A DNA stretch of 64,000 nt, taken from an uncultured delta proteobacterium. Lineage in GTDB: Bacteria; Myxococcota_A; Polyangia; Polyangiales; Polyangiaceae. Position numbers and translations under genes: made by a program. The stretch's first letter is position 1; each line of letters begins with the position of its first letter. The notes under the pieces are model-generated. The model made no database searches. It was not told the DNA's origin and saw only the letters and a list, made by a program, of their open reading frames with translations. The stretch is taken from positions 1-64,000 of the forward strand of contig CAVQUB010000034.1 of assembly GCA_963716725.1 (NCBI GenBank), given 5' to 3'. Shown here one piece after another: positions 1-64,000 of the stretch.

Positions 1-392
1 TCCGCCACCTGCTTCCTGACGCGATCGCGCGCAGGCTCGAGCATCGCGGCGACGTCGGGCGCCTTGGCCCCAAGCCGCAGCATCTCGTCGGCCCGGTCGA
101 ACTCGACCATGGCGCCCACGAGCTTGCCCTGGTTCTCGAGGCAGAACCCGAGGTGGTAGCGCAGCCCGGGAGTCTCCTTGATGGCCAGCGCTTCACGCAG
201 CTTGGCCTCGGCCTCGACCCAGCGCTCGGCCTTCTCGAGCTCGGTCGCGTCAGCGAATGCTCTGCGCGCAACTGCGACCTCGGCCGCGCTGGGCTCCGCC
301 CCGGCGTCGGGTGCGGCGCCGCAAAGAACTGCGACGACCAAGGCGACGACGAAGGCCGCGCGGGCGCGCGGCTGGCGAGAGTGTGATTTCAC
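1..392 (-). CDS. Exported TPR (PEGA-associated type) protein, 5' part; runs off window start
   Basis: Manual translation from GTG at 392: MKSHSRQPRARAAFVVALVVAVLCGAAPDAGAEPSAAEVAVARRAFADATELEKAERWVEAEAKLREALAIKETPGLRYHLGFCLENQGKLVGAMVEFDRA; signal-peptide-like N-terminus then TPR-like helices. Not in the ORF track because it is truncated. Confidence 0.75.
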   Translation of the reverse strand, partial: MKSHSRQPRARAAFVVALVVAVLCGAAPDAGAEPSAAEVAVARRAFADATELEKAERWVEAEAKLREALAIKETPGLRYHLGFCLENQGKLVGAMVEFDRADEMLRLGAKAPDVAAMLEPARDRVRKQVA

Positions 393-492
393 GAGAGCCC
401 CAGTTCCGGGGCAGTCTCGCAAGAACCTGATACCGCTGTCGATGACTTCGCTTGCCACCACCCGCAGGCTGAGCGATTCATGGGTGGCAAGG

Positions 493-1279
493 ATGAGCGA
501 AGCGAGCCCTCCCGGCCCCCCAGGCCCTCCTCCACCGCGGAAAGCGTCGCGCAAACCGGCCTCACCGGCCGACGGAGCGGGCTCCGATACGCCCCGCGAT
601 GGCCTGCCAGCCTTCGGTGACACTCCCGTGGACGGACCGCCGACCTTCGATGACCCGGACGAAGTTCCGCTGGCCGGACCGTCGCCCGATCACGCATCCG
701 CCTACGTGCCGCCGCGAGACATCCCCAAGCCCGCCGATCACAAGACCATCGACATCAGCCCGATCCGCATCTCGCCTGACGCCGATCCGCGCCGCGCGCT
801 GACTCAGAAGGCGATGCACGTGATCAAGCGCGAAGAGGCGCAGCGGCACCTCCTGTTGATGGGCGTCGACGCCACCGCGGCCACCCTCGATGCTCGCCCC
901 CCGCAGGCGTCGGAGTCCGGGGGCGATTCCGCCGGGAGGGGGCCGCGCTGGCCTGTTCATCGGGGGAGCCATCGCGGTGCTCGTGCTCGCGGCGGGCGGC
1001 TTCGTTGCATTCAAGATGGTGAATCCCGAGGCCGCGGAGATCGCAGCGCCAGCGTCGACGACGCCAGCAACGCCAGCAACGCCAGCGACGCCAGCGACGC
1101 CCGCGACTGCTCCCCCATCGGCCACGCCCACGCCCACGATCGCGATCGCTCCCGCGACGGCCGTCGAGCCAGTGGCGCTGCCTTCATCGGAGCCTTCACC
1201 TTCCGCGGCACCGACCCCATCGACCACCGGTCGCAAGAAGCAGCCGACCGAAGCCACGCCGAAGCCGATCAACGAGTAG
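493..1279 (+). CDS. Pro-rich single-pass membrane protein, apparently split by a +1 frameshift near the G5 run at 919-923
   Basis: ATG at 493 (MSEASPPGPPG...) in the frame of ORF 178..1380; TM segment GLFIGGAIAVLVLAAGGFVAF and TPA-repeat tail lie in ORF 890..1279. Removing one G at 919-923 joins them (SESGAIPPGGGR). Confidence 0.55.
1060..1107 (+). repeat. 9-bp tandem repeat (ACGCCAGC[A/G]) encoding TPA x ~5
   Basis: acgccagcaacgccagcaacgccagcgacgccagcgacgcccgcg seen directly. Confidence 0.8.
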
Positions 1280-1476
1280 CGACTGCGCTCACTTCAATAG
1301 GTGGCGAGCAGCCCGCGGGCCGGAACCGCCTGCCGCAACAAAGCCGGGACAAGCCCGCCCCAGAGCCGGCGCTCGCGTGACGCTCGCCGCGTGAACCCCA
1401 CCGGAACTTGCCAGTCCCGCCGGCCTGAGGGAATTTGCCGTCGCGCGAGCCAACTCGAGCTCGCCCTGCGAACGCC

Positions 1477-2520
1477 ATGAAGTTCCGCGCCCCTGCCTTC
1501 ACCGTTGCCATCGCCATCGCCGTCGCCGCGAGCAGCTTCGCGACGACGACGGCCCACGCCCAACCCCCAGTCGAAACACCGTCTGGGGCCACCAACGACG
1601 AGGCGTCCAAGCTCTTCAAGAAGGGCAACGATGCCTACAAGCTGAAGAGGTGGGACGAAGCCGAGACGGCCTTCGAAGAAGCGTGGGCGCTCAAGCGGAG
1701 CTACGACATCGCGGGCAACCTCGGCGACGTCGAGATGTACCTCGCGAAGTACCAAGAGGCCGCAGAGCACCTCGAATATTCGCTGCGCAACTGGCCCGCG
1801 GGACAAGAGGCCTCACGCGCGCGCACCGCGGAGCGCTTCGAAGAAGCCAAGAAGCAGGTCGGCACGCTGACCCTCAAGGTGACCAAGGGCGCCGAGATCA
1901 GCATCAATGGCAAGGCCGTCGGCAAATCGCCACTCTCGGGCCCCGTCTTCGTCACGCCGGGAGCCGCCACGGTGATCGTCACCCTCGGCGCCAAATCCGA
2001 GAAGAAGACCGTCGCGCTGGACATCGGCGAGGCCCGCGAGATCGAGATCGCAATTGCCGGAGAAGCGGCGGCAGTGGGGCCAGTGGGGCCCGGTGCGGCT
2101 GCGCCGGGCAGCGGGAGCGGGAGCGGAGACGGGGACGTCAAGCCACCGAGCGGATCGTCGGTGCGCAAGATCGGCATGATCGCGTCGGGCGCGGTGGCGG
2201 TGATCGGCCTCGCAGTCGGCGTCGGCTTCTACCTGATGAAGCAGTCGGCGAAGGATGACGCTGACGCGATCCGCTCAGACAACAAGCTTGGCAATAGCGG
2301 CTGCGCGGCGGGCGGTTCAAATGTCTGCGTTGACCTATCGGACGCCAACGATCGGGCCAAGAGCAACGGCACCATTTCGAACATCGGCTTCATCGGCGCC
2401 GGCGTGGGTGCGGCCGGGTACGTTGCGTTCATGTTGATGCCCAAGTCGAAGACATCGGCCATGCTGCATCCCATCTTGACCCCACACACCGCAGGCGTTG
2501 GCGCATTTGGTCGTTTCTGA
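1477..2520 (+). CDS. TPR + PEGA domain exported protein with C-terminal hydrophobic segments and terminal Phe
   Basis: Signal peptide MKFRAPAFTVAIAIAVAASSFATTTAHA; TPR-like ASKLFKKGNDAY...WDEAETAFEEAW; PEGA-like GTLTLKVTKGAEISINGKAVGKSPLSGPVFVTPG; two hydrophobic segments; ends AGVGAFGRF. Confidence 0.85.
   Translation: MKFRAPAFTVAIAIAVAASSFATTTAHAQPPVETPSGATNDEASKLFKKGNDAYKLKRWDEAETAFEEAWALKRSYDIAGNLGDVEMYLAKYQEAAEHLEYSLRNWPAGQEASRARTAERFEEAKKQVGTLTLKVTKGAEISINGKAVGKSPLSGPVFVTPGAATVIVTLGAKSEKKTVALDIGEAREIEIAIAGEAAAVGPVGPGAAAPGSGSGSGDGDVKPPSGSSVRKIGMIASGAVAVIGLAVGVGFYLMKQSAKDDADAIRSDNKLGNSGCAAGGSNVCVDLSDANDRAKSNGTISNIGFIGAGVGAAGYVAFMLMPKSKTSAMLHPILTPHTAGVGAFGRF
2056..2113 (+). repeat. 58-bp perfect direct repeat, copy 1 (inside PEGA gene, after the PEGA domain)
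   Basis: gccggagaagcggcggcagtggggccagtggggcccggtgcggctgcgccgggcagcg identical to 5787-5844. Confidence 0.95.
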
Positions 2521-2540
2521 CCATCAAGGGGACTGACTCG

Positions 2541-4085
2541 ATGAAGAAGCTCGGCTTTGCTTTCGTGTTCACGGCGATCGGCTTGTCTCCCGGACTGGTG
2601 GTCGGCTGCGGAGGCGACGACTTCGACTCGTGCGAGGCCGACGCGACGTGCCCGTCCAAAGACGGAGGCACCGGGGGCGCCAACACCGGAGGCGCCGGTG
2701 GCACCAACACCGGTGGCACCGGCGGTGCAGGCGGCACTTCGGGAGCGGGTGGTGCGGGCGGCGTGGCAGGCGGTGACGGTGGCACGTGCGACACCACCAA
2801 GAGCCCTAGTGAAGCCGCATGTCTCGTGGACGATCAGTACGCGGTATTCGTCAACGGGACGGCGGCAACAAGCGGGAGTGGCACCAGGTCGAGTCCTTTC
2901 AAGACAATCGGCGAGGCCCTCTCGGCCGCCAGCGGCAAGTTGATCTTGGTTTGCGTCACGACCTACGACGAGCAAGTCAAGGTGACGGGCGCTGCGAGCC
3001 TGCATGGGGGGTTCTCATGCAACGACTGGAGCTACGAGGCCGGAAAGCGCGCCGTGATCAAGCCTTCAGCGAAGGGCTTTGCCTTGGAGATCGACTCCGT
3101 GACCACCAAGGTTCTGGTTGACGATCTCGATTTCGCAGCAGCGAACGCCTCGGCACCGGGCGAGAGCAGCATCGCCGCGGTCGTGCGCGGAAGCGCCGAT
3201 GTCCAGATGCGGCGTGTGAAACTGGCCGGGGGCAAGGGGATGGCCGGAGCAAACGGCACGCTCGCGCCGCACGGCTTTCCCACGCAGGCTTCGCTGAAGG
3301 GGAACGACGCGAGCGGGACTGCGGGCGGCACCGAGAAGAAGTGCACATGCCCCGGCGGCGCGCTGACGACGGGCGGCATCGGGGGAACGGCATCCACGGG
3401 CGGTCAAGCCGGCGGCAAGGGCACGCCCGACACGGGCGGCGGCACTGCAGGTGATCCGGCCAAGGCCTGCAACTCGGGCGGCGGTGGCGGCAAGGGAAAC
3501 CCCGGCAAGTCGCTGACCGAAGCGGCCGGTGCCGCCACGTTCGGATTGCTCACGGCTTCCGGCTGGTCCCCCACCGGCGGGGCGAAGGGGAGCGATGGTG
3601 GGCCTGGCCAGGGTGGCGGCGGCGGCGCGAGCACCGCGTCCGGCGGTGGGGGCGGCGGCGGGTGCGGCGGGTGCGGCGGAGCTGGTGCACCTGGCGGCGG
3701 TGGGGGCGGCGCGAGCATTGCGCTGCTGGTTCTCGGTTCGACCGTGGGCATCGCTGCCGGATCTGAACTCTCGACAGCTGACGCGGGAGCCGGCGGGACG
3801 GGCGCGGGCGGACAGTCCGGTCAGATCGAATTTGGTTTCGCGGGCGCGTTTTCCGCCGACGGGTGTGCGGGCGGCGCGGGCGGCCCCGGCGGAACTGGCG
3901 CGGCGGGGGGTGGCGGCGCGGGCGGCATTAGCGTCGCAGTTGCCTGGAAGGGACCCGCTCCTCCGACCGTCGACAGCGGAACGAAGTTCACGATCGGCAA
4001 GAAGGGTGTCAAAGGCGCCGGTGGCAAGGCCGGTGTCAACGACGGCATCGACGGCATCGAGCAGGAAACTCTCGAAGTGCAATGA
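2541..4085 (+). CDS. Gly-rich (PGRS-like) lipoprotein A
   Basis: Lipobox-like LVVGC; GGxGG tether; GSGTRSSPFKTI motif (DUF1565-like); paralogous to 6298..7962. Confidence 0.85.
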   Translation: MKKLGFAFVFTAIGLSPGLVVGCGGDDFDSCEADATCPSKDGGTGGANTGGAGGTNTGGTGGAGGTSGAGGAGGVAGGDGGTCDTTKSPSEAACLVDDQYAVFVNGTAATSGSGTRSSPFKTIGEALSAASGKLILVCVTTYDEQVKVTGAASLHGGFSCNDWSYEAGKRAVIKPSAKGFALEIDSVTTKVLVDDLDFAAANASAPGESSIAAVVRGSADVQMRRVKLAGGKGMAGANGTLAPHGFPTQASLKGNDASGTAGGTEKKCTCPGGALTTGGIGGTASTGGQAGGKGTPDTGGGTAGDPAKACNSGGGGGKGNPGKSLTEAAGAATFGLLTASGWSPTGGAKGSDGGPGQGGGGGASTASGGGGGGGCGGCGGAGAPGGGGGGASIALLVLGSTVGIAAGSELSTADAGAGGTGAGGQSGQIEFGFAGAFSADGCAGGAGGPGGTGAAGGGGAGGISVAVAWKGPAPPTVDSGTKFTIGKKGVKGAGGKAGVNDGIDGIEQETLEVQ

Positions 4086-4091
4086 CCCCGA

Positions 4092-5012
4092 GTGAGCACC
4101 ATGGCCGTGCCGACATACGACCAGTTCATCGAGCCGCTGCTGCGCTATCTCTACGACAAGCGTGATGGGGTCGTTGCGCGAGAGGCGCATGACGCAGCGG
4201 CGGCCGCCCTGGGCCTGACCGAAGAACAGATGGCCGAGCTGCTGCCCAGCGGCAGACAGCGCGTTTACAAGAACCGGGCGGGGTGGGCACATGACCGACT
4301 GAAAAGGGCCGGATACTCCGCCAGCCCCAGGCGCGGTCACTGGTGCCTGACCGACGGCGGGCGCAAGTTCGTGGAGGCGCATTCCGCTCCACTCTCCAAC
4401 GACCTCGTCGAGAGGATCGCGACTGAACACGACGACGTTCGGCTATCCGTGGAGGGAGATCCTCACACCGCTGGGGCGCTTCCGCAGGCGGCCGCAAGTG
4501 TGTCTGCGAGCCCGGACGATCGACTGGAGGCAGCTGTTGCGGAGCTGCGCGCGACGACCAGTGGCGAGCTGCTCGAGGTGCTCGCCCAGGTCTCTCCGAG
4601 GTACTTCGAGACCATCGTGCTCGATGTGCTTCATCGCATGGGCTACGGAGCCACCCGCTCCGACCTTCAGCGAGTCGGAGGCTCGGGTGACGGGGGAATC
4701 GACGGCGTCATCTCGCTCGATCGCCTCGGCCTCGAAAAAGTGTACGTGCAGGCGAAGCGTTGGCAGGCGTCGGTGGGTCGTCCTGAGGTGCAAGGGTTCT
4801 ATGGTGCATTGGCCGGACACCGCGCGGCGAAGGGCGTGTTCATAACGACCTCGTCGTTCACCGCCCAGGCGCTCGACTTTGCGCGGTCGGTCGAGCGAAT
4901 CGTGCTGGTGGATGGGCTCAGGCTCACCGAGCTCATGATTGATTACGAGGTGGGTGTCACGATGCGCCCGATCCGAGTACCGAAGCTCGACACGGACTAC
5001 TTCGACGAGTAG
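4092..5012 (+). CDS. mrr: Mrr family type IV restriction endonuclease (Mrr_N winged helix + Mrr_cat)
   Basis: VPTYDQFIEPLL...NRAGWAHDRLKRAG...SPRRGHW N-domain; catalytic GDGGIDG...YVQAKRW...KGVFITTSSFT; ends KLDTDYFDE. Confidence 0.95.
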   Translation: MSTMAVPTYDQFIEPLLRYLYDKRDGVVAREAHDAAAAALGLTEEQMAELLPSGRQRVYKNRAGWAHDRLKRAGYSASPRRGHWCLTDGGRKFVEAHSAPLSNDLVERIATEHDDVRLSVEGDPHTAGALPQAAASVSASPDDRLEAAVAELRATTSGELLEVLAQVSPRYFETIVLDVLHRMGYGATRSDLQRVGGSGDGGIDGVISLDRLGLEKVYVQAKRWQASVGRPEVQGFYGALAGHRAAKGVFITTSSFTAQALDFARSVERIVLVDGLRLTELMIDYEVGVTMRPIRVPKLDTDYFDE

Positions 5013-5072
5013 CGCCAAGGTCGCCACCGAACTCGCACCCCGCGACACGACGCCGCGAGGGAGTGCGCACCC

Positions 5073-5429
5073 TCACCTCCCCGCAACCGCCGCCCGGACC
5101 AGCGCAACTGCCTGCGACAATTCCCGCCGCACCAACTCTGCCTCGACCCGCAGCACCGTGAATCCCCACCGGCGCAGGACCCGATCCCTGCGCGCATCAG
5201 CCGCGATGCGCCGCACGTGACACCCACCGTCGACTTCCACGACGAGCTTCAGCGTGGGCGCTGCGAAGTCGGCGACATAGCGCCCGATGGGCACCTGGCG
5301 CCGAAACGCGACGCCGAGCCGGCCGCCCCGCAGCTCGCGCCACAAGATTTGCTCGCTCTCGGTCATTGCAAAGCGCATCTCGCGAGCGCGTGCGATGATG
5401 AGCGGAGAGCTTCGGGGATGTTGAGCCAT
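5073..5429 (-). CDS. DUF559 (Vsr-like PD-(D/E)xK) endonuclease
   Basis: AREMRFAMTESEQILWRELR...FRRQVPIGRYVADF...LVVEVDGGCH...DARRDRVLRRWGFTVLR; ATG 5429 preceded by GGAGGAGG. Confidence 0.9.
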   Translation of the reverse strand: MAQHPRSSPLIIARAREMRFAMTESEQILWRELRGGRLGVAFRRQVPIGRYVADFAAPTLKLVVEVDGGCHVRRIAADARRDRVLRRWGFTVLRVEAELVRRELSQAVALVRAAVAGR

Positions 5430-5438
5430 GGATCTGCC

Positions 5439-5617
5439 TCCTCCCGGCGTGATGGCCGGGCTTTGCGAGTTCACGGCGCACGATCTGTGACACGCCGCTT
5501 CAAGGGCGCTCTCGACACGAGCTCACGTCGACGAAGCGCGACTTCGACTCGATCGGAACGCGGCGTGGCAAAGAGCGTGCGCCATCGAAGCGGAGCCCGG
5601 CCATCACGCCGGGAGGA
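5439..5617. repeat. Long fold-back element with 24-bp perfect inverted arms (5439-5462 / 5594-5617) and further internal stems
   Basis: tcctcccggcgtgatggccgggct vs agcccggccatcacgccgggagga; inner pairs ggcgcacg 5475-82/cgtgcgcc 5576-83, cacgccgc 5491-98/gcggcgtg 5560-67, gcgct 5506-10/agcgc 5535-39, tcgac 5512-16/gtcga 5527-31. Confidence 0.9.
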
Positions 5618-5695
5618 ACATAGCGACCGCTGCCCTCCCGAAGCTCACAACGAGGCCGCGCGACCGCGAGTTCGCAACGACGCGAGCGGGTCGAA

Positions 5696-5767
5696 GTCCC
5701 TCCCTGCCACGCGCAGCGGCGAAGCCGCGAGCATGGCTTTGGGAGGGACCGACGCCGCAAAGCGGCG
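5696..5767. repeat. REP-like composite palindrome
   Basis: gtccctccc 5696-5704 / gggagggac 5741-5749 enclosing gcggc-gaa-gccgc; followed by cgccgc-aaa-gcggcg 5753-5767. Confidence 0.65.
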
Positions 5768-5786
5768 GCGAGGGTGGGCAGGAAGA

Positions 5787-5844
5787 GCCGGAGAAGCGGC
5801 GGCAGTGGGGCCAGTGGGGCCCGGTGCGGCTGCGCCGGGCAGCG
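5787..5844 (+). repeat. 58-bp perfect direct repeat, copy 2 (start of orphan PEGA C-terminal cassette)
   Basis: Identical to 2056-2113; read in the same codon phase (AGEAAAVGPVGPGAAAPGS). Confidence 0.95.
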
Positions 5845-6284
5845 CGAGCTCGAGCGCGGGCGACACCGTCGAACTGGACTCGTCGGGCATGAAGCCACGC
5901 ACCCTCGCCCTCATCGCCGGAGCTGGGCTCACGCTCGCGGCCGCCGGCGTTGGCGTGTTCTACACCTTCGAGAAATCTGGCGCGCAGGACGACGCGGACA
6001 GCCTGCGGTCGGAGCTGTCGGAGAAATTCGGAAGCCAAGCCAGCGTCGGCTCCTCCGCCCCTTCGCAGTGTTCCGACTTGGTCGACGCTCTCGAAAAGCG
6101 AGATGACGCCAAGCAAATCTCCACCGCGGCGTTCATCGCGAGCGGCGTCTTGCTCGCAGCGACCACCGTGACCTTCCTGGCGTGGCCTTCCAAGAAGGCC
6201 AACGCACCCAAGGCCGGGCGCATCAGCATCTTCGGTGCCCCGCAGTGGCACGGCGCGATGATGGGCCTGACCGGTAGCTTCTAG
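5787..6284 (+). pseudogene. Orphan C-terminal half of a TPR-PEGA protein (no signal peptide, TPR or PEGA)
   Basis: Begins with the 58-bp repeat; then TM (LALIAGAGLTLAAAGVGVFY), AQDDADSLRS (cf. AKDDADAIRS in 1477 gene), second TM, ends MMGLTGSF. Confidence 0.75.
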
Positions 6285-6297
6285 AGGGGCAATCACC

Positions 6298-7962
6298 ATG
6301 CGTATTCGTCGTCACTGTCTGGGTGTGTTCATCGCGTCGTCGGCGCTCGCTGGCCTCTTTGCCGTCAGCGCCTGCGGCGGCGAGGAGTTCGCCTGCGAAG
6401 ACTCGCTGAGCTGCGGCAGCGGCGGCAAAGACAGCGGGTCCGGCGGGTCCGGCGGATCTGGCGGCAAGGACGGCGGCACCGGCGGAACTGGCGGCACCAG
6501 CGGCACCGGCGGCACCGGCGGCGCGGGCGGAGGATCGGCGGGCGGTGACGGTGGCGGCTGCGACACGAGCAAGAGCCCAGGCGAGGAGGCGTGTCTGATC
6601 GACGACCAGCACGGGATCTTCGTCTCACCCGCTGGCAATGACTCGACGGGTGACGGCACCAAAGCAAATCCGTACCTGACCTTGAGCCAGGCGCTCAGCA
6701 CCGCGGGGACCGCGGGCAAGAACGTCTACGCGTGTGACAACGGCACCGCACTCGCCGAGACCAGCACGCTGGCGGTCACCGCCGCGCACGACGGTCATGG
6801 CATGTACGGCGGCTTCGACTGCGCGAGCTGGGCGTGGTCCGCGGTCACCAAGGTCAAGGTCAACGCGGCGGCGATCGGGATCGCGATCAACGGCGTTCCG
6901 AACAGCTTCGTGGTCGAGAGCTTCGACATCGCCGCCGCCAACGCCGCCAATTCGGGCGAGAGCAGCGTCGGCGCCGTGGTCGTGAGCTCCAAGGGCGTGG
7001 CCTTCAAGGGAGTGAAGATCACGGCCGGCGACGGCAAGGCCGGCGGCGCGGGGGCCGATGGCAAGCCGGGAACAGACGCGGCGGCCGCGGCGGCGGCGCA
7101 GAACGGGACGGCAGCGACGTGCAGCGGCGCGCCGGCTCAGCAGTTTGGTGGATCCTGGAGCGGACCGAGCGAGTGCGGATCGCTCGGCGGCGTTGGCGGT
7201 CCGTCGGCCAAGGCGGCAGCGGGCCTCCCGGGCGGAGACGGAACGCCGAAGGCCAACGTGACGCCTCCCAGCTTCGTCAACGGCGGCCCGGCCGGCAGCG
7301 GAACCGGCAACGGCGTTGGGGGGACCGCGGGCTCCAACGGCAACGCGGGCACCACCGGATCCGTGGCCACCGCAGGAGCCTTCACCTCCGCCGGCTTCAC
7401 GGCTGCAAACGGCAACGACGGAACCAACGGCTTCCCCGGTCAGGGCGGCGGCGGCGGCGGCGCGAGCGCGAGCACGTCATCCACCTGCATCGGCGCGTCC
7501 GGCGGCGCCGGCGGAATGGGCGGCTGCGGCGGCGGCAAGGGCACCGGCGGCAAGGGCGGCGGCGCGAGCGTCGCGTTGCTGTCCTGGCAGAGCACCGTGT
7601 CGCTCACCGGTTGCGATCTCACTTCCAAGACGGGCGGCGATGGCGGCAAGGGCGGCGACGCCGCGGCGGGCGGCTCGGGCAAGTCCGGCGGCGGCGGCGG
7701 CGGGGCCGCGGGCGGACTCGGCGGGGGCGGAGACGGCGGCAAGGGCGGCACTGGCGGCCCGGGCGGCTCGGGCTCCGGGGCCTCGGGCGGACCGAGCTAC
7801 GCGCTGGTCTGGAGCGGCGACAAACCTGCTAGCGCATCCACCACGCTCGGCGAGGGCGCGGGCGGGGCGAAAGGCGCCGCGGGAAAGCTGCAAGGATCCG
7901 GGCTGAACCCCGCGCCCGAGGGCAGCGCGGGCGCGGCGGCAAAAGAGTACGAGCAGAAGTGA
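6298..7962 (+). CDS. Gly-rich (PGRS-like) lipoprotein B, paralog of 2541..4085
   Basis: Lipobox VSAC; shared blocks CDTSKSPGEEACLIDDQHGIFV / CDTTKSPSEAACLVDDQYAVFV, GGFDC/GGFSC, GESS, GGGAS[V/I]ALL. Confidence 0.85.
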   Translation: MRIRRHCLGVFIASSALAGLFAVSACGGEEFACEDSLSCGSGGKDSGSGGSGGSGGKDGGTGGTGGTSGTGGTGGAGGGSAGGDGGGCDTSKSPGEEACLIDDQHGIFVSPAGNDSTGDGTKANPYLTLSQALSTAGTAGKNVYACDNGTALAETSTLAVTAAHDGHGMYGGFDCASWAWSAVTKVKVNAAAIGIAINGVPNSFVVESFDIAAANAANSGESSVGAVVVSSKGVAFKGVKITAGDGKAGGAGADGKPGTDAAAAAAAQNGTAATCSGAPAQQFGGSWSGPSECGSLGGVGGPSAKAAAGLPGGDGTPKANVTPPSFVNGGPAGSGTGNGVGGTAGSNGNAGTTGSVATAGAFTSAGFTAANGNDGTNGFPGQGGGGGGASASTSSTCIGASGGAGGMGGCGGGKGTGGKGGGASVALLSWQSTVSLTGCDLTSKTGGDGGKGGDAAAGGSGKSGGGGGGAAGGLGGGGDGGKGGTGGPGGSGSGASGGPSYALVWSGDKPASASTTLGEGAGGAKGAAGKLQGSGLNPAPEGSAGAAAKEYEQK

Positions 7963-8065
7963 AGCGACGGTCCGTGTCGCAGGGCGCCACCTGCGTCACC
8001 TGGCCAACCGGCCAGGTGGCAGCGCCCCCAGCACCGCGATAGTCTGCTCCTCCCGGGAGGGCTCC

Positions 8066-9517
8066 ATGACTAAGCGCACTGCGTTCTCTTCGCGCGCCGC
8101 GTTTCGCGCCGCGCTCAGCATCGGCTTCGTTGCTTCGACCACGTTCACGTTGATGCCTGCGTGCTCGGGCGGCGATGACTTCACTGCCAAGAACACCGGC
8201 GGCGCGACCAACACCGGAGGCAGCGCGGGTGATGCAAGCACCACGGGAGGCTCCGGCGGAGCCGGCGGCTCGGCCGCGAGCGGCGGCGTGTCGGGTGGCG
8301 GCGGCGTGTCGGGTGGCGGCGGCGTGTCGGGCGCCGGCGGCGTGTCGGGTTCGGGCGGCGAGGCGGGCGCCGGCGGAGCGGCGGGCAGCGGCGGCGAGGC
8401 GGGAGCTGATAGCGGCAGCGGCAAAGCGGACGGCAAGCCGTGTGCGAACAAGACCGAGTGCAAGAGCGGCTACTGCGTCGACGACGTCTGCTGCGAGAGC
8501 GACTGCGCGGGCCTGTGCAGCACCTGCAAAGCCTCGGGAAAAGAGGGCCTCTGCACCTCGTATGCGGCAAATACGGACCCCGAGGGCGACTGCACGGGCG
8601 CGGGCACGCCCACCGATCCCTGCGCCGGCACCTGTGATGGCAAGAGCGCCTGCACCTATCCCAGTGGGTCGAAATCGTGCGCAGCGCAGGTTTGCTCCAG
8701 CAGCGTTCAGAGCAACTTCGCGTGCAGCGGCGCCGGCGCCTGCGTGAAGGCGGACAAGTCGTGCGGAAACTACCAGTGTTCAGGGCCTGGGTGCCTCACC
8801 CAGTGCAGCGCCGATGCGGAGTGCATCTCGACGACCTACTGCAAGGCTCCGACCTGCGACCTCAAGCTCGACTTGGGCAAGGCGTGCCCGAAGCCCTCCG
8901 CTTGCAAGAGCGGGATCTGCTTTGGCGGAACGTGCTGCAACGCGACCTGCGGCGCGAACTTCGAGTGCTCGAGCGGTTCGTGCAAGTGCAACGGCCAGAC
9001 CTGCGACGCCGGCCAGGCTTGCGTGCTCTGGTATCAAGACTCGGACAACGACGGGTTCGGCAACGCCGCCAAGGCCATTCTCGGTTGCGCGAACAAGAAG
9101 CCGGCCGGCTACGTCGCGGACAAGACTGACTGCTACGACGCCAACGCCGACGCGAAGCCAGGGCAGACGCAGTGGTTCCCCAACCACCGAGGCGACGGCA
9201 AATTCGACTACAACTGCGACAATACTGCCGAGCAGTACTACAAGACGGTCTCCGGCGCGTGTCAGTACTGCAGCAAGGTTCTCGACAAGGACCCACCCTG
9301 CAACGCCGCCAGCTACGACTGCTGGTGCGACATTTTTTCCTGCACGCTGGGCTCGAACTCAGGCCTGAGCGCCGACGGACCTTGCGGAACCATCGTGACC
9401 CTCAAGACCTGCACTCAAGACACTGCCTTCGAGCCCATTCCGGGCGGAGGTGCCAAGAAGGTCTGCGTCGCGAGCGCGCACGCGAATTCTTCGCAGACCG
9501 CGCAGCTCTGCCGCTGA
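8066..9517 (+). CDS. Cys-rich lipoprotein with putative metal-binding (MopE-like) motif
   Basis: Lipobox MPAC; Gly tether; many C-x-x-G-x-C-C repeats; WYQDSDNDGFGN...DCYDANADAKPG...FDYNCD. Confidence 0.8.
   Translation: MTKRTAFSSRAAFRAALSIGFVASTTFTLMPACSGGDDFTAKNTGGATNTGGSAGDASTTGGSGGAGGSAASGGVSGGGGVSGGGGVSGAGGVSGSGGEAGAGGAAGSGGEAGADSGSGKADGKPCANKTECKSGYCVDDVCCESDCAGLCSTCKASGKEGLCTSYAANTDPEGDCTGAGTPTDPCAGTCDGKSACTYPSGSKSCAAQVCSSSVQSNFACSGAGACVKADKSCGNYQCSGPGCLTQCSADAECISTTYCKAPTCDLKLDLGKACPKPSACKSGICFGGTCCNATCGANFECSSGSCKCNGQTCDAGQACVLWYQDSDNDGFGNAAKAILGCANKKPAGYVADKTDCYDANADAKPGQTQWFPNHRGDGKFDYNCDNTAEQYYKTVSGACQYCSKVLDKDPPCNAASYDCWCDIFSCTLGSNSGLSADGPCGTIVTLKTCTQDTAFEPIPGGGAKKVCVASAHANSSQTAQLCR
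8282..8353 (+). repeat. 4 x 18-bp tandem repeat (GGVSGG) within lipoprotein tether
   Basis: ggcggcgtgtcgggtggc x2, then two variant copies. Confidence 0.85.
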
Positions 9518-9526
9518 CCGTCGCCC

Positions 9527-11185
9527 TCACATCCACACGCGCGTCAGCACTAGTCGATCGCCTGCCACTGCCTGTCCGACGCCCAACACGATCGCGCGTC
9601 CGTCCGGCAAGATCAGCACGGCTTGGGGCGTCAGCGTTCCCCCAACCGTCGCGAAACCGCTCGAGCCGAATCCCGCCTCCGGCTTGCCGTCGGTGCCGAA
9701 GCGCGCGACACCGAGCGATTGCCCGACGCGACCGGCAACCACCACCCGACCCGACCCGTCCAGCGTGAGCGCGTCGATGCGCATCGCGGTGCCGGTCGCG
9801 AGTCCGCTGGTCCCGAAGGTCGGGTCGGGAGCGCCCTGATCGTCGAGCTGAAACAAGAAATACTTGTCTCCGGTGGCGCCGCCGCCCACCACGATGCGTT
9901 TGTCGGGGCGCAGCGCGAGCCCAGTGGTGAGGCCGCCGTTGCCCGGATCGAGCCAGGCTATTCCCGCCGTGGCAAAGGTGTCCATCGCGCCGCTCGGCGT
10001 GACGCGCGCGACCATCACGGTGCCGCCGGGTTTGTTCGTGGTGCCGGCGACCACGATGCGGTTGGCCGCGTCGACCGCGATGGAGGTCGCCTCGCTGGCG
10101 TACGAGGTCGTGTTGATGGTCGCGATGGACTGGGCACCGAAGGGGTTGTCCGGCGCGCCGTTGGCGTCGCTGCGAGCCACGATGGCGTGCGCAGGCGTCT
10201 TGTCGTTCTTGCCGGAAACGACGACCTTGGCCCCTTGGCCCGTGAGGGCGAAGACGCTGAAGCCAGGGCCGCTGATTTCACCTGCGGTAGCGAAGGTCGG
10301 ATCGAGGGCGCCGGTTGGGTCGAAGCGCGCCACAAACACCTGGTTTCCAGAGAAGTAGCCGCCCACCACCGCGCGACCCTGCGCATCGAGGTAGACGCCG
10401 CGCGCGGCGTGTACGCCCGTGTTCGCCGTGGCGTAGCGCACGACGGATCCGGATGTGCCGAACGCCGAGTCGGGGTCGCCGTTGGCCAAAAATCGGGCCA
10501 GAAAGTAGGCGTGGATACCGGCCGGGGTCGAACCCGCTTCACCGGCCACGTAGATCTTCCCGTCGGCGGCCAGCGCCATGGCGCGCGGACGCGTCCAGTC
10601 GCCGAACACGGACGCGCCCAAATCGGCAAAGGTGTTGTCCCGAGTGCCCGCCGCTCCGCGTGCGAGGAGATCGAACTGCGCCGTCTTCTCGTCGGCGCTG
10701 GTCTTGCCGCGCGCCGTGATCGCCGAGACGCCGTGCTTGATGCTGGTGCCGGCGGTGATCGTCAGTTTGACGGACGTCTCCAGCTTGGTTGCGACCACCG
10801 TCGGCGCAGTCACCCCGCTCGGTAGCCCGACCAAGTCGATGCTGATGGCCTCGCTGAAGTCCTGCCGCGCGATGCTCACTTCGACGTCGATCTGCGACGC
10901 CTCGATCACGGTCAGCAACTTCGTCGCGACCGTGATCCCAAAGCTGCCGACGGGCGGCTGGCCGCCCGTGCCCGTACCGCCCGTGCCCGTGCCGCCGGTC
11001 CCCCAGGTCCCGCCCTTCCCACCGGTTGCACCCGCGCCACCCGCGCCACCCGCGCCGCCGCTGCTCGGCCCGGCGCAGGTGCGCGTCTCTTCGCACGACG
11101 TCTCGGCGCAGCCCGGCCCACCGATCGCTGCCCCCGCGATCGCCGCGCACACCAACGCCCAACGAAAGGTCTGCTTCCCTGCCAC
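9527..11185 (-). CDS. Delta-60 repeat beta-propeller lipoprotein
   Basis: Repeats of the form DGKIYVAG...LARFLANGDPDSAFGTSG, LDPTFATAG, PDPTFGTSG; N-terminal GPGC lipobox and Gly tether. Confidence 0.85.
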   Translation of the reverse strand: MAGKQTFRWALVCAAIAGAAIGGPGCAETSCEETRTCAGPSSGGAGGAGGAGATGGKGGTWGTGGTGTGGTGTGGQPPVGSFGITVATKLLTVIEASQIDVEVSIARQDFSEAISIDLVGLPSGVTAPTVVATKLETSVKLTITAGTSIKHGVSAITARGKTSADEKTAQFDLLARGAAGTRDNTFADLGASVFGDWTRPRAMALAADGKIYVAGEAGSTPAGIHAYFLARFLANGDPDSAFGTSGSVVRYATANTGVHAARGVYLDAQGRAVVGGYFSGNQVFVARFDPTGALDPTFATAGEISGPGFSVFALTGQGAKVVVSGKNDKTPAHAIVARSDANGAPDNPFGAQSIATINTTSYASEATSIAVDAANRIVVAGTTNKPGGTVMVARVTPSGAMDTFATAGIAWLDPGNGGLTTGLALRPDKRIVVGGGATGDKYFLFQLDDQGAPDPTFGTSGLATGTAMRIDALTLDGSGRVVVAGRVGQSLGVARFGTDGKPEAGFGSSGFATVGGTLTPQAVLILPDGRAIVLGVGQAVAGDRLVLTRVWM

Positions 11186-11262
11186 CAGGCAGCAATCCTA
11201 GCAGAACCAGCTCGCATTGCCCTCGCGTTTGCTTTCGAGCGTCAGCCTGAAATCATGGGGTC

Positions 11263-13182
11263 ATGGACCTCTTCAGCGCTGCGCGACGTCTGCGCAAACC
11301 GTTCGTCGTCGGCGCGGATGCTTCCGAGGAGCTGCCGCTCGCGGCTCGCGGGCTAATTGGCGACGGGTTCACCGCGGCGCTCGTCGCCGTGGACGGCGCC
11401 GTGGACTGGCTGTGTTTGCCCCGCTTCGATAGCCCGACGGTGTTCGCTCGCCTACTCGACTGGCAGCGCGGCGGGCAGATGGCCATGCGCCCGACGCAGC
11501 GTCCCTTCGAGGCGCTGCAGGCCTACGACCCCGACACCGCGGTGCTCGAGACGCTCTTCGAGGTGCCAAACGATGGCACCCTTCGACTGGTCGACTCCAT
11601 GCCGTGGTCCGACGATCCGCGCGCCTGCATCCACGAGCTGCACCGGCGCATGGACTGCCTGGGCGGCGAAGCCGAGGTCGAGGTCGTCTTCGACCCGCGC
11701 TTCGACTACGCGCGCGACACGCCGCGCATCGAGATCGGCGAGCACGGCGTGATGGCGGAGGGCAGCGGCGGCGAACGTCTGGCGCTCAGCACCTCGCAGC
11801 GGCTGGACTGGAAGCCGATGCCGAACGGCGGCCTGCGCGCCACCGTGCAGCTTCGCAGCGGCTCGCCGCTCTGGTGCATCCTGAACTGGAACGCCTCGGT
11901 GATCGAAGCCGTCGAGGCGCACCGACCCTACGAGCACTTGAGGGTCACTCGGCGCAAGTGGCGAGAGTGGTCATCGCGCCTCACCTACGACGGACCCTGG
12001 CGCCACCACGTGATGCGCTCGGCGATCACGCTGAAACTGCTGATGTACGGCCCCACCGGCGCCACCGTGGCGGCGCCCACGACCTCGCTGCCGGAATGGA
12101 TCGGCGGCACCCGCAACTGGGACTACCGCTACACCTGGGTGCGCGACGCGGCCCTCACCTTGCGCGCCGCCAACTTGATCGGGTACCCGCAAGAAGCCCG
12201 CGACTTCTACCATTTCATCCGCGACGCGGTCGACGCGGACCACGGCCTCGAGCTGATGTACACGCTCGACGGCGGCGCCGTTCCAGATGAATCCGAGCTC
12301 GGTCATTTGAGGGGCGCCTTCGGTTCGGCTCCGGTGCGCATCGGCAATGGCGCTCGGGATCAGGTTCAGCTCGACACCACCGGCGCCGTGGTCGACGCCG
12401 CGCATCTCTTCGAGCGCTTCGGCGGTACCTTGCCGCTGCGCGCGTGGCACAAGGTCGCGGCCATCATCGAAGACGCCGAACAGACCTGGGGGTCCCCCGA
12501 TCACGGGATCTGGGAGCCGCGGACCGGCAAGCGACACAACGTGCACTCCAAGGTCATGAACTGGCTGGCCATGGATCGCGGCGCCCAGCTCGCGCGCGGC
12601 TTCGGACGAGTCGATCTAGCGGAGCGCTGGGAACGCTGCGCGTCGGAGATCCACGCGGACGTGATCGCGCGGGGCATGGACCCGAATCATGGGCACTTCG
12701 TCAGCTGTTACGGCGAGCACCGCGCGGACGCAGCGCTCTTGCTGATGCCCATTCACGGCTTTCTCCCCGACGAAGATCCCCGCCTGGTGAAGACCGTGGC
12801 GTGGGTCCGAAGCGAGCTCGGCGCGGGTCCGTTCTTGTATCGCTACCGCGCCGATGACGACGGTGTGGGCGGCGAAGAGGGCGCGTTCATCCTGTGCGGC
12901 TTCTGGCTGGCCGAAGCGCTGGCGCTGCAGGGCGATCTGAGCGCGGCCACGGAGGTGTTCGTGGCTCACGCCGAGGCCAGCAATCACCTCGGCCTCTTGT
13001 CGGAGGAGATCGACCCGACGAACGGCGCGCTGCTCGGCAACTTTCCCCAGGCGTTCAGCCACCTGGGTCTCGTCAACGCCGCGCTGCGCATCGACCTGGC
13101 CCTGCGCCTGAAGGACGAGGGCTCGGCGAAGGCGCCGCACTTGATCGGATCGTTGCCACGCAAGCCGACGGGCTTTGGGTGA
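11263..13182 (+). CDS. Glycoside hydrolase family 15 (trehalase/glucoamylase-like)
   Basis: WLCLPRFDSP, AAPTTSLPEWIGGTRNWDYRYTWVRD, GIWEPR, LGLLSEE, GNFPQAFSH motifs. Confidence 0.95.
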   Translation: MDLFSAARRLRKPFVVGADASEELPLAARGLIGDGFTAALVAVDGAVDWLCLPRFDSPTVFARLLDWQRGGQMAMRPTQRPFEALQAYDPDTAVLETLFEVPNDGTLRLVDSMPWSDDPRACIHELHRRMDCLGGEAEVEVVFDPRFDYARDTPRIEIGEHGVMAEGSGGERLALSTSQRLDWKPMPNGGLRATVQLRSGSPLWCILNWNASVIEAVEAHRPYEHLRVTRRKWREWSSRLTYDGPWRHHVMRSAITLKLLMYGPTGATVAAPTTSLPEWIGGTRNWDYRYTWVRDAALTLRAANLIGYPQEARDFYHFIRDAVDADHGLELMYTLDGGAVPDESELGHLRGAFGSAPVRIGNGARDQVQLDTTGAVVDAAHLFERFGGTLPLRAWHKVAAIIEDAEQTWGSPDHGIWEPRTGKRHNVHSKVMNWLAMDRGAQLARGFGRVDLAERWERCASEIHADVIARGMDPNHGHFVSCYGEHRADAALLLMPIHGFLPDEDPRLVKTVAWVRSELGAGPFLYRYRADDDGVGGEEGAFILCGFWLAEALALQGDLSAATEVFVAHAEASNHLGLLSEEIDPTNGALLGNFPQAFSHLGLVNAALRIDLALRLKDEGSAKAPHLIGSLPRKPTGFG

Positions 13183-13201
13183 GGCGGGCTCCCATGGAAG
13201 C

Positions 13202-13231
13202 AAAAAGGCGGACCCCTTTCAGGATCCGCCT
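13202..13231 (-). terminator. Rho-independent terminator of groESL
   Basis: Minus strand AGGCGGATCCT-GAAA-GGGGTCCGCCT followed by TTTT. Confidence 0.85.
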
Positions 13232-13276
13232 CTTCGCGACTTCATGTCAGCCGCGCCCTATTCGGACGCGACGTGA

Positions 13277-14904
<1,628 letters not shown>

Positions 14905-14939
14905 TTTCTTCGTCTTTCCTCTAATGCCTCGTCAACGAC

Positions 14940-15230
14940 TCACTTCTCGATCACGCCGAGGATGTCGTCCTCGCGCAGGATGAGGTGCTCCTCGCCGTCG
15001 ATCTTCACCTCGGTGCCGCTGTACTTGCCGAAGAGCACGCGGTCGCCCGCCTTGACGTCGAGCTTCCGAACGGTGCCGTCCTCGAGGACCTTGCCGTTGC
15101 CGACCGCGATGACCTCGCCCTCGATGGGCTTCTCTTTCGCGGTGTCGGGGATGATGATCCCGCCCTTGGTCTTCTCTTCTTCCTTCACTCGCTTGACGAT
15201 GACGCGGTCCTGCAGCGGTCGAATCTTCAT
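14940..15230 (-). CDS. groES: Co-chaperonin GroES
   Basis: [14 protein letters not shown]...[13 protein letters not shown]...[31 protein letters not shown]; strong SD GAGGAGAGGAAG. Confidence 0.98.
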
Positions 15231-15384
15231 GGGTCTTCCTCTCCTCAATCGGTTGGCTCCGGAGTGATCCGGGGCGGTCGCAGCGGAAATCGCTGCGGGG
15301 TTTGGGCCCCGGAGTAAGTCCGGGATTTGGGGGTGTGGGACGCGAGCGCGCCGTTCAACCCCTCGGAATCAAACAGTAAGTCAG

Positions 15385-15411
15385 TTGGCACTCACTGATC
15401 GAGAGTGCTAA
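15385..15411 (-). promoter_or_regulatory. CIRCE operator (HrcA binding site)
   Basis: Minus strand TTAGCACTC-N9-GAGTGCCAA, one mismatch to consensus TTAGCACTC-N9-GAGTGCTAA, upstream of groES. Confidence 0.95.
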
Positions 15412-15421
15412 CAGGAGCCGG

Positions 15422-15449
15422 AATGTAATCGTAGCTCCAATGGAGTCAA
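15422..15449 (-). promoter_or_regulatory. Sigma70-type promoter of groESL
   Basis: TTGACT (15449-15444), 16-bp spacer, TACATT (15427-15422), immediately upstream of CIRCE. Confidence 0.7.
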
Positions 15450-15700
15450 GGGGGAGACAAGGTGGTTTTCGGCTGGCAGCCCCCGCGGGCGAGTGCTGAA
15501 GAACGCCCGCTCCAGCTTCACTTCAACTTGGCCTGAAGCGATCCGTTCCCTCATATTGGAGGAAGCTGGTTGGAGAACGCGCACAGGTCACCGAAACCAC
15601 GACGCATTGTCGAGTCCACCCGGGACACCGCCCGGGCAGATATCCCCGCCTTCTCCACAGCTCGCGCCGGCCTCCGAGGCCGGAACAGGAGTGATCTGCC

Positions 15701-16327
15701 ATGAGTGATCGAGACCGTTCCCCCCCACCGACCATCGACCTCGCTTCGAGCGTGAGCGCCTTCTTCGGCCCGGTCGTCTCCGATGCGATTCGGGCCCAGG
15801 GCTACGAGGCCACCGGAGCCGCCGAGGCCTACGTGGTCGCGCTTCTCTCCGACTACACCAAGCCCGGGCAGCTCGGGGAAGAGACCCTCTCACGACCGCT
15901 CACCCTGCTCCTCGATGAAGCCATGCAGACCTCGGGCCCAGAACGCTTCGAGCGCCTGCGTGTGATCGGTGACGGTGTGCTCTACCTCTCGGGGTTCTTC
16001 GGCGAGCACCTCGAGAATCGCGGGGTGGCGCCGGCGTACATGAGCACCCTCGGCTCCTGCGCCTACGAGAACGCCTCGGCCATGCTGCGACAGCGAGCTC
16101 AGGATCCGGGCGCGCCCGACCTGTTCAGCGAGTTGGCCGAGAAGTTCCGCATGTTCGTGCGGCTCTTGGCGGACGTCGCCGAGTCGCTCCGCGCGCGTTC
16201 GGCGCGCACCGACGGCGCGGTAGTCAAGCTCTACGAGCGCTGGCTCAAGACCGGATCGGCGACGCTCGGCGACGCCTTGGTCGCCCACGGCATGGTACCC
16301 GTGCGCGGAACGGGATTGGTGCATTGA
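15701..16327 (+). CDS. Conserved hypothetical protein
   Basis: SD-like AGGAG upstream; typical codon usage; motif IGDGVLYLSGFF...YMSTLGSCAY. Confidence 0.8.
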   Translation: MSDRDRSPPPTIDLASSVSAFFGPVVSDAIRAQGYEATGAAEAYVVALLSDYTKPGQLGEETLSRPLTLLLDEAMQTSGPERFERLRVIGDGVLYLSGFFGEHLENRGVAPAYMSTLGSCAYENASAMLRQRAQDPGAPDLFSELAEKFRMFVRLLADVAESLRARSARTDGAVVKLYERWLKTGSATLGDALVAHGMVPVRGTGLVH

Positions 16328-16926
16328 TCGACCCGCAGCATCGCACGCTGCGCAGCGTTCAGCTCGAAATCGAGCGCGTCTACGGCCTCGAACGCACCGC
16401 TGACGTCGTCGACTTCGTGCGCATGGGAGCCGAACAGTCCCGCGAAACCCTGGTGATTCGGCAGCGTGACGACGAGCTCGAGATCGCCCTGGTATTGCCT
16501 CCGGTCAGGGATCCGCTCGATCTGACCGCGCCCCACTACGGCCCCTCGGACGCTTGGCTACAGATCGTCGAGGGCGTCAGCCATTTTGTCTTCGTCGCCG
16601 AGCGTGCCCGCACCGACTTGCCGGCCACGCAGCTCGAGCTCGAGCTCCAGGCCGAGGTCGACAAGTTCGTGCTGATCGCCTTCGCAGGCGCGCCGCTCGA
16701 TCCTCATCAGAGCAGCGCACTGCACGGTCATCTCTACGAGCGCGTCCGCTACCTGCATGCGGCGGACACTGAAGACGGCGCTCGCTACCGGCTGGCCAAC
16801 GACCTGGCCGCGCGATTCGTGGCGCGGCTCGTGAGCCGTGACGACCCACCTGTGGCGCTGCGCACGCTCCGACGCTTCTACCGCGCGGGGCAGGCCGAGA
16901 AGATCAGCCTCGCGCGCGCGGCCTGA
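16324..16926 (+). CDS. Conserved hypothetical protein, translationally coupled to upstream gene
   Basis: TTG start overlapping TGA; motif EGVSHFVF...ELELQAEVDKF...RYRLAN. Confidence 0.8.
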   Translation: MIDPQHRTLRSVQLEIERVYGLERTADVVDFVRMGAEQSRETLVIRQRDDELEIALVLPPVRDPLDLTAPHYGPSDAWLQIVEGVSHFVFVAERARTDLPATQLELELQAEVDKFVLIAFAGAPLDPHQSSALHGHLYERVRYLHAADTEDGARYRLANDLAARFVARLVSRDDPPVALRTLRRFYRAGQAEKISLARAA

Positions 16927-16927
16927 G

Positions 16928-17425
16928 TCACTGGCAGAGACCAGCGCTGCCGCAGGCCAGACCAGCGCAGCATTTGGGAGAGCCAACGGCGACGCAGGCC
17001 TCATCCCGAATGTTGCAGGCATCGACCCCCAGGCACAGTGGCGCGAGCACCGGGTGTTTGGCGACGCACGCAATCAGCTTGCTGCCTACCAGATCCGTCG
17101 GGAAAGCGCAGTTGTCGCCCTTGTCGCAAGAGCACTCCGCGTAGGCGCCGATCTCACTGCAGTCCTTCGGAAACAGGCACTTCGCTGCCTCCAACTTGCA
17201 ATTCGAATCGTTGATCTTCTTCAGGCACTCGCCCCAGGGACATGCGCTCGCGCCCCCGCCACTGCCCCCAGTCGCCGCGCCGCCGCTGCCCCCACCGGAT
17301 GCGCCGCCGCCCCCCGCAGCGCCGCCGCTCGCCGCGCCCCCGCCGCCGGGGTTGGTCGAAGAAGACGAGCAGCCGAACACCGCGACCGCCGCGACCGCCG
17401 CGAGACCCGAGAGCCAGCGCACCAT
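16928..17425 (-). CDS. Small Gly/Cys-rich lipoprotein
   Basis: MVRWLSGLAAVAAVAVFGC lipobox; Gly tether; C-terminal CCAGLACGSAGLC. Confidence 0.75.
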   Translation of the reverse strand: MVRWLSGLAAVAAVAVFGCSSSSTNPGGGGAASGGAAGGGGASGGGSGGAATGGSGGGASACPWGECLKKINDSNCKLEAAKCLFPKDCSEIGAYAECSCDKGDNCAFPTDLVGSKLIACVAKHPVLAPLCLGVDACNIRDEACVAVGSPKCCAGLACGSAGLCQ

Positions 17426-17506
17426 GCCGCCACGATACCGCGCGCACGATGGCCGCGCCAGGTGGCGTTTGACCCGCAACCGAGCGCGTCTCATGCTCGC
17501 GCCGCC

Positions 17507-17833
17507 GTGCACGTGGTGTTCATCGCGCAGGACCTGTGGGAGGCGCAGCTGCTCTTGGATCAGCTGATCGAGCTCTGGATCCCGGCGCGCATCGACAACG
17601 CGCTCAGCATGTCGGGCTACGGCGAGCTGCCGTACCTGGCATCGCGACCGCGGGTGGTGGTCGAGCGCGCCAGCGACGTCGAGCGTGCGCGGGCGGCCGT
17701 GGTCGAGTTCGAAGCTCGGGGCCGCGCGAAGCTCGACGGCGTGAAGCGCTGCCCGAGCTGTGGCGACGACAGCCCCGAGAATTTCGAGCTGTGCTGGAAG
17801 TGCGGGGGTGAGCTGGACGCGCCAGCGTCGTGA
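17507..17833 (+). CDS. DUF2007-like protein with C-terminal zinc ribbon
   Basis: VFIAQDLWEAQLL...GYGELP...; CPSCGDDSPENFELCWKCG; GTG start inferred. Confidence 0.75.
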   Translation: MHVVFIAQDLWEAQLLLDQLIELWIPARIDNALSMSGYGELPYLASRPRVVVERASDVERARAAVVEFEARGRAKLDGVKRCPSCGDDSPENFELCWKCGGELDAPAS

Positions 17834-17883
17834 CGTCAATCGGGGAACTCGCGCGCGGCTCGTGGCGAATGCTAGAATGAGCC

Positions 17884-18444
17884 ATGTACAAAGCAGCCTG
17901 GTCGTTGCTCGCGTTCTTCATTCTTGCGTCCTGCAACAGCGGCGGGTCCGGGAACGGCACCGGAGGCGCGGCCGGCGCCGGCGGGGCTGTTGGGGGTGCC
18001 TCGGGCGCCGGCGGTGCGGGCGGGGCTGTAGGCGGATCCGGCGGGGACGCCGGCGTGGACGCGGAGGGCGGCGGCGCCGTGGGCGGAACCGGGGGCACAG
18101 CGGGTGATGCTGGCCCGGCCTGCAACGGACCCGACCTCGCGTCTTGCCTCATCATCGTGGAGGCGGACGGCTCCGGCGCGTGCCACGAAGGCTCCGGCTT
18201 CCAAGGCCCGCAGAAGGCCGTCTTCGATCAGACCTGCGCCGACTCGAACGGAGTTCTCGGCACGACGCCGTGTTCGCACGCCTATCCCAACGCGGGCGGG
18301 TGCAGCCAGCCGTCGACCTTCTGCTGGGTGGTCTGGGGACTCTACCCCGACGACCCGAGCACGAGCGAAGACGAATTCGCGATCGCCAAGTCCGAGCAGC
18401 CGAACGCCTGCGCTTCGATTGGCGGGACGTACTACGCGCCGTAG
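17884..18444 (+). CDS. Gly/Cys-rich lipoprotein
   Basis: LLAFFILASC lipobox; Gly tether; Cys-containing C-terminal domain. Confidence 0.75.
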   Translation: MYKAAWSLLAFFILASCNSGGSGNGTGGAAGAGGAVGGASGAGGAGGAVGGSGGDAGVDAEGGGAVGGTGGTAGDAGPACNGPDLASCLIIVEADGSGACHEGSGFQGPQKAVFDQTCADSNGVLGTTPCSHAYPNAGGCSQPSTFCWVVWGLYPDDPSTSEDEFAIAKSEQPNACASIGGTYYAP

Positions 18445-18479
18445 CCCGCGTTGTCCCGAAGTGCGGGTGAGGGCTGCCG

Positions 18480-19649
18480 CTAGAGCCCCATCAACTTCGC
18501 CAGGTAGTACGTCATCGTCTCGGTGGTGCCGCCACCGATCTTGAGCAGGCGAGCGTCACGCCAGGCGCGAGCGATGGGGTACTCCTCGACGTAGCCCCAA
18601 CCGCCGTGGAACTGCAGGCAGGTGTCCATCACCTCGGCGACCAGCTCGCCGGCGACGATCTTCGCCATGCTGATCAGCTTCACCGTCTCCATCGTGACGT
18701 TGCCTTGGTTCTCGTACTTGTCGGTGTTGTAGGCATCGACGCACTTGTCTACGAAGGCCTGCGCCATCTCGACCTTGGTGTACATGTTGACGAACTTGTG
18801 CTGCCAGAGCTCGCGCTTGATCAGCGGTTTGCCAAACACCACGCGCTGTTCGCCGTACTCACGGGAGAACTCGATGGCAAAGCGCGCGCCAGCGACGCCG
18901 GCGACGGCGCCGATCAGGCGCTCGGCCTGGAAGTTCTGCATCAAGTACATGAAGCCCATGTTCTCTTCGCCGAGGCGGTAGCGCTCCGGGATGCGCACGT
19001 CTTCGAGCCAGAGCTCGGCCGTGTCCGAGGCGTGGTTGCCGATCTTCTCCAGCTTCCTGCCGACCCGGAAGCCCTTGGTGTCGGTCGGCACCAGGAAGAA
19101 GGTGCAGCCGTGGGCGCCCGACTCGGGGTTGGTCTTGGCGAGCAGCGTGATGAAGCTGGCCCGGGTGCCGTTGGTGATGAAGGTCTTCTGGCCGTTCAGC
19201 ACGTAGTCGCCGCCGTCGCGCTTGGCCACGGTGCGAATGTTGGCGACGTCGCTGCCGGCACCTGGCTCACTGACGCCGATGGCTGCGATGCGATCCCCTG
19301 CGAGCGCGGGCTTGAGGAACTCTTCGATTTGCTCCGGCGTGCCCAGATCCGCGATGACCGGCGTCGCCATGTCGGTCTGCACGAGCAGCGCCATCGTCAC
19401 GCCGGCGCAGCGCCCGCGGGGCAGCTCCTGCGCCTTGGCGACGCTGAACCAGTAGTCGCCGCCGGAGCCGCCGCAAGCCTCGGAGTAGTGCGCGCCGAGA
19501 ATGCCCAGGTCTCCGGCCTTCTTGAACAGCTCGCTGGGAAAGTCTTTGGCCTTCTCCCACTCGTCCGAGAACGGCGCGATCTCCTTCTCGGCAAACTGGC
19601 GGACGGTCTTGCGGAAGTGTTCGTGCTCTTCGGTATACGGATCCCACAT
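18480..19649 (-). CDS. Acyl-CoA dehydrogenase
   Basis: MWDPYTEEHEHFRKTVRQF; SEPGAGSD, LNGQKTFITNG, FQAERL, QFHGGWGYVEEYPIARAWRDAR, IGGGT. Confidence 0.95.
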   Translation of the reverse strand: MWDPYTEEHEHFRKTVRQFAEKEIAPFSDEWEKAKDFPSELFKKAGDLGILGAHYSEACGGSGGDYWFSVAKAQELPRGRCAGVTMALLVQTDMATPVIADLGTPEQIEEFLKPALAGDRIAAIGVSEPGAGSDVANIRTVAKRDGGDYVLNGQKTFITNGTRASFITLLAKTNPESGAHGCTFFLVPTDTKGFRVGRKLEKIGNHASDTAELWLEDVRIPERYRLGEENMGFMYLMQNFQAERLIGAVAGVAGARFAIEFSREYGEQRVVFGKPLIKRELWQHKFVNMYTKVEMAQAFVDKCVDAYNTDKYENQGNVTMETVKLISMAKIVAGELVAEVMDTCLQFHGGWGYVEEYPIARAWRDARLLKIGGGTTETMTYYLAKLMGL

Positions 19650-19812
19650 GGCGATGCTCCTGGGCGGGCCGGCGACCCCGGGAGGCCGGCGCCGGCGGAA
19701 TGATTCGTACACGAAACTTCTCCGGCCGCAACGCGCACGCAGGCGGGTTTTCGACGTCTTCCGAGCGCCAAGGCTTGGACTTCGGGGCCCCTGCCTCGTA
19801 CCGTGGCCGCTC

Positions 19813-20265
19813 ATGTCCCCGCGTCGCCTGGTCTGCCTCGCCCTCGCGCTGCCTCTCGTCGGCTGCCCGAGCAAAGAAGCCGAAGATCCCCGCGCGATCT
19901 TGGGCGACTGGACCGAGCACCGCGGCGCCGACGGAACCACCGGCGCGCGCGGCAAGACCCAGCCCCCCTCGACCAAGGACCAAGCCGCGCCGGGCGCGCT
20001 GGCGAGCAAGCTGGAGTGTGAGGCCGCTGCTCGTCGCATTGAGGAGCTGGCGCTGGAGCTCGCGGTGAAAGAAGCCGCAGACGCGCAAGAACGAGCCGAT
20101 CTCGAGCTGCGCAGGAAAAAGATGATCGGCAGCTCGGCCCACGAAGATCGCGTGCGGCTCGGCGGCGAAGAGTGCCTGTCGAGGGACACAGCCAAGAGCG
20201 AGGCCCTGTGCATCGCGCGAGCCCGAAGCGAGCTCGACGTGGACCGCTGCGCCGAGTCTCGGTGA
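19813..20265 (+). CDS. Hypothetical lipoprotein
   Basis: MSPRRLVCLALALPLVGC lipobox; helical domain with 4 Cys. Confidence 0.7.
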   Translation: MSPRRLVCLALALPLVGCPSKEAEDPRAILGDWTEHRGADGTTGARGKTQPPSTKDQAAPGALASKLECEAAARRIEELALELAVKEAADAQERADLELRRKKMIGSSAHEDRVRLGGEECLSRDTAKSEALCIARARSELDVDRCAESR

Positions 20266-20302
20266 CTCAGGGTCTGATCTCGGCTACGGCAGCACGCGCT
20301 GC

Positions 20303-22138
20303 ATGACGACCCCTGAAGCGACCTCCGACGCGACGCCGATCTATCCGCCCGATCTGCCCGAGCTGACGCTGCGCGCCGTAGCGACCGGCATGGTGTTCGG
20401 AGGCGTGCTGTCGATCTGCAACATCTACGCAGGTCTCAAGATCGGCTGGGGCATGAACATGAGCGTGACGGCGGCCTTGCTGGGCTTCGCGCTGTGGAAG
20501 GCCTTCGAGGTCGTCGGCGCGAAGAACTTCTCGCTGCTCGAATGCAACGTGAACCAGACCGCGGCGTCATCGGCGGCGGCGGTCTCGTCCGCAGGTTTGG
20601 TCGCGCCCATCCCGGCGCTCACCATCATGACGGGCTACGAGTACACCTGGCAGATCCTGGCCGCGTGGACCGCCAGCGTCATGGCGGTGGGCATCGTCGC
20701 GGGCATCGGCCTGCGGCGACAGCTGCTCGTGGTGGACAAACTGCCCTTCCCCGGCGGCCTCGCCTCGGCGGAGACGCTCAAGCAGATGTACGCCAAAGGC
20801 AAGGAGGCCATGGCGCGGGTGCGCATGCTCGGTGCGGGCGCCGTGTTCGCCGGCGTCATGGCGCTGGTGATCGAGTACGCGAAGGTCCCCAAGTGGGCGC
20901 CGGCCATCAGCTGGACCGCGCCGGCGCCGGTGGTGGCCAAGGGCATCTCGAAGATCTCGCTGACCAACCTCAGCTTTGCCTTCGACCCTTCGCCGCTCAT
21001 GGCTGCGGTGGGTGTGCTGGTCGGCTTCCGCGCCGCGGCCTCCTTGTTCCTCGGCTCGGCCATCGCATTCGGCGTGCTCGGCCCCTACGTGCTCGAGCAC
21101 GGTTGGGCGCTGCCGACGGCCAAGATCGCGGAGAAATCCTGGTATACGCCCCTGCTCTCGTGGCTGCTCTGGCCCGGCGTCGCGATGATGGTGAGCTCGT
21201 CGCTCACCTCGCTGGCGTTCTCGTGGCGCTCCATGGTCCGGGCGTTCTTGCCCGGTTCGCGAAACACGCCAGCAGACGGCGAGGATTTGCCGGAGGGCTC
21301 ACGGCTGCGCGACGTGGTGCCCATGAAGTGGTTCTTGGGCGGCATCGTCGTGGCGACGATCCTCGCGACCGCGACTCAAATCGCGTTCTTCGGCATCACC
21401 TGGTGGACCGCCATCTTGGGCGTCCTGCTCACCTTCGTGTTGGCGGTGGTGACCGGGCGCGTGACCGGCGAGACCAACGTCACGCCGGTCGGCGCCATGG
21501 GCAAGGTCACGCAGCTCATGTTCGGCGTGATCCAACCGGGAAACGTCGCGGCAAACCTGATGAGCGCCAACGTCACCGGCGGTGCGGCCTCGCAGTGCGG
21601 CGACCTGCTGCACGACATGAAGACCGGACTCATCTTGGGCGCCTCCCCGCGCCGTCAGGTCGTCGCACAGGTCTTCGGAACCTTGAGCGGCGCACTGGTC
21701 GGTTCGGCGGCATACCTGGTGTTGGTGCGCGACGCGAAGACCATGCTGCTCACGGACGAGTGGCCCGCGCCCGCGGTCGCTTCATGGAAGGCGGTCGCGG
21801 AGCTCTTTGCCAAGGGGCTGTCGGCCATGCCACCAGGGGCCCTCACGGCCATGATGATCGGCGGCGCCGCCGGCGTCGTGCTGGCCATCCTCGAGAAGAA
21901 GCTGCCCCGCCGCCTGGCCCAGTGGGTCCCGAGCCCGTCGAGCATGGGCCTCGGCTTCGTGATCCCGGCCTACCAGGGCTTCTCGATGCTGCTCGGCGCC
22001 ACTGTTGCGCTGTTCGTGCAGAAGAAGAACAAGACCTGGGGCGACCGCTTCTTGATCGTGCTCGCGAGCGGTTTCATCGCCGGCGAGAGCCTCACCGGCG
22101 TCGGCATCGCGCTGCACAAGATGTTCTTCGCGGGCTGA
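20303..22138 (+). CDS. OPT family oligopeptide transporter
   Basis: PELTLRAV...NIYAGLKIGW, ECNVNQTAAS, LPFPGG, GETNVTP, DLLHDMKTG; many TM segments. Confidence 0.93.
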   Translation: MTTPEATSDATPIYPPDLPELTLRAVATGMVFGGVLSICNIYAGLKIGWGMNMSVTAALLGFALWKAFEVVGAKNFSLLECNVNQTAASSAAAVSSAGLVAPIPALTIMTGYEYTWQILAAWTASVMAVGIVAGIGLRRQLLVVDKLPFPGGLASAETLKQMYAKGKEAMARVRMLGAGAVFAGVMALVIEYAKVPKWAPAISWTAPAPVVAKGISKISLTNLSFAFDPSPLMAAVGVLVGFRAAASLFLGSAIAFGVLGPYVLEHGWALPTAKIAEKSWYTPLLSWLLWPGVAMMVSSSLTSLAFSWRSMVRAFLPGSRNTPADGEDLPEGSRLRDVVPMKWFLGGIVVATILATATQIAFFGITWWTAILGVLLTFVLAVVTGRVTGETNVTPVGAMGKVTQLMFGVIQPGNVAANLMSANVTGGAASQCGDLLHDMKTGLILGASPRRQVVAQVFGTLSGALVGSAAYLVLVRDAKTMLLTDEWPAPAVASWKAVAELFAKGLSAMPPGALTAMMIGGAAGVVLAILEKKLPRRLAQWVPSPSSMGLGFVIPAYQGFSMLLGATVALFVQKKNKTWGDRFLIVLASGFIAGESLTGVGIALHKMFFAG

Positions 22139-22144
22139 CGCGCC

Positions 22145-22675
22145 TCAGGGTTTGGTCGCCGTGACCGTGTACTCGCTGGTGTGTTTGTCCATGCACCAGC
22201 CGCCGATACTGGTGGCGCTGCCGCTGGCCGTGGTGCCGGAGAAGGTCAGCGACATGCTCCAGTCGTCACACTGCTGTTCGCCGGAGAAACACCACGTCCG
22301 CGCATAGTCGACGCTCAGCGTGCAGGTCGCGGCGTCGAAGGTCCCGACGGCTTCGATGAGCTCCGGGCCTGCGTCGGCGCCGCCGTCGGCCGGCGGCATG
22401 CACGTGTCTTTCGGCTCGGCGCGGTCCAGGAAGGTGACCTTCAGCGCATCGCTGCCAGCGTCGAGGGCGGTCTCGATCTTCACCTGATCGACCTGCGGGG
22501 TGCCGGCCTCGGCCTGAAAGGTCCACGTCCAGTCGCCTGTTGGATCGCAGGGCCCCGCCTCGACGGGCGCGTCGACTCCGGCATCCGTGTTCGAGGCGTC
22601 GACGCCGGGGTCGCCGGCTGCGTTTTCGCCGCCGCACCCGACCAAAAGCACACAGAGAATCAGAGCAGCTCGCAT
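22145..22675 (-). CDS. Hypothetical lipoprotein
   Basis: MRAALILCVLLVGC lipobox; DAG-rich tether. Confidence 0.75.
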   Translation of the reverse strand: MRAALILCVLLVGCGGENAAGDPGVDASNTDAGVDAPVEAGPCDPTGDWTWTFQAEAGTPQVDQVKIETALDAGSDALKVTFLDRAEPKDTCMPPADGGADAGPELIEAVGTFDAATCTLSVDYARTWCFSGEQQCDDWSMSLTFSGTTASGSATSIGGWCMDKHTSEYTVTATKP

Positions 22676-22734
22676 GAAAGCCCGTGTTAGCAAGGCCCGG
22701 GCCACGGGCGGTGGCACAGGCTGACACTAGGCCT

Positions 22735-23886
22735 TCAGCGCTTTCGAACCTCGTCCACGCTCTCGACGAAGCGCACGATCTCGTCGTCCGTCGTGTAGAA
22801 ATGCGGGCTGGCGCGGATGCCGCAACGCGGCCGGTAGTCGTGCAGCATGTCCCGGGCCAGGAGCGCGCGGCTCACGGCCTCGGCCCCGTCGAAGTCGAAG
22901 CAGATGGTGCCGCCGCGCTCTTGGTCCTTCTCCGGCGTGTTCACCTGAAATCCGCGATCGCGCACCAGCGACCGCAGCAGCGTGGTCTGGCGCAGCGACT
23001 TCTCGCGGATGTTCTCGACGCCCGCCTCGAGAATGATCTCCCAGCCCGCGCGCGCGGTGTAGAGGGCCGGGATGGCCGGTGTGCCTCCGACCATGCGCCA
23101 GTGATCCTCGGCGTAGACCACGGGCCCAGGCTCGAAGGCGAAGGGGCGCGCGTGGCCGAACCAGCCCGTGCTGGCGGGACGCAGCGTGCCCCGAAGCTTC
23201 GGGTTCACGTAGAGGTAGGCGCAGCCCGGGCCGCCGCAAGCCCACTTCACGCTGCCGCCACAGGCCATGTCCACGCCCCATTCGGCGAGCGACAGCGGGA
23301 GGGTGCCGGCGGCCTGATAGACGTCGAGCAGCACCAGGGCGCCGACGGAGTGCGCCTTCTTCACGATGGCGGCCACGTCCTTCACGCCGCTGGAGCGGAA
23401 GAGCACGTGGCTCACGGGCACGATCAGCGTGCGCTCGTCGATGGCGTCGAGCAGCGCCTCCATCGGGGCGTGAATGCCGTCGCTCTTCACCACCACCACA
23501 TCCGCTCCGCGGCGACGCTGCTCCTGCCACACGTAGTCCACGGTGGAGAAGTTCATATCCGTGTAGACGACCTTGTTGCGGGGCGCAGCGAAGTCGAAGC
23601 ACGAGGCCACCATGGCCTGGATGGTGGATACGTTCTGGTTGATCGTGACCGAGCCTGGCTCGACCCCGAGCACCTGCCCGATCAGATCGCCGACGGCGCC
23701 GACCTCGGGCAGCCAGTGACGGCTCCACGCCTCGATCGAGTCGTCTTGCCACTGGTCCATGAAGCTCAGCACGCGGTCGCGCGCGCGGCGAGGCATCGCG
23801 CCGAGCGAGTGGCTGATCAGATGGGTCTTCTTCTCCAGCGTGGGGAACTCGCTGCGGAAGGCGAGCAGACGCGCTTCGTCGGACAT
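22735..23886 (-). CDS. PLP-dependent class V aminotransferase, kynureninase-like
   Basis: FRSEFP...HLISHSLGAMP, LDVYQAAG, GGSVKWACGGPG (PLP Lys), GWFGH, RASPHFY. Confidence 0.85.
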   Translation of the reverse strand: MSDEARLLAFRSEFPTLEKKTHLISHSLGAMPRRARDRVLSFMDQWQDDSIEAWSRHWLPEVGAVGDLIGQVLGVEPGSVTINQNVSTIQAMVASCFDFAAPRNKVVYTDMNFSTVDYVWQEQRRRGADVVVVKSDGIHAPMEALLDAIDERTLIVPVSHVLFRSSGVKDVAAIVKKAHSVGALVLLDVYQAAGTLPLSLAEWGVDMACGGSVKWACGGPGCAYLYVNPKLRGTLRPASTGWFGHARPFAFEPGPVVYAEDHWRMVGGTPAIPALYTARAGWEIILEAGVENIREKSLRQTTLLRSLVRDRGFQVNTPEKDQERGGTICFDFDGAEAVSRALLARDMLHDYRPRCGIRASPHFYTTDDEIVRFVESVDEVRKR

Positions 23887-23906
23887 GGCCCGCGAAGTCT
23901 AGCGCT

Positions 23907-25274
23907 TCAGGCGCGAGCGCGCGTGATGATCTCCGACACCGAGGGCGCAGCCGAGAGTCCGTCGAGCAGCCGATCGGCAGGGCAGCGCCCGGCCTCGACC
24001 AGCGCCTCGAGCTTCGAGAGGTGGATGGTCTCGTCTTGCCCCGAGGCGTTCTTCCGGGCTCGGGCCGTGAGCCCGGACTTGGCGATGTCCACGAGCTCGA
24101 CGGCAAGATCGCGGGCACTGCGCCGCCCAATGGACGCGCCCAGCCCAATCCGAATCAGCTCGGGACGCGCGGCTTCGACCTCGTCGAAGCTGAACGTCGC
24201 CGCCAGCTCCCGGACGCGAGAGAACGCCGCGTCGTCGTAAAGCAGCCCGGTGTAGAGCGCCGGCACCGAGCAGACGAGATCGGTGGGCAGCGAGTCGCAG
24301 GGCCGCACCTCGAAGGTGCTCTTGATCCGCGCCTCGGGGAACAGCGTGTTCACGTGGAGCTTCCAGTCCGCGAAGGTGGCGTGGTGCCCTTCGAAGCCGT
24401 TCGCCATGAAATCTCGGAAGGTCTGCCCCGTGTTGGCGACGACCTTGCCATCACGCTTGATCAAGAACATGCCCGCGTCGAGCGCCCACTCGACGTAGTC
24501 GCGGTAGCGGAGATCGCGCTTCTGCCAGAGCGCAGGGATCAAGCCCGAGCGGCTCGGATCCATGCTCAGCCAGACCTCACCTCGCACGCTCTTCTTGCCC
24601 GCCGCGCGCCCCTCCTTGAAGGGCGAGTTCGCCGTCATCGCGTTGATCAGCGGAGCGAACACCAAGCTCACCCGGAGCTTGTTCATGGCGTCAGCTTCGT
24701 CGCTGAAGTCCAGATTTGCCTGCACCGTCGCCGTGCGCCGCATCATGTCCAGCGCGCCGGCGCCCACCGTCGGAAGGTAGCGCTGCATGATGGCGTAGCG
24801 TTGCTTGGGCACCCAGGGCAGATCTTCTTGGCGCGCGAAGGGGTGAAAGCCCACGCCAAGCCACGCCAGTCCCATCTCGGCGGTGATGGTCTCGAGCTCG
24901 GCCATGTGCAGGTGGATCTCGTCGCAGCTCGCGTGAATGTCGTCCGCGGGCGCGCCGGAGAGCTCGAGCTGCGCGCCCGGCTCGAGCGTGATCGAGGCCA
25001 GCCCGCGCGTGAGCGAGATGACGGGCCCGCCCTGGGTCTCGCTCACGGGAGCCCAGCCATGGGCGTTTGCGAGGGCCTCGAGCACACGCAACACTCCGTG
25101 CTCACCGTCGTAAGCCAGGGGCCTGCCGGCCTTGGTGCCCACGCCGAACTTCTCGACTTCGATACCGACCCGGTGCTCGGACTTCGGCTTCTCGACCGAA
25201 CGGAAGACCTCCTCGAGCTCGTCGAGCTCGGTTACGGGTCGGTCGGCGGCGGGGTCGTGGTCGCTCTGGCCCAT
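23907..25274 (-). CDS. gshA: Glutamate--cysteine ligase (GCS2 family)
   Basis: GIEVEK, ITLEPGAQLELSG, VPKQRYAIM, MMRRTATVQANLDF, ANSPF, TLFPEAR, EVR. Confidence 0.92.
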   Translation of the reverse strand: MGQSDHDPAADRPVTELDELEEVFRSVEKPKSEHRVGIEVEKFGVGTKAGRPLAYDGEHGVLRVLEALANAHGWAPVSETQGGPVISLTRGLASITLEPGAQLELSGAPADDIHASCDEIHLHMAELETITAEMGLAWLGVGFHPFARQEDLPWVPKQRYAIMQRYLPTVGAGALDMMRRTATVQANLDFSDEADAMNKLRVSLVFAPLINAMTANSPFKEGRAAGKKSVRGEVWLSMDPSRSGLIPALWQKRDLRYRDYVEWALDAGMFLIKRDGKVVANTGQTFRDFMANGFEGHHATFADWKLHVNTLFPEARIKSTFEVRPCDSLPTDLVCSVPALYTGLLYDDAAFSRVRELAATFSFDEVEAARPELIRIGLGASIGRRSARDLAVELVDIAKSGLTARARKNASGQDETIHLSKLEALVEAGRCPADRLLDGLSAAPSVSEIITRARA

Positions 25275-25373
25275 GGCTCGATTACGGCGTTATCGCACGC
25301 CGAGTATCACACCCCGGTCCGCCCGGCGAGATGAGCATGTAAGGCGGAGCAACGGCAATTGGAAGGGGGACGG

Positions 25374-26063
25374 TCAGTGGTTCAGAACCGTCAACATCAG
25401 GCCCAGCGAGAAGGTGGACGCGGTGATGTCCCCCGCATCGTTCTTCTTCTGGGTGATGCCCCCGCCCGCACGGATGAGCCCCCCGACGGCCCACTCGTCC
25501 GCGACCCAGGCGTCGTATCCGGCCCAGGCCGCGCCGCCGATCCCGGTCAGCGTCTCGGCCTCGCCTTCGGTCTTCAGATCACCCACTCCGAGGGCAGCGA
25601 GCCCCACGGCTCCTCCCAAGTGGAAGCCGCCCTTGGGATCGAAGAAGCCGTCGACGAAGGCGCCCAACAGCGAGAAGCGCAGATTGGTGTCGCTCAGCGA
25701 GCGGCCGTCTTGTTCGACGCCGTGGGAGACGCCGGCCTCGTTGAGCAACGCCCCGCCGATGGCGAGCCCCTTGGCGGGAGTGCCGCCGACCAACACGTCG
25801 AGGGCGAGCGTGCCGCCGTGGGACTCGGCGGAGACTTGCCCGAGATCGTAGCTGTTGCCGAGGGCGCCGACGCCGAGGTTCACACGCAGGTAGAAGCCCT
25901 CGTGAACGTGATGGGTGCGCTCGACGGGCGGCGGCTGTGCCGGAACGCCAAGGTCTATCTTGGGGCGCGACTCCTCCACGGCCGGCTCCGCCGCGTGCGT
26001 CAACGCAGGCGCAAGCCCGAGGAGGAGCCCGCAAGAAACGCCCACCACCAGCCTGGCCGTCAT
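25374..26063 (-). CDS. Outer-membrane beta-barrel protein
   Basis: Signal peptide ending THA; HEGFYLRVNLGVG; alternating amphipathic strands. Confidence 0.75.
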   Translation of the reverse strand: MTARLVVGVSCGLLLGLAPALTHAAEPAVEESRPKIDLGVPAQPPPVERTHHVHEGFYLRVNLGVGALGNSYDLGQVSAESHGGTLALDVLVGGTPAKGLAIGGALLNEAGVSHGVEQDGRSLSDTNLRFSLLGAFVDGFFDPKGGFHLGGAVGLAALGVGDLKTEGEAETLTGIGGAAWAGYDAWVADEWAVGGLIRAGGGITQKKNDAGDITASTFSLGLMLTVLNH

Positions 26064-26149
26064 GGCCGCTTGGTTTAGCAGAACAAGGCCGCGGATCAAC
26101 GGGCGGCAAAGGCCTTTGCACCGCGGCCGGGAGGTATCAGACTCGGACC

Positions 26150-26749
26150 ATGACATTCGGTCGCGTGTTCCTGGTGCTGGCTTCGGTTTCGTGCGTCTCG
26201 CTCGGCGGTTGCGGGGGGCCGCAGGCGGTGCGCGGCGACCAGGTTCAGGGGCTCGACGACGAGGCCATGAGCACAGGCCTCGACAAGCGCGATCTTCAGA
26301 AGATGCTCGAAGAGAACATGAAGGCCATGCAGGCCTCGGCCGTCGTGCAACGCTGGACGAAGGAGAACCGGCCGACCCTGGCCGTGATGCCGCTCAAGAA
26401 CGAGACCAGCGAGCACGTGGACGCGGCCCTGGACTCGCTCCTGAGCGACATCGAAACGACGCTGGTCAACGCGGGGCACGTTCAGGTGGTCAGCCTGGAG
26501 CGTCAGCCGCAGATTGTGGAAGAAGTGCGCCGTCAGTACTCGGACGCCTTCGATCCGTCGGCGGTCGCCCGCTGGGGCAAGCAGATCGGCGCCAAGTACT
26601 TCGTGACCGGCAAGGTCTTCAGCTCCGACGAACGCCAGGACGAGGAGCGCCGCGTGCAGTACTTCTTGTTCCTCCAGGTCCTGGACGCCGAGACGGGGGC
26701 CATTCTCTTTCAACACAAGAGCGGGCTGACCAAGGCCATCGTGAAGTGA
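26150..26749 (+). CDS. Penicillin-binding protein activator LpoB-family lipoprotein
   Basis: LGGC lipobox; TGLDKRDL, AVMPLKNETSEH, GKQIGAKYFVTG, LDAETGAIL. Confidence 0.75.
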   Translation: MTFGRVFLVLASVSCVSLGGCGGPQAVRGDQVQGLDDEAMSTGLDKRDLQKMLEENMKAMQASAVVQRWTKENRPTLAVMPLKNETSEHVDAALDSLLSDIETTLVNAGHVQVVSLERQPQIVEEVRRQYSDAFDPSAVARWGKQIGAKYFVTGKVFSSDERQDEERRVQYFLFLQVLDAETGAILFQHKSGLTKAIVK

Positions 26750-26756
26750 CCGATCG

Positions 26757-28184
26757 ATGACCTCGCGCTGGCGCGCTCCGACGGTGCTGTTTGCCGCCAC
26801 GCTGACGCTGGCCGGCTGCGCCAGCCACTCCGATCGCACCAAAGAGGCACGCAGCGCTCTCGACGCCGGCCAACCCAAGCGCGCCCTCGAGCTCTACAAC
26901 GAGGCGCTCGAGGTCGATGGCGCCGAGCAGCTGCCCAAGGAAATCTCCGGCGACAAGATCCTGTTCGTGCTCGACCGCGCGATCGTGCTCCAGCAGCTCG
27001 ATCGATACGAGCTTTCGAGCCGCGATCTCCAGATCGCCGACAAGCAGATCGAAGTGCTCGACCTGTCGCGCGGTGCGGGCGCGGATCTGGGCCGCTATCT
27101 GTTCTCGGACGACACCGGCCCCTATCGCGCGCCGGCCTACGAGAAGCTGATGATCAACACCATGAACATGGTGAACTACTTGGTGCGCGCGGATCTGAAT
27201 GGCGGCCGCATCGAGGCGCGACGCCTGTCGGTGATGCAGAAATACCTCGCCGATCGCAAGGATCCGAGCCTGAGCCTGCTCGGCCCGGGCAGCTACCTCT
27301 CGGGCTTCGTGTTCGAGAAGAGCGGGCGTGCGCAGGAAGCGCTCCGCTACTACGACGAGGCCCTTCAGTACGGGCAGTACCGTTCACTGCATGAGCCGGT
27401 GCGCCGCCTGGCGGAGTCGGCCTCGTTCCGCTCGCCGCGCATCCGAGCCATCTTGGGCAACGCGGATCCGAAGCTCGCACCGCCGACCCCGCCGCCCGTT
27501 CCTGAAGACGAGAAGAGCGCTCCCGAACGAAGCGATCCGCCAGCGCCAGCAAAGGCAACTCCGCCGGACACGAGCGAGCTCGCCGAGGTGTTGGTGATCG
27601 TCAGCTTCGGCCGCGTGCCGGCCAAGATCGCCAAGCGCGTCCCCATCGGTCTCGCGCTGACCTGGGTCTCGGGCAGCCTCTCACCCCACGACCAAAATCA
27701 GGCGAGCGCGTTGGCGGCTCAAGGTCTGGTCACGTGGGTGAACTACCCGGAGCTGGGCAAGGCCCGAGGAAAGTACGAGATCCCACAGTTTGCCGTGGAC
27801 GGTCGTTGGCAGAAGCTCGAGGGCATCGTCGCCGTCGATCGCGAGGCCGACCTCGCCTGGCAGAGCGCCAAGGGTGCCATCGTCGGAAGCGCGATCACCC
27901 GGCTCATCACCCGCATCGCCGCGGGCGAGGTGGTACGGCGCGGCTCCGGCGGCGGCGCGCTTGGCATGCTGCTCAGCCTGGGCACTCAGGCCTCGATGGT
28001 CGCCGCCGACACACCCGACACGCGGAGCTGGTCGACGCTGCCCGCGCGCATGGCCTTCGGCCGGGTTTGGCTGCCGCCGGGCACCCACTCCATTTGGCTG
28101 GGGGCCCGCGGAGTGGGCAAGACCCAGCGCGTCAGCCTGAAGAAGGGCGGATACGCGGTGGTCAACCTGACCGTGCTGCACTGA
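26757..28184 (+). CDS. COG3014-like TPR lipoprotein
   Basis: LAGC lipobox; YRAPAYEKLMIN, ARIEARR-like, DTRSWSTLP; usual neighbour of LpoB-like genes. Confidence 0.75.
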   Translation: MTSRWRAPTVLFAATLTLAGCASHSDRTKEARSALDAGQPKRALELYNEALEVDGAEQLPKEISGDKILFVLDRAIVLQQLDRYELSSRDLQIADKQIEVLDLSRGAGADLGRYLFSDDTGPYRAPAYEKLMINTMNMVNYLVRADLNGGRIEARRLSVMQKYLADRKDPSLSLLGPGSYLSGFVFEKSGRAQEALRYYDEALQYGQYRSLHEPVRRLAESASFRSPRIRAILGNADPKLAPPTPPPVPEDEKSAPERSDPPAPAKATPPDTSELAEVLVIVSFGRVPAKIAKRVPIGLALTWVSGSLSPHDQNQASALAAQGLVTWVNYPELGKARGKYEIPQFAVDGRWQKLEGIVAVDREADLAWQSAKGAIVGSAITRLITRIAAGEVVRRGSGGGALGMLLSLGTQASMVAADTPDTRSWSTLPARMAFGRVWLPPGTHSIWLGARGVGKTQRVSLKKGGYAVVNLTVLH

Positions 28185-28190
28185 CGGGGC

Positions 28191-29087
28191 TCAACGCCGC
28201 GCTGGGACGGAGGGGTGGAGCGCCGTCAGCTCTTCCATGAGAGCGCTGGTGAACTCCTCGGTGGTGCCTGCGCCGCCGCCGATGATGCGCGCACCCGCGC
28301 TGTCCAGCTCCAGGGCGCGCGCGCCCCAGGGCGCCGGATCGACCCCGGAGGTTGGGAACCCCCGCACGCTGTCGGGCCCCGCCGAGAGCAAGATGCCGGG
28401 CACCACCGTGGCTCCGATCTCGTGACATTGACTCAGCAGCGCCAGGCCGTCGTCGATGCTCGACACCTCGAACAGCACGGCCGAGGCGCCGGCCGCTCGC
28501 AAATCGTCGCAGAGTTCGCTCAGGCGACCGCCGTGGGTCAGCTGCCCGCCGGGCAGACACTCGACGACCGCCCAGGTGGGAAGCTCGGTGTGCGCGGCGG
28601 CGGCCACCGCCGCCGTCAACTCGAGGCGCGACCCTTGTCCCCGGGCCAGGATCAACTCGACGCCAGCGGCCGCGATGCGCGTCGCATGTTCGACGAGCTC
28701 CTCACTCATGCGGTGAGGTTGAAGCGCCGCGACCATCTCGCTGCCGAGCACCCCAGCCACCGCCACGGGCTTGTCGGCGGCGTGCGCGGCCTCGAGCGCC
28801 AGCTCGACTGCGATGCCGGTGAGCAGCGCAGATCGGTGCTCCATTCCGACTTCGGCCAAAGCCCGAGGAGTGGTGTCGGCAGTGAGCGCCGTCAGGATGG
28901 TGACGTGGCTCTGTACTTCGGCGCGGTGGTGCGCGAGCACGCTGTCGGGTCGGCTCCTGAGCAGCCTCCCCACCGCTCCTGGCGAATCGATGGCGGCGCC
29001 GCGGGTGCGGAAGCACGCACCCGTGTCGGCGTCGATCACCAAGGGTCGACCTGAAGTCAGGCGCGGGCGAACCTGCTCGAAGCTCAC
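28191..29087 (-). CDS. Homocysteine S-methyltransferase-fold protein lacking Zn-ligand cysteines
   Basis: PLVIDADTG, VLAHHRA, VAGVLG, GVELIL, GARIIGGGAGTT (family normally IIGGCCGT); GTG start inferred. Confidence 0.7.
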   Translation of the reverse strand: MSFEQVRPRLTSGRPLVIDADTGACFRTRGAAIDSPGAVGRLLRSRPDSVLAHHRAEVQSHVTILTALTADTTPRALAEVGMEHRSALLTGIAVELALEAAHAADKPVAVAGVLGSEMVAALQPHRMSEELVEHATRIAAAGVELILARGQGSRLELTAAVAAAAHTELPTWAVVECLPGGQLTHGGRLSELCDDLRAAGASAVLFEVSSIDDGLALLSQCHEIGATVVPGILLSAGPDSVRGFPTSGVDPAPWGARALELDSAGARIIGGGAGTTEEFTSALMEELTALHPSVPARR

Positions 29088-29088
29088 G

Positions 29089-30966
29089 TCAATCCCAGCC
29101 GCACTTCTGGCCTTTGTTCTGCTCGTCGAGCCAAGCGGCCAGAGGCGCGTAGTAGTCGATGATGGCCGTGGCATCCATGCGCTTCTCTCCGGAGATGGTC
29201 TCGAGCGCGACCGACCACTCCTTGCTGGCGCCGAGCTTCAGCATGTCGATCATCTTCTTGCCAGCGGCCGCGTTGCCGTAGATCGAGCACTTGTGCAGCG
29301 GTCCGGTGATGCCCGCCGCTTTGCAGAGCGCGCGGTGGAACTGGTACTGCAGGATGCGCGCGATGAAGTAGCGCGTGTACGGCACGTTGGCCGGGATGTG
29401 GTACTTGGCGCCCGGATCGAAGTCCTTCTCGCTGCGGTCGCCCGCCGGCGCGATGCCCTGGTACTTGCGGCGCAGCTCCCACCAGCTCTTGTTGTACTCG
29501 CTCGGCGGGGTGCGCCCGTCGAACACGTCCCAGCGCCACTCGTCGATCAGCTTGCCGAAGGGCAAGAACGCGACGCCCTCGAGGGCGTCGTGTCATCAGC
29601 ACGTTGAGGTCGGCCTTTCGATTGTCGTTGGCACCTTGTCGAGCAGGCCGATCTTCTTCAGGTAGTCGGGCGTCACGCTGAGCGCGAGGGTGTCGCCGAT
29701 GCCCTCGTGAAAGCCGTCGTTGGCGCCCTCCTGAAACAGCGGCGGCAGTTGGCCGTACTGCTGGTAGTAGTAGTTGTGACCGAGCTCGTGGTGGATGGTC
29801 ACGAGGTCGTCGAAGTCGACCTGGATGCACATCTTGATGCGCAGGTCACCGGACAGGGCGACGTCCCACGCGCTGGCGTGACAGACCACGTCGCGGTCCT
29901 TGGGCTTCAAGAACAGGCTGCGCTCCCAGAACGTCTTCGGCAGCGGCTGCATGCCCAGCGAGGTGAAGAAGGCCTCGCCGGTCTTGACCATCTTCACGTG
30001 GTCCTACTTCTTGGCCACCAGCTGCTTGGTGACGTCGATGCTGCCCTTGCCCTTGTGCGGCTCGACCAGGGGGTAGAGCGCCTGCCACTCTTGCGCCCAC
30101 ATGTTGCCGAGCAGGTGCGCCGGAATCGGCCCGCCGGGCGCGACCTTCTCGGCCCCGTACTGCTTGCTGAGCTTGGCGCGGACGAAGCAGTGCAGCTTGT
30201 CGTAGAGCGGCTTCACCTCGGTCCACAGCCGGTCCATTTCGTCCTCGAAGTCGGCCGGCGACATGTCGTAACCGCCCTTCCAGATCTCGGCCATGTTGCC
30301 GAAGCCGAGCTCCTTCGCGCCCTCGTTGCCCAGCGCCACGAACTCTTCGTACATCGAGCGCATCGGCGGCGAGATGGAGTGCCAGCCCTTCCACACCTCG
30401 AGCAACAGGTCGTAGTCCTTCTCCTTCGAGAGCACCTTGCTGAGCTCGCCCAACTCCAGACACTCGCTCTTCTTGTCCTCGCCCTTGCCCTTCAGGCGTG
30501 GCGAACAGTACTTGCCCTTGCCGTAGATGCTCTCGAGTTGGGTGGTGACCTCGGCCAGGCGGGCGCGCTTCGTGGCGTCGCTCGGCGCGGGCAGGCCTGC
30601 TGAGAATTTGAGCAAGTAGAGCGACCGAGCCGTGTCGGGCGGCAGTTCGAGCCCTTCGAAGCGGCGAGATTCCTTGACCTTGCGCGACAAGAACTCCATC
30701 ACCCGTTCGCGCTCTTTGGACTCGAGGTGCTCGGTGTCTTGGGTGATGTAGGTCGACTTGACCCAGGCCGCGCGGTCCGCGTCCTCAGCCAGCTTTCGGA
30801 TGGTCTCGTTCACGTCCTTGATGAAGGCCTCGGCCTCCTCGGCGGTCGGATCGCTGGACTCTTTTTCGGGCAGCGGAGCGACCACCGGCGGCACCGGTGC
30901 TGGGGTGGAGGGCACGGCGCCGCTGCAGCCGGCGACCATCAGCAAGAAGGCGAGTGATCGGTTCAT
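29089..30966 (-). CDS. M2 family metallopeptidase (ACE-like peptidyl-dipeptidase), interrupted by an in-frame TAG (30004-30006) and two indels (~29630, ~29590)
   Basis: PAHLLGNMWAQEW, VVCHASAWD, HHELGH (HExxH), GANDGFHEGIGD, FDPGAKYHIP, PYTRYF; lipobox VAGC. Confidence 0.92.
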
Positions 30967-31150
30967 GGCAGCCCCGGGAGTAGCCGGATCTGCCGCGAAA
31001 TGGAACCGCTCATCGGTGGCGGTCGATCACCACGGCAAGTAGCGCGGCGAGCCCGAGCAGCGCGAGCCGAGCAGGTTCAACCGGCGGATCATGCCCGGCT
31101 GGGGCGCGTGTGGGCGTCTTCCTTTCGCTGCGTTCGAAGCCGTGGCCGGG

Positions 31151-32602
31151 TCAGGGCACGATTACGCACGAACCGAGGATCACCCTGCGAGGGCCTTCGT
31201 GCCAGGCGGTCACCATGCCCTCGACCGTGACCCTGGCGCCGACCGAGAGCTCGGAGGGCGAACTGGGCGAGCATTCGAGCCAAGGCTCGGCCGCTCCCCC
31301 CATGCGGAAGGAGAGTCGCGCTTCGCCGACCTCGCTGACGGAACCGCTCGTTCGAATCGTGGTGCTCCGGTACTTCTCGTGGGCTGCGCCCGGAGAGGCG
31401 CGGTACGCGCCGATGAGCGCGTCCAATTCCACGAGTTGCGCCGTGCCCGAGTTCGAGCCCACGGGCTCCAGAGAGTCCGGCTCCAAGACGAAGAGCATAA
31501 TGGCCGCCGACCCCGCGCTGACCACAGTGATGAATAGAGCCACCACACCGATGGCCCCGAATACGACGCGCAGGGGCACCGCGGCGAACGACGAGGCGGC
31601 AACGACCGACGGAGCGGTCGCGACAACGGGCGAGTCGATCCGCGATTCTCCTCCGGAAAACACGGTGACGTCCGCAGGTGCGGGTGCGGCGCCCGTAGGG
31701 AGTGCGACGCCGTGCCGCGCCGGACCGACCGAACCGATCCGCGCCTGAGCCAGCGCGGCGCGCATCGCCCGGGCATCGGGAAAGCGCTGGTGTTTGTCGA
31801 AGGAGAGGGCCCGATCGGTCACCGCCGCAACCAGCGCGGGAACGTGAGGCGCAACACTGAGCAGTGCCGGAGCCTGCTCGGATGCCGCCTTCATCAGGAT
31901 TTCGCCGCCGTTTCTACCTTCGTGGACGCGGCGTCCCGACAGCAGCCGGAACAGGATCGCCCCAACGGCGAACAGATCGGTTCGCCCGTCGACCTGATCG
32001 CGCTGACCCGCTGCCTGCTCGGGTGCCATGTAGGTGACCGTGCCGATTGCGACTCCCGTGGCGGTCTTGAGGGTGTCCACGCCGGCGTCCAGCAGCCGCG
32101 CGATGCCGAAGTCGAGCACCTTCACGCGGCCGTCGTCTGTGACGAACAGGTTTGCCGGCTTCAGGTCTCGGTGGATGACCGCTCGGTCGTGCGCGGCCGC
32201 CAAGACATCGAGCACCTGGTCCACGTACTCGAGCAACGCATCGAGCGAGACCCCTTCGCTTCGACTCGCCAGTTCCGCCAACGTGCTGCCGTGAAGCAGC
32301 TCCATCGCCAGAAACGGCCGGCCGTCGTCCGCCAGCCCGTGATCGATCACCTGCACGACGCCCTTGTGTCCGATGTCGCCTGCGACTTCCACCTCACGCC
32401 AAAAGCGAGCCAGCAAATCGGGATCGCTGGCCACACCCGCGTGCAGGATCTTCACCGCCGCCGGCACGCCAGCGGGTGACTGGGCCGCAAAAACCTCTGC
32501 CATACCGCCCCGCCCGAGCGGCTCCCCGATCAACCACTTTCCAGCACGGCGCGCGATGGCGCGAGCATAGCTCCATCGGGTCTTCTCGCGTTCGATGCCC
32601 AA
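31151..32602 (-). CDS. Membrane Ser/Thr protein kinase with C-terminal OB-fold (tRNA_anti-like) domain; start uncertain
   Basis: LGRGGMAEV, AVKIL, HRDLKPAN, DFG, YMAPEQ; TM segment; C-terminal AHEKYR...SGSV...LSVGARVTVEG...LGSCVI. Confidence 0.9.
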   Translation of the reverse strand: MGIEREKTRWSYARAIARRAGKWLIGEPLGRGGMAEVFAAQSPAGVPAAVKILHAGVASDPDLLARFWREVEVAGDIGHKGVVQVIDHGLADDGRPFLAMELLHGSTLAELASRSEGVSLDALLEYVDQVLDVLAAAHDRAVIHRDLKPANLFVTDDGRVKVLDFGIARLLDAGVDTLKTATGVAIGTVTYMAPEQAAGQRDQVDGRTDLFAVGAILFRLLSGRRVHEGRNGGEILMKAASEQAPALLSVAPHVPALVAAVTDRALSFDKHQRFPDARAMRAALAQARIGSVGPARHGVALPTGAAPAPADVTVFSGGESRIDSPVVATAPSVVAASSFAAVPLRVVFGAIGVVALFITVVSAGSAAIMLFVLEPDSLEPVGSNSGTAQLVELDALIGAYRASPGAAHEKYRSTTIRTSGSVSEVGEARLSFRMGGAAEPWLECSPSSPSELSVGARVTVEGMVTAWHEGPRRVILGSCVIVP

Positions 32603-32835
32603 AGCCCCAATGCCGGGGGCACCTGGCGCTCGCGCGCGCTTCGCCCAGTAGATCGAGTCCTCGGATGGACCAACACGGGTCGCCACTGTGGCTTTCGGAT
32701 CGTGGACGACGGTTCGCAGCCCAAAAGCAAGGTATTGCCGCTCGGAGCGACCTGCGACAAGGTGAATGCGGACGACGGCGGCAAGATCGACCTCGTGGTC
32801 GCTTGCCAGACCAAGGCCGCCCCGCCGCCAAAGTG

Positions 32836-33351
32836 ATGCGACCCTACTGGCTCTTTGCTCTCGCGGCGGCTGCCTGCAGCCTGTCGTCGTCACTGGACGA
32901 TCTTCGCGGCGGCGCCGACTCGGACGGCGGCAGCGGAGTCGGCGGCACGGACGGCGGCGCCGGCACGGGCAGCGCGGGCGGCACGGATGGCGGGGGCACC
33001 GGAGGCGCTGACGGCAGCGCAACCGGAGGCACTGACGGCAGCGCAACCGGAGGGACCGGCGGCACCAATCCGTGGCCCGACGCGGCCGATCCCTGCGCGA
33101 CTGCGGCGAAGTGCACCGAGTGTTGTTCCACTTCGCACGTGGAAGGTCAGCAGCAGTTCAACAAGACCATCGCAATCTGCGTGTGCGGAGATCCGAACTG
33201 CGCGCAGGCTTGCTCGGAGTTCTGCGGCGGCGGCCAGATCTCGACGGAGTGCAGCGCCTGCGTCTCGTCGCAAAGCGTGCAGGCCTGCATCGGCAGCACC
33301 TGCTCGTCGGCGGCGTGCTCCGGTTACACGAGCTGCGTCGCGGGCTGTTGA
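32836..33351 (+). CDS. Gly/Cys-rich lipoprotein
   Basis: LFALAAAAC lipobox; Gly/Thr tether with 24-bp duplication; Cys-rich C-terminus. Confidence 0.75.
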   Translation: MRPYWLFALAAAACSLSSSLDDLRGGADSDGGSGVGGTDGGAGTGSAGGTDGGGTGGADGSATGGTDGSATGGTGGTNPWPDAADPCATAAKCTECCSTSHVEGQQQFNKTIAICVCGDPNCAQACSEFCGGGQISTECSACVSSQSVQACIGSTCSSAACSGYTSCVAGC

Positions 33352-33391
33352 CCACGCTGGGGCCCGCTCCGGGCGCGGCACCCCCGATCAG

Positions 33392-34459
33392 TCAACCCAG
33401 TCCGCGGTCGTCGGCCGTCGCGTCAATCCTCGCCGCCGCCAACATCCCGCAGGCTGCGTGGGTCTCCGCGCCACCCGAATACCGGCGCACAATCGGCGCT
33501 TTCAGGATCTGAAGCGCATCCATGAACGCGCGGCGCTCGGCGTCGCTGGCCGGAGCGAAGCCACCCGGCCGAGCGTCGTTCACGTCGATCAGGTTGATGC
33601 GCAGATCCATGGCGCCGAACAGGCGCTGGATCTGCTCGACCTCGGCCGCATCGGTGTTCACTCCGCCGAGCAGCACCATGGCCAGGGTGAGCCGACCGTG
33701 CTTCGCTCCTGACCAGTATTCACGCACGGCCGCGGCGAGCTCTTCCAGGGGAACGCGCCCGGCCACCGGCAACAGACGCTGGCGACGCTCGGCGATGGCG
33801 CTGGTGAGCGAGATGATCAGGCGGTAGGGGTGGCGCTCGGCGGCGAAGCGCCGGATCTGAGGCACCAGGCCCACGGTCGAGATCGTGATCGAGCGGCCCG
33901 AGACGCGGCCGCCGCAGGGGTGCGACAGCAGACGTGCGGCGCGAATCACGTTCTCGTAGTTCTGAAGGGGCTCGCCCTGCCCTTGGAAGAGCGCGCCCAC
34001 GATGCGACCTTTAGCCTCGTCGCGGACGGTGAGGAACGCCGAGATCATCTCCCAGGTCTCGAGGTTGCGCGTGAGCCCCAAGCGACCCGTGGCGCAGAAC
34101 GCGCACTGCATGGCACAGCCGACCTGCGACGAGAGGCACACGCTGAAGCGCCCGGGTTTCTCCAAAGGGATGCGCACCGCCTCCGAGAGCGCGCCGTCAG
34201 GGGATCGGAACAGGTACTTCACGAAGCCATCGCTCGGATTCTCGATCCGCTCCAGCAGCTCGAGCCGATGCGAGTCGAAGTCGCGGGCGACGGCCGCCTG
34301 CTTGAGCTTCGAGAGCGGTTGCTTGGGCGGCGGCGCCGTCGGCGGGTCGAAGGTCTGCGCCAGCAGACGGCGAGCCTCCGCGTCGCTCAGCCCGGTTCCG
34401 GATCGGCGGAGGTGCTCGACGAGATCCGCCGGGAGCTGCCCGAGCAGATGGGGTCTCAC
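33392..34459 (-). CDS. Divergent RlmN/Cfr-family radical SAM methyltransferase
   Basis: KYLF, VCLSSQVGCAMQCAFCATG (CxxxCxxC), RNL, QGQGEPL, ITISTVG, AACGML. Confidence 0.85.
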   Translation of the reverse strand: MRPHLLGQLPADLVEHLRRSGTGLSDAEARRLLAQTFDPPTAPPPKQPLSKLKQAAVARDFDSHRLELLERIENPSDGFVKYLFRSPDGALSEAVRIPLEKPGRFSVCLSSQVGCAMQCAFCATGRLGLTRNLETWEMISAFLTVRDEAKGRIVGALFQGQGEPLQNYENVIRAARLLSHPCGGRVSGRSITISTVGLVPQIRRFAAERHPYRLIISLTSAIAERRQRLLPVAGRVPLEELAAAVREYWSGAKHGRLTLAMVLLGGVNTDAAEVEQIQRLFGAMDLRINLIDVNDARPGGFAPASDAERRAFMDALQILKAPIVRRYSGGAETHAACGMLAAARIDATADDRGLG

Positions 34460-37242
34460 GAGGCGCGGCGCTTCTTGGGAACGAACTTGCGATCGAAGAT
34501 CCGAATGCGTCGCACCAGCAGATCCAGCAAGAACATGGCGATGGCCGCCATGATGAAGCGGCTCCAGAGCTGCTCGAAGTAGACGATCTTCTCACCGGCG
34601 GGGTCAAAGACCTCCTTCGGCTCGGGATCGACCCTGCCGCCGCCCGCCAGCGCCGCCCGGCTCAGGCGCTCGATGTCCGGCTCGAAGCTGGCGTACTCGC
34701 GCGGGTACGGGTTCGAGACGTGGCCGAAGCTCTGCCCCACGTTCGAGATCTCGCCCTTCTTGTTCACCTTGTTGTGCTCGGCTCGGAGCAAGAACGATCC
34801 GTACTTCTCCAGCTGGAAATCTGCCTCGTAGCGCCCCGGCGCAGTCTGTTTCATGGGCAGCTCGCGCCGCTCGCCGCCGGGCTCCGGACCGATCACGAAC
34901 AGTTTGCTCTCGATCTCGTTGTCGAATCGCTCATCGACCGTGAAGGCGTCGACCACGGCGTGCACCTTGCCGCCGACAACCTCGGTCTTCATGTCCAACT
35001 CGCGCCGGTGTTTGTGGCGCATGTGCTCGCGCACCAGCTGGCCCCAGAACTTGCCGAAGCCCGCCCAGCGGATCCAGTCGACGGCCCACAGGTTCTTGAC
35101 GTCGCTGGTCCACGCCAGGGTCTGGCCGAGGCCCACGCGCCAGCGCGCCAAGATCGGCTCTCCGGTGTCCGAGGCCAGGATCAGCTGCGCCGGCGCCTCC
35201 TTCATCTGCGTCGCGACGTAGCCGTGCAAGAGCGGCGCGGATCCGATCGAGATGCCCTTGAGGAAGTCGGCTTGGTGCACGACCTGCACCGGGAACCACT
35301 CTTCGACGGCCGCTTGTCGCGCGATCATCTCGGTCTCTCGCGTGAAGACCTTGACCAGGCTGTTCGGGTCTGGGACCGCGTGGTACCGGCCGCCTCCGGT
35401 GTCGGCGAGCATGCGCAAGAGTTCATGATCCGCGCCGTCGCCGAGGCCGACGGTGGTCAGAGTGATGCTCTCCGCGAGCATCGCCTGAGCGACGTCTTTC
35501 AGACCCTGCACCGGCGCCCGCCCGTCCGTGAGCACGATCACGTGCTTCTTGCGCGCCTGCACCACCGAGATGTCCTGATAGGCCATGTCGAGCCCAGGGA
35601 AGATCTCGGTGCCGCCGCCGGGCTGAATGCGCGCGATCTCGTTGTTGATCCGGCTGCGGTAGCGCGCGGGCTGGAACTTCACGTAGCGAATAGGCGTGGA
35701 ATCGAAGGCGATGACCTCGATCAGATCGTCTCCTTCGAGGGTGGCCACGGTGGCCTTGCAGGCGGCCTTGGCCATCTCCATCGGCAGCCCGGTCATCGAC
35801 CCGGAACGATCGATGACCAGCGCCATGGCGACGCTCGGCATCTCCTTCTTGCGCTCGGCGTCCATGCGCACGGGCAAGATGCGTTCGACGGTGGTGCGCG
35901 CCCAACCGCCAAGGCCATATCCCGCCTCGCCGCCCGCGAACAAGAAGCCGCCGCCCAGGTCGCGCACGTACTTCTCGAGCAGATCTTGCGATGCTTCGCC
36001 GAAGGCCTCGCGCGCCACGTCGGAGACGATCACGAAGTCGTAGCGTTCGAGCTCCTTCACGCTGCTCGGAAAGGCGGTGGGCGTGCGCACGTCCACGTCG
36101 AACTGCTGCGCGGTCAGCGCGCCCGAGAGATAGGTCGCGCGCTGGGGCTGACCTTCGACGTAGAGCACCGTGGGGCGGCCTGGCACGTCGACGGTGACGG
36201 CGTACTGGTTGTTCTCGGAGAACTTGTCGTCCTTGATGTCCTGCAGCTTCAGCGCGTAGGTCACCTGGCCACCGACGCGCACCACGCTCTTGAACTTGAT
36301 CTCGTTGTCGCCGGGCTCGAGCTCGAGGTCGCGCACGCCGTCGAGCCCGTTCAGCGCCTCACCCTGATAGAGCTGCGCGCGGGCCTTGGTCTTCCGGCTC
36401 GAGTACACCTTGGCCACCACCTCGAAGGGCTGGCCGATGTCCACCTTCTCGGGCACCTGGACGTGCCGCAACGCCACCTCGCCGGGCGGGGGGCGGCGGT
36501 AGGGCACGGTGAATACCTTCACGTCGAAGCCGCGGGCGCGATTGGCCTCAGCCAGCATATCGCCGTCGGTCTCGACGCCGTCGGTCACGATCACGGCTCG
36601 CTTGAGGTACCCCGGGGGGAAGACGCCGTAGGCCAGCTGCATCGCCGCCTGCACGTCGCTGCCGCCCCCGGGTTTGTCGACGCCGAGCTTCTCGAGGGCC
36701 TCTTTGGTGCCGTGACGCAGCTCTTCGATGCTCGGCACCGTGGGCTGGCCGCCGTCCTCGCCCATGTCGACGAGACGGGGGCGCTTGGCGAAGGTGATCA
36801 GGCGAACCACGTCGTCCTTGCCCCGCGCCGCGAGGGCGTCTTGGAGGACCTTGCGTGCGTCTTCGAGCGACGGATCTTCCACCGAGTCGCTGACGTCGAC
36901 CACGAACACCGTCGCCACCTTCTGGGTCTCGGCGGTGCGCGCGAGTCGCGCCAATCCCAAGGAAATGAGCGCGATGAAGGCCACGCGAAAGAGCACCGCC
37001 ATGATGCGCTGCTGCCAGGGCAGATCCGCGAGCGATCGGCCGAGCACGAACAAGAGCAGCGGCGCGATCAAGATCAACCCGAGGGTGCGGGGCTCGAGCA
37101 GCTCGTAGTTCTTGCCCTCGCGCATCCACTTGTAAGCGGGCGCTTGGGGGCCAACCACGTAGCGCTGGTAGGCCCACAAGAGCAGCGCGCCGACCGCTAC
37201 GATGAACAGGCCCCACAGGACCTTGCGGACGCGCGGCGTCAT
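34456..37242 (-). CDS. Membrane protein with two vWA domains and a GATase1-like domain
   Basis: MIDAS motifs DVSDS and [29 protein letters not shown]- and C-terminal TMs; ATGA overlap with upstream gene. Confidence 0.85.
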
Positions 37243-39125
37243 ACCGTGAGCCTCTTGTGGTAGGTGAACCACTCGATGGTGGAGACGATCACCGCGGCCA
37301 GCAGCAGGTAGAGCCAGATCTCACGGCGCATGCCCGGGTCGAAGCCGCTGGGCAGCGCCGCCGGCTTTCCGCCGAGCTCCAGGGTGTCGGCGGGTTTGAT
37401 CCGGCTCTCGTCGATGTTGCTCAAGTTTGCGGCGAACATGCTGGTGGTCGGCTCGGGCTCGGTTTGAATCGTGAGCTCGTAGAAGCCCGCTTGGTCGCCC
37501 AGGTACACCGCGCGCCCCTCCTTGATGGGGATGCGATGCGTCTTGCCGTCGGGCGCCTTCAGCGTCGCGACCTCCGCGCCGCTGGGCGCGGGGATATTCC
37601 AAACGTCGCCCGTGAAGAACGAAGAGACGTAGCTGGTGTCCTCTTCGATGAAGTCGTTGATGGTGTTGAGCACGAAGAGCGGCCAGGCCACGCGCAGCAC
37701 GAAATCGCTGTCGCGCGGGTCGAAGCCCAGCGCGACGAACTTGCGACCGCCGCGGCGGCCGGAGACGAGGATAGGCCCCGCTTCGCTGGCGCCGATCACT
37801 TTGTCGTCTTTTTCGGGCTTGAACGCGAAGCCCTTGGCCACCTGAATGTCGCCCATGCTCATCCAGCGCACGATGGGGTGCTTCTTGTCCCAGACGTCGA
37901 AGCCAAAGCCCTCGATGCCGCGGGCGTGCTTCACCGGCCCACCTTCGGCGGGCGGGTTCAGGTACAGCGAGCCGCCGGTGTTCTGGGCGAGCGGCGGCGC
38001 AACCCCGTCGAAGATGGTCACGTCGAAGTTGCCGGCGGGCGGGTACTTCGACGGTGCCACGCTGGTCACGTCCAGGTACTCGTCGAGCAGCAGGGTCGCT
38101 TCCAGATAGGTATTGCCGGGCGTGACGACCAATACGCGGGCTCGGCGCCGCTCGGGCATCAGCGCGAAGGCGTGGTCGTCGGCGGCGAGGTCGTCGCTCT
38201 CGCCGCTGGCCAGCTTGATCTTGGCCTCGAGGGTGCGGCTAGCGCCGGCCAGATCCTTGTAGAAGCGCGGCAGCTTCTCGTTGCCCTGGAGCGAAAGCCG
38301 CGACACGTCCACGGTCTGGCCGTCGCCGATCAAGGTCAACTCGACGTCGACGGGCTCTTCGTTGGTGTTGGTGACCTCGAGCATCACCTCGTAGCGAGCT
38401 TTGTCGAGCGGATAGCGACGCACCGAGAAGCCCGTGATCGCCACGTTCTTGCCGCTCTTGCCCACCGGGACGTAGCGCACCTCGACTCCCTCGAAATCGA
38501 GGTGCTCCGAGATCTCCTTGGGATCTCCGACCGCGCCGTCGCTGACCAAGACGATTTCGGGCTTGGGCAGCCCGCGCAAGCTGTCGAGGGCAAAGCGCAG
38601 ACCACGCTTCACGTCTGCGCGGGTGTCCGTGGCGTGAAGCTGGTCGACAGCGACTTCGAGATCGCCGATTTCGCCGGTCATGGTCGACAGCGGCATGATG
38701 GCCGCGTCCATCTGGGCGATCAGCATGCGATCGGTGCCGCCGAGGCCCCGGACCAGCTTCTTGATCTCACGCTTGGCGTGGTCCATACGCGTGGGATCGA
38801 CGTCCTTGGCCTTCATGCTGGCGCTGGCGTCCACGAGCACCACCACGTTGCGCCCCTGAATCAGGCTGCCGGCGATGCGCGGGTCGCCGAGCGCGAGGAT
38901 CAGCAGTGCGAGCAACGCGAGTTGCAGCAGCAGCGAAAGCAAGCGCTTGAGGCGTGACCACCAGCTGGTCGCCTCTTTGTCGCGCAAGATGCGCTCCCAG
39001 ATCCGGCTGTAGGGCACTGCCACCGGCCGGCGACGCAGCTTCAGGATGTAGAAGAGCGTCGTCAGCCCACCGGCCACGGCTGCGATGGTGACGAGCGTCG
39101 CAAAGGGCAGACCGGCGAAGAGCAT
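37239..39125 (-). CDS. BatA-like N-terminus plus vWA domain membrane protein
   Basis: LFYILKLRRR...LLLQL...ALGDP; VLVDASASM; LVSDG; C-terminal TM. Confidence 0.85.
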   Translation of the reverse strand: MLFAGLPFATLVTIAAVAGGLTTLFYILKLRRRPVAVPYSRIWERILRDKEATSWWSRLKRLLSLLLQLALLALLILALGDPRIAGSLIQGRNVVVLVDASASMKAKDVDPTRMDHAKREIKKLVRGLGGTDRMLIAQMDAAIMPLSTMTGEIGDLEVAVDQLHATDTRADVKRGLRFALDSLRGLPKPEIVLVSDGAVGDPKEISEHLDFEGVEVRYVPVGKSGKNVAITGFSVRRYPLDKARYEVMLEVTNTNEEPVDVELTLIGDGQTVDVSRLSLQGNEKLPRFYKDLAGASRTLEAKIKLASGESDDLAADDHAFALMPERRRARVLVVTPGNTYLEATLLLDEYLDVTSVAPSKYPPAGNFDVTIFDGVAPPLAQNTGGSLYLNPPAEGGPVKHARGIEGFGFDVWDKKHPIVRWMSMGDIQVAKGFAFKPEKDDKVIGASEAGPILVSGRRGGRKFVALGFDPRDSDFVLRVAWPLFVLNTINDFIEEDTSYVSSFFTGDVWNIPAPSGAEVATLKAPDGKTHRIPIKEGRAVYLGDQAGFYELTIQTEPEPTTSMFAANLSNIDESRIKPADTLELGGKPAALPSGFDPGMRREIWLYLLLAAVIVSTIEWFTYHKRLTV

Positions 39126-40097
39126 CAGCGCAGGAACCCTCCGCGCCGGAACACACCGAGCACCAACTCATCGAAGGACGTGTCGACGTCAGCCGCAAAA
39201 TAGGGAACCTGGTTCTTGGTGCAGAAACGCTCGACCTCGTCTTTGTAGTCGTTCCAGGCCCGCTCCATGCGCTCCAGCATCTTCGCCGTCACCGTCACTT
39301 CGCGCTCGTCGCCGGTCTCGCAGTCGTAGATGCGCACGTCGCCCTTGAGCGTGGGGCGAGCCTCCGCGGGGTCGACGATGTGCAGCACGTAGGGCTCGAA
39401 CTTGTTGTAGCGAAGCACGTTGATCCCGTCCTCGAAGCCCGCCGGATCGTACAGGTCGCTGATCAGCACCGCGAGCCCGCGCCGTTTGTGTTGAGCGACG
39501 AAGGTCTTGAGGCTGTCCTCGAGGCCAGTTTGACCGTCGCACTGGGACCGCCGGAGGAAGTCGAAGACCTTGAAGATGCGGCCCTTGCCCCGGGTGGTGG
39601 GCATGCGCGCGACGATCTCGTCGGTGGTGGTCACGATCGTCACTCGGTCCAAGTTGGCGAGACCGACGTAGGCCAGCGCCGCGGCAAGACGCCGCGCTTG
39701 GTCGAATTTCTTTCCGTCGCCAAAGCCCATGCTCGTGGAGCAGTCGACGATGAAGTAGATGCTGAGATCTTCTTCTTCTTCGTAGAGCCGCACCAGCAGG
39801 CGGCCGAAGCGCTGGTAGACGTTCCAGTCGACGTTGCGGAAGTCGTCGTCCGGCGGTGTAGTCGCGGTGATCGGCGAACTCGATGCCGCTGCCCTTCTTC
39901 TTGGTGCGGCGGTCGGCGCGCTGGCGCCCGGCAAACACGCGGCGGCTGACGATGGCCAGGACTTCGAGCTTCTTCTGGAACTCGTCGTCGAAGAGATCTG
40001 CCTTCTCGGGCTTGTGGGCGCCGAAACGGCGCGGACCGGGCCTAGTCGCCGGGAAACCGGCGCGGTCGCGCGCTTGAAGACGTCGAGGATTCGCCAT
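39125..40097 (-). CDS. DUF58 family protein (frameshift near 39851, probable error)
   Basis: GSGIEFADHRDY in ORF 39189..40097; DDFRNVDWNVYQR...RLYEEEED...VDCSTSMGFG...LISDL in ORF 39125..39934. Confidence 0.88.
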
Positions 40098-40113
40098 GCT
40101 CGGGGCCGACGGC

Positions 40114-41115
<1,002 letters not shown>

Positions 41116-41198
41116 CTGCCCTCGTGTGGGTGCGTGAGTGGTCTCGTTCCGGTGGGCTGAGCGCGCACCGACCGTCGTTCGTCATCGATCGGCGCGCA

Positions 41199-43148
41199 TC
41201 ACTCCCTGGGTCGAATCAGCTGGAAGTAACGCTGAACGTAGAAGCGATACCCCGGCGGGATCTGGTCTTCGTTCATGACGCGCTCGGCGACGGTCTTGTA
41301 GTCCGTGTACACCTTCTTGTAGCCGCGACCGACGAAGCCGCGCTGGGCCGCTCCGTAAATCACCTGGGTCGACGCGCCGCCCTGACCGGTGTCCGCCGCC
41401 GCTGCGGTCACGTCTTTGGTGCTGCCCTTCAGGTGGCTCGCTTCGCCCTTCAGGTTTTCGTCGTGGCCGGTTCCCCAACTCTCGCCGCCCTTGCCCGCGC
41501 CTTGCCCGGGTTTGTCCCCGGCGCCTTCGCCCTGGCCTTCGCCCTGGCCCTGGCCTTGGCCCTGACCTTGGCCTTGGCCCTGGCCTTGGCCCATTCCGGG
41601 CATGGGCACGCTCTTCCCGCCCGATCCGGGCCCGATCATCATGTCGCCCTCGCCCTCGCCGGGCTTCATGCCTTGGCCCTTCTTGCCCTGGCCTTGGCCT
41701 TCTTCGCCCTCGCCCTGCTTGCCGCCTTTGCCGCCGCGGGCCTTCTGGCCGAACTTGAGCATGCGCTGCATGCGCTCTTTGCCGCCCTTGCCCTGCTGGC
41801 GCATCACCTCGCGCATCTCTTGTAGGCGCCGGCGCAGCTCTTCTTTCTCCTTATCCGACATCTCTTCTTGCGCCATGCGGTTGAGATCTTCGGCGGCCTT
41901 CTCGAAGTCTTCGGCCGAGGCTCCCATCTCTTTGAGCAGGTCTTCGGCGGCCTTTGCCAGTTCCCGGTCGAGCTTCGAGAGCTGACGCTGCGAACGCTTG
42001 GCCTGGTCCTTCTCACGGTCGAGGCGTTCGAGCTGACGCTCTTTCTTCTTGAGCAGGCTCTTGTCGCTCTCGGAAAGTCCGCCGTCGTTCTCTTGCTTCT
42101 TCTTGAGTAGACGATCCCGCTCCTCCTCGGCCTTCTTGCGCTCGGCCTCGAGCTTCTTCAGGTTCTCCGCGCTCTTCTCGCTGGCCTTCTTCACGGCTTC
42201 GCGAAGCTTCTCGAGCTGCTCTTTCGTTGGCGGGTTCTTCTTGTTCTTCAGCTTCTCCGCCAGCTCGCGCATCGCCTTCTCGGCGTCCGCCAGGTTCTTC
42301 TGCTTCATGGCCTCGGCAACGGGCTTGGCGAGATCGCTCTTTTCGAGCTCTTTCGCCAGGTTTGCCAGGCCGTCTTCCAAGGCTTCTTTGTCGGCTTCAG
42401 CGCCCTTCATCAGCTGCCGCTCGAGCTCTTCGAGTCGCTTGAAGACCTCGCTGCGATCCAGGCGCTTGTCGGCGATGTCTTCGATCAGCTGATTGAAGCG
42501 GCGCACCGCGGTTTGGACTTCCGGGTCCTGGCTCTTGTCCTCGAGCTCCTTCGCCATGTCCTTGAACAGCTCGAGATCGTCCGGGCTCATGACCATGGGG
42601 TCAAAACTCTTGTCGGGTGGCAGGATCTTCGTCGTGCGCACCTCGAGCAGCGCGACCGCGACCAGACCCGCGATCAAGAGACCGACCACGGGCAGCTCGC
42701 GCGGCACGTGGAAGGGCGCGGCGCGGCGCGGCCGAAGCTCCTTGGCGTTCACCACCGCGTCTTCGATGGCGACCTTCATCAAGAGTGTGCGGTCGGTGTC
42801 GGGCAGCTCCGAGAAGCTGATGGCGTTCGTAATGCGATCGTGGAGCCCATGATAGCGGTCGAGGGCCAGCGCGCCGTGGTGCTTGGGCCGCGCTCGCAGC
42901 CAGGCGTGGGCGGCGCCCACCAAGAAGACCAAGAGCGGAACGACGCCGGCGAAGCCCAGCGTCTGGATGGTGTCGGCGGCCGGTCGCGCGACCTTGATGT
43001 AGGTCAGCGCACCAACCCCGTAGAGCAGCGGGACCGGCACGAGCAAGAACGCGCGGGAGAGAGTCTGGTCGATGCGCAGGCGGACTGCGGTCCAGCGTGC
43101 GGTGCGGCGCAGACTCGAAAGGGAGGCTTCGCGGTCGGACGGGTTCAC
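41199..43148 (-). CDS. Membrane-anchored long coiled-coil protein with GQ repeats (first gene of MoxR operon)
   Basis: N-terminal TMs, charged heptad region, GQGQGQ tract, C-terminal IPPGYRFYVQRYF. Confidence 0.85.
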   Translation of the reverse strand: MNPSDREASLSSLRRTARWTAVRLRIDQTLSRAFLLVPVPLLYGVGALTYIKVARPAADTIQTLGFAGVVPLLVFLVGAAHAWLRARPKHHGALALDRYHGLHDRITNAISFSELPDTDRTLLMKVAIEDAVVNAKELRPRRAAPFHVPRELPVVGLLIAGLVAVALLEVRTTKILPPDKSFDPMVMSPDDLELFKDMAKELEDKSQDPEVQTAVRRFNQLIEDIADKRLDRSEVFKRLEELERQLMKGAEADKEALEDGLANLAKELEKSDLAKPVAEAMKQKNLADAEKAMRELAEKLKNKKNPPTKEQLEKLREAVKKASEKSAENLKKLEAERKKAEEERDRLLKKKQENDGGLSESDKSLLKKKERQLERLDREKDQAKRSQRQLSKLDRELAKAAEDLLKEMGASAEDFEKAAEDLNRMAQEEMSDKEKEELRRRLQEMREVMRQQGKGGKERMQRMLKFGQKARGGKGGKQGEGEEGQGQGKKGQGMKPGEGEGDMMIGPGSGGKSVPMPGMGQGQGQGQGQGQGQGQGEGQGEGAGDKPGQGAGKGGESWGTGHDENLKGEASHLKGSTKDVTAAAADTGQGGASTQVIYGAAQRGFVGRGYKKVYTDYKTVAERVMNEDQIPPGYRFYVQRYFQLIRPRE

Positions 43149-43522
43149 GTGGGGCTCTCGACTTGACGGTTGTAACGCACGAAAGTTCCGTCTGCTTTCG
43201 CCGGGGCAGACAGCGAGGGCTCATGGTAGCGCGTCCGGCCGGTCCGAGGGCGGTCCCTCGCGCACCTCGGGGCCAGCCCGAAGGCCTGAGAGATCGCGGG
43301 GTTAGCCGGTGATTGACGCCAGATGCTGGTGTTCATGGACCCCGCGACGCGCGGGCGCGATGCCCGACGGGCCGACGGGGTGGAAGGCCTCGACCTTGGA
43401 GGGGAAGGCGGCCGGTCGGCCTCGAGGGGCACTTCGCCCGGGGCCGCCTTTGCGTGACGAGCTTGACCCGGTGCGCGCCCGTGGTCTCACATTGGGCCCC
43501 GAGTCACGGACAGGAGCTCTCG

Positions 43523-44476
43523 ATGGCCGACGAAACGAAGACGCTGGTTCTGGTAGCAGACGACGAACCGAGCACCCGCGCGCTCGTCGTCGGACATCTG
43601 AGGCGTAGGGGTTATCGGGTCGTCGAGGCTTCGGACGGCGACGAGGCCTGGATGCTCGCTCATGAGCACCTGCCCGACCTGGTCGTGCTCGACGTGATGA
43701 TGCCCGGAATGAGCGGCTGGGAGGTGTGTCGCAAGATCCGCGAAGCTGTCTCCCTCGCGCACACGGGCGTCGTGATGCTCACCGGTATCGGTGAACACCT
43801 GAACGAGATGACGTCACCGCTGTACGGCGCGGACACCTACGTCGACAAGCCCTTCGAGTTTTCGGTGCTCGACGCGAAGGTGCAACAAACGTTGGCACGA
43901 CGTCGCGGCGGCGCGGTGGGGCGTGGCGACGAGAGGCCCGCCAAGCCGGTGAAGCCTGCCAAGCCGGTGAAGCCTGCCAAGCCGGTGAACCCTGCCAAGC
44001 CGGTGAAGACTGCCAAGCCGGTGAAGACTGCCAAGCCGGTGAAGACTGCCAAGCCGGTGAAGCCTGCCAAGCCGGTGAAGACTGCCAAGCCGGTGAAGCC
44101 TGCCAAGCCGGTGAAGCCTGCCAAGCCGGTGAAGACTGCCAAGCCGGTGAAGCCTGCCAAGCCGGTGAAGCCTGCCAAGCCGGTGAAGACTGCGAAGCCT
44201 GCCAAGCCCGCGAAGCCTGCCAAGCAGAAGCCGCCCGCGAAACCCGCCAAGCCCACCAAGCAGAAGCCGCCGGCCAAAACCACGAAGCCCGCGAAGTCCG
44301 CGAAGCCCGCGAAGCCCGCGAAGCCCGCGAAGCCCGCGAAGTCCGCGAAGCCCGCGAAGTCCGCGAAGCCCGCGAAGTCCGCGAAGTCCGCGAAGCCCGC
44401 GAAGTCCGCGAAGCCGAAGCCGAAGCCGAAGCCGAAGCCGAAGCCGCCGGCCAAGACCAAGCCCAAGAAGAAGTAG
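43523..44476 (+). CDS. Response regulator (REC) fused to a Lys/Pro/Ala-rich histone-H1-like tail
   Basis: SD AGGAG; VLVADDE, VVLDVMMPGMSG, MLT, DKPF; then about 180 aa of AKPVK[P/T], AKP/AKS and KP repeats. Confidence 0.9.
   Translation: MADETKTLVLVADDEPSTRALVVGHLRRRGYRVVEASDGDEAWMLAHEHLPDLVVLDVMMPGMSGWEVCRKIREAVSLAHTGVVMLTGIGEHLNEMTSPLYGADTYVDKPFEFSVLDAKVQQTLARRRGGAVGRGDERPAKPVKPAKPVKPAKPVNPAKPVKTAKPVKTAKPVKTAKPVKPAKPVKTAKPVKPAKPVKPAKPVKTAKPVKPAKPVKPAKPVKTAKPAKPAKPAKQKPPAKPAKPTKQKPPAKTTKPAKSAKPAKPAKPAKPAKSAKPAKSAKPAKSAKSAKPAKSAKPKPKPKPKPKPPAKTKPKKK
43940..44447 (+). repeat. Coding VNTR: 14 x 18-bp (GCCAAGCCGGTGAAG[C/A]CT), then 9-bp and 6-bp repeats
   Basis: 18-bp block 43940-44191; gcgaagccc/gcgaagtcc units at about 44290-44410; aagccg units to about 44447. 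Confidence 0.95.
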
Positions 44477-44497
44477 CTCGCCCCCAGCGCGTCGACG

Positions 44498-44530
44498 GCG
44501 CGCGGCGGGAGCGGCTTGCCCGCCGCGCGC
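44498..44530. terminator. GC-rich hairpin between convergent genes
   Basis: gcgcgcggcggg / cccgccgcgcgc 12-bp stem; weak U-tract. Confidence 0.55.
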
Positions 44531-44559
44531 ATTTCCGATCCGTCGGGTCCCAGCCGGCT

Positions 44560-45717
44560 TCAGACCGTGCGGCGTTCGAGGAGCTCGAGCTGCGCGACCG
44601 GTTCGGCGAGGCGCCGCTCGACGTAGTCGGCGGGAGGCATCGACTCGAGCCTGAAGGTGATCTGCCGCGTGAACGGGTTCTCTTCGAGGCTGAGGTAGCC
44701 CTCGTCGGCCAGGGTGCAGAGCATGCCGAAGGCATGGCTCGGCGTCGAGATCGGGTGCGAGCCGGCGCTGGGAACGAAGGCGTTCAAGTCGCAGGCGCGA
44801 AACGGCGCCGCGCGCCGCTCGGCGTCGCCGAAAAAACCATCGAGGAGCGCGAGATAGATGCCGCGGAAGTAGCCCTCGGCGAAGGCCACCCACTCGAGGG
44901 GCTTCGTCACCGCGAACTTGCCGTGCGGCGCGAGCACGGCTCGCACCTCGTGGGTCTCGAAGAACCGCCGCAGGGTGCGAATGCTGTCGAGGAAGCGTTC
45001 GTAGGCCATCGAGTACGACTGGCCGGCCACCGTGAAGATCGGGATCACGTAGCCCTGTGTCTCGGGTTTGTCGACGAGCCCGGTGCAGATGATGGTGTCG
45101 CCGGGAACGGCCACCGCGAGCTCACGATCGTAATAGAGCACGCAGTCGAGGGAGTGACCGGGCGTCGCCAGCGCGCTCACGCCGGGCGGAAGCTCCCCGC
45201 GGTCGACGAAGGACAGCGCACGCTTCGGCGTCCGGGCAAAGTAGCCGCTGAAACGCTTGCGGAGCGCGTTGTTGAGCATCTCCTCGTCGCTGAACGCGTT
45301 GTATTCGTGAAGCCCCCAGTGGGCGCGGGTCTGGAAGATCTCGTAGGTCTCGTTGACAAACGCGGCCTCCGGGTGCGTCAAGAAGCGGTAGCCCGCGGAG
45401 TGCAGGTAGATCGGTGCACGCTCGCCGTCGGGGCGCCCATGGCTCGCGGTGATCCCAGCGCTGCCGGCGTGGTCCCCGTGGCAGTGGGTGAGCAGCAGCG
45501 CGTCGAGGCGCCGCACGCCGTGCGCGTCGAGTGCCCGGCGGGTCTCGTCGACGACGTCGGGACGCGCGGGCCCACACTCGAAGAGGTAGGTACTGCCGCC
45601 GCGACGACGCAGGATCAGGTTGACGTGTTTGGGGCTCGGGTACCCGCTGGGCACCGGCAACACGTCGAGCTGACCGGTCAGGCCGAGCTCATGGAAGGCC
45701 TCTGCGAAGGGCTGCAC
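44560..45717 (-). CDS. MBL-fold metallo-hydrolase
   Basis: THCHGDHAG (HxHxDH), TPGHS, PGD, APHG. Confidence 0.88.
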   Translation of the reverse strand: MQPFAEAFHELGLTGQLDVLPVPSGYPSPKHVNLILRRRGGSTYLFECGPARPDVVDETRRALDAHGVRRLDALLLTHCHGDHAGSAGITASHGRPDGERAPIYLHSAGYRFLTHPEAAFVNETYEIFQTRAHWGLHEYNAFSDEEMLNNALRKRFSGYFARTPKRALSFVDRGELPPGVSALATPGHSLDCVLYYDRELAVAVPGDTIICTGLVDKPETQGYVIPIFTVAGQSYSMAYERFLDSIRTLRRFFETHEVRAVLAPHGKFAVTKPLEWVAFAEGYFRGIYLALLDGFFGDAERRAAPFRACDLNAFVPSAGSHPISTPSHAFGMLCTLADEGYLSLEENPFTRQITFRLESMPPADYVERRLAEPVAQLELLERRTV

Positions 45718-45726
45718 CTTCGCTGT

Positions 45727-47757
45727 TCATATCACGCTTCGCGCAGCCCAGAACTTCCGCACCGCTTCCAAATCGTCGGTGCGTTTCGCTGGAGGCAGCG
45801 CCGCGAGCACGCGCCGCCCGTAGCTCTTCTTGTGAACACGCTCGTCGAAGAGCGCCACCACCCCGTAGTCGTCACGCGTGCGGATCAACCGACCGAAGCC
45901 CTGCTTGAGGGCCAACGCCGCCGCCGGAACGAAGAGCTTCATGAAGGCATTGTCGCCCTGTTCCTCGAGCCTCGCCGAACGAGCTCTCACGATCGGATCG
46001 CTCGGCACGAAGAAGGGGATCTTCTCCAGCACCACCAACCTGAGCGCGTGACCGGGGATGTCCACGCCCTCCCAGAACGAGCTGGTCGCGACCAAAACCG
46101 CGCGCCCGTCGGCCCGGAAGCGTTCGAGCAAGGCTCCCTTGGGAGCCTCGCCCTGCAGGAAGAGTCTTCGGGCGCCGATGCGCCCCCGCAGAGCCCCGTG
46201 CAGCGCGCGCATGGAGCGCAGGCTGGTGGTGAGCACGAAGGCCCCGCCGTCGGCGAGCGCCACCAGCTCCGCGATGCGCTCGGAGGCGATCCGGGCAAAG
46301 TCCGGCGCGCCAGGCTCGGGCAGATCCCGCGGCGTGTAAAACAGCGCGTTTTCGGCGTAGTCGAAGGGCGAGTCGATCACGCTCTCGCCGACCTCGATGC
46401 GACCGTCGTCGAGGCCGAGGCGTGACGAGAGGTAGGCAAAGGGGCTCTCGTCCGGGCGCGAGGCGCCGATCGCGAGGGTAGCGCTGGTCAGCACCACCGC
46501 GGGCACGCTGTCGAAGACGAGGTCACGAAACAGCGATGAGACGTCGACGGGCGAGGAGGACAGCGTCGTGCTCCTGCCCCCGGTCTCGAGCCAGGTGACT
46601 CGTCCCGGGGCAGCATCGACGGCGATGGTCAGCTGATCGCGCAGCGATCGCACCCGGCGCGCGGCGACCTCGAGGGAGTCGCCGAGGGCTCTGGGGTCCC
46701 GCCCCTTGGGCGCCTTCGGCTGCACCAGCCGGCCGCGGGCGGATTCCGCCAAACCCAATACGCTTTCGAGCGCAGAGTCGAGATCGTGCCAGCGCGTGGC
46801 CAGCTCTCCGCTCCACACGTCGCGTTCGATGGCGAGCCGCGCGTCGGCCCCGCCGCCGACATCTGCCTGAACCGCCAGACGCGCCCAGAACGCGTCGCTG
46901 GCCCGCCGCGCTCCTTCGATGGCGCCGCTGCCGATCGACGAGTCGCCAGCGAGCATCACGATGCGCTCGAGGTCCTTCAAGATCACCTCGATGCGCGCGC
47001 TCGACACCCTCACTCCGAAAAAGTCGGTCGCGATGTCTTCGAGCTGATGGGCTTCGTCGAAGATCACCGCGTCGTACTCCGGCAGGACTCGGCCGGGGTG
47101 CGGCCCACCCACCCGGGTATCGCGAAGCGCGTCCCGCAAAGCGAGATCCGCAAAGAACAAGTGGTGATTGACGATGACCAGGCGAGCAGCCTCCGCCTCG
47201 CGACGCATGCGGGTCACGAAGCATCGGTCGAAGTGCGCGCAGCCAGCCCCGACGCGGGTGTCGCTGGACGCGGTCACGTCCCGCCAGATCGAGTGATCTT
47301 CCGGCAGGTCGGCCAGCTCGCTGATGTCACCGAACTCGGTCGTGCTGCGCCACTCTTCGATGCGCCGAATCGCGGCGTCTCGCGCCGGATCCAGGCTCGC
47401 ACGCCGCTGCTCCTCGAAGCGTCGCAGGCACAAGTAGTTTCCGAGGCCCTTCATCACGGCGGCCCGCGGCTCGAGCCCCATGCGCTCGATCAGCGGCAGG
47501 TCGCGGGTTGCGATTTGCTCTTGCAGCGCGCGCGTCGCGGTCGACACGACGACCTTCTTGCCGCTGAGGATGGCGGGAACGAGGTAGGCCAAGGTCTTGC
47601 CCGTTCCGGTCCCCGCCTCGCACAAGAGCACACGCTCTTCGGAAAGCGTGCGCTCGACGGCCGCCGCCATCTCGAGCTGCCCAGGACGCGACTCGTAGCG
47701 CGCTAGGGAGGTGGCGAGCGGTCCTCGGTCGCCGAGCAACTCGACCGCACGACTCAC
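45727..47757 (-). CDS. DinG/YoaA family ATP-dependent DNA helicase
   Basis: EAGTGTGKTLAYL, STATRALQEQ, NYLC, VNHHL, FDEAH, TSATL, SPFDY, SFWEGVDIPG, QGFGRLIR; GTG start at 47757 overlaps PilZ stop. Confidence 0.92.
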   Translation of the reverse strand: MSRAVELLGDRGPLATSLARYESRPGQLEMAAAVERTLSEERVLLCEAGTGTGKTLAYLVPAILSGKKVVVSTATRALQEQIATRDLPLIERMGLEPRAAVMKGLGNYLCLRRFEEQRRASLDPARDAAIRRIEEWRSTTEFGDISELADLPEDHSIWRDVTASSDTRVGAGCAHFDRCFVTRMRREAEAARLVIVNHHLFFADLALRDALRDTRVGGPHPGRVLPEYDAVIFDEAHQLEDIATDFFGVRVSSARIEVILKDLERIVMLAGDSSIGSGAIEGARRASDAFWARLAVQADVGGGADARLAIERDVWSGELATRWHDLDSALESVLGLAESARGRLVQPKAPKGRDPRALGDSLEVAARRVRSLRDQLTIAVDAAPGRVTWLETGGRSTTLSSSPVDVSSLFRDLVFDSVPAVVLTSATLAIGASRPDESPFAYLSSRLGLDDGRIEVGESVIDSPFDYAENALFYTPRDLPEPGAPDFARIASERIAELVALADGGAFVLTTSLRSMRALHGALRGRIGARRLFLQGEAPKGALLERFRADGRAVLVATSSFWEGVDIPGHALRLVVLEKIPFFVPSDPIVRARSARLEEQGDNAFMKLFVPAAALALKQGFGRLIRTRDDYGVVALFDERVHKKSYGRRVLAALPPAKRTDDLEAVRKFWAARSVI

Positions 47758-48173
47758 TTCGTCGGCGGCTCGCGCTTCGGATCCGGAGGCGGCACCGTGC
47801 CGGTGTTCGTGTCGAGAAACTGCACACCGCAGATTTGCCCGTCGGCCTCTTGCTGCACCCACACGACGCGACAGGGTCGTCGAATGTGCTCCTCGTCGCC
47901 GAGCGAGATATCGTACTCGCTGCCAAGCTCGACGCTGTCTTCGACGATGATGCGGACCCCGCCGCGACTGACGTTCAAGGTCCAGCCCTCGACCTCGGCG
48001 CCTTTTCGGTAGAGCCGGACGCGGTCGGACGCCTCCCGGCGGGCGCCGCCAGACTGGCGTCGAGTTCCGTGCGCGGCCGCATCGGCGCCGGGCGGTGGCT
48101 TCGAGTCTTGGTCGGGCACGATCCGGCTGAACATATCAAACTGCTGCATTCGGTGCGCCCACTGAGCGAACAT
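47754..48173 (-). CDS. PilZ domain protein (start uncertain: 48173, 48149 or 48134)
   Basis: ARREASDR, TLNVSRGG, CRVVWV, CGVQF. Confidence 0.8.
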   Translation of the reverse strand: MFAQWAHRMQQFDMFSRIVPDQDSKPPPGADAAAHGTRRQSGGARREASDRVRLYRKGAEVEGWTLNVSRGGVRIIVEDSVELGSEYDISLGDEEHIRRPCRVVWVQQEADGQICGVQFLDTNTGTVPPPDPKREPPTK

Positions 48174-48322
48174 TCGGCGGGGCCGAAATCCCTCGCCTTG
48201 ACGCTCGGACGCCGCTCTGTAAAGTTCCGGAAGGCACTAGGATGCTGTGGGGGCTAGGGCTAATCGTCGAAGATCGTTGACCATCGGGACAAAGCGGCAG
48301 CCAACCGGCCGCTGAATCGAAT

Positions 48323-48790
48323 ATGCTTCCCGAACCTGCCGCAGGCCACATGTCGCTCACCCCCCAAGAGCTGAAAAAGCTACTTCTCGGCGCCGGGCTC
48401 GAGGTCTACCGGACGCTCGCGGACCGCGTCGTGCTCGCCGACCGGGTGCGGGACAACCTCATCATGGATAGCGGCGTGGCCGCTTTGTCCCAAGAAGCAG
48501 GGCTCGGTGTCCGAGCGGTGTTTCGTGCGCAAGGCTGCGATTTTCAAGGCGAAAACCCGGAGGCCTTGTTCGCGCACGCGAGGCGAATGGCGCAGGACGC
48601 CCAGAGCCGGGGCTACTCCGAGGTCGCGACCAACGTGGTCCCCATCCACGACCCGGGCGACCGGACTCGGGTCCTCGACACCTGGTACGAGGTGGCCTTC
48701 GAGCGGCGGACGAGCGACGGCGACCAGCTCCTGGCTGAGCTGAAGGCCGCGCTCGAGTGGCCCAAGGTCGCCAGCCGCACGATGACCTGA
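48323..48790 (+). CDS. Hypothetical protein
   Basis: Typical codon usage; motif LADRVRDNLIMDSGV...DPGD...LDTWYEV. Confidence 0.7.
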   Translation: MLPEPAAGHMSLTPQELKKLLLGAGLEVYRTLADRVVLADRVRDNLIMDSGVAALSQEAGLGVRAVFRAQGCDFQGENPEALFAHARRMAQDAQSRGYSEVATNVVPIHDPGDRTRVLDTWYEVAFERRTSDGDQLLAELKAALEWPKVASRTMT

Positions 48791-48877
48791 CCTCAGCGCG
48801 GCGTAGACCAGCCCGGGTGAGCGTGGTAGGTCCGTCGCCCTTTCGCGCAGCCCCGTCGGGCGCGCACACCGAGAGCC

Positions 48878-50611
48878 ATGCTGTCGTTCTTTCGCAAGGG
48901 TGGGGGCGGCCAGATCATCGTCGGAGCGGTGGTCTTCGCAATCATCATCGTATTCGTGCTCGAGTTCCGCCCCGGCCGCGAGGGCGGCTCGGGCTTCAGC
49001 CGCGAGTGTGCCGTGAAGGTCTTCGACGCGTGCGTCGACCGCAAGGAGTACTTCGCGGCCTACGGTCTGATCGTTCCCCGCGACATGCCGCAGAAGAAGA
49101 TCAAGTCCATGGGCCTGAAGAAGGTCGTCATGGACGGGTTCGTGGAGCGGGAACTCTTGCTGAAGGAGGCCGAGCGGCTGGGCCTGGGCGTCAGCGACGC
49201 GGAGCTCGACGAAGAGCTGGCCGCGGGACGCGCCCGAATCTCGCTGCCGTACCACCAGCTGGGTTGGCTGGGTTACACGCTCGGCGTCAGCGACGAGATG
49301 GTCCGCATGCTCCAGGTGAAGAGCGCCCAGTCCGGAGAGTTCGACTACAAGATTTACGAGCGCACCGTCCGCAACGCGACCAACCGCAGCCCGAAGGAGT
49401 TCAAGGAGATGCAGCGCCGCGAGGTCATCGCGCAGCGCATGCGAGACCTGGTGCGGTCGCGGGTCCGGGTCTCCGAAATCGAGGCCTACACCCAGTGGGA
49501 GAGGGAGCGCTCCAAGGCCGTCGCCCGTGTCGCCTCCGTCCCCCGCGAGTGGTTTGCCAAGTGGGTGGTGGACGCCTCCGACGCCGGCGTGGACGCGTGG
49601 GCGCTGAAGAACGAAAAGCAGGTCAGCGAGGCGTGGAAGCAGGCCGAGTCCAACTGGAAACCCGAGTGCCCCGTGGTCAGCGAGGTGGTCGCCAGCGTCG
49701 AGGAAGAATCCGGCGACGCAACCAAGACCGAAGGGCGCCAAAAGGTGCAGGCCGCCCTCGATCGGATCAAGAAGGGTGAGGCCTTCGACGCCGTCGCCCG
49801 CTCGGCCAGCGAGGGCGCTGCCGCTGAGCTGGGCGGCGAGCTCGGCTGCCTGAACGAGACCTACGGCCCCGGCTCGAAAGAGCTGCTCGATGCGGTCAAG
49901 ACCATGAAGCCCGGACAGGTGTCCGAGGTCATCGAGTCGAAGCGTGGCTTCCACGTGATCAAGCTGCACAGCCTGGTCGCCGAGAAGGATCTCGAGAGTG
50001 TCGGCCGCCGATCCACGGCCCGGCGCCTGGCCGTGCCTGCGCTCGCCACCGAGCTGGCCAAAGAGTTCGCCGACAAGCTGATCGAGAAGGTCAAGGCCGG
50101 CGCCAAGCTCGAGGACGCAGTGAAAGAGCTGTCCCTCGACTATGCCCAGCGTCGCGCCGGCAAGAAGCCCGCGCTCGCTGCCGCCCCGGGCGCCGCGCCG
50201 GTGGCCGCCAAGAAGACCGACCCGCCCGCCATGGAAGACCCGCTCCGCCCCAAGGTGGAAATCACTGCGCCCTTCAGCGTCGCGGGCAGCCCCGTGGAGG
50301 ACCCGTTGCCGGGTGAGGCCCCGGCGGCCAAGGTCTTCGAGCTCGCGAAGGCCGATTCGCTGGTCGAAAAGCCGGTCCGCACCAACGCCGGCTTCGCGGT
50401 GCTCCAGCTCAAGGAGAAGACGCCGGCGAAGAAGGAAGATTTCGAGAAGGATCGCCTGTCGATCTTGCGCGCGCTGCGCGTGACCAAGGAGCAAGACGCG
50501 GTGGCTCGATACATCGCCTCGCTGCGCAGCAAGGTGAAGGACAAAGTCACCTACGATCAGCGCCTGCTGGAGGATACCAGCACCCAAGACGACGGCTCGG
50601 GCGACGGGTGA
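48878..50611 (+). CDS. PpiD/SurA-like parvulin peptidyl-prolyl isomerase
   Basis: N-terminal TM; ERELLLKEAERLGLGVSDAEL (SurA_N-like); FDAVARSAS...GGELG...GQVSEVIESKRGFHVIK (rotamase). Confidence 0.85.
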   Translation: MLSFFRKGGGGQIIVGAVVFAIIIVFVLEFRPGREGGSGFSRECAVKVFDACVDRKEYFAAYGLIVPRDMPQKKIKSMGLKKVVMDGFVERELLLKEAERLGLGVSDAELDEELAAGRARISLPYHQLGWLGYTLGVSDEMVRMLQVKSAQSGEFDYKIYERTVRNATNRSPKEFKEMQRREVIAQRMRDLVRSRVRVSEIEAYTQWERERSKAVARVASVPREWFAKWVVDASDAGVDAWALKNEKQVSEAWKQAESNWKPECPVVSEVVASVEEESGDATKTEGRQKVQAALDRIKKGEAFDAVARSASEGAAAELGGELGCLNETYGPGSKELLDAVKTMKPGQVSEVIESKRGFHVIKLHSLVAEKDLESVGRRSTARRLAVPALATELAKEFADKLIEKVKAGAKLEDAVKELSLDYAQRRAGKKPALAAAPGAAPVAAKKTDPPAMEDPLRPKVEITAPFSVAGSPVEDPLPGEAPAAKVFELAKADSLVEKPVRTNAGFAVLQLKEKTPAKKEDFEKDRLSILRALRVTKEQDAVARYIASLRSKVKDKVTYDQRLLEDTSTQDDGSGDG

Positions 50612-51897
50612 AGCTCGACGAGCTCAGCTTCTTCGAGCGCACGCTCGACAGCGGCTTGCGCGCGCTCGTGGTGCCAATGCCCGCGGTGCATCGCGTCGTC
50701 ATCAACGCCCAGCTCCGCACGGGCCCCGCCTACGAACCCGTCGCCGACAACGGCATCAGTCACTTCCTCGAGCACATGCTCTACCGCGGGACGAAGCGCC
50801 ACGCCTCGGCCCACGATCAGGCAGACGCCTTCGAGAGCCTGGGCGGAACGCTCGGCGCTTCGACCTACGTGGACCATGGCTCGATGGCCATCGCCGTGCC
50901 GGTCGAGTCGTTCTCCCGAACGCTGCCCCTCTTCGCCGAGGTGTACCAGGAGCCGCTGTTCAACGACATCGACACCGAGAAGGGCATCGTCAGCGAAGAG
51001 ATCCTCGAGAGCCTCGACGACGACGGCGACCCCGTGGGCGCGGACGAGCTGATCCGCACGCTCTGCTTCGGCGACCATCCTCTGGGCCGGCCCATCGTCG
51101 GCACCGCCGACAACCTCGAGGCGGTCGATCGCGACAAGCTCGCCCGCTATCACGGCAACCTTTACGTCGGACACAACACGGTGATCTGCATCGCCGGTCC
51201 CGTCGACCCTCACGCGGTCCTCGACGCGCTCGCGCACGAGTTCCGAGCAGTGCGCCCGGGGGAACCACCCACCACGCCTCCGCTGGGCGAGCAGCGCGAG
51301 CCGCGCTTTCGCTACATCGACCACGCCGGCAGCCAGACCGAGCTCCGGATCGGCTTCCGCGCACCGCCGGATCTTCACCCCCTCGAGCCGGCTACGGATC
51401 TGCTCCTTCGCGTGCTCGACGACGGCATGTCGACACGCCTGTATCATCGCATCTGCGACGAGAAGGGCCTCTGCTACGACGTGTCCGCCGGCTACGAAGC
51501 CTACGTCGCCGGCGGCATCTTCGATCTCGCCGCCGAGGCCACTCACGAGCGAGCCGAAGAGCTCCTGGCAGAGCTGTTCACTCTCGTGCGAGACATCCGG
51601 GACCACGGTCCGACGGACACCGAACTGGACAAGATCCGCGCACGATTGGGCTGGCACTTCGAATCCATGCTCGACGACCCAGCCGAAATGGCCTCGTTCA
51701 TGGCCACCGGGATCTTGACCCAGGTCGCGCCGCACCTGGCCGAGCGACGCGCGCAGCTCATGTCGGTGAGCAAAGAAGACGTGCGCCGCGCCGCCGAGCA
51801 TGTCTTCGTCGCGTCGGGCATGAGCGTGCTCGTCGTGGGATCGCTCCGAAAGAAAGAGCGCAAGGCGATCGAGCGGGCCGCCCTCGGATTTCGCTGA
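50608..51897 (+). CDS. M16 family zinc peptidase
   Basis: GISHFLEHMLYRGT (HxxEH), EKGIVSEE, HPLGRPIVG, STRLY...EKGLCYDV; GTGA overlap. Confidence 0.92.
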   Translation: MKLDELSFFERTLDSGLRALVVPMPAVHRVVINAQLRTGPAYEPVADNGISHFLEHMLYRGTKRHASAHDQADAFESLGGTLGASTYVDHGSMAIAVPVESFSRTLPLFAEVYQEPLFNDIDTEKGIVSEEILESLDDDGDPVGADELIRTLCFGDHPLGRPIVGTADNLEAVDRDKLARYHGNLYVGHNTVICIAGPVDPHAVLDALAHEFRAVRPGEPPTTPPLGEQREPRFRYIDHAGSQTELRIGFRAPPDLHPLEPATDLLLRVLDDGMSTRLYHRICDEKGLCYDVSAGYEAYVAGGIFDLAAEATHERAEELLAELFTLVRDIRDHGPTDTELDKIRARLGWHFESMLDDPAEMASFMATGILTQVAPHLAERRAQLMSVSKEDVRRAAEHVFVASGMSVLVVGSLRKKERKAIERAALGFR

Positions 51898-51991
51898 GAC
51901 CCGGGCCGGCACCGACGTTTCGGCCTGGGGCCCTCGCCTGCGCGGTGGACCTGGATTGGCCGAACTGGAGCGCTGGGCTAGCTTTGGTGGC

Positions 51992-52456
51992 GTGAACCTG
52001 GTCGACGAGCTGCACGCCATCGCGACGACGCTGAGCCGTGCCGACATCGCCTACGCCATTTGCGGAGGGTTGGCCGTCACTATCCACGGCGCGACCCGCA
52101 CGACCAAGGACATCGACGTGTTGATCGCCCGGGGCGACGTTCAGCGGGCGCTCGAGGCTGTCCGACCGCTGGGATACGCCTTCGCGGCGTTGCCGATGGT
52201 CTTCGAGGCGGGCACGGATCGCGAGCGGCACGTGCAGCGGGTGACGAAGCTCGAGCAAGGGCACGCGCTGGTCCTGGACCTGCTGCTGGCCGACGCATCC
52301 TTCGCGGGATTCCTCGCCGACCGCGTGACGCTCGAATTGCCTCGCGGGAGCCTGACCGTCGTCTCGCGCGAGACCCTGCTCCTGATGAAGCGCCTGGCCG
52401 GACGGCCCCAGGACGTCGCGGACATCTCCAAATTGGAGACCCCCGATGAGCCGTGA
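51992..52456 (+). CDS. Minimal nucleotidyltransferase-fold protein
   Basis: YAICGGLAVTIHGATRTTKDIDV (GG...DxD), LLLMKRLAGRPQDVADI. Confidence 0.8.
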   Translation: MNLVDELHAIATTLSRADIAYAICGGLAVTIHGATRTTKDIDVLIARGDVQRALEAVRPLGYAFAALPMVFEAGTDRERHVQRVTKLEQGHALVLDLLLADASFAGFLADRVTLELPRGSLTVVSRETLLLMKRLAGRPQDVADISKLETPDEP

Positions 52457-52661
52457 ACTCTGCGCCGCCGAGGTCTCCGCGCGGCTCGCGCGCCTCCGAG
52501 AAATGGTCCGCCCCGAGCAAACGAGTGACGTCGCAAGGCGCCTCTCGGCCGACCGCCCGCGTGAGCCTTCGCTGACGGAAGGCGCGACGCGGCGCCTCGA
52601 TGAGCTGCATGAGCTCTCGGCGCTCACCGGCTATCTGCAGCGGCGCGGCTCCAAACCCTGA
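52446..52661 (+). CDS. Small helical protein overlapping the nucleotidyltransferase gene
   Basis: 71-aa ORF with 11-nt overlap, GGAG upstream. Confidence 0.55.
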   Translation: MSRELCAAEVSARLARLREMVRPEQTSDVARRLSADRPREPSLTEGATRRLDELHELSALTGYLQRRGSKP

Positions 52662-52688
52662 GGCGGCGAGCTTCCCCGGGGCGGCAGG

Positions 52689-53357
52689 CTAGGGCACGCG
52701 CTCTTCGATCCCGACCCGCTCGATGCGAGGGAGGACCGCGTCTCCGAAGAGCGCCAAGCGTTCACCCACCGTGGCTTCAGCGCGAGTCCCGAAGGCGCGG
52801 GTCGTGTACAGCGCGGCGTAGCACTGCCCGATGGTGTGTCCGACCGCGACGGCGTAGCCTTCGATCTCTCCGCCTCCGGTCGCGCGACGCACGCCCACGA
52901 CCAGCTCGGTCCGATAGCCGGCGGGCAGATCCAGCTCGCGGCGGTCGACCACCGTCGCGGGCTCAGCCGCGGGGTTCGGGGCCTGAGGGCGCCAGAGCGC
53001 GATTTGCTTTTGACAGTCCTCGCGCCGAGACAGACGCGCGGTGCGCCAGGTCTTGACCGACAGCTCGGACGAGCTGCCGGCGTGCCGCGCGGTCCACCAC
53101 GCTTCGCGCTGAGCTTCGATCTGCCAGTCCTTGCGCTCCGGCAGGGCGATCCTCAGGGAGAAACGCGCCGACTCGACGCTGCCCCAGGCTCGGTCCGCGA
53201 TGCCGACGCGGCTCAGGGGAGCCGGCGCCGGCGCCGGCGGCTGTTCCGGAGGCGCTGCGGGGGGCGGCGAAGCCGCGCAGGCCGAGCCGGCCAACGCCAG
53301 GGGCACGAGCAGACGAGCTATCCAGCTCGCGACTGAGGTCACACGCGCGTCAGCCAC
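52689..53357 (-). CDS. Hypothetical lipoprotein
   Basis: LVPLALAGSAC lipobox, Pro-rich linker; exact start uncertain. Confidence 0.65.
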   Translation of the reverse strand: MADARVTSVASWIARLLVPLALAGSACAASPPPAAPPEQPPAPAPAPLSRVGIADRAWGSVESARFSLRIALPERKDWQIEAQREAWWTARHAGSSSELSVKTWRTARLSRREDCQKQIALWRPQAPNPAAEPATVVDRRELDLPAGYRTELVVGVRRATGGGEIEGYAVAVGHTIGQCYAALYTTRAFGTRAEATVGERLALFGDAVLPRIERVGIEERVP

Positions 53358-54262
53358 TCGGGATGCGAGTCGTCGCTGCCCTTCACGATGTCGAAGTAGC
53401 GAGCCTGCAGCGCCCGGGTGACGGGTCCCATCTGCCCCTCGCCGACGCTGCGGTGGTTCACCTCACGCACCGGAGTGATCTCGGCGGCAGTGCCGGTCAG
53501 GAAGACCTCGTCTGCGAGGTGAAGCTCGTCACGGGTGATGAACTGTTCGGTCACGACCAGACCTTCTTCTCGCGCCAGCGTGATCACCGTGTCCCGAGTG
53601 ATGCCCGCGAGGATGGACGCCGCGAGCGGTGGCGTGATGAGCCTGCCTGCCTTGACGACGAAGATGTTCTCGCCCGAACCCTCGCTCACGTAGCCGTTCA
53701 CGTCGGTCAGGATGGCCTCGTCGAAACCGGCGAGCTTCGCCTCCTGCTTGGCCATCACGCTGTTGATGTACTGCCCAACCAGCTTGCCCTTGGCGAAGGC
53801 GACGTTGATGTGGTGCCGCGAAAAAGAGGACACCATGCAACGGATGCCCTTCTCGAGGGCGTCGGGTCCCAGGTACGTGCCCCACTTCCAAGCGGCGACG
53901 TAGGTCGCGACCGGGTTGTTGGGCGCGTACACGCCCATGGCGCCGTCGGCGATGACCGCCAACGGACGCAGGTAGGCTTGCGTCAGCTGGTTTTCCCGGA
54001 GCACGTCCAAGCAGCCCTGCTCGACCTGTTGGCGGGTGACCTTCGGCTTCATCAAGACGAGGTGACAGGAGTCGAAGAGCCGATCGATGTGCTCGCGCAG
54101 GCGAAAAACTGCCGTCTCGCCCCGCGCGCGCTGGTAGGCGCGAATGCCCTCGAAAGCGCCGACGCCGTAGTGCAGCGTGTGGGTCAGGAGCGACAGGTTG
54201 CCTCCCGACTGCCAGTCGGTGATCTCGCCGTCTTTCCAGAGTTTCTTTCCGTATTCGAGCAT
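53339..54262 (-). CDS. ilvE: Branched-chain amino acid aminotransferase
   Basis: HTLHYGVGAFEGIRAY, FRLREHIDRL, YLRP, AKGKLVGQYINS, SEGSGENIF, ILAGITR, GTAAEITP. Confidence 0.96.
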   Translation of the reverse strand: MLEYGKKLWKDGEITDWQSGGNLSLLTHTLHYGVGAFEGIRAYQRARGETAVFRLREHIDRLFDSCHLVLMKPKVTRQQVEQGCLDVLRENQLTQAYLRPLAVIADGAMGVYAPNNPVATYVAAWKWGTYLGPDALEKGIRCMVSSFSRHHINVAFAKGKLVGQYINSVMAKQEAKLAGFDEAILTDVNGYVSEGSGENIFVVKAGRLITPPLAASILAGITRDTVITLAREEGLVVTEQFITRDELHLADEVFLTGTAAEITPVREVNHRSVGEGQMGPVTRALQARYFDIVKGSDDSHPEWLTRV

Positions 54263-54499
54263 CGAACCTCCCCGGCGGAGCCGGCCCGGACCTTAACGTC
54301 GGGGGCGCCCCCGGTCGAGCGCTCCCGGCCCACCCGGCTCCATTTGGGTGATTTTCGGGATGCGTGTCCGAAACCCTGTGCTATTGAGCCTGCGTCTGGT
54401 GGGCCGGGCTTGGCGACGCACACGCGTCCCGGTCGGGGAAAGAAGCCCAACAGGTGCTACGCGGCGCCAGGTCGGTGCCCGTTGCAGAAGGGACAGACC

Positions 54500-55096
54500 A
54501 TGTATCAGCAGCGCCAGAAGCCTGGCGGAAGTCGCCGGCGCAGGCGAAAGCAACGAGCGGCGGAGCCGCGAGCCGCGGCCGAACCGATCATGATTGCCGC
54601 GCGGCGGCCCAACTCACCGCTCCTCGCCCGAGCGCCCGCCGCGATGTCGGCGGCGCCCCAATCGGTCCGACCCGCGGTGGTCGAACCGGACCAGGACAAG
54701 GCCGCCGAGGCCGAGCGGGAGCCGGTACAGCGCCGCACCGCGCGCATCGTCCAGGTCAGCAAGGCCAGCGCCGACGATCGCGAAAAACAGCGCCTCCGAC
54801 TGCTCGATCGGGTGCTCGGCGCCGAGACCCGCGGCGCCGTCACCCGCGCCGCCGACGAGCTGGCTCGCGAGGGCTTCGAGCTGCCAGCGGAGCAGCCACT
54901 TCAGCTTCAGTTGCTCGATCATTTCGACGAAGACCGGGCGCGCGCGGCCATGGAGGTCTTGAGCGTGTTGGTCGCGAAAGAGCCACCCTTCAAGCGCCCG
55001 ATCATGGACCAACGCCTGCGCCGGTTGGAAGAGTACGCCGAAGATCCGGCGATCCGCGAAGCCGCCGCCGATCTCCGGCGCGCGATTCGGGGCTGA
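54500..55096 (+). CDS. Hypothetical protein with Arg-rich N-terminus
   Basis: ATG 54500 after AAGGGA; helical C-terminal domain. Confidence 0.7.
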   Translation: MYQQRQKPGGSRRRRRKQRAAEPRAAAEPIMIAARRPNSPLLARAPAAMSAAPQSVRPAVVEPDQDKAAEAEREPVQRRTARIVQVSKASADDREKQRLRLLDRVLGAETRGAVTRAADELAREGFELPAEQPLQLQLLDHFDEDRARAAMEVLSVLVAKEPPFKRPIMDQRLRRLEEYAEDPAIREAAADLRRAIRG

Positions 55097-55150
55097 GGCG
55101 CCGCGCCTTCGGCCCACGACGTCTGGGCAGGCGCGCGGAAACGCGCGAGG

Positions 55151-55606
55151 ATGCCTGCCGAGATGCCCCCGCCGAGCGCGCTTCCGCTGGATCTCTCGCC
55201 CCACGACTTCGAGCGCCGTATGCGTGACCTGGTGGCCGACCACGGTCGCCAGCGTGAAAATGAAGGCTGCGTGCAGTGCACGGGCTGCGTGGCGTGCCTG
55301 TCGTGCACCTTCTGCAAGGACTCCGACCGGCTGGTGCGCTGCCACTACTGCGTGAGCTGTCGCGGCTGCACCGACTCGTCTCACTGCCGTGGCTCGAGCG
55401 GGCTCCTGTCGTGCCAGCACTGCATCGAGTGCGAGAGTTGCTCGGGGTCGAGCTACCTGGTGCGGTGCGTGTCGGTCTCTCGCAGCAGCTACTGCTTCGG
55501 CTGCGTCGGCCTTACCGGGAAGGACTTTCACATCCTCAACTCGCCGCTGTCGCGGCAGGACTACTTCACCGTCACGCGCCGGCTCGCGAGGGAGCTACGC
55601 CTTTGA
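55151..55606 (+). CDS. Small Cys-rich protein with CxxC periodicity
   Basis: 18 Cys in an ~80-aa block, ending YCFGCVGL...FHILN. Confidence 0.75.
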   Translation: MPAEMPPPSALPLDLSPHDFERRMRDLVADHGRQRENEGCVQCTGCVACLSCTFCKDSDRLVRCHYCVSCRGCTDSSHCRGSSGLLSCQHCIECESCSGSSYLVRCVSVSRSSYCFGCVGLTGKDFHILNSPLSRQDYFTVTRRLARELRL

Positions 55607-55613
55607 GATCGAG

Positions 55614-55952
55614 ATGGTCGAGCTGAGTGACCCTGCCATCGAGGCGCTCTGGAAGAACTGCCTCGACCACTGGGACGAGGAGAAGGCCCACCTCGCCTTC
55701 GTCGAAGCCTGCCGAGAGCGCGGCAAGCTGGCCGAGGCCGGCGTGCGCTACCGGGGCATGGCGGGCGACCGCGACCGGGCGTTGGAGGCCGAGAAGCGAC
55801 TGAAGGCCATCTTGGCCATCGCCATCGCGTCGCTGGAGGTCACGCGCACGCCCCAGCCGGAGGTAAAGCGTCAGGCCACCACGCTCGCGGTGTTGGTCGT
55901 GTTGGTCGCGGCCACCATCGGCCTGGTCGCGTACATCGCCATCATTCGCTGA
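55614..55952 (+). CDS. Hypothetical protein with C-terminal TM
   Basis: MVELSDPAIEALWKNCLDHWDEEKAH...; hydrophobic C-terminus. Confidence 0.7.
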   Translation: MVELSDPAIEALWKNCLDHWDEEKAHLAFVEACRERGKLAEAGVRYRGMAGDRDRALEAEKRLKAILAIAIASLEVTRTPQPEVKRQATTLAVLVVLVAATIGLVAYIAIIR

Positions 55953-56130
55953 CCTCGCGGATAACGCCCTATAACTTCCACACGTTACGCGGCCACGGGA
56001 ATCTACGGGGAGCCCGCGGGGTTTCGCGACCGCGGGCAAACCTGCTATCGACTAACCGCCCGGGGTGCCCCGCCGTGGCGCGAGCCGCTGCGACGTTTTG
56101 CATTCCATCAAGCAGATCAGGAGAAACGAA

Positions 56131-56670
56131 ATGAGGACAACCCTAGTTGGAGCGTTGCTCGCCAGCCTGGCGCTCGTCGGCTGCGCTGGAGACGAGAAGA
56201 AGCCGCCCACGGCCCCCACCGGAGGAACCGAGGGTTCCGCCACGAATCCCGAGAAGGCCGGCGGCAACGACAAACCCAGCGACAACCCCTCGCAGTCGCA
56301 GATCAACATCTCGGACGAGATCAAGAAGGCCTGTGGCATCGCCGACGCGGACGCCCACTTTGCCTTCGACTCGGCGAACGTACGCGACCAAGACCACAAG
56401 GTCCTGGGGCAGCTCGCCACGTGTTTCACCAGCGGACCGCTCGCAGGACGCGAAATGCGCTTGGCTGGACACGCCGATCCTCGCGGCGAGCCGGAATACA
56501 ACATGGTGCTCGGCGGTAAGCGCGCCGAGAACGTCAAGGGCTTCATCGCCAAGAAGGGCATGAACGGCGACAAGATCTCTACGACTTCGCGCGGAGAAAT
56601 GGACGCCACCGGGACGGATGAGGCCACTTGGACCAAGGACCGCCGCGTCGACGTCGTGCTCGGCGACTGA
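56131..56670 (+). CDS. pal: Peptidoglycan-associated lipoprotein (OmpA-like C-terminal domain)
   Basis: SD AGGAG; LVGC lipobox; HFAFDS, GHADPRGEPEYNMVLGGKRA, SRGE, DRRV. Confidence 0.88.
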   Translation: MRTTLVGALLASLALVGCAGDEKKPPTAPTGGTEGSATNPEKAGGNDKPSDNPSQSQINISDEIKKACGIADADAHFAFDSANVRDQDHKVLGQLATCFTSGPLAGREMRLAGHADPRGEPEYNMVLGGKRAENVKGFIAKKGMNGDKISTTSRGEMDATGTDEATWTKDRRVDVVLGD

Positions 56671-56673
56671 CCC

Positions 56674-57414
56674 ATGATGCTCGCCGCACCCGCTGCCGAC
56701 GTGCAGCTCAACCCCGTCTCGTTGATGCTCGGCTCGTCCGGCGTCGTGCTGGTCGTCTTGCTGCTCTTGATCGTCGCGGCGACGGGAGTCTGGGTGATCT
56801 GGCTGCTCAAGAGCATGCAGCTGCGCCGGCTGCGTTCGGCACAGCATCGCTTCGAGCGCGAGGCGGAGCGCGTGGTGAGCGCCTCGGAGCTGATCTCACT
56901 GGCGCTCAAGCACCGCGAGTCGCCCGGAGGCCGCGTGGTGATGGAGCTCGCCAAGCGCCATCATGCGCCGAACCTCTCGGGTGAGTTGCTGATCGCGGTG
57001 GCCAAGCGGGCCCTCGCCACCGAGCAGCAGCGGGCCTCGACGCTGATGCCGACCCTGTCCAGCATCGCTTCGGCGACGCCCTTCATCGGGCTGTTCGGCA
57101 CGGTCTGGGGCATCATGAACGCGTTCATCAAGATCGGCGTCGAGAAGAGCGCCTCGCTGCCGGTGGTCGCACCGGCCATCGGCGAGGCGCTGATCGCCAC
57201 CGCCTTCGGCCTGGTCGCGGCCATCCCGGCCACCATCGGCTACAACTACGTGGACAAGCGCATCGGCGACCTGATGGAGGAGCTGGCTGCGTCGTCGGAG
57301 GCGTGGGCGGAGACGCTGGCGGCAGACCCCGGAGGCCCAACTGCCGCAATGCCGCTGGTGAAGGAATCGACGCGCCCTCCCGCCGGCGCCGGCGTGGCCC
57401 ACGCCCGAGGCTGA
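56674..57414 (+). CDS. tolQ: TolQ (MotA/TolQ/ExbB) proton channel
   Basis: PFIGLFGTVWGIM, VVAPAIGEALIATAFGL; context. Confidence 0.9.
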   Translation: MMLAAPAADVQLNPVSLMLGSSGVVLVVLLLLIVAATGVWVIWLLKSMQLRRLRSAQHRFEREAERVVSASELISLALKHRESPGGRVVMELAKRHHAPNLSGELLIAVAKRALATEQQRASTLMPTLSSIASATPFIGLFGTVWGIMNAFIKIGVEKSASLPVVAPAIGEALIATAFGLVAAIPATIGYNYVDKRIGDLMEELAASSEAWAETLAADPGGPTAAMPLVKESTRPPAGAGVAHARG

Positions 57415-57417
57415 TGC

Positions 57418-57909
57418 ATGGGCATGCAGGTCGGATCGCGGAAGCGGGGCGGTTTCCGCGACATCAACGTCACGCCACTGGTTGACGTGATGTTGGTGCT
57501 GCTGATCGTGTTCATGGTCACAGCGCCGCTTCTCACCACTGGCCTCCGCATCGACTTGCCCGAGGTGAAAGCCGCCGAGACGCCGGTCAAAGACGCGCGG
57601 CTGCTCCTGACAGTGACCAAAGAAGAGCGCGTGCTCTTCGGAGAGCGGGACGTCACCGGCAAGGTCGCTCAGGCCTTGCGCGAGAGCCAGCGCGTCCAGA
57701 AAGAGCGCGAGCTCTACATTCGCGCTGACAAAGACGCCCGCTACGGCATCGTCGCCGAGGTGGTGGCGGCGGCCCGAAACAGCGGTGTCGAGTCCCTGAA
57801 CCTGCTCGTCCAACCCGAGCTCGAAGAGGCGCCTGACGAGCCAGAAAAGCCGGGAAATCCCCCGGCCGGTGGAATTCCCAAGCCGGGCGCACCGTCTCAG
57901 AAGAAGTGA
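57418..57909 (+). CDS. tolR: TolR (ExbD/TolR)
   Basis: DINVTPLVDVMLVLLIVFMVTAP, IRADK. Confidence 0.9.
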   Translation: MGMQVGSRKRGGFRDINVTPLVDVMLVLLIVFMVTAPLLTTGLRIDLPEVKAAETPVKDARLLLTVTKEERVLFGERDVTGKVAQALRESQRVQKERELYIRADKDARYGIVAEVVAAARNSGVESLNLLVQPELEEAPDEPEKPGNPPAGGIPKPGAPSQKK

Positions 57910-57913
57910 GAGC

Positions 57914-58744
57914 ATGACGCGCGCCCAGGCCCTTCCGAGCTTCACCCCGATGGAGGTCGGGGTCGCGGTGGCGGCGGCGTCGATGATCCAAGCCTTCTTC
58001 TTCATCCTGCTCATCGCAGCGGGAAAGCCCCGGGTCGAGATCCAAGCCAAAGAGGAGATCGTGCCCCGAGAGTTTCCCATGGCCGTGAAGCCGGTGCTCG
58101 ACGACGCGCCGCTGCTCAAGTTGGGCGGCAAGAAGATGAGGCCCAAGCTGCCCGACATGTGGAAGAAGCTCGCCCCGACTCCGATCCAGCGCTTCGAGGA
58201 GAAGAGCGCGCCGAGCGAGAAAGCCAAGGACGATCCGAAAGCCGCCCCGACGAGCTCCGTCGCGACGGGCGACGCCGCCGCGCCGCCCCCGGACGCCGAT
58301 CTCGCCAAGCAGGTAGATCCCGCGCTCCAGGACCTCGACGCCGCCGTCGCCACCACCGATCCCGAGGTGGAGGGACCGGGCGCACCTGACGGCGTCAAAG
58401 AAGGCACCGAGACGGACCCGCTCAAGGCGCGCGCCGTCGATCAGTACAAGATGAAGGTGCTGGGCTGGTTCAACTCGCGCTTCAAGCAGCCGGTGGGGCA
58501 GATCCCCTGCGAGGAGCTGCGCAAGCTCTCGGCCTCGGTGAGCGCGAGCGTGAGCACCGACGGCACGGTGACGGGCTACAGCATGACGCGCCCAAGCGGC
58601 AACGCGGCCTTCGACGCCAAGGTGAAGGCCACCATGGCTGGCATCGTCGGCCAGCAGCTGCCTCCGCCCCCGCCCTTGTACCCGGGCATCTTGGGTTCTA
58701 CGGTGCAACCGACTTTTTCTGGTAGAGGCGCCAAATGCGATTGA
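57914..58744 (+). CDS. TolA/TonB-like energy transducer
   Basis: N-terminal TM, Pro/Lys-rich linker, C-terminal SGNAAFD (TonB_2-like); between tolR and tolB. Confidence 0.8.
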   Translation: MTRAQALPSFTPMEVGVAVAAASMIQAFFFILLIAAGKPRVEIQAKEEIVPREFPMAVKPVLDDAPLLKLGGKKMRPKLPDMWKKLAPTPIQRFEEKSAPSEKAKDDPKAAPTSSVATGDAAAPPPDADLAKQVDPALQDLDAAVATTDPEVEGPGAPDGVKEGTETDPLKARAVDQYKMKVLGWFNSRFKQPVGQIPCEELRKLSASVSASVSTDGTVTGYSMTRPSGNAAFDAKVKATMAGIVGQQLPPPPPLYPGILGSTVQPTFSGRGAKCD

Positions 58745-60033
58745 TTTTCCGCTGGGTCGTCGCGCTCTCGATCGTGAGCGCGACCGCCGCCGCACAAGAA
58801 TCGAAACCCGACGAGAGCGCGCTCGGGGAGTTCGTCGTCACCGGCTCGGGCACGTCGGAGCACGTGCCCAAGATCGCAGTCCTGCCTTCGCTGTCGCCGG
58901 ACATGGCGGACGTCGTGGTGCGCGGCACGGTTCGCCGCAACTTCGAGCTGACCGGTCTCTACGACGTGATCGCGGACGCGAAGGCTCCACTCGGCCTCTA
59001 CGGCTTCGACGACGCGGTGGAGGTGGACGCTTGGAAGAAGCTCGGCGCCGAGGCCATCGTCAAGGCGGCCGCCCGCAAGCACAGCTCGGGCAAGATCGAG
59101 GTCTTCGGGCTCGCCTACTTTCTGAATGTCGGCAAAGAGCCGGTCTTCGAGAAGAAGCTCCTGGTCGAAGCGAAAGACGTGCGCGTCACGGCGCATCGGA
59201 TCACGGACGCTTTGCTCGGCGCCCTGACCGGTCGCCCCGGCGGCTTCGCCAGCCACTTTGTCTACAGCGGGCGTTGGGGCACCAAGAGCTACCGCATCTT
59301 CAGCATGGACGCGGACGGTCACGACCTCAAACCCATCAGCGACGGCAACGACACCGCCATCGCGCCGACCTGGGGTCCAAACCAACAGATCTTCTACGGG
59401 GTTTCGAAGAACTACTCGCCCTTCCGACTGATGCGCTTCGACGGCTCGACGCACGAACGAGTGAACGTGCCGTACAAGACCAGCGTCTACAGCGTCGCCT
59501 TCGACAAGACGCACTCCAAGATGGCCATCGCCGTCGCCGACTCGACCGGCAGCGCCATCTACGTCGGCAAGCCCGATGGCAGCGAGATGAAGAAGGTCAG
59601 CACCAGCCAGTACGCCACGCACCCCGTCTTCAGTCCCTCGGGCAAGCTCGCCTGGATCGGCGGCGGCAAGACCAAGGGCGGCCAGCGCGTATACGTGGAG
59701 GACAAGGCCGTCTCGCCGGCAGGATTCACCGCCGGCGCCCCGGCCTTCTGCGACACGGAGGACGGCATCCGGCTGGTCTACTCCGTCTCGGTAGGTGGCA
59801 ATCGCCACGACCTGGTGATGAGTGCCGAGAAGGGCGGCGGCGTGCAGCGGCTGACCCAGAACCAAGGCTCCAACAGCTCTCCGGCGTGCAGCCCGGACGG
59901 GCGTCTGCTCGCGTTCTTCTCGACGCGCAAGAAGCCCGGGACCTACTTCATGAGCCTCAAGCGCTGGCGCACCCAGCAGCTCAACGGTCAGGTCGGCGAG
60001 TCACTGCGCTGGGAAGCACTGCCGCCACCCTGA
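58735..60033 (+). CDS. tolB: TolB beta-propeller protein
   Basis: Signal peptide; TolB_N-like region (AHRITD...TG); PD40-like repeats APTWGP, PVFSPSG, PACSPDG. Confidence 0.88.
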   Translation: MRLIFRWVVALSIVSATAAAQESKPDESALGEFVVTGSGTSEHVPKIAVLPSLSPDMADVVVRGTVRRNFELTGLYDVIADAKAPLGLYGFDDAVEVDAWKKLGAEAIVKAAARKHSSGKIEVFGLAYFLNVGKEPVFEKKLLVEAKDVRVTAHRITDALLGALTGRPGGFASHFVYSGRWGTKSYRIFSMDADGHDLKPISDGNDTAIAPTWGPNQQIFYGVSKNYSPFRLMRFDGSTHERVNVPYKTSVYSVAFDKTHSKMAIAVADSTGSAIYVGKPDGSEMKKVSTSQYATHPVFSPSGKLAWIGGGKTKGGQRVYVEDKAVSPAGFTAGAPAFCDTEDGIRLVYSVSVGGNRHDLVMSAEKGGGVQRLTQNQGSNSSPACSPDGRLLAFFSTRKKPGTYFMSLKRWRTQQLNGQVGESLRWEALPPP

Positions 60034-60039
60034 GCGCGA

Positions 60040-60627
60040 CTAGAGGAACACGCCCGAGAGCGCCATCGGGATCTGGGCGTTACCAACGATCTTGATCTTG
60101 CCGCCCATGGCCAGCTGCATGGGGTTTTGCTTGCCCGTCTGCATGTCCATGAAGTCGCTCATCTTGCACTCGAGGCGACAATCGGGAGCGTCGATCTTGG
60201 GCTCGGCTTTGCCCGGCGTGATGGCCAGCCTGTGCGTTGCGCCGCCCGCGTCCACGACGAACGCGACCGTGCCGGCGATGTTCTGCACGAGCTTCACGCG
60301 CTCGGCATCGACGGTCAGCGCCTTGAACGCCAGCACCTGTTGTTCCGGTTTGATCTCGGCGTCACCTTGCATGATGGCGCCCTGAACGAAGATGGGCTTG
60401 AAGTCCTCGGAGCTGACCGTCACCTGAATGATGACATCGTCGTGCATGCCTTCGGACACCTCGAGGTCACCATCTTTGAGCCGCATCGACCACTCGCCGG
60501 CGCCCTGCACCCGAAACACCATCGAGCCGCTCGATGACTTCCCGGCGAGCCCCGCCTTGAGCGCCTCGAAGCGCGACGGGAGGAACTGGGTGAAGAACTC
60601 TTTGGGCGAATCCGGTACGTCGGTCAT
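60040..60627 (-). CDS. SCP2 sterol/lipid-binding domain protein (tandem domains)
   Basis: GAGEWSM...VTVSSEDF and DFMDMQTGKQNPMQLAMGGKIKIVGN. Confidence 0.8.
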   Translation of the reverse strand: MTDVPDSPKEFFTQFLPSRFEALKAGLAGKSSSGSMVFRVQGAGEWSMRLKDGDLEVSEGMHDDVIIQVTVSSEDFKPIFVQGAIMQGDAEIKPEQQVLAFKALTVDAERVKLVQNIAGTVAFVVDAGGATHRLAITPGKAEPKIDAPDCRLECKMSDFMDMQTGKQNPMQLAMGGKIKIVGNAQIPMALSGVFL

Positions 60628-60759
60628 TGTCTGTGGTTTCCTCGGGCAGGGCCGGAGCACTGCCCGGCGCACCGAATGGATCACGCGGCTTTCGTCGCGT
60701 CAATGATCGCGCTCGGCGAAGCAATTGATGAGCCCGAGCCGCGAGTGTACTGAGCAGGG

Positions 60760-61233
60760 GTGAGCGCCGAACTGGCCCCCGAGCCCAAGCGGCCGACTCC
60801 GGCCAAGGCGTTTTGGGGGCGCTTCGCGGCGGGTCACTTCTTGGCCTATCCGGTCTGCTTTCTGACCTCCGCGGGGGCCCTACCCTACGCGATGATGCTG
60901 CGCCGGGACGAGCTCCTGAACCCCGGACGCGCGGGCGCTCGCACCAAGATCGTCGCCGACGCCGCCCGTGACTTGAAGCTCACGGCCATCGAGGCCGCAC
61001 AGGTCGAGATCGTGCTCGAGTGGGCGATGTGGGCGTGCATTTTGGTGTTCGTGGTCTTGCACCTCGCGGCCCTGCCCTGGTCCTTTGCGGCGGCAAGCGC
61101 CGCGCGGCACCCCGAGCGCGGCGAGGCCGGCGTGCGGCGGGGATTTCGAATGTTTGCGGGCACCGCCGCCACTACGGTGGTGCTGGTGGCGATTTTTGGA
61201 ACCGCCGGCTGGATTTGGGTGCTGACCCGATGA
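60760..61233 (+). CDS. Hypothetical membrane protein
   Basis: Three hydrophobic segments; stop overlaps next ATG. Confidence 0.6.
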   Translation: MSAELAPEPKRPTPAKAFWGRFAAGHFLAYPVCFLTSAGALPYAMMLRRDELLNPGRAGARTKIVADAARDLKLTAIEAAQVEIVLEWAMWACILVFVVLHLAALPWSFAAASAARHPERGEAGVRRGFRMFAGTAATTVVLVAIFGTAGWIWVLTR

Positions 61234-62069
61234 ATGCTGATCCCATGGCTCGCTACGCTCTCTTGGCATCCCTGGCTGCGCTGGCGGCGGTCGCCGCCTG
61301 CGGAGGCCCAACCGACGACGCGGCTGGCGCGGGGGGCTCGGATGGCGGCGCCGGCAAGCCCAACGTCATCCTCGACGGCGGCGGCATCGTCCCTGACGCG
61401 CCCGCGGGGGAGACCTTCTGCCAGAAGGGCGAGTGCAACTACCAGAAGCAAGACTGCGCGGGCGGGAGCGCCTGCTTGCCTTCCGACTCACCGCCAGCCA
61501 CGGGAGACTGGCCGCCCAAATGCATGAGCGCGGGATCGAAGCCGATCGGTGAGAGTTGCTCGGCCTGGAACGACTGCGTCTTGGGCGGGTTCTGCGTGGG
61601 CATTTCGGGAGCGGCGGACGGAGGAGTCGTTCCCGGCACGTGCCGCAAGCTGTGCTGCGGCGGCGATTGGTCCGCCTGCCCGAATGGCCAGAGCTGCGTG
61701 CAGCAGGTCCACTTGGTGCGACCCGGCGGCGGCGACGCGACCTATGCCAACGCCGACGTCTGTGTTCCGGTCAACGGCTGCGACGTGCTCGACCCCAAGT
61801 CCTGCGCCGATCACCCGGGCAAGAGCTGCCAGATCGTGGATCCCACTGGAAACGTCGCGTGCATGACCGCTGGCACTGGCGGCCCTGGCGCGAAGTGCGG
61901 CACGAAGTTGCCCTGCCAGGCGGGCTTTGCCTGCGTTGCGGACGAGTGCCGACGATTGTGCAAGGCGGTCAGCGGCGGCGGAGAGCCCTCGTGCCCGGCC
62001 GCCGAGGGCACCTGCATTCACTACCTTCGCGATCCCGAAGGCGTCGGCGAGTGTACCCCGCTCGACTGA
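61230..62069 (+). CDS. Cys-rich lipoprotein
   Basis: LAALAAVAAC lipobox; DGG tether; two Cys-rich repeats ending CRKLC / CRRLC. Confidence 0.8.
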   Translation: MNADPMARYALLASLAALAAVAACGGPTDDAAGAGGSDGGAGKPNVILDGGGIVPDAPAGETFCQKGECNYQKQDCAGGSACLPSDSPPATGDWPPKCMSAGSKPIGESCSAWNDCVLGGFCVGISGAADGGVVPGTCRKLCCGGDWSACPNGQSCVQQVHLVRPGGGDATYANADVCVPVNGCDVLDPKSCADHPGKSCQIVDPTGNVACMTAGTGGPGAKCGTKLPCQAGFACVADECRRLCKAVSGGGEPSCPAAEGTCIHYLRDPEGVGECTPLD

Positions 62070-62080
62070 CCGCCGACGCG

Positions 62081-62389
62081 TCAGCGACCGAACAGCTTGG
62101 CGATGGTGTGGGTCTCGCGGGCGCCCAGCAAACCAAACTGCACGCCAAAGCCCTCGGGCTTGGCCCAGCGAACCGTCGCTGGAAGCGTCAGCTCGATGCC
62201 GGTGATCGTCGCGGCGATGCTAAGCTCGGTGCCGAAGGGGACCGTTTCCGCAGACTCGATGAACATGCCGCCCATGCTCACGTCCTTCACCGTGCCGCTG
62301 ATGGGCGGCCCCGCCTTGCGCGCGCACGACACGCCAATCTCGACCTGGACCCGAGGGTGACTGCGTTTCTCTTCCAATTTGTCCTCCAA
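62081..62389 (-). CDS. PilZ domain protein
   Basis: KRSHPR (RxxxR) and DVSMGG (DxSxxG), ATVRW, FGVQF. Confidence 0.88.
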   Translation of the reverse strand: MEDKLEEKRSHPRVQVEIGVSCARKAGPPISGTVKDVSMGGMFIESAETVPFGTELSIAATITGIELTLPATVRWAKPEGFGVQFGLLGARETHTIAKLFGR

Positions 62390-62433
62390 GGCGCCTGGCC
62401 GACGGACTCCATCGCGCGCGCGGGAGCCAGAAC

Positions 62434-63354
62434 TTGAGGGCCGCGACCGACGAAGTCAAGACGCCGCGCCCGCAGGTGTCGGGTCGGGGGATTTCCCGAC
62501 ACGTCGAGGGCTGGCAACCGGCCCTGATCGCCATCGTGATGGCGGCGATCGTCGCGCTCTTGGTGGTGCCGCGATCTGCCGCGCCGGACACCTTGCCGCT
62601 GCCCCACCTGGATGCTCGTGAGTCGGAGCGCGCACGCAACCACAGCCGCGATCTCGCGCGCCGAGCTGCGACGGAGCCACTGCCGTACTTGGTCCGCGGA
62701 GTGGGCGAGACCTTTCGAGCCTTTGGACGGGCGGAAGCCGAAGGACGATCGGGCGACGTTGCCCGCAAGCTCCTCGAGCTCCGCGGACTTGCCCGCACGG
62801 CACGCGAGAAGCACGGCGACGACGCCGTGCTCGGGCTCTTGGCCCTTCAGACCGAGCTCTTCCTCGCAGCCGTGCGCGGCTGGGAAGAGGGCAGCGGAGC
62901 CGAGGCGGAGCTGCCGGAGCTCGGAGGCAGCCTCCTGGAGAAGGCCCAGGCGTCGGGGTGGATGCGGGGCGAACGACGCCTGCACGCCGACGACTTCGAG
63001 CGCCGCGCGCTGTTCAAGGTGCGCTGGGTCGAGGCCGCCGGGCTCAGGACCACGGCAGGGTTTTCGCCCAGCGCCAACGAGCTGCGCACCTACTACCGCT
63101 TCATGTTGGCGCGCTCGGGGCGCGCGACGCAAGGCGCCCTCCTCCAGGTCGCTGCGGTCGAGAAGCTCGATCTGGAGTACCCCGGCCAGTTTGCTCGCGG
63201 GGTGCTCTACTACCGGGGCGGACACTTCGCCGAGTCCCTTCAGGCTTTTCGCGCACATCTCTCCAGCAACCCGGACGGGCCCTGGGCGCAGCGCGCAAAG
63301 AACCACCTACTTGCGGCCGCCGAGCGGACACGCGAGACCACGCCCGAACCGTGA
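62434..63354 (+). CDS. Membrane-anchored hypothetical protein with C-terminal TPR
   Basis: TM ALIAIVMAAIVALLVVP; ARGVLYYRGGHFAESLQAF...PDGPWAQRA. Confidence 0.7.
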   Translation: MRAATDEVKTPRPQVSGRGISRHVEGWQPALIAIVMAAIVALLVVPRSAAPDTLPLPHLDARESERARNHSRDLARRAATEPLPYLVRGVGETFRAFGRAEAEGRSGDVARKLLELRGLARTAREKHGDDAVLGLLALQTELFLAAVRGWEEGSGAEAELPELGGSLLEKAQASGWMRGERRLHADDFERRALFKVRWVEAAGLRTTAGFSPSANELRTYYRFMLARSGRATQGALLQVAAVEKLDLEYPGQFARGVLYYRGGHFAESLQAFRAHLSSNPDGPWAQRAKNHLLAAAERTRETTPEP

Positions 63355-64000
63355 ACGCGAACGAGAGCGCCAAAGACTTCGACGATCTAGCTGACGTCCT
63401 GGCGTTGCCGGAGGGACGACGCGTGATCACGCCTCGCGAAGTCGCGTCCTTGCTCGCCGCGGCGACCCGGGTGCATGCCGTCGGCGCCGAGGGTTGCGCG
63501 CCGGCGCTGGTGGCCCGCGCTTTCGCGGAGGCAGGGGCCCACGTGCTCTACGTGGCACCCGAAGTGGATGGCGCGCGACGCGCAGCGGCCGACCTGTCGT
63601 TCGTCGCCAAAGGCAGCGACGCTATCCTCTCGGTGTTGCCGGCGGAGTCCACACCGTGGGCCGACGTCAGGCCCGATCGTCGTGGACAGATGAGCCGCAC
63701 AGGCGCGCTCTTTCACATCGCTCGAGGCCTGCCCTGGCGCTTCGCTGTGACCACCGCAGCCGGGCTCGTACGACGCTTCGTTCCACCCGCTCCGCTCCGC
63801 AACGCGGCAGTCGAGCTGATTGCCGAAGATGAGATCGACGTCAGAGCCGTGGCTGAAAAGCTCTCGCACGCCGGCTATCTGAGGGTTCCCGTGGTCGAAG
63901 ACCCCGGCAGCTTCGCCGTACGCGGCGGCGTCTTCGACGTCTGGCCGCCCACGTCCGAAGAGCCCGTTCGCGCTGAGCTCTACGGTGACTTGATTCTGTC
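63351..64000 (+). CDS. mfd: Transcription-repair coupling factor Mfd, 5' part; runs off window end
   Basis: Manual translation from GTG 63351: ...LSHAGYLRVPVVEDPGSFAVRGGVFDVWPP...PVRAELYGD (UvrB-homology module of Mfd). Confidence 0.88.
   Translation, partial: MNANESAKDFDDLADVLALPEGRRVITPREVASLLAAATRVHAVGAEGCAPALVARAFAEAGAHVLYVAPEVDGARRAAADLSFVAKGSDAILSVLPAESTPWADVRPDRRGQMSRTGALFHIARGLPWRFAVTTAAGLVRRFVPPAPLRNAAVELIAEDEIDVRAVAEKLSHAGYLRVPVVEDPGSFAVRGGVFDVWPPTSEEPVRAELYGDLIL

Follow-up and report, generated by a model that had tools for sequence, protein, structure and literature searches.

Silent-cassette antigenic variation is known from Neisseria pilE/pilS, Borrelia vlsE and the Mycoplasma genitalium MgPa repeats, and myxobacterial kin recognition involves the TraA variable domain and the SitA/SitI lipoprotein toxins. 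SitA toxins are reportedly lipoproteins with C-terminal toxin domains that come with small immunity proteins. CdiA loci carry orphan modules. The same holds for Rhs genes, for which orphan C-terminal modules in polymorphic toxin loci have been described (Koskiniemi et al. 2014, PMC3967940). Arrays of orphan modules have so far been a hallmark of polymorphic toxin genes. Here, we describe the same architecture in an uncharacterised envelope family of environmental Polyangiaceae, together with population evidence for alternative fusions. Our literature search, with subscription journals outside its coverage, found nothing on this protein family or on such arrays in myxobacteria.

Organization of the locus

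The locus lies in a stretch of 64,000 nt (the window) from a metagenome-assembled genome (MAG) of a soil/water myxobacterium of the Polyangiaceae (G000; 7.9 Mb, 35 contigs, 84% complete). Base 1 of the contig is the start of the window, so a divergently oriented paralog of the same TPR/beta-sandwich family (3..623, minus strand; weak TPR_2 match) is cut by the contig start and incomplete. This paralog forms a conserved left flank, with homologs beside the array in G001, G003 and G006 (57–75% identity). The locus proper begins 1.5 kb from the contig end with a full-length, 'expressed' gene with an A-type tail (1477..2520, plus strand), delineated from its ORF, AF2 model, Foldseek matches and an 18-sequence alignment. 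It is followed by the gene for lipoprotein A (LipA; 2541..4085, plus), an Mrr-type restriction endonuclease gene (4092..5012, plus; Pfam Mrr_N 86.4 bits, Mrr_cat 133.1 bits), a DUF559 gene on the minus strand with a palindrome, a headless orphan C-terminal module of B type recognised as an ORF (5787..6284, plus) and the gene for lipoprotein B (LipB; 6298..7962, plus), which is the gene order given in the initial annotation. The right flank, a Cys-rich lipoprotein gene (8066..9517, plus), is also conserved, with homologs after the last unit in G003 and G006. A sigma-70 promoter scan returned no site in 1000–8200, and a terminator scan found sites to be rarer than in shuffles.

The full-length gene and the orphan share a direct repeat, R (2056..2113 and 5787..5844, both plus), at a spacing of 3731 nt. 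Direct comparison bears out that it is perfect and in the same codon phase: identity between the copies is 100% for 58 nt and 96% when extended to 70 nt, both start at codon position 1, and both encode AGEAAAVGPVGPGAAAPGS. The edges are sharp, with an identity of 9/30 just upstream and about 50% downstream. The first copy lies where the constant part gives way to the variable part and encodes the GEAAAVGP motif together with the beginning of the linker; the second, recognised by sequence identity, is the first 58 nt of the orphan. A search of all 35 contigs for further copies returned these two only. GEAAAVGP is found in the genus copies with the exception of both G006 copies and G003_u4 (GGAAAVGP), in a count that leaves out two copies printed without that region.

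The product of 1477..2520 consists of a signal peptide, a TPR region, a PEGA-like beta-sandwich, a low-complexity linker and the tail, which in the A type is a helical hairpin (two hydrophobic segments and an invariant Cys pair) followed by a C-terminal beta-hairpin ending in Phe. In the AF2 model, pLDDT is above 90 for residues 37–191, and the tail is modelled as a helical hairpin and a beta-hairpin at pLDDT 55–70. All TPR matches are below the Pfam cut-offs (best 22.9 bits versus 27). PEGA (PF08308) scores 17.7 bits against a gathering cut-off of 20.8, with 20 of 71 profile positions matched; the PEGA label given earlier is hence plausible but unproven by sequence. Foldseek matched the head to TPR structures and to carboxypeptidase-regulatory-like sandwiches (E about 1.5e-3). 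C276 and C284 are invariant in the 18-sequence family alignment. The two tails of the window are 34–41% identical, and the cores of LipA and LipB 41%, which agrees with their earlier description as diverged homologs and diverged paralogs, respectively.

LipA combines a lipobox and a Gly-rich linker with a core that is modelled as a beta-helix-like solenoid; the core has weak Foldseek matches to pectin-lyase-fold proteins (best E 6.4e-3), and the protein matches no Pfam family. Across the related loci, 12 of 13 lipoprotein frames carry a lipobox-like pattern (regular expression), the exception being G006_u1, where no convincing start of a lipoprotein was found, and all 12 aligned lipoproteins share Cys23. 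The protein pair most likely forms an envelope complex, in which a periplasmic TPR/sandwich protein with a membrane anchor joins a beta-helix-like lipoprotein. Complex prediction for the LipA core (81–514) with the A-type tail (195–347) gave a score of 0.00, which counts neither way on binding.

The initial annotation had regarded each lipoprotein as the cognate partner of its tail, a view that the co-variation test did not bear out. Tail type and lipoprotein core are weakly correlated (r = 0.30, Mantel p = 0.08, 11 units), and core class LB is found behind tail classes A1, A2 and B. Only the first ~40 lipoprotein residues, which adjoin the tail, travel with it; the B tail was tracked in 3 of 3 cases, and the MRIR-type signal peptide found on LipB is the type behind B-type tails. 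Since its core does not co-vary with the tail, the lipoprotein is not an immunity-like partner.

Arrays and fused alleles in related genomes

The window locus represents a kind of array that is found genus-wide within the Polyangiaceae. In G001, G002, G003 and G004 we observe one full gene with its lipoprotein gene, then one to seven units that each comprise a 5'-truncated copy and a lipoprotein gene, so the search of relatives for headless copies turned up whole arrays of them. G005 contributes one junction on a short contig, and G006 deviates in that its second copy is full length. The Mrr gene lies inside the array in G000 and G001 only, the G001 ortholog being 71% identical. The order of genes in G001 matches that of the window (gene, LipA-like, Mrr, DUF559, stub, LipB-like); the R repeat is absent, and the 'orphan' retains only some 12 codons of the gene. 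On C4 there is a paralogous locus in which four lipoprotein genes follow one complete gene. A scan of a library of genome contigs gave one distant locus and nothing else.

Exact anchors are seen in other arrays as well. Unit 1 and unit 3 of G002 share an exact tract of 110 nt at the orphan start, and unit 1 of G003 shares 70–125 nt with its orphans at about 80–83% overall identity; in both genomes the tracts are far longer than overall identity predicts. dN/dS was 0.15–0.28 in all 11 pairs computed, orphan–orphan pairs included, and the units therefore diverged as working genes and not via in-place decay. Both the G000 and the G002 array end with the B-type module, which fits the expectation of newer modules pushing older ones downstream.

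Recombination between the R copies had been predicted to fuse the head to the B-type tail, and this fusion exists, both as contig DNA and as a full-length database protein (P0001). A 3462-nt contig of depth 18 from run X6, which belongs to a different study, covers 1122–2114 and then 5846–8309; it skips exactly 3731 nt at R and contains the predicted product of head, R, B-type tail and LipB. Module A is almost uncovered in X6, low cover outside the bridging contig being no evidence alone. The head of P0001 is identical to that of the window at 181 of 194 positions and its tail to the orphan at 148 of 156. Likewise, P0004 has a head that matches G002 unit 1 at 180 of 189 positions and a tail that matches the G002 orphan unit 3 at 154 of 157, and in P0005 and contig L051 a head that matches that of G001 at 183 of 188 positions is joined to a B-type tail. 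Comparison of relatives thus revealed A- and B-type tails on one N-terminus in three species lineages, two sister species among them, with heads 93–97% identical while A and B tails are 30–39% identical. L051 was the one useful contig from a metagenome scan with an alignment query; a scan with P0001 gave no match. No R–R joint was present in the contigs of X1, X2 and X5, which is a weak test as contigs drop rare variants.

The divergence between X6 and the window, which bears on the direction of the event, amounts to 74 differences and 13 gaps over 993 nt in the head region and 58 differences over 2464 nt in the tail and LipB region. Because the X6 head diverges more from the window than the tail and LipB region, there are hints that head and module A came into the window in one import. 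The allele of X6 and P0001 may be ancestral rather than the result of a deletion, and the data are explained no less well by the alternative already raised in the initial annotation, in which the original 3' end gave way to module A and the nucleases.

Probable tail exchange and alternative explanations

We consider it probable that this is an orphan-module locus of the Rhs/CdiA kind, shaped by homologous recombination, in a family without a detectable toxin domain. The locus is a tandem array whose copy number differs between genomes, with a complete gene, promoter region and signal peptide in the first unit only. In later units the copies are truncated at the 5' end and come with a lipoprotein gene apiece, a dispersed DUF559/hairpin element standing between units. 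At their 5' end these copies retain a short tract in which they do not differ from the complete gene (58 nt here, 110 nt in G002), apparently through gene conversion or as the crossover tract of the array-building event. Ordinary homologous recombination across this stretch would join the constant head (TPR and beta-sandwich) to a different tail, comprising linker, helical hairpin, beta-hairpin and the start of the next lipoprotein gene, and the same step would delete or displace the previous tail. Exchange would take place on population and evolutionary time scales and maintain, on heads that are nearly identical, no fewer than two highly dissimilar tail types (A and B, about 35% identical) in three species or more. 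We infer that either the fused allele or the array arose through recombination at R, in one direction or the other. The orphans would usually be silent, and tail diversity is presumably under selection; the A/B dimorphism, being common to three species, suggests that a small membrane module has long been under selection.

Alternatively, the truncated units could be working genes, in which a start codon at the element end and expression signals drive the truncated frame and yield a headless membrane protein with a translationally coupled lipoprotein, R then being a conversion tract that plays no part in switching. The five distinct junction positions, from six genomes, all share one phase relative to the element end motif (chance about (1/3)^4), a regularity that the recombination model does not predict and that may mean that orphans are translated. 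A TTG is conserved in the orphan frame upstream (ATG in the window, at 5734), dN/dS is 0.20–0.24 among intact orphans, lipoproteins start 13–20 nt past the stop of the preceding frame, and the C4 locus likewise counts in favour. However, GC at codon positions 1/2/3 of the element upstream region (about 0.7/0.75/0.7) does not resemble that of real genes (0.6/0.55/0.83), no Shine–Dalgarno sequence at a good distance was obvious by eye, and the G001 stub amounts to only some 12 codons. Three of the seven truncated copies in G003 are frameshifted, as are some of its lipoprotein genes, and in the window orphan Ser replaces the first Cys, which is invariant among all 18 aligned family members as well as P0001–P0006; the tail of P0001, which has this Cys, is 95% identical to the orphan. 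Some cassettes are decaying, as the lost Cys and the G003 frameshifts indicate, and we regard working genes as an unlikely explanation for the arrays.

The element between the units (E; 5064..5786, minus; ~720 nt) contains the DUF559 ORF (5073–5474; PF04480, 98.3 bits versus a cut-off of 20.6, profile positions 5–105 of 109), a 24-nt perfect inverted repeat (5439–5462 and 5594–5617) within a long imperfect palindrome (5439–5617), and an end motif with a covarying hairpin at about 5696–5786. Its hairpin-bearing right end abuts the gene truncation. E-like blocks, 75.7–78.8% identical, are present at every unit in G002 and G003, the element end is conserved to within ~3 nt, and the junction is always at the same element end. 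Given that it is the unit spacer in all six genomes having the junction, the DUF559 element is not incidental cargo. Hairpin arms of the end-motif copies, matched by script, contain three compensatory stem variants, and folding z-scores were -3.4 and -4.6. Rfam matches on the palindrome were plant miRNA precursor models far below cut-offs and merely reflect the long hairpin. One element copy contains an inserted group II intron. The end motif has eight copies in the genome and the seven other element sites have no such gene nearby, so the element is not dedicated to this locus; comparable gene arrays are absent from the element loci at C34:142–151 kb and C13:78–90 kb. The DUF559 family is one of Vsr-like nucleases with repair or selfish roles, and its dispersed element at unit boundaries offers a testable genomic role for uncharacterised nucleases of this kind.

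A programmed, frequent cassette switch, in which the DUF559 nuclease or the hairpin/G-rich end motif breaks DNA in the manner of pilE/pilS, would account for a nuclease gene and structured motif at every unit boundary in six genomes, for the single element end at the junctions, for the exact conversion tracts and for an A/B dimorphism that crosses species. It seems quite unlikely, given the element sites elsewhere in the genome and the decaying cassettes; we know of no recombination role for DUF559, R–R recombination is a one-way deletion, and the contigs of likely source samples contained no variant joints (weak evidence). We would give the same low credence to the element as an active organiser, whose breaks would yield in-frame 5'-truncated cassettes and drive exchange of the membrane tail of an envelope receptor. 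If true, this would be nuclease-driven surface diversification in free-living myxobacteria, with A/B tails under balancing selection by phage, bacteriocin or kin recognition.

Neutral debris, that is, pseudogene fragments left by repeat-driven rearrangements and duplications, with the fused allele as the undisturbed ancestral gene, is improbable. Hairpin repeats are common rearrangement breakpoints, and the G003 frameshifts, the lost Cys of the window orphan and the intron in one element copy would all fit; however, orphan dN/dS is well below 1, junctions are in frame, exact anchors are maintained and three species show the A/B dimorphism on one head. That the 58-nt repeat led the assembler to thread a circular or second-strain segment into the chromosome is very improbable despite the MAG source, the nearby contig end and Logan contigs interrupted at R (at 2113, the end of X1 record 3, and at 5787, the start of X5 record 21), because G001 has the same order without R to confuse the assembler, and equivalent arrays occur in G002–G005 and X1 depth is even across the region.

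Comparison with known systems

The likeness to silent-cassette systems lies in one expression site with promoterless truncated copies nearby (G000–G004) and in exact conversion tracts between expressed and silent copies. In contrast to those systems, the cassettes here bring a second full gene, the host is a free-living environmental myxobacterium without immune pressure as on pathogens, and the only observed product is a deletion-type fusion, high-frequency variation being unsupported. With TraA and SitA/SitI the locus shares the phylum, polymorphic envelope proteins or lipoproteins and strain-level allelic diversity, but there is no sequence or domain relation.

The differences from Rhs and CdiA concern the parts. 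Pfam and NCBIfam searches gave TPR and sub-threshold PEGA only, with no YD/Rhs repeats, FHA or CdiB partner and no family match for either tail; no toxin domain was detected in the tail, a helical hairpin with two hydrophobic segments. GEAAAVGP stands at the boundary, and the PxxxxDPxGL and VENN motifs are absent. The downstream gene encodes a lipoprotein of ~520 aa whose core does not follow the tail, and a DUF559/hairpin element lies between units. The architecture, in contrast, is that of Rhs and CdiA: one complete gene with a constant N-terminal part is followed by fragments without start or export signals, which remain homologous to the main gene over a stretch and have a small partner gene each; recombination between main gene and orphan would give a fusion expressing the orphan tail; and related strains carry very different tails on near-identical heads. 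'Spare tail' recombination may accordingly serve more generally to diversify cell-envelope proteins.

Repeat R and alternative tails on one head

The window is the first 64 kb of contig C34 in a metagenome-assembled genome of 7.9 Mb that is 84% complete. A complete copy of the gene under study (1477-2520) is followed by lipoprotein A (2541-4085), Mrr (4092-5012), DUF559 on the minus strand (5073-5474), a perfect 24-nt inverted repeat (5439-5462 and 5594-5617), a headless orphan tail (5787-6284) and lipoprotein B (6298-7962), and the ORFs, domain matches and inverted repeat all fall in the order given by the initial annotation. The two copies of the direct repeat R, at 2056-2113 inside the complete gene and at 5787-5844 at the start of the orphan, are indeed identical over 58/58 nt and in phase, each beginning at codon position 1 and encoding AGEAAAVGPVGPGAAAPGS. 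Across 70 nt identity is 96%; in the 30 nt preceding R it is 9/30, and past the repeat about 50%. A search of the assembly for more copies of R gave these two and no third. The intergenic stretch before the complete gene (624-1476) carries 9-nt-period repeats at 1043-1107 and several small insertions or deletions that distinguish the metagenome runs compared.

Recombination between the R copies, with loss of 3731 bp, had been predicted to fuse the head (TPR and beta-sandwich part) to the orphan tail, and this product is present both in a metagenome, searched as Logan contigs, and among database proteins. In X6, a wastewater metagenome from a separate study to the best-matching runs, a contig of 3462 nt at depth 18 spans 1122-2114 and then 5846-8309, skipping exactly 3731 nt at R. 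Searching for longer proteins with the B-type tail of the orphan gave six of full length (P0001-P0006, 353-362 aa). P0001 joins the head of the window gene (181/194) to the tail of the window orphan (148/156), P0004 the head of unit 1 of a second genome, G002 (180/189), to the tail of its orphan unit 3 (154/157), and P0005, near-identical to metagenome contig L051, the head of the gene in a third genome, G001 (183/188), to a B-type tail. Compared with the tail that the matching genome expresses, these three are only about 30-39% identical (34-39%, 32-37% and 30-34%; four genomes compared). In three species lineages, therefore, one head occurs with an A-type tail or with a B-type tail, the kind of pattern that the initial annotation suggested looking for in relatives. 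Constant sequence gives way to variable sequence directly past a conserved GEAAAVGP motif, both in the window's own genome and in G002.

Homologous recombination across a short shared stretch would join the head to a different tail and remove or displace the previous one. As to the direction of the difference from X6, the evidence points both ways: arrays and the element junction common to several species favour a deletion in the X6 lineage, and the greater divergence of the head region between X6 and the window favours import of the head plus module A (A-type tail and lipoprotein A) into the window's genome.

A genus-wide array and its proteins

When 41 genomes, including that of the window, were searched at the protein level, many partial matches lay beside a full-length match in those of the same genus, and gene mapping of the fetched stretches gave a repeating unit of gene copy, lipoprotein gene and DUF559 on the opposite strand. 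The window locus is one case of this genus-wide array. In G003, contig C6 holds one complete copy and then four truncated units and contig C2 two further units; since both stretches stop at contig ends, a single array of up to eight units is likely, and its flanks carry homologs of two window genes, the one at 3-623 and the Cys-rich lipoprotein gene at 8066-9517. The G002 array consists of a complete unit and two truncated ones, G001 shares the window's gene order, Mrr included, and G004 and G005 have junctions on short contigs, while G006 deviates (copy 1 frameshifted, copy 2 complete, copy 3 truncated). The gene-lipoprotein pair also occurs at four of the distant loci fetched (L012, L014, L015 and L017), and a paralog locus in the own genome, on C25, has one complete gene and one lipoprotein gene. 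On C4 (167027-174276), a complete TPR/sandwich gene is followed by four tandem lipoprotein paralogs. These are 57-72% identical to lipoprotein A in segments, with no truncated gene copies among them, and the array reaches the contig end.

The complete protein, as modelled by AF2 (mean pLDDT 72.6), begins with an N-terminal signal helix, followed by TPR helices (residues 37-125) and a beta-sandwich (residues 129-191), both with pLDDT above 90, a disordered linker (residues 197-226), two ~40-residue helices with one hydrophobic segment each and an invariant Cys pair in the joining loop, and a terminal beta-hairpin (pLDDT 55-70) with Phe as last residue. The earlier PEGA label has two supports, a Pfam match below threshold (17.7 vs 20.8 bits) and the confidently modelled sandwich. 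Foldseek matched this model to TPR proteins and carboxypeptidase regulatory-like sandwiches; for the lipoprotein A core, modelled with high confidence in parts, it gave nothing but weak matches, every one a right-handed beta-helix enzyme or tailspike (best E 6.4e-3). Profile searches detected no toxin, enzyme or transport families for the gene and lipoprotein products, which may form an envelope complex of unassigned role.

Three tail classes (A1, A2 and B) and four classes of lipoprotein core (LA, LA2, LB and LC) can be distinguished. LB cores come after tails of all three classes, and the correlation between the tail and lipoprotein distance matrices is weak (r = 0.30, Mantel p = 0.08; computed on the 11 intact units, leaving frameshifted ones out). 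Only the lipoprotein signal peptide and first Cys motif (MRIR type) go with the B tail (3/3 cases), an association that adjacency alone could explain. The proposed cognate pair of tail and lipoprotein is therefore unsupported for the lipoprotein core.

The DUF559 repeat element

Window positions 5064-5786 match a block at every unit boundary of G002 and G003 (75.7-78.8% identity), and the unit spacer is a discrete repeat element, with a DUF559 ORF, a long imperfect palindrome across the ORF 5' end and an end motif. Across the genomes with a junction, its right end varies by no more than about 3 nt and abuts five distinct positions of the truncated gene: residue about 55 in G004, 79 in every G003 unit, 170 in the two G002 units, 194 in the window and G005, and 336 in G001. 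One less likely rival explanation is that orphans are independently expressed from the element end. For it speaks a reading phase relative to the end motif that is identical at 5/5 junction positions (chance about (1/3)^4); against it speaks an upstream element region whose GC at the three codon positions is not coding-like. Another less likely rival is a programmed switch driven by the nuclease, whose ORF accompanies all these differing positions.

The end motif is a dispersed, structured stretch of ~90 nt with eight copies in the own genome (window 5696-5786; C3:150526; C5:376883; C6:108429; C13:82100, 85856, 137566 and 144708), mostly adjoining or upstream of other DUF559 genes. Its 9-bp stem has three compensatory variants, with which a distal, downstream G-rich third element co-varies; it also holds an inner hairpin and a second short hairpin, and shuffled controls fold markedly less well. 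It belongs to no Rfam family; possible identities are a regulatory RNA, a site bound by a protein and the end of a repeat element. Two other genomic copies run on into a 7-nt string equal to the first 7 nt of R, which points to microhomology at the window junction.

Several further features were seen at these elements. At 5734-5736 the window alone has ATG in the end motif (ACG in five other genomes), which opens an in-frame ORF of 183 codons continuing into the orphan tail. By eye, four G3 tracts at 5738-5782, two either side of the short hairpin, might form a G-quadruplex; the pattern is absent from the other genomic copies. Before the third G002 unit, the hairpin region of the DUF559 element is split by a ~2-kb insertion with a 460-aa ORF (L024, G002:C1, 14159-15541, minus strand) whose motifs, judged by eye, resemble those of a group II intron reverse transcriptase/maturase. 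At C34:142349-150775 and C13:81235-88625 of the own genome, two or three DUF559 copies cluster with flanks 86-92% identical, in regions with few ORFs of coding-like GC3; these are possible hot spots of the element.

Exchange, decay and relation to known systems

The complete gene and the B-type orphan of G002 share an exact 110-nt tract at the orphan 5' start, and in G003 each orphan has exact tracts of 70-125 nt in common with the complete gene, against 80-83% overall identity, apparent signs of ongoing exchange. All 11 pairs computed, G003 orphan-orphan pairs included, have dN/dS of 0.15-0.28. Purifying selection therefore acted while the units diverged, either elsewhere as complete genes that were later brought together or with the orphans themselves under selection. 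Neutral debris, a third rival, has to be weighed between this selection and apparent signs of decay: the window orphan has Ser in place of a Cys kept in 18/18 aligned family members and in P0001-P0006, and in G003 3/7 truncated gene copies and 3/7 of their lipoprotein genes are frameshifted, for which sequencing error is possible, yet none is frameshifted in the first unit. An assembly artefact, the last rival, is made unlikely by junctions recurring across genomes.

The best-supported reading is that of an orphan-module locus of the Rhs/CdiA type, for which Rhs orphan modules provide the model (Koskiniemi et al. 2014, PMC3967940). Such an array or protein family was not found described in a literature search. 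Orphan-module architecture is already known from polymorphic toxins, which the window array resembles; by comparison, what is new here is a protein family that lacks the hallmarks of toxins, a partner gene whose variation does not follow that of the tail, and a DUF559/hairpin element that marks every boundary and is joined in frame.
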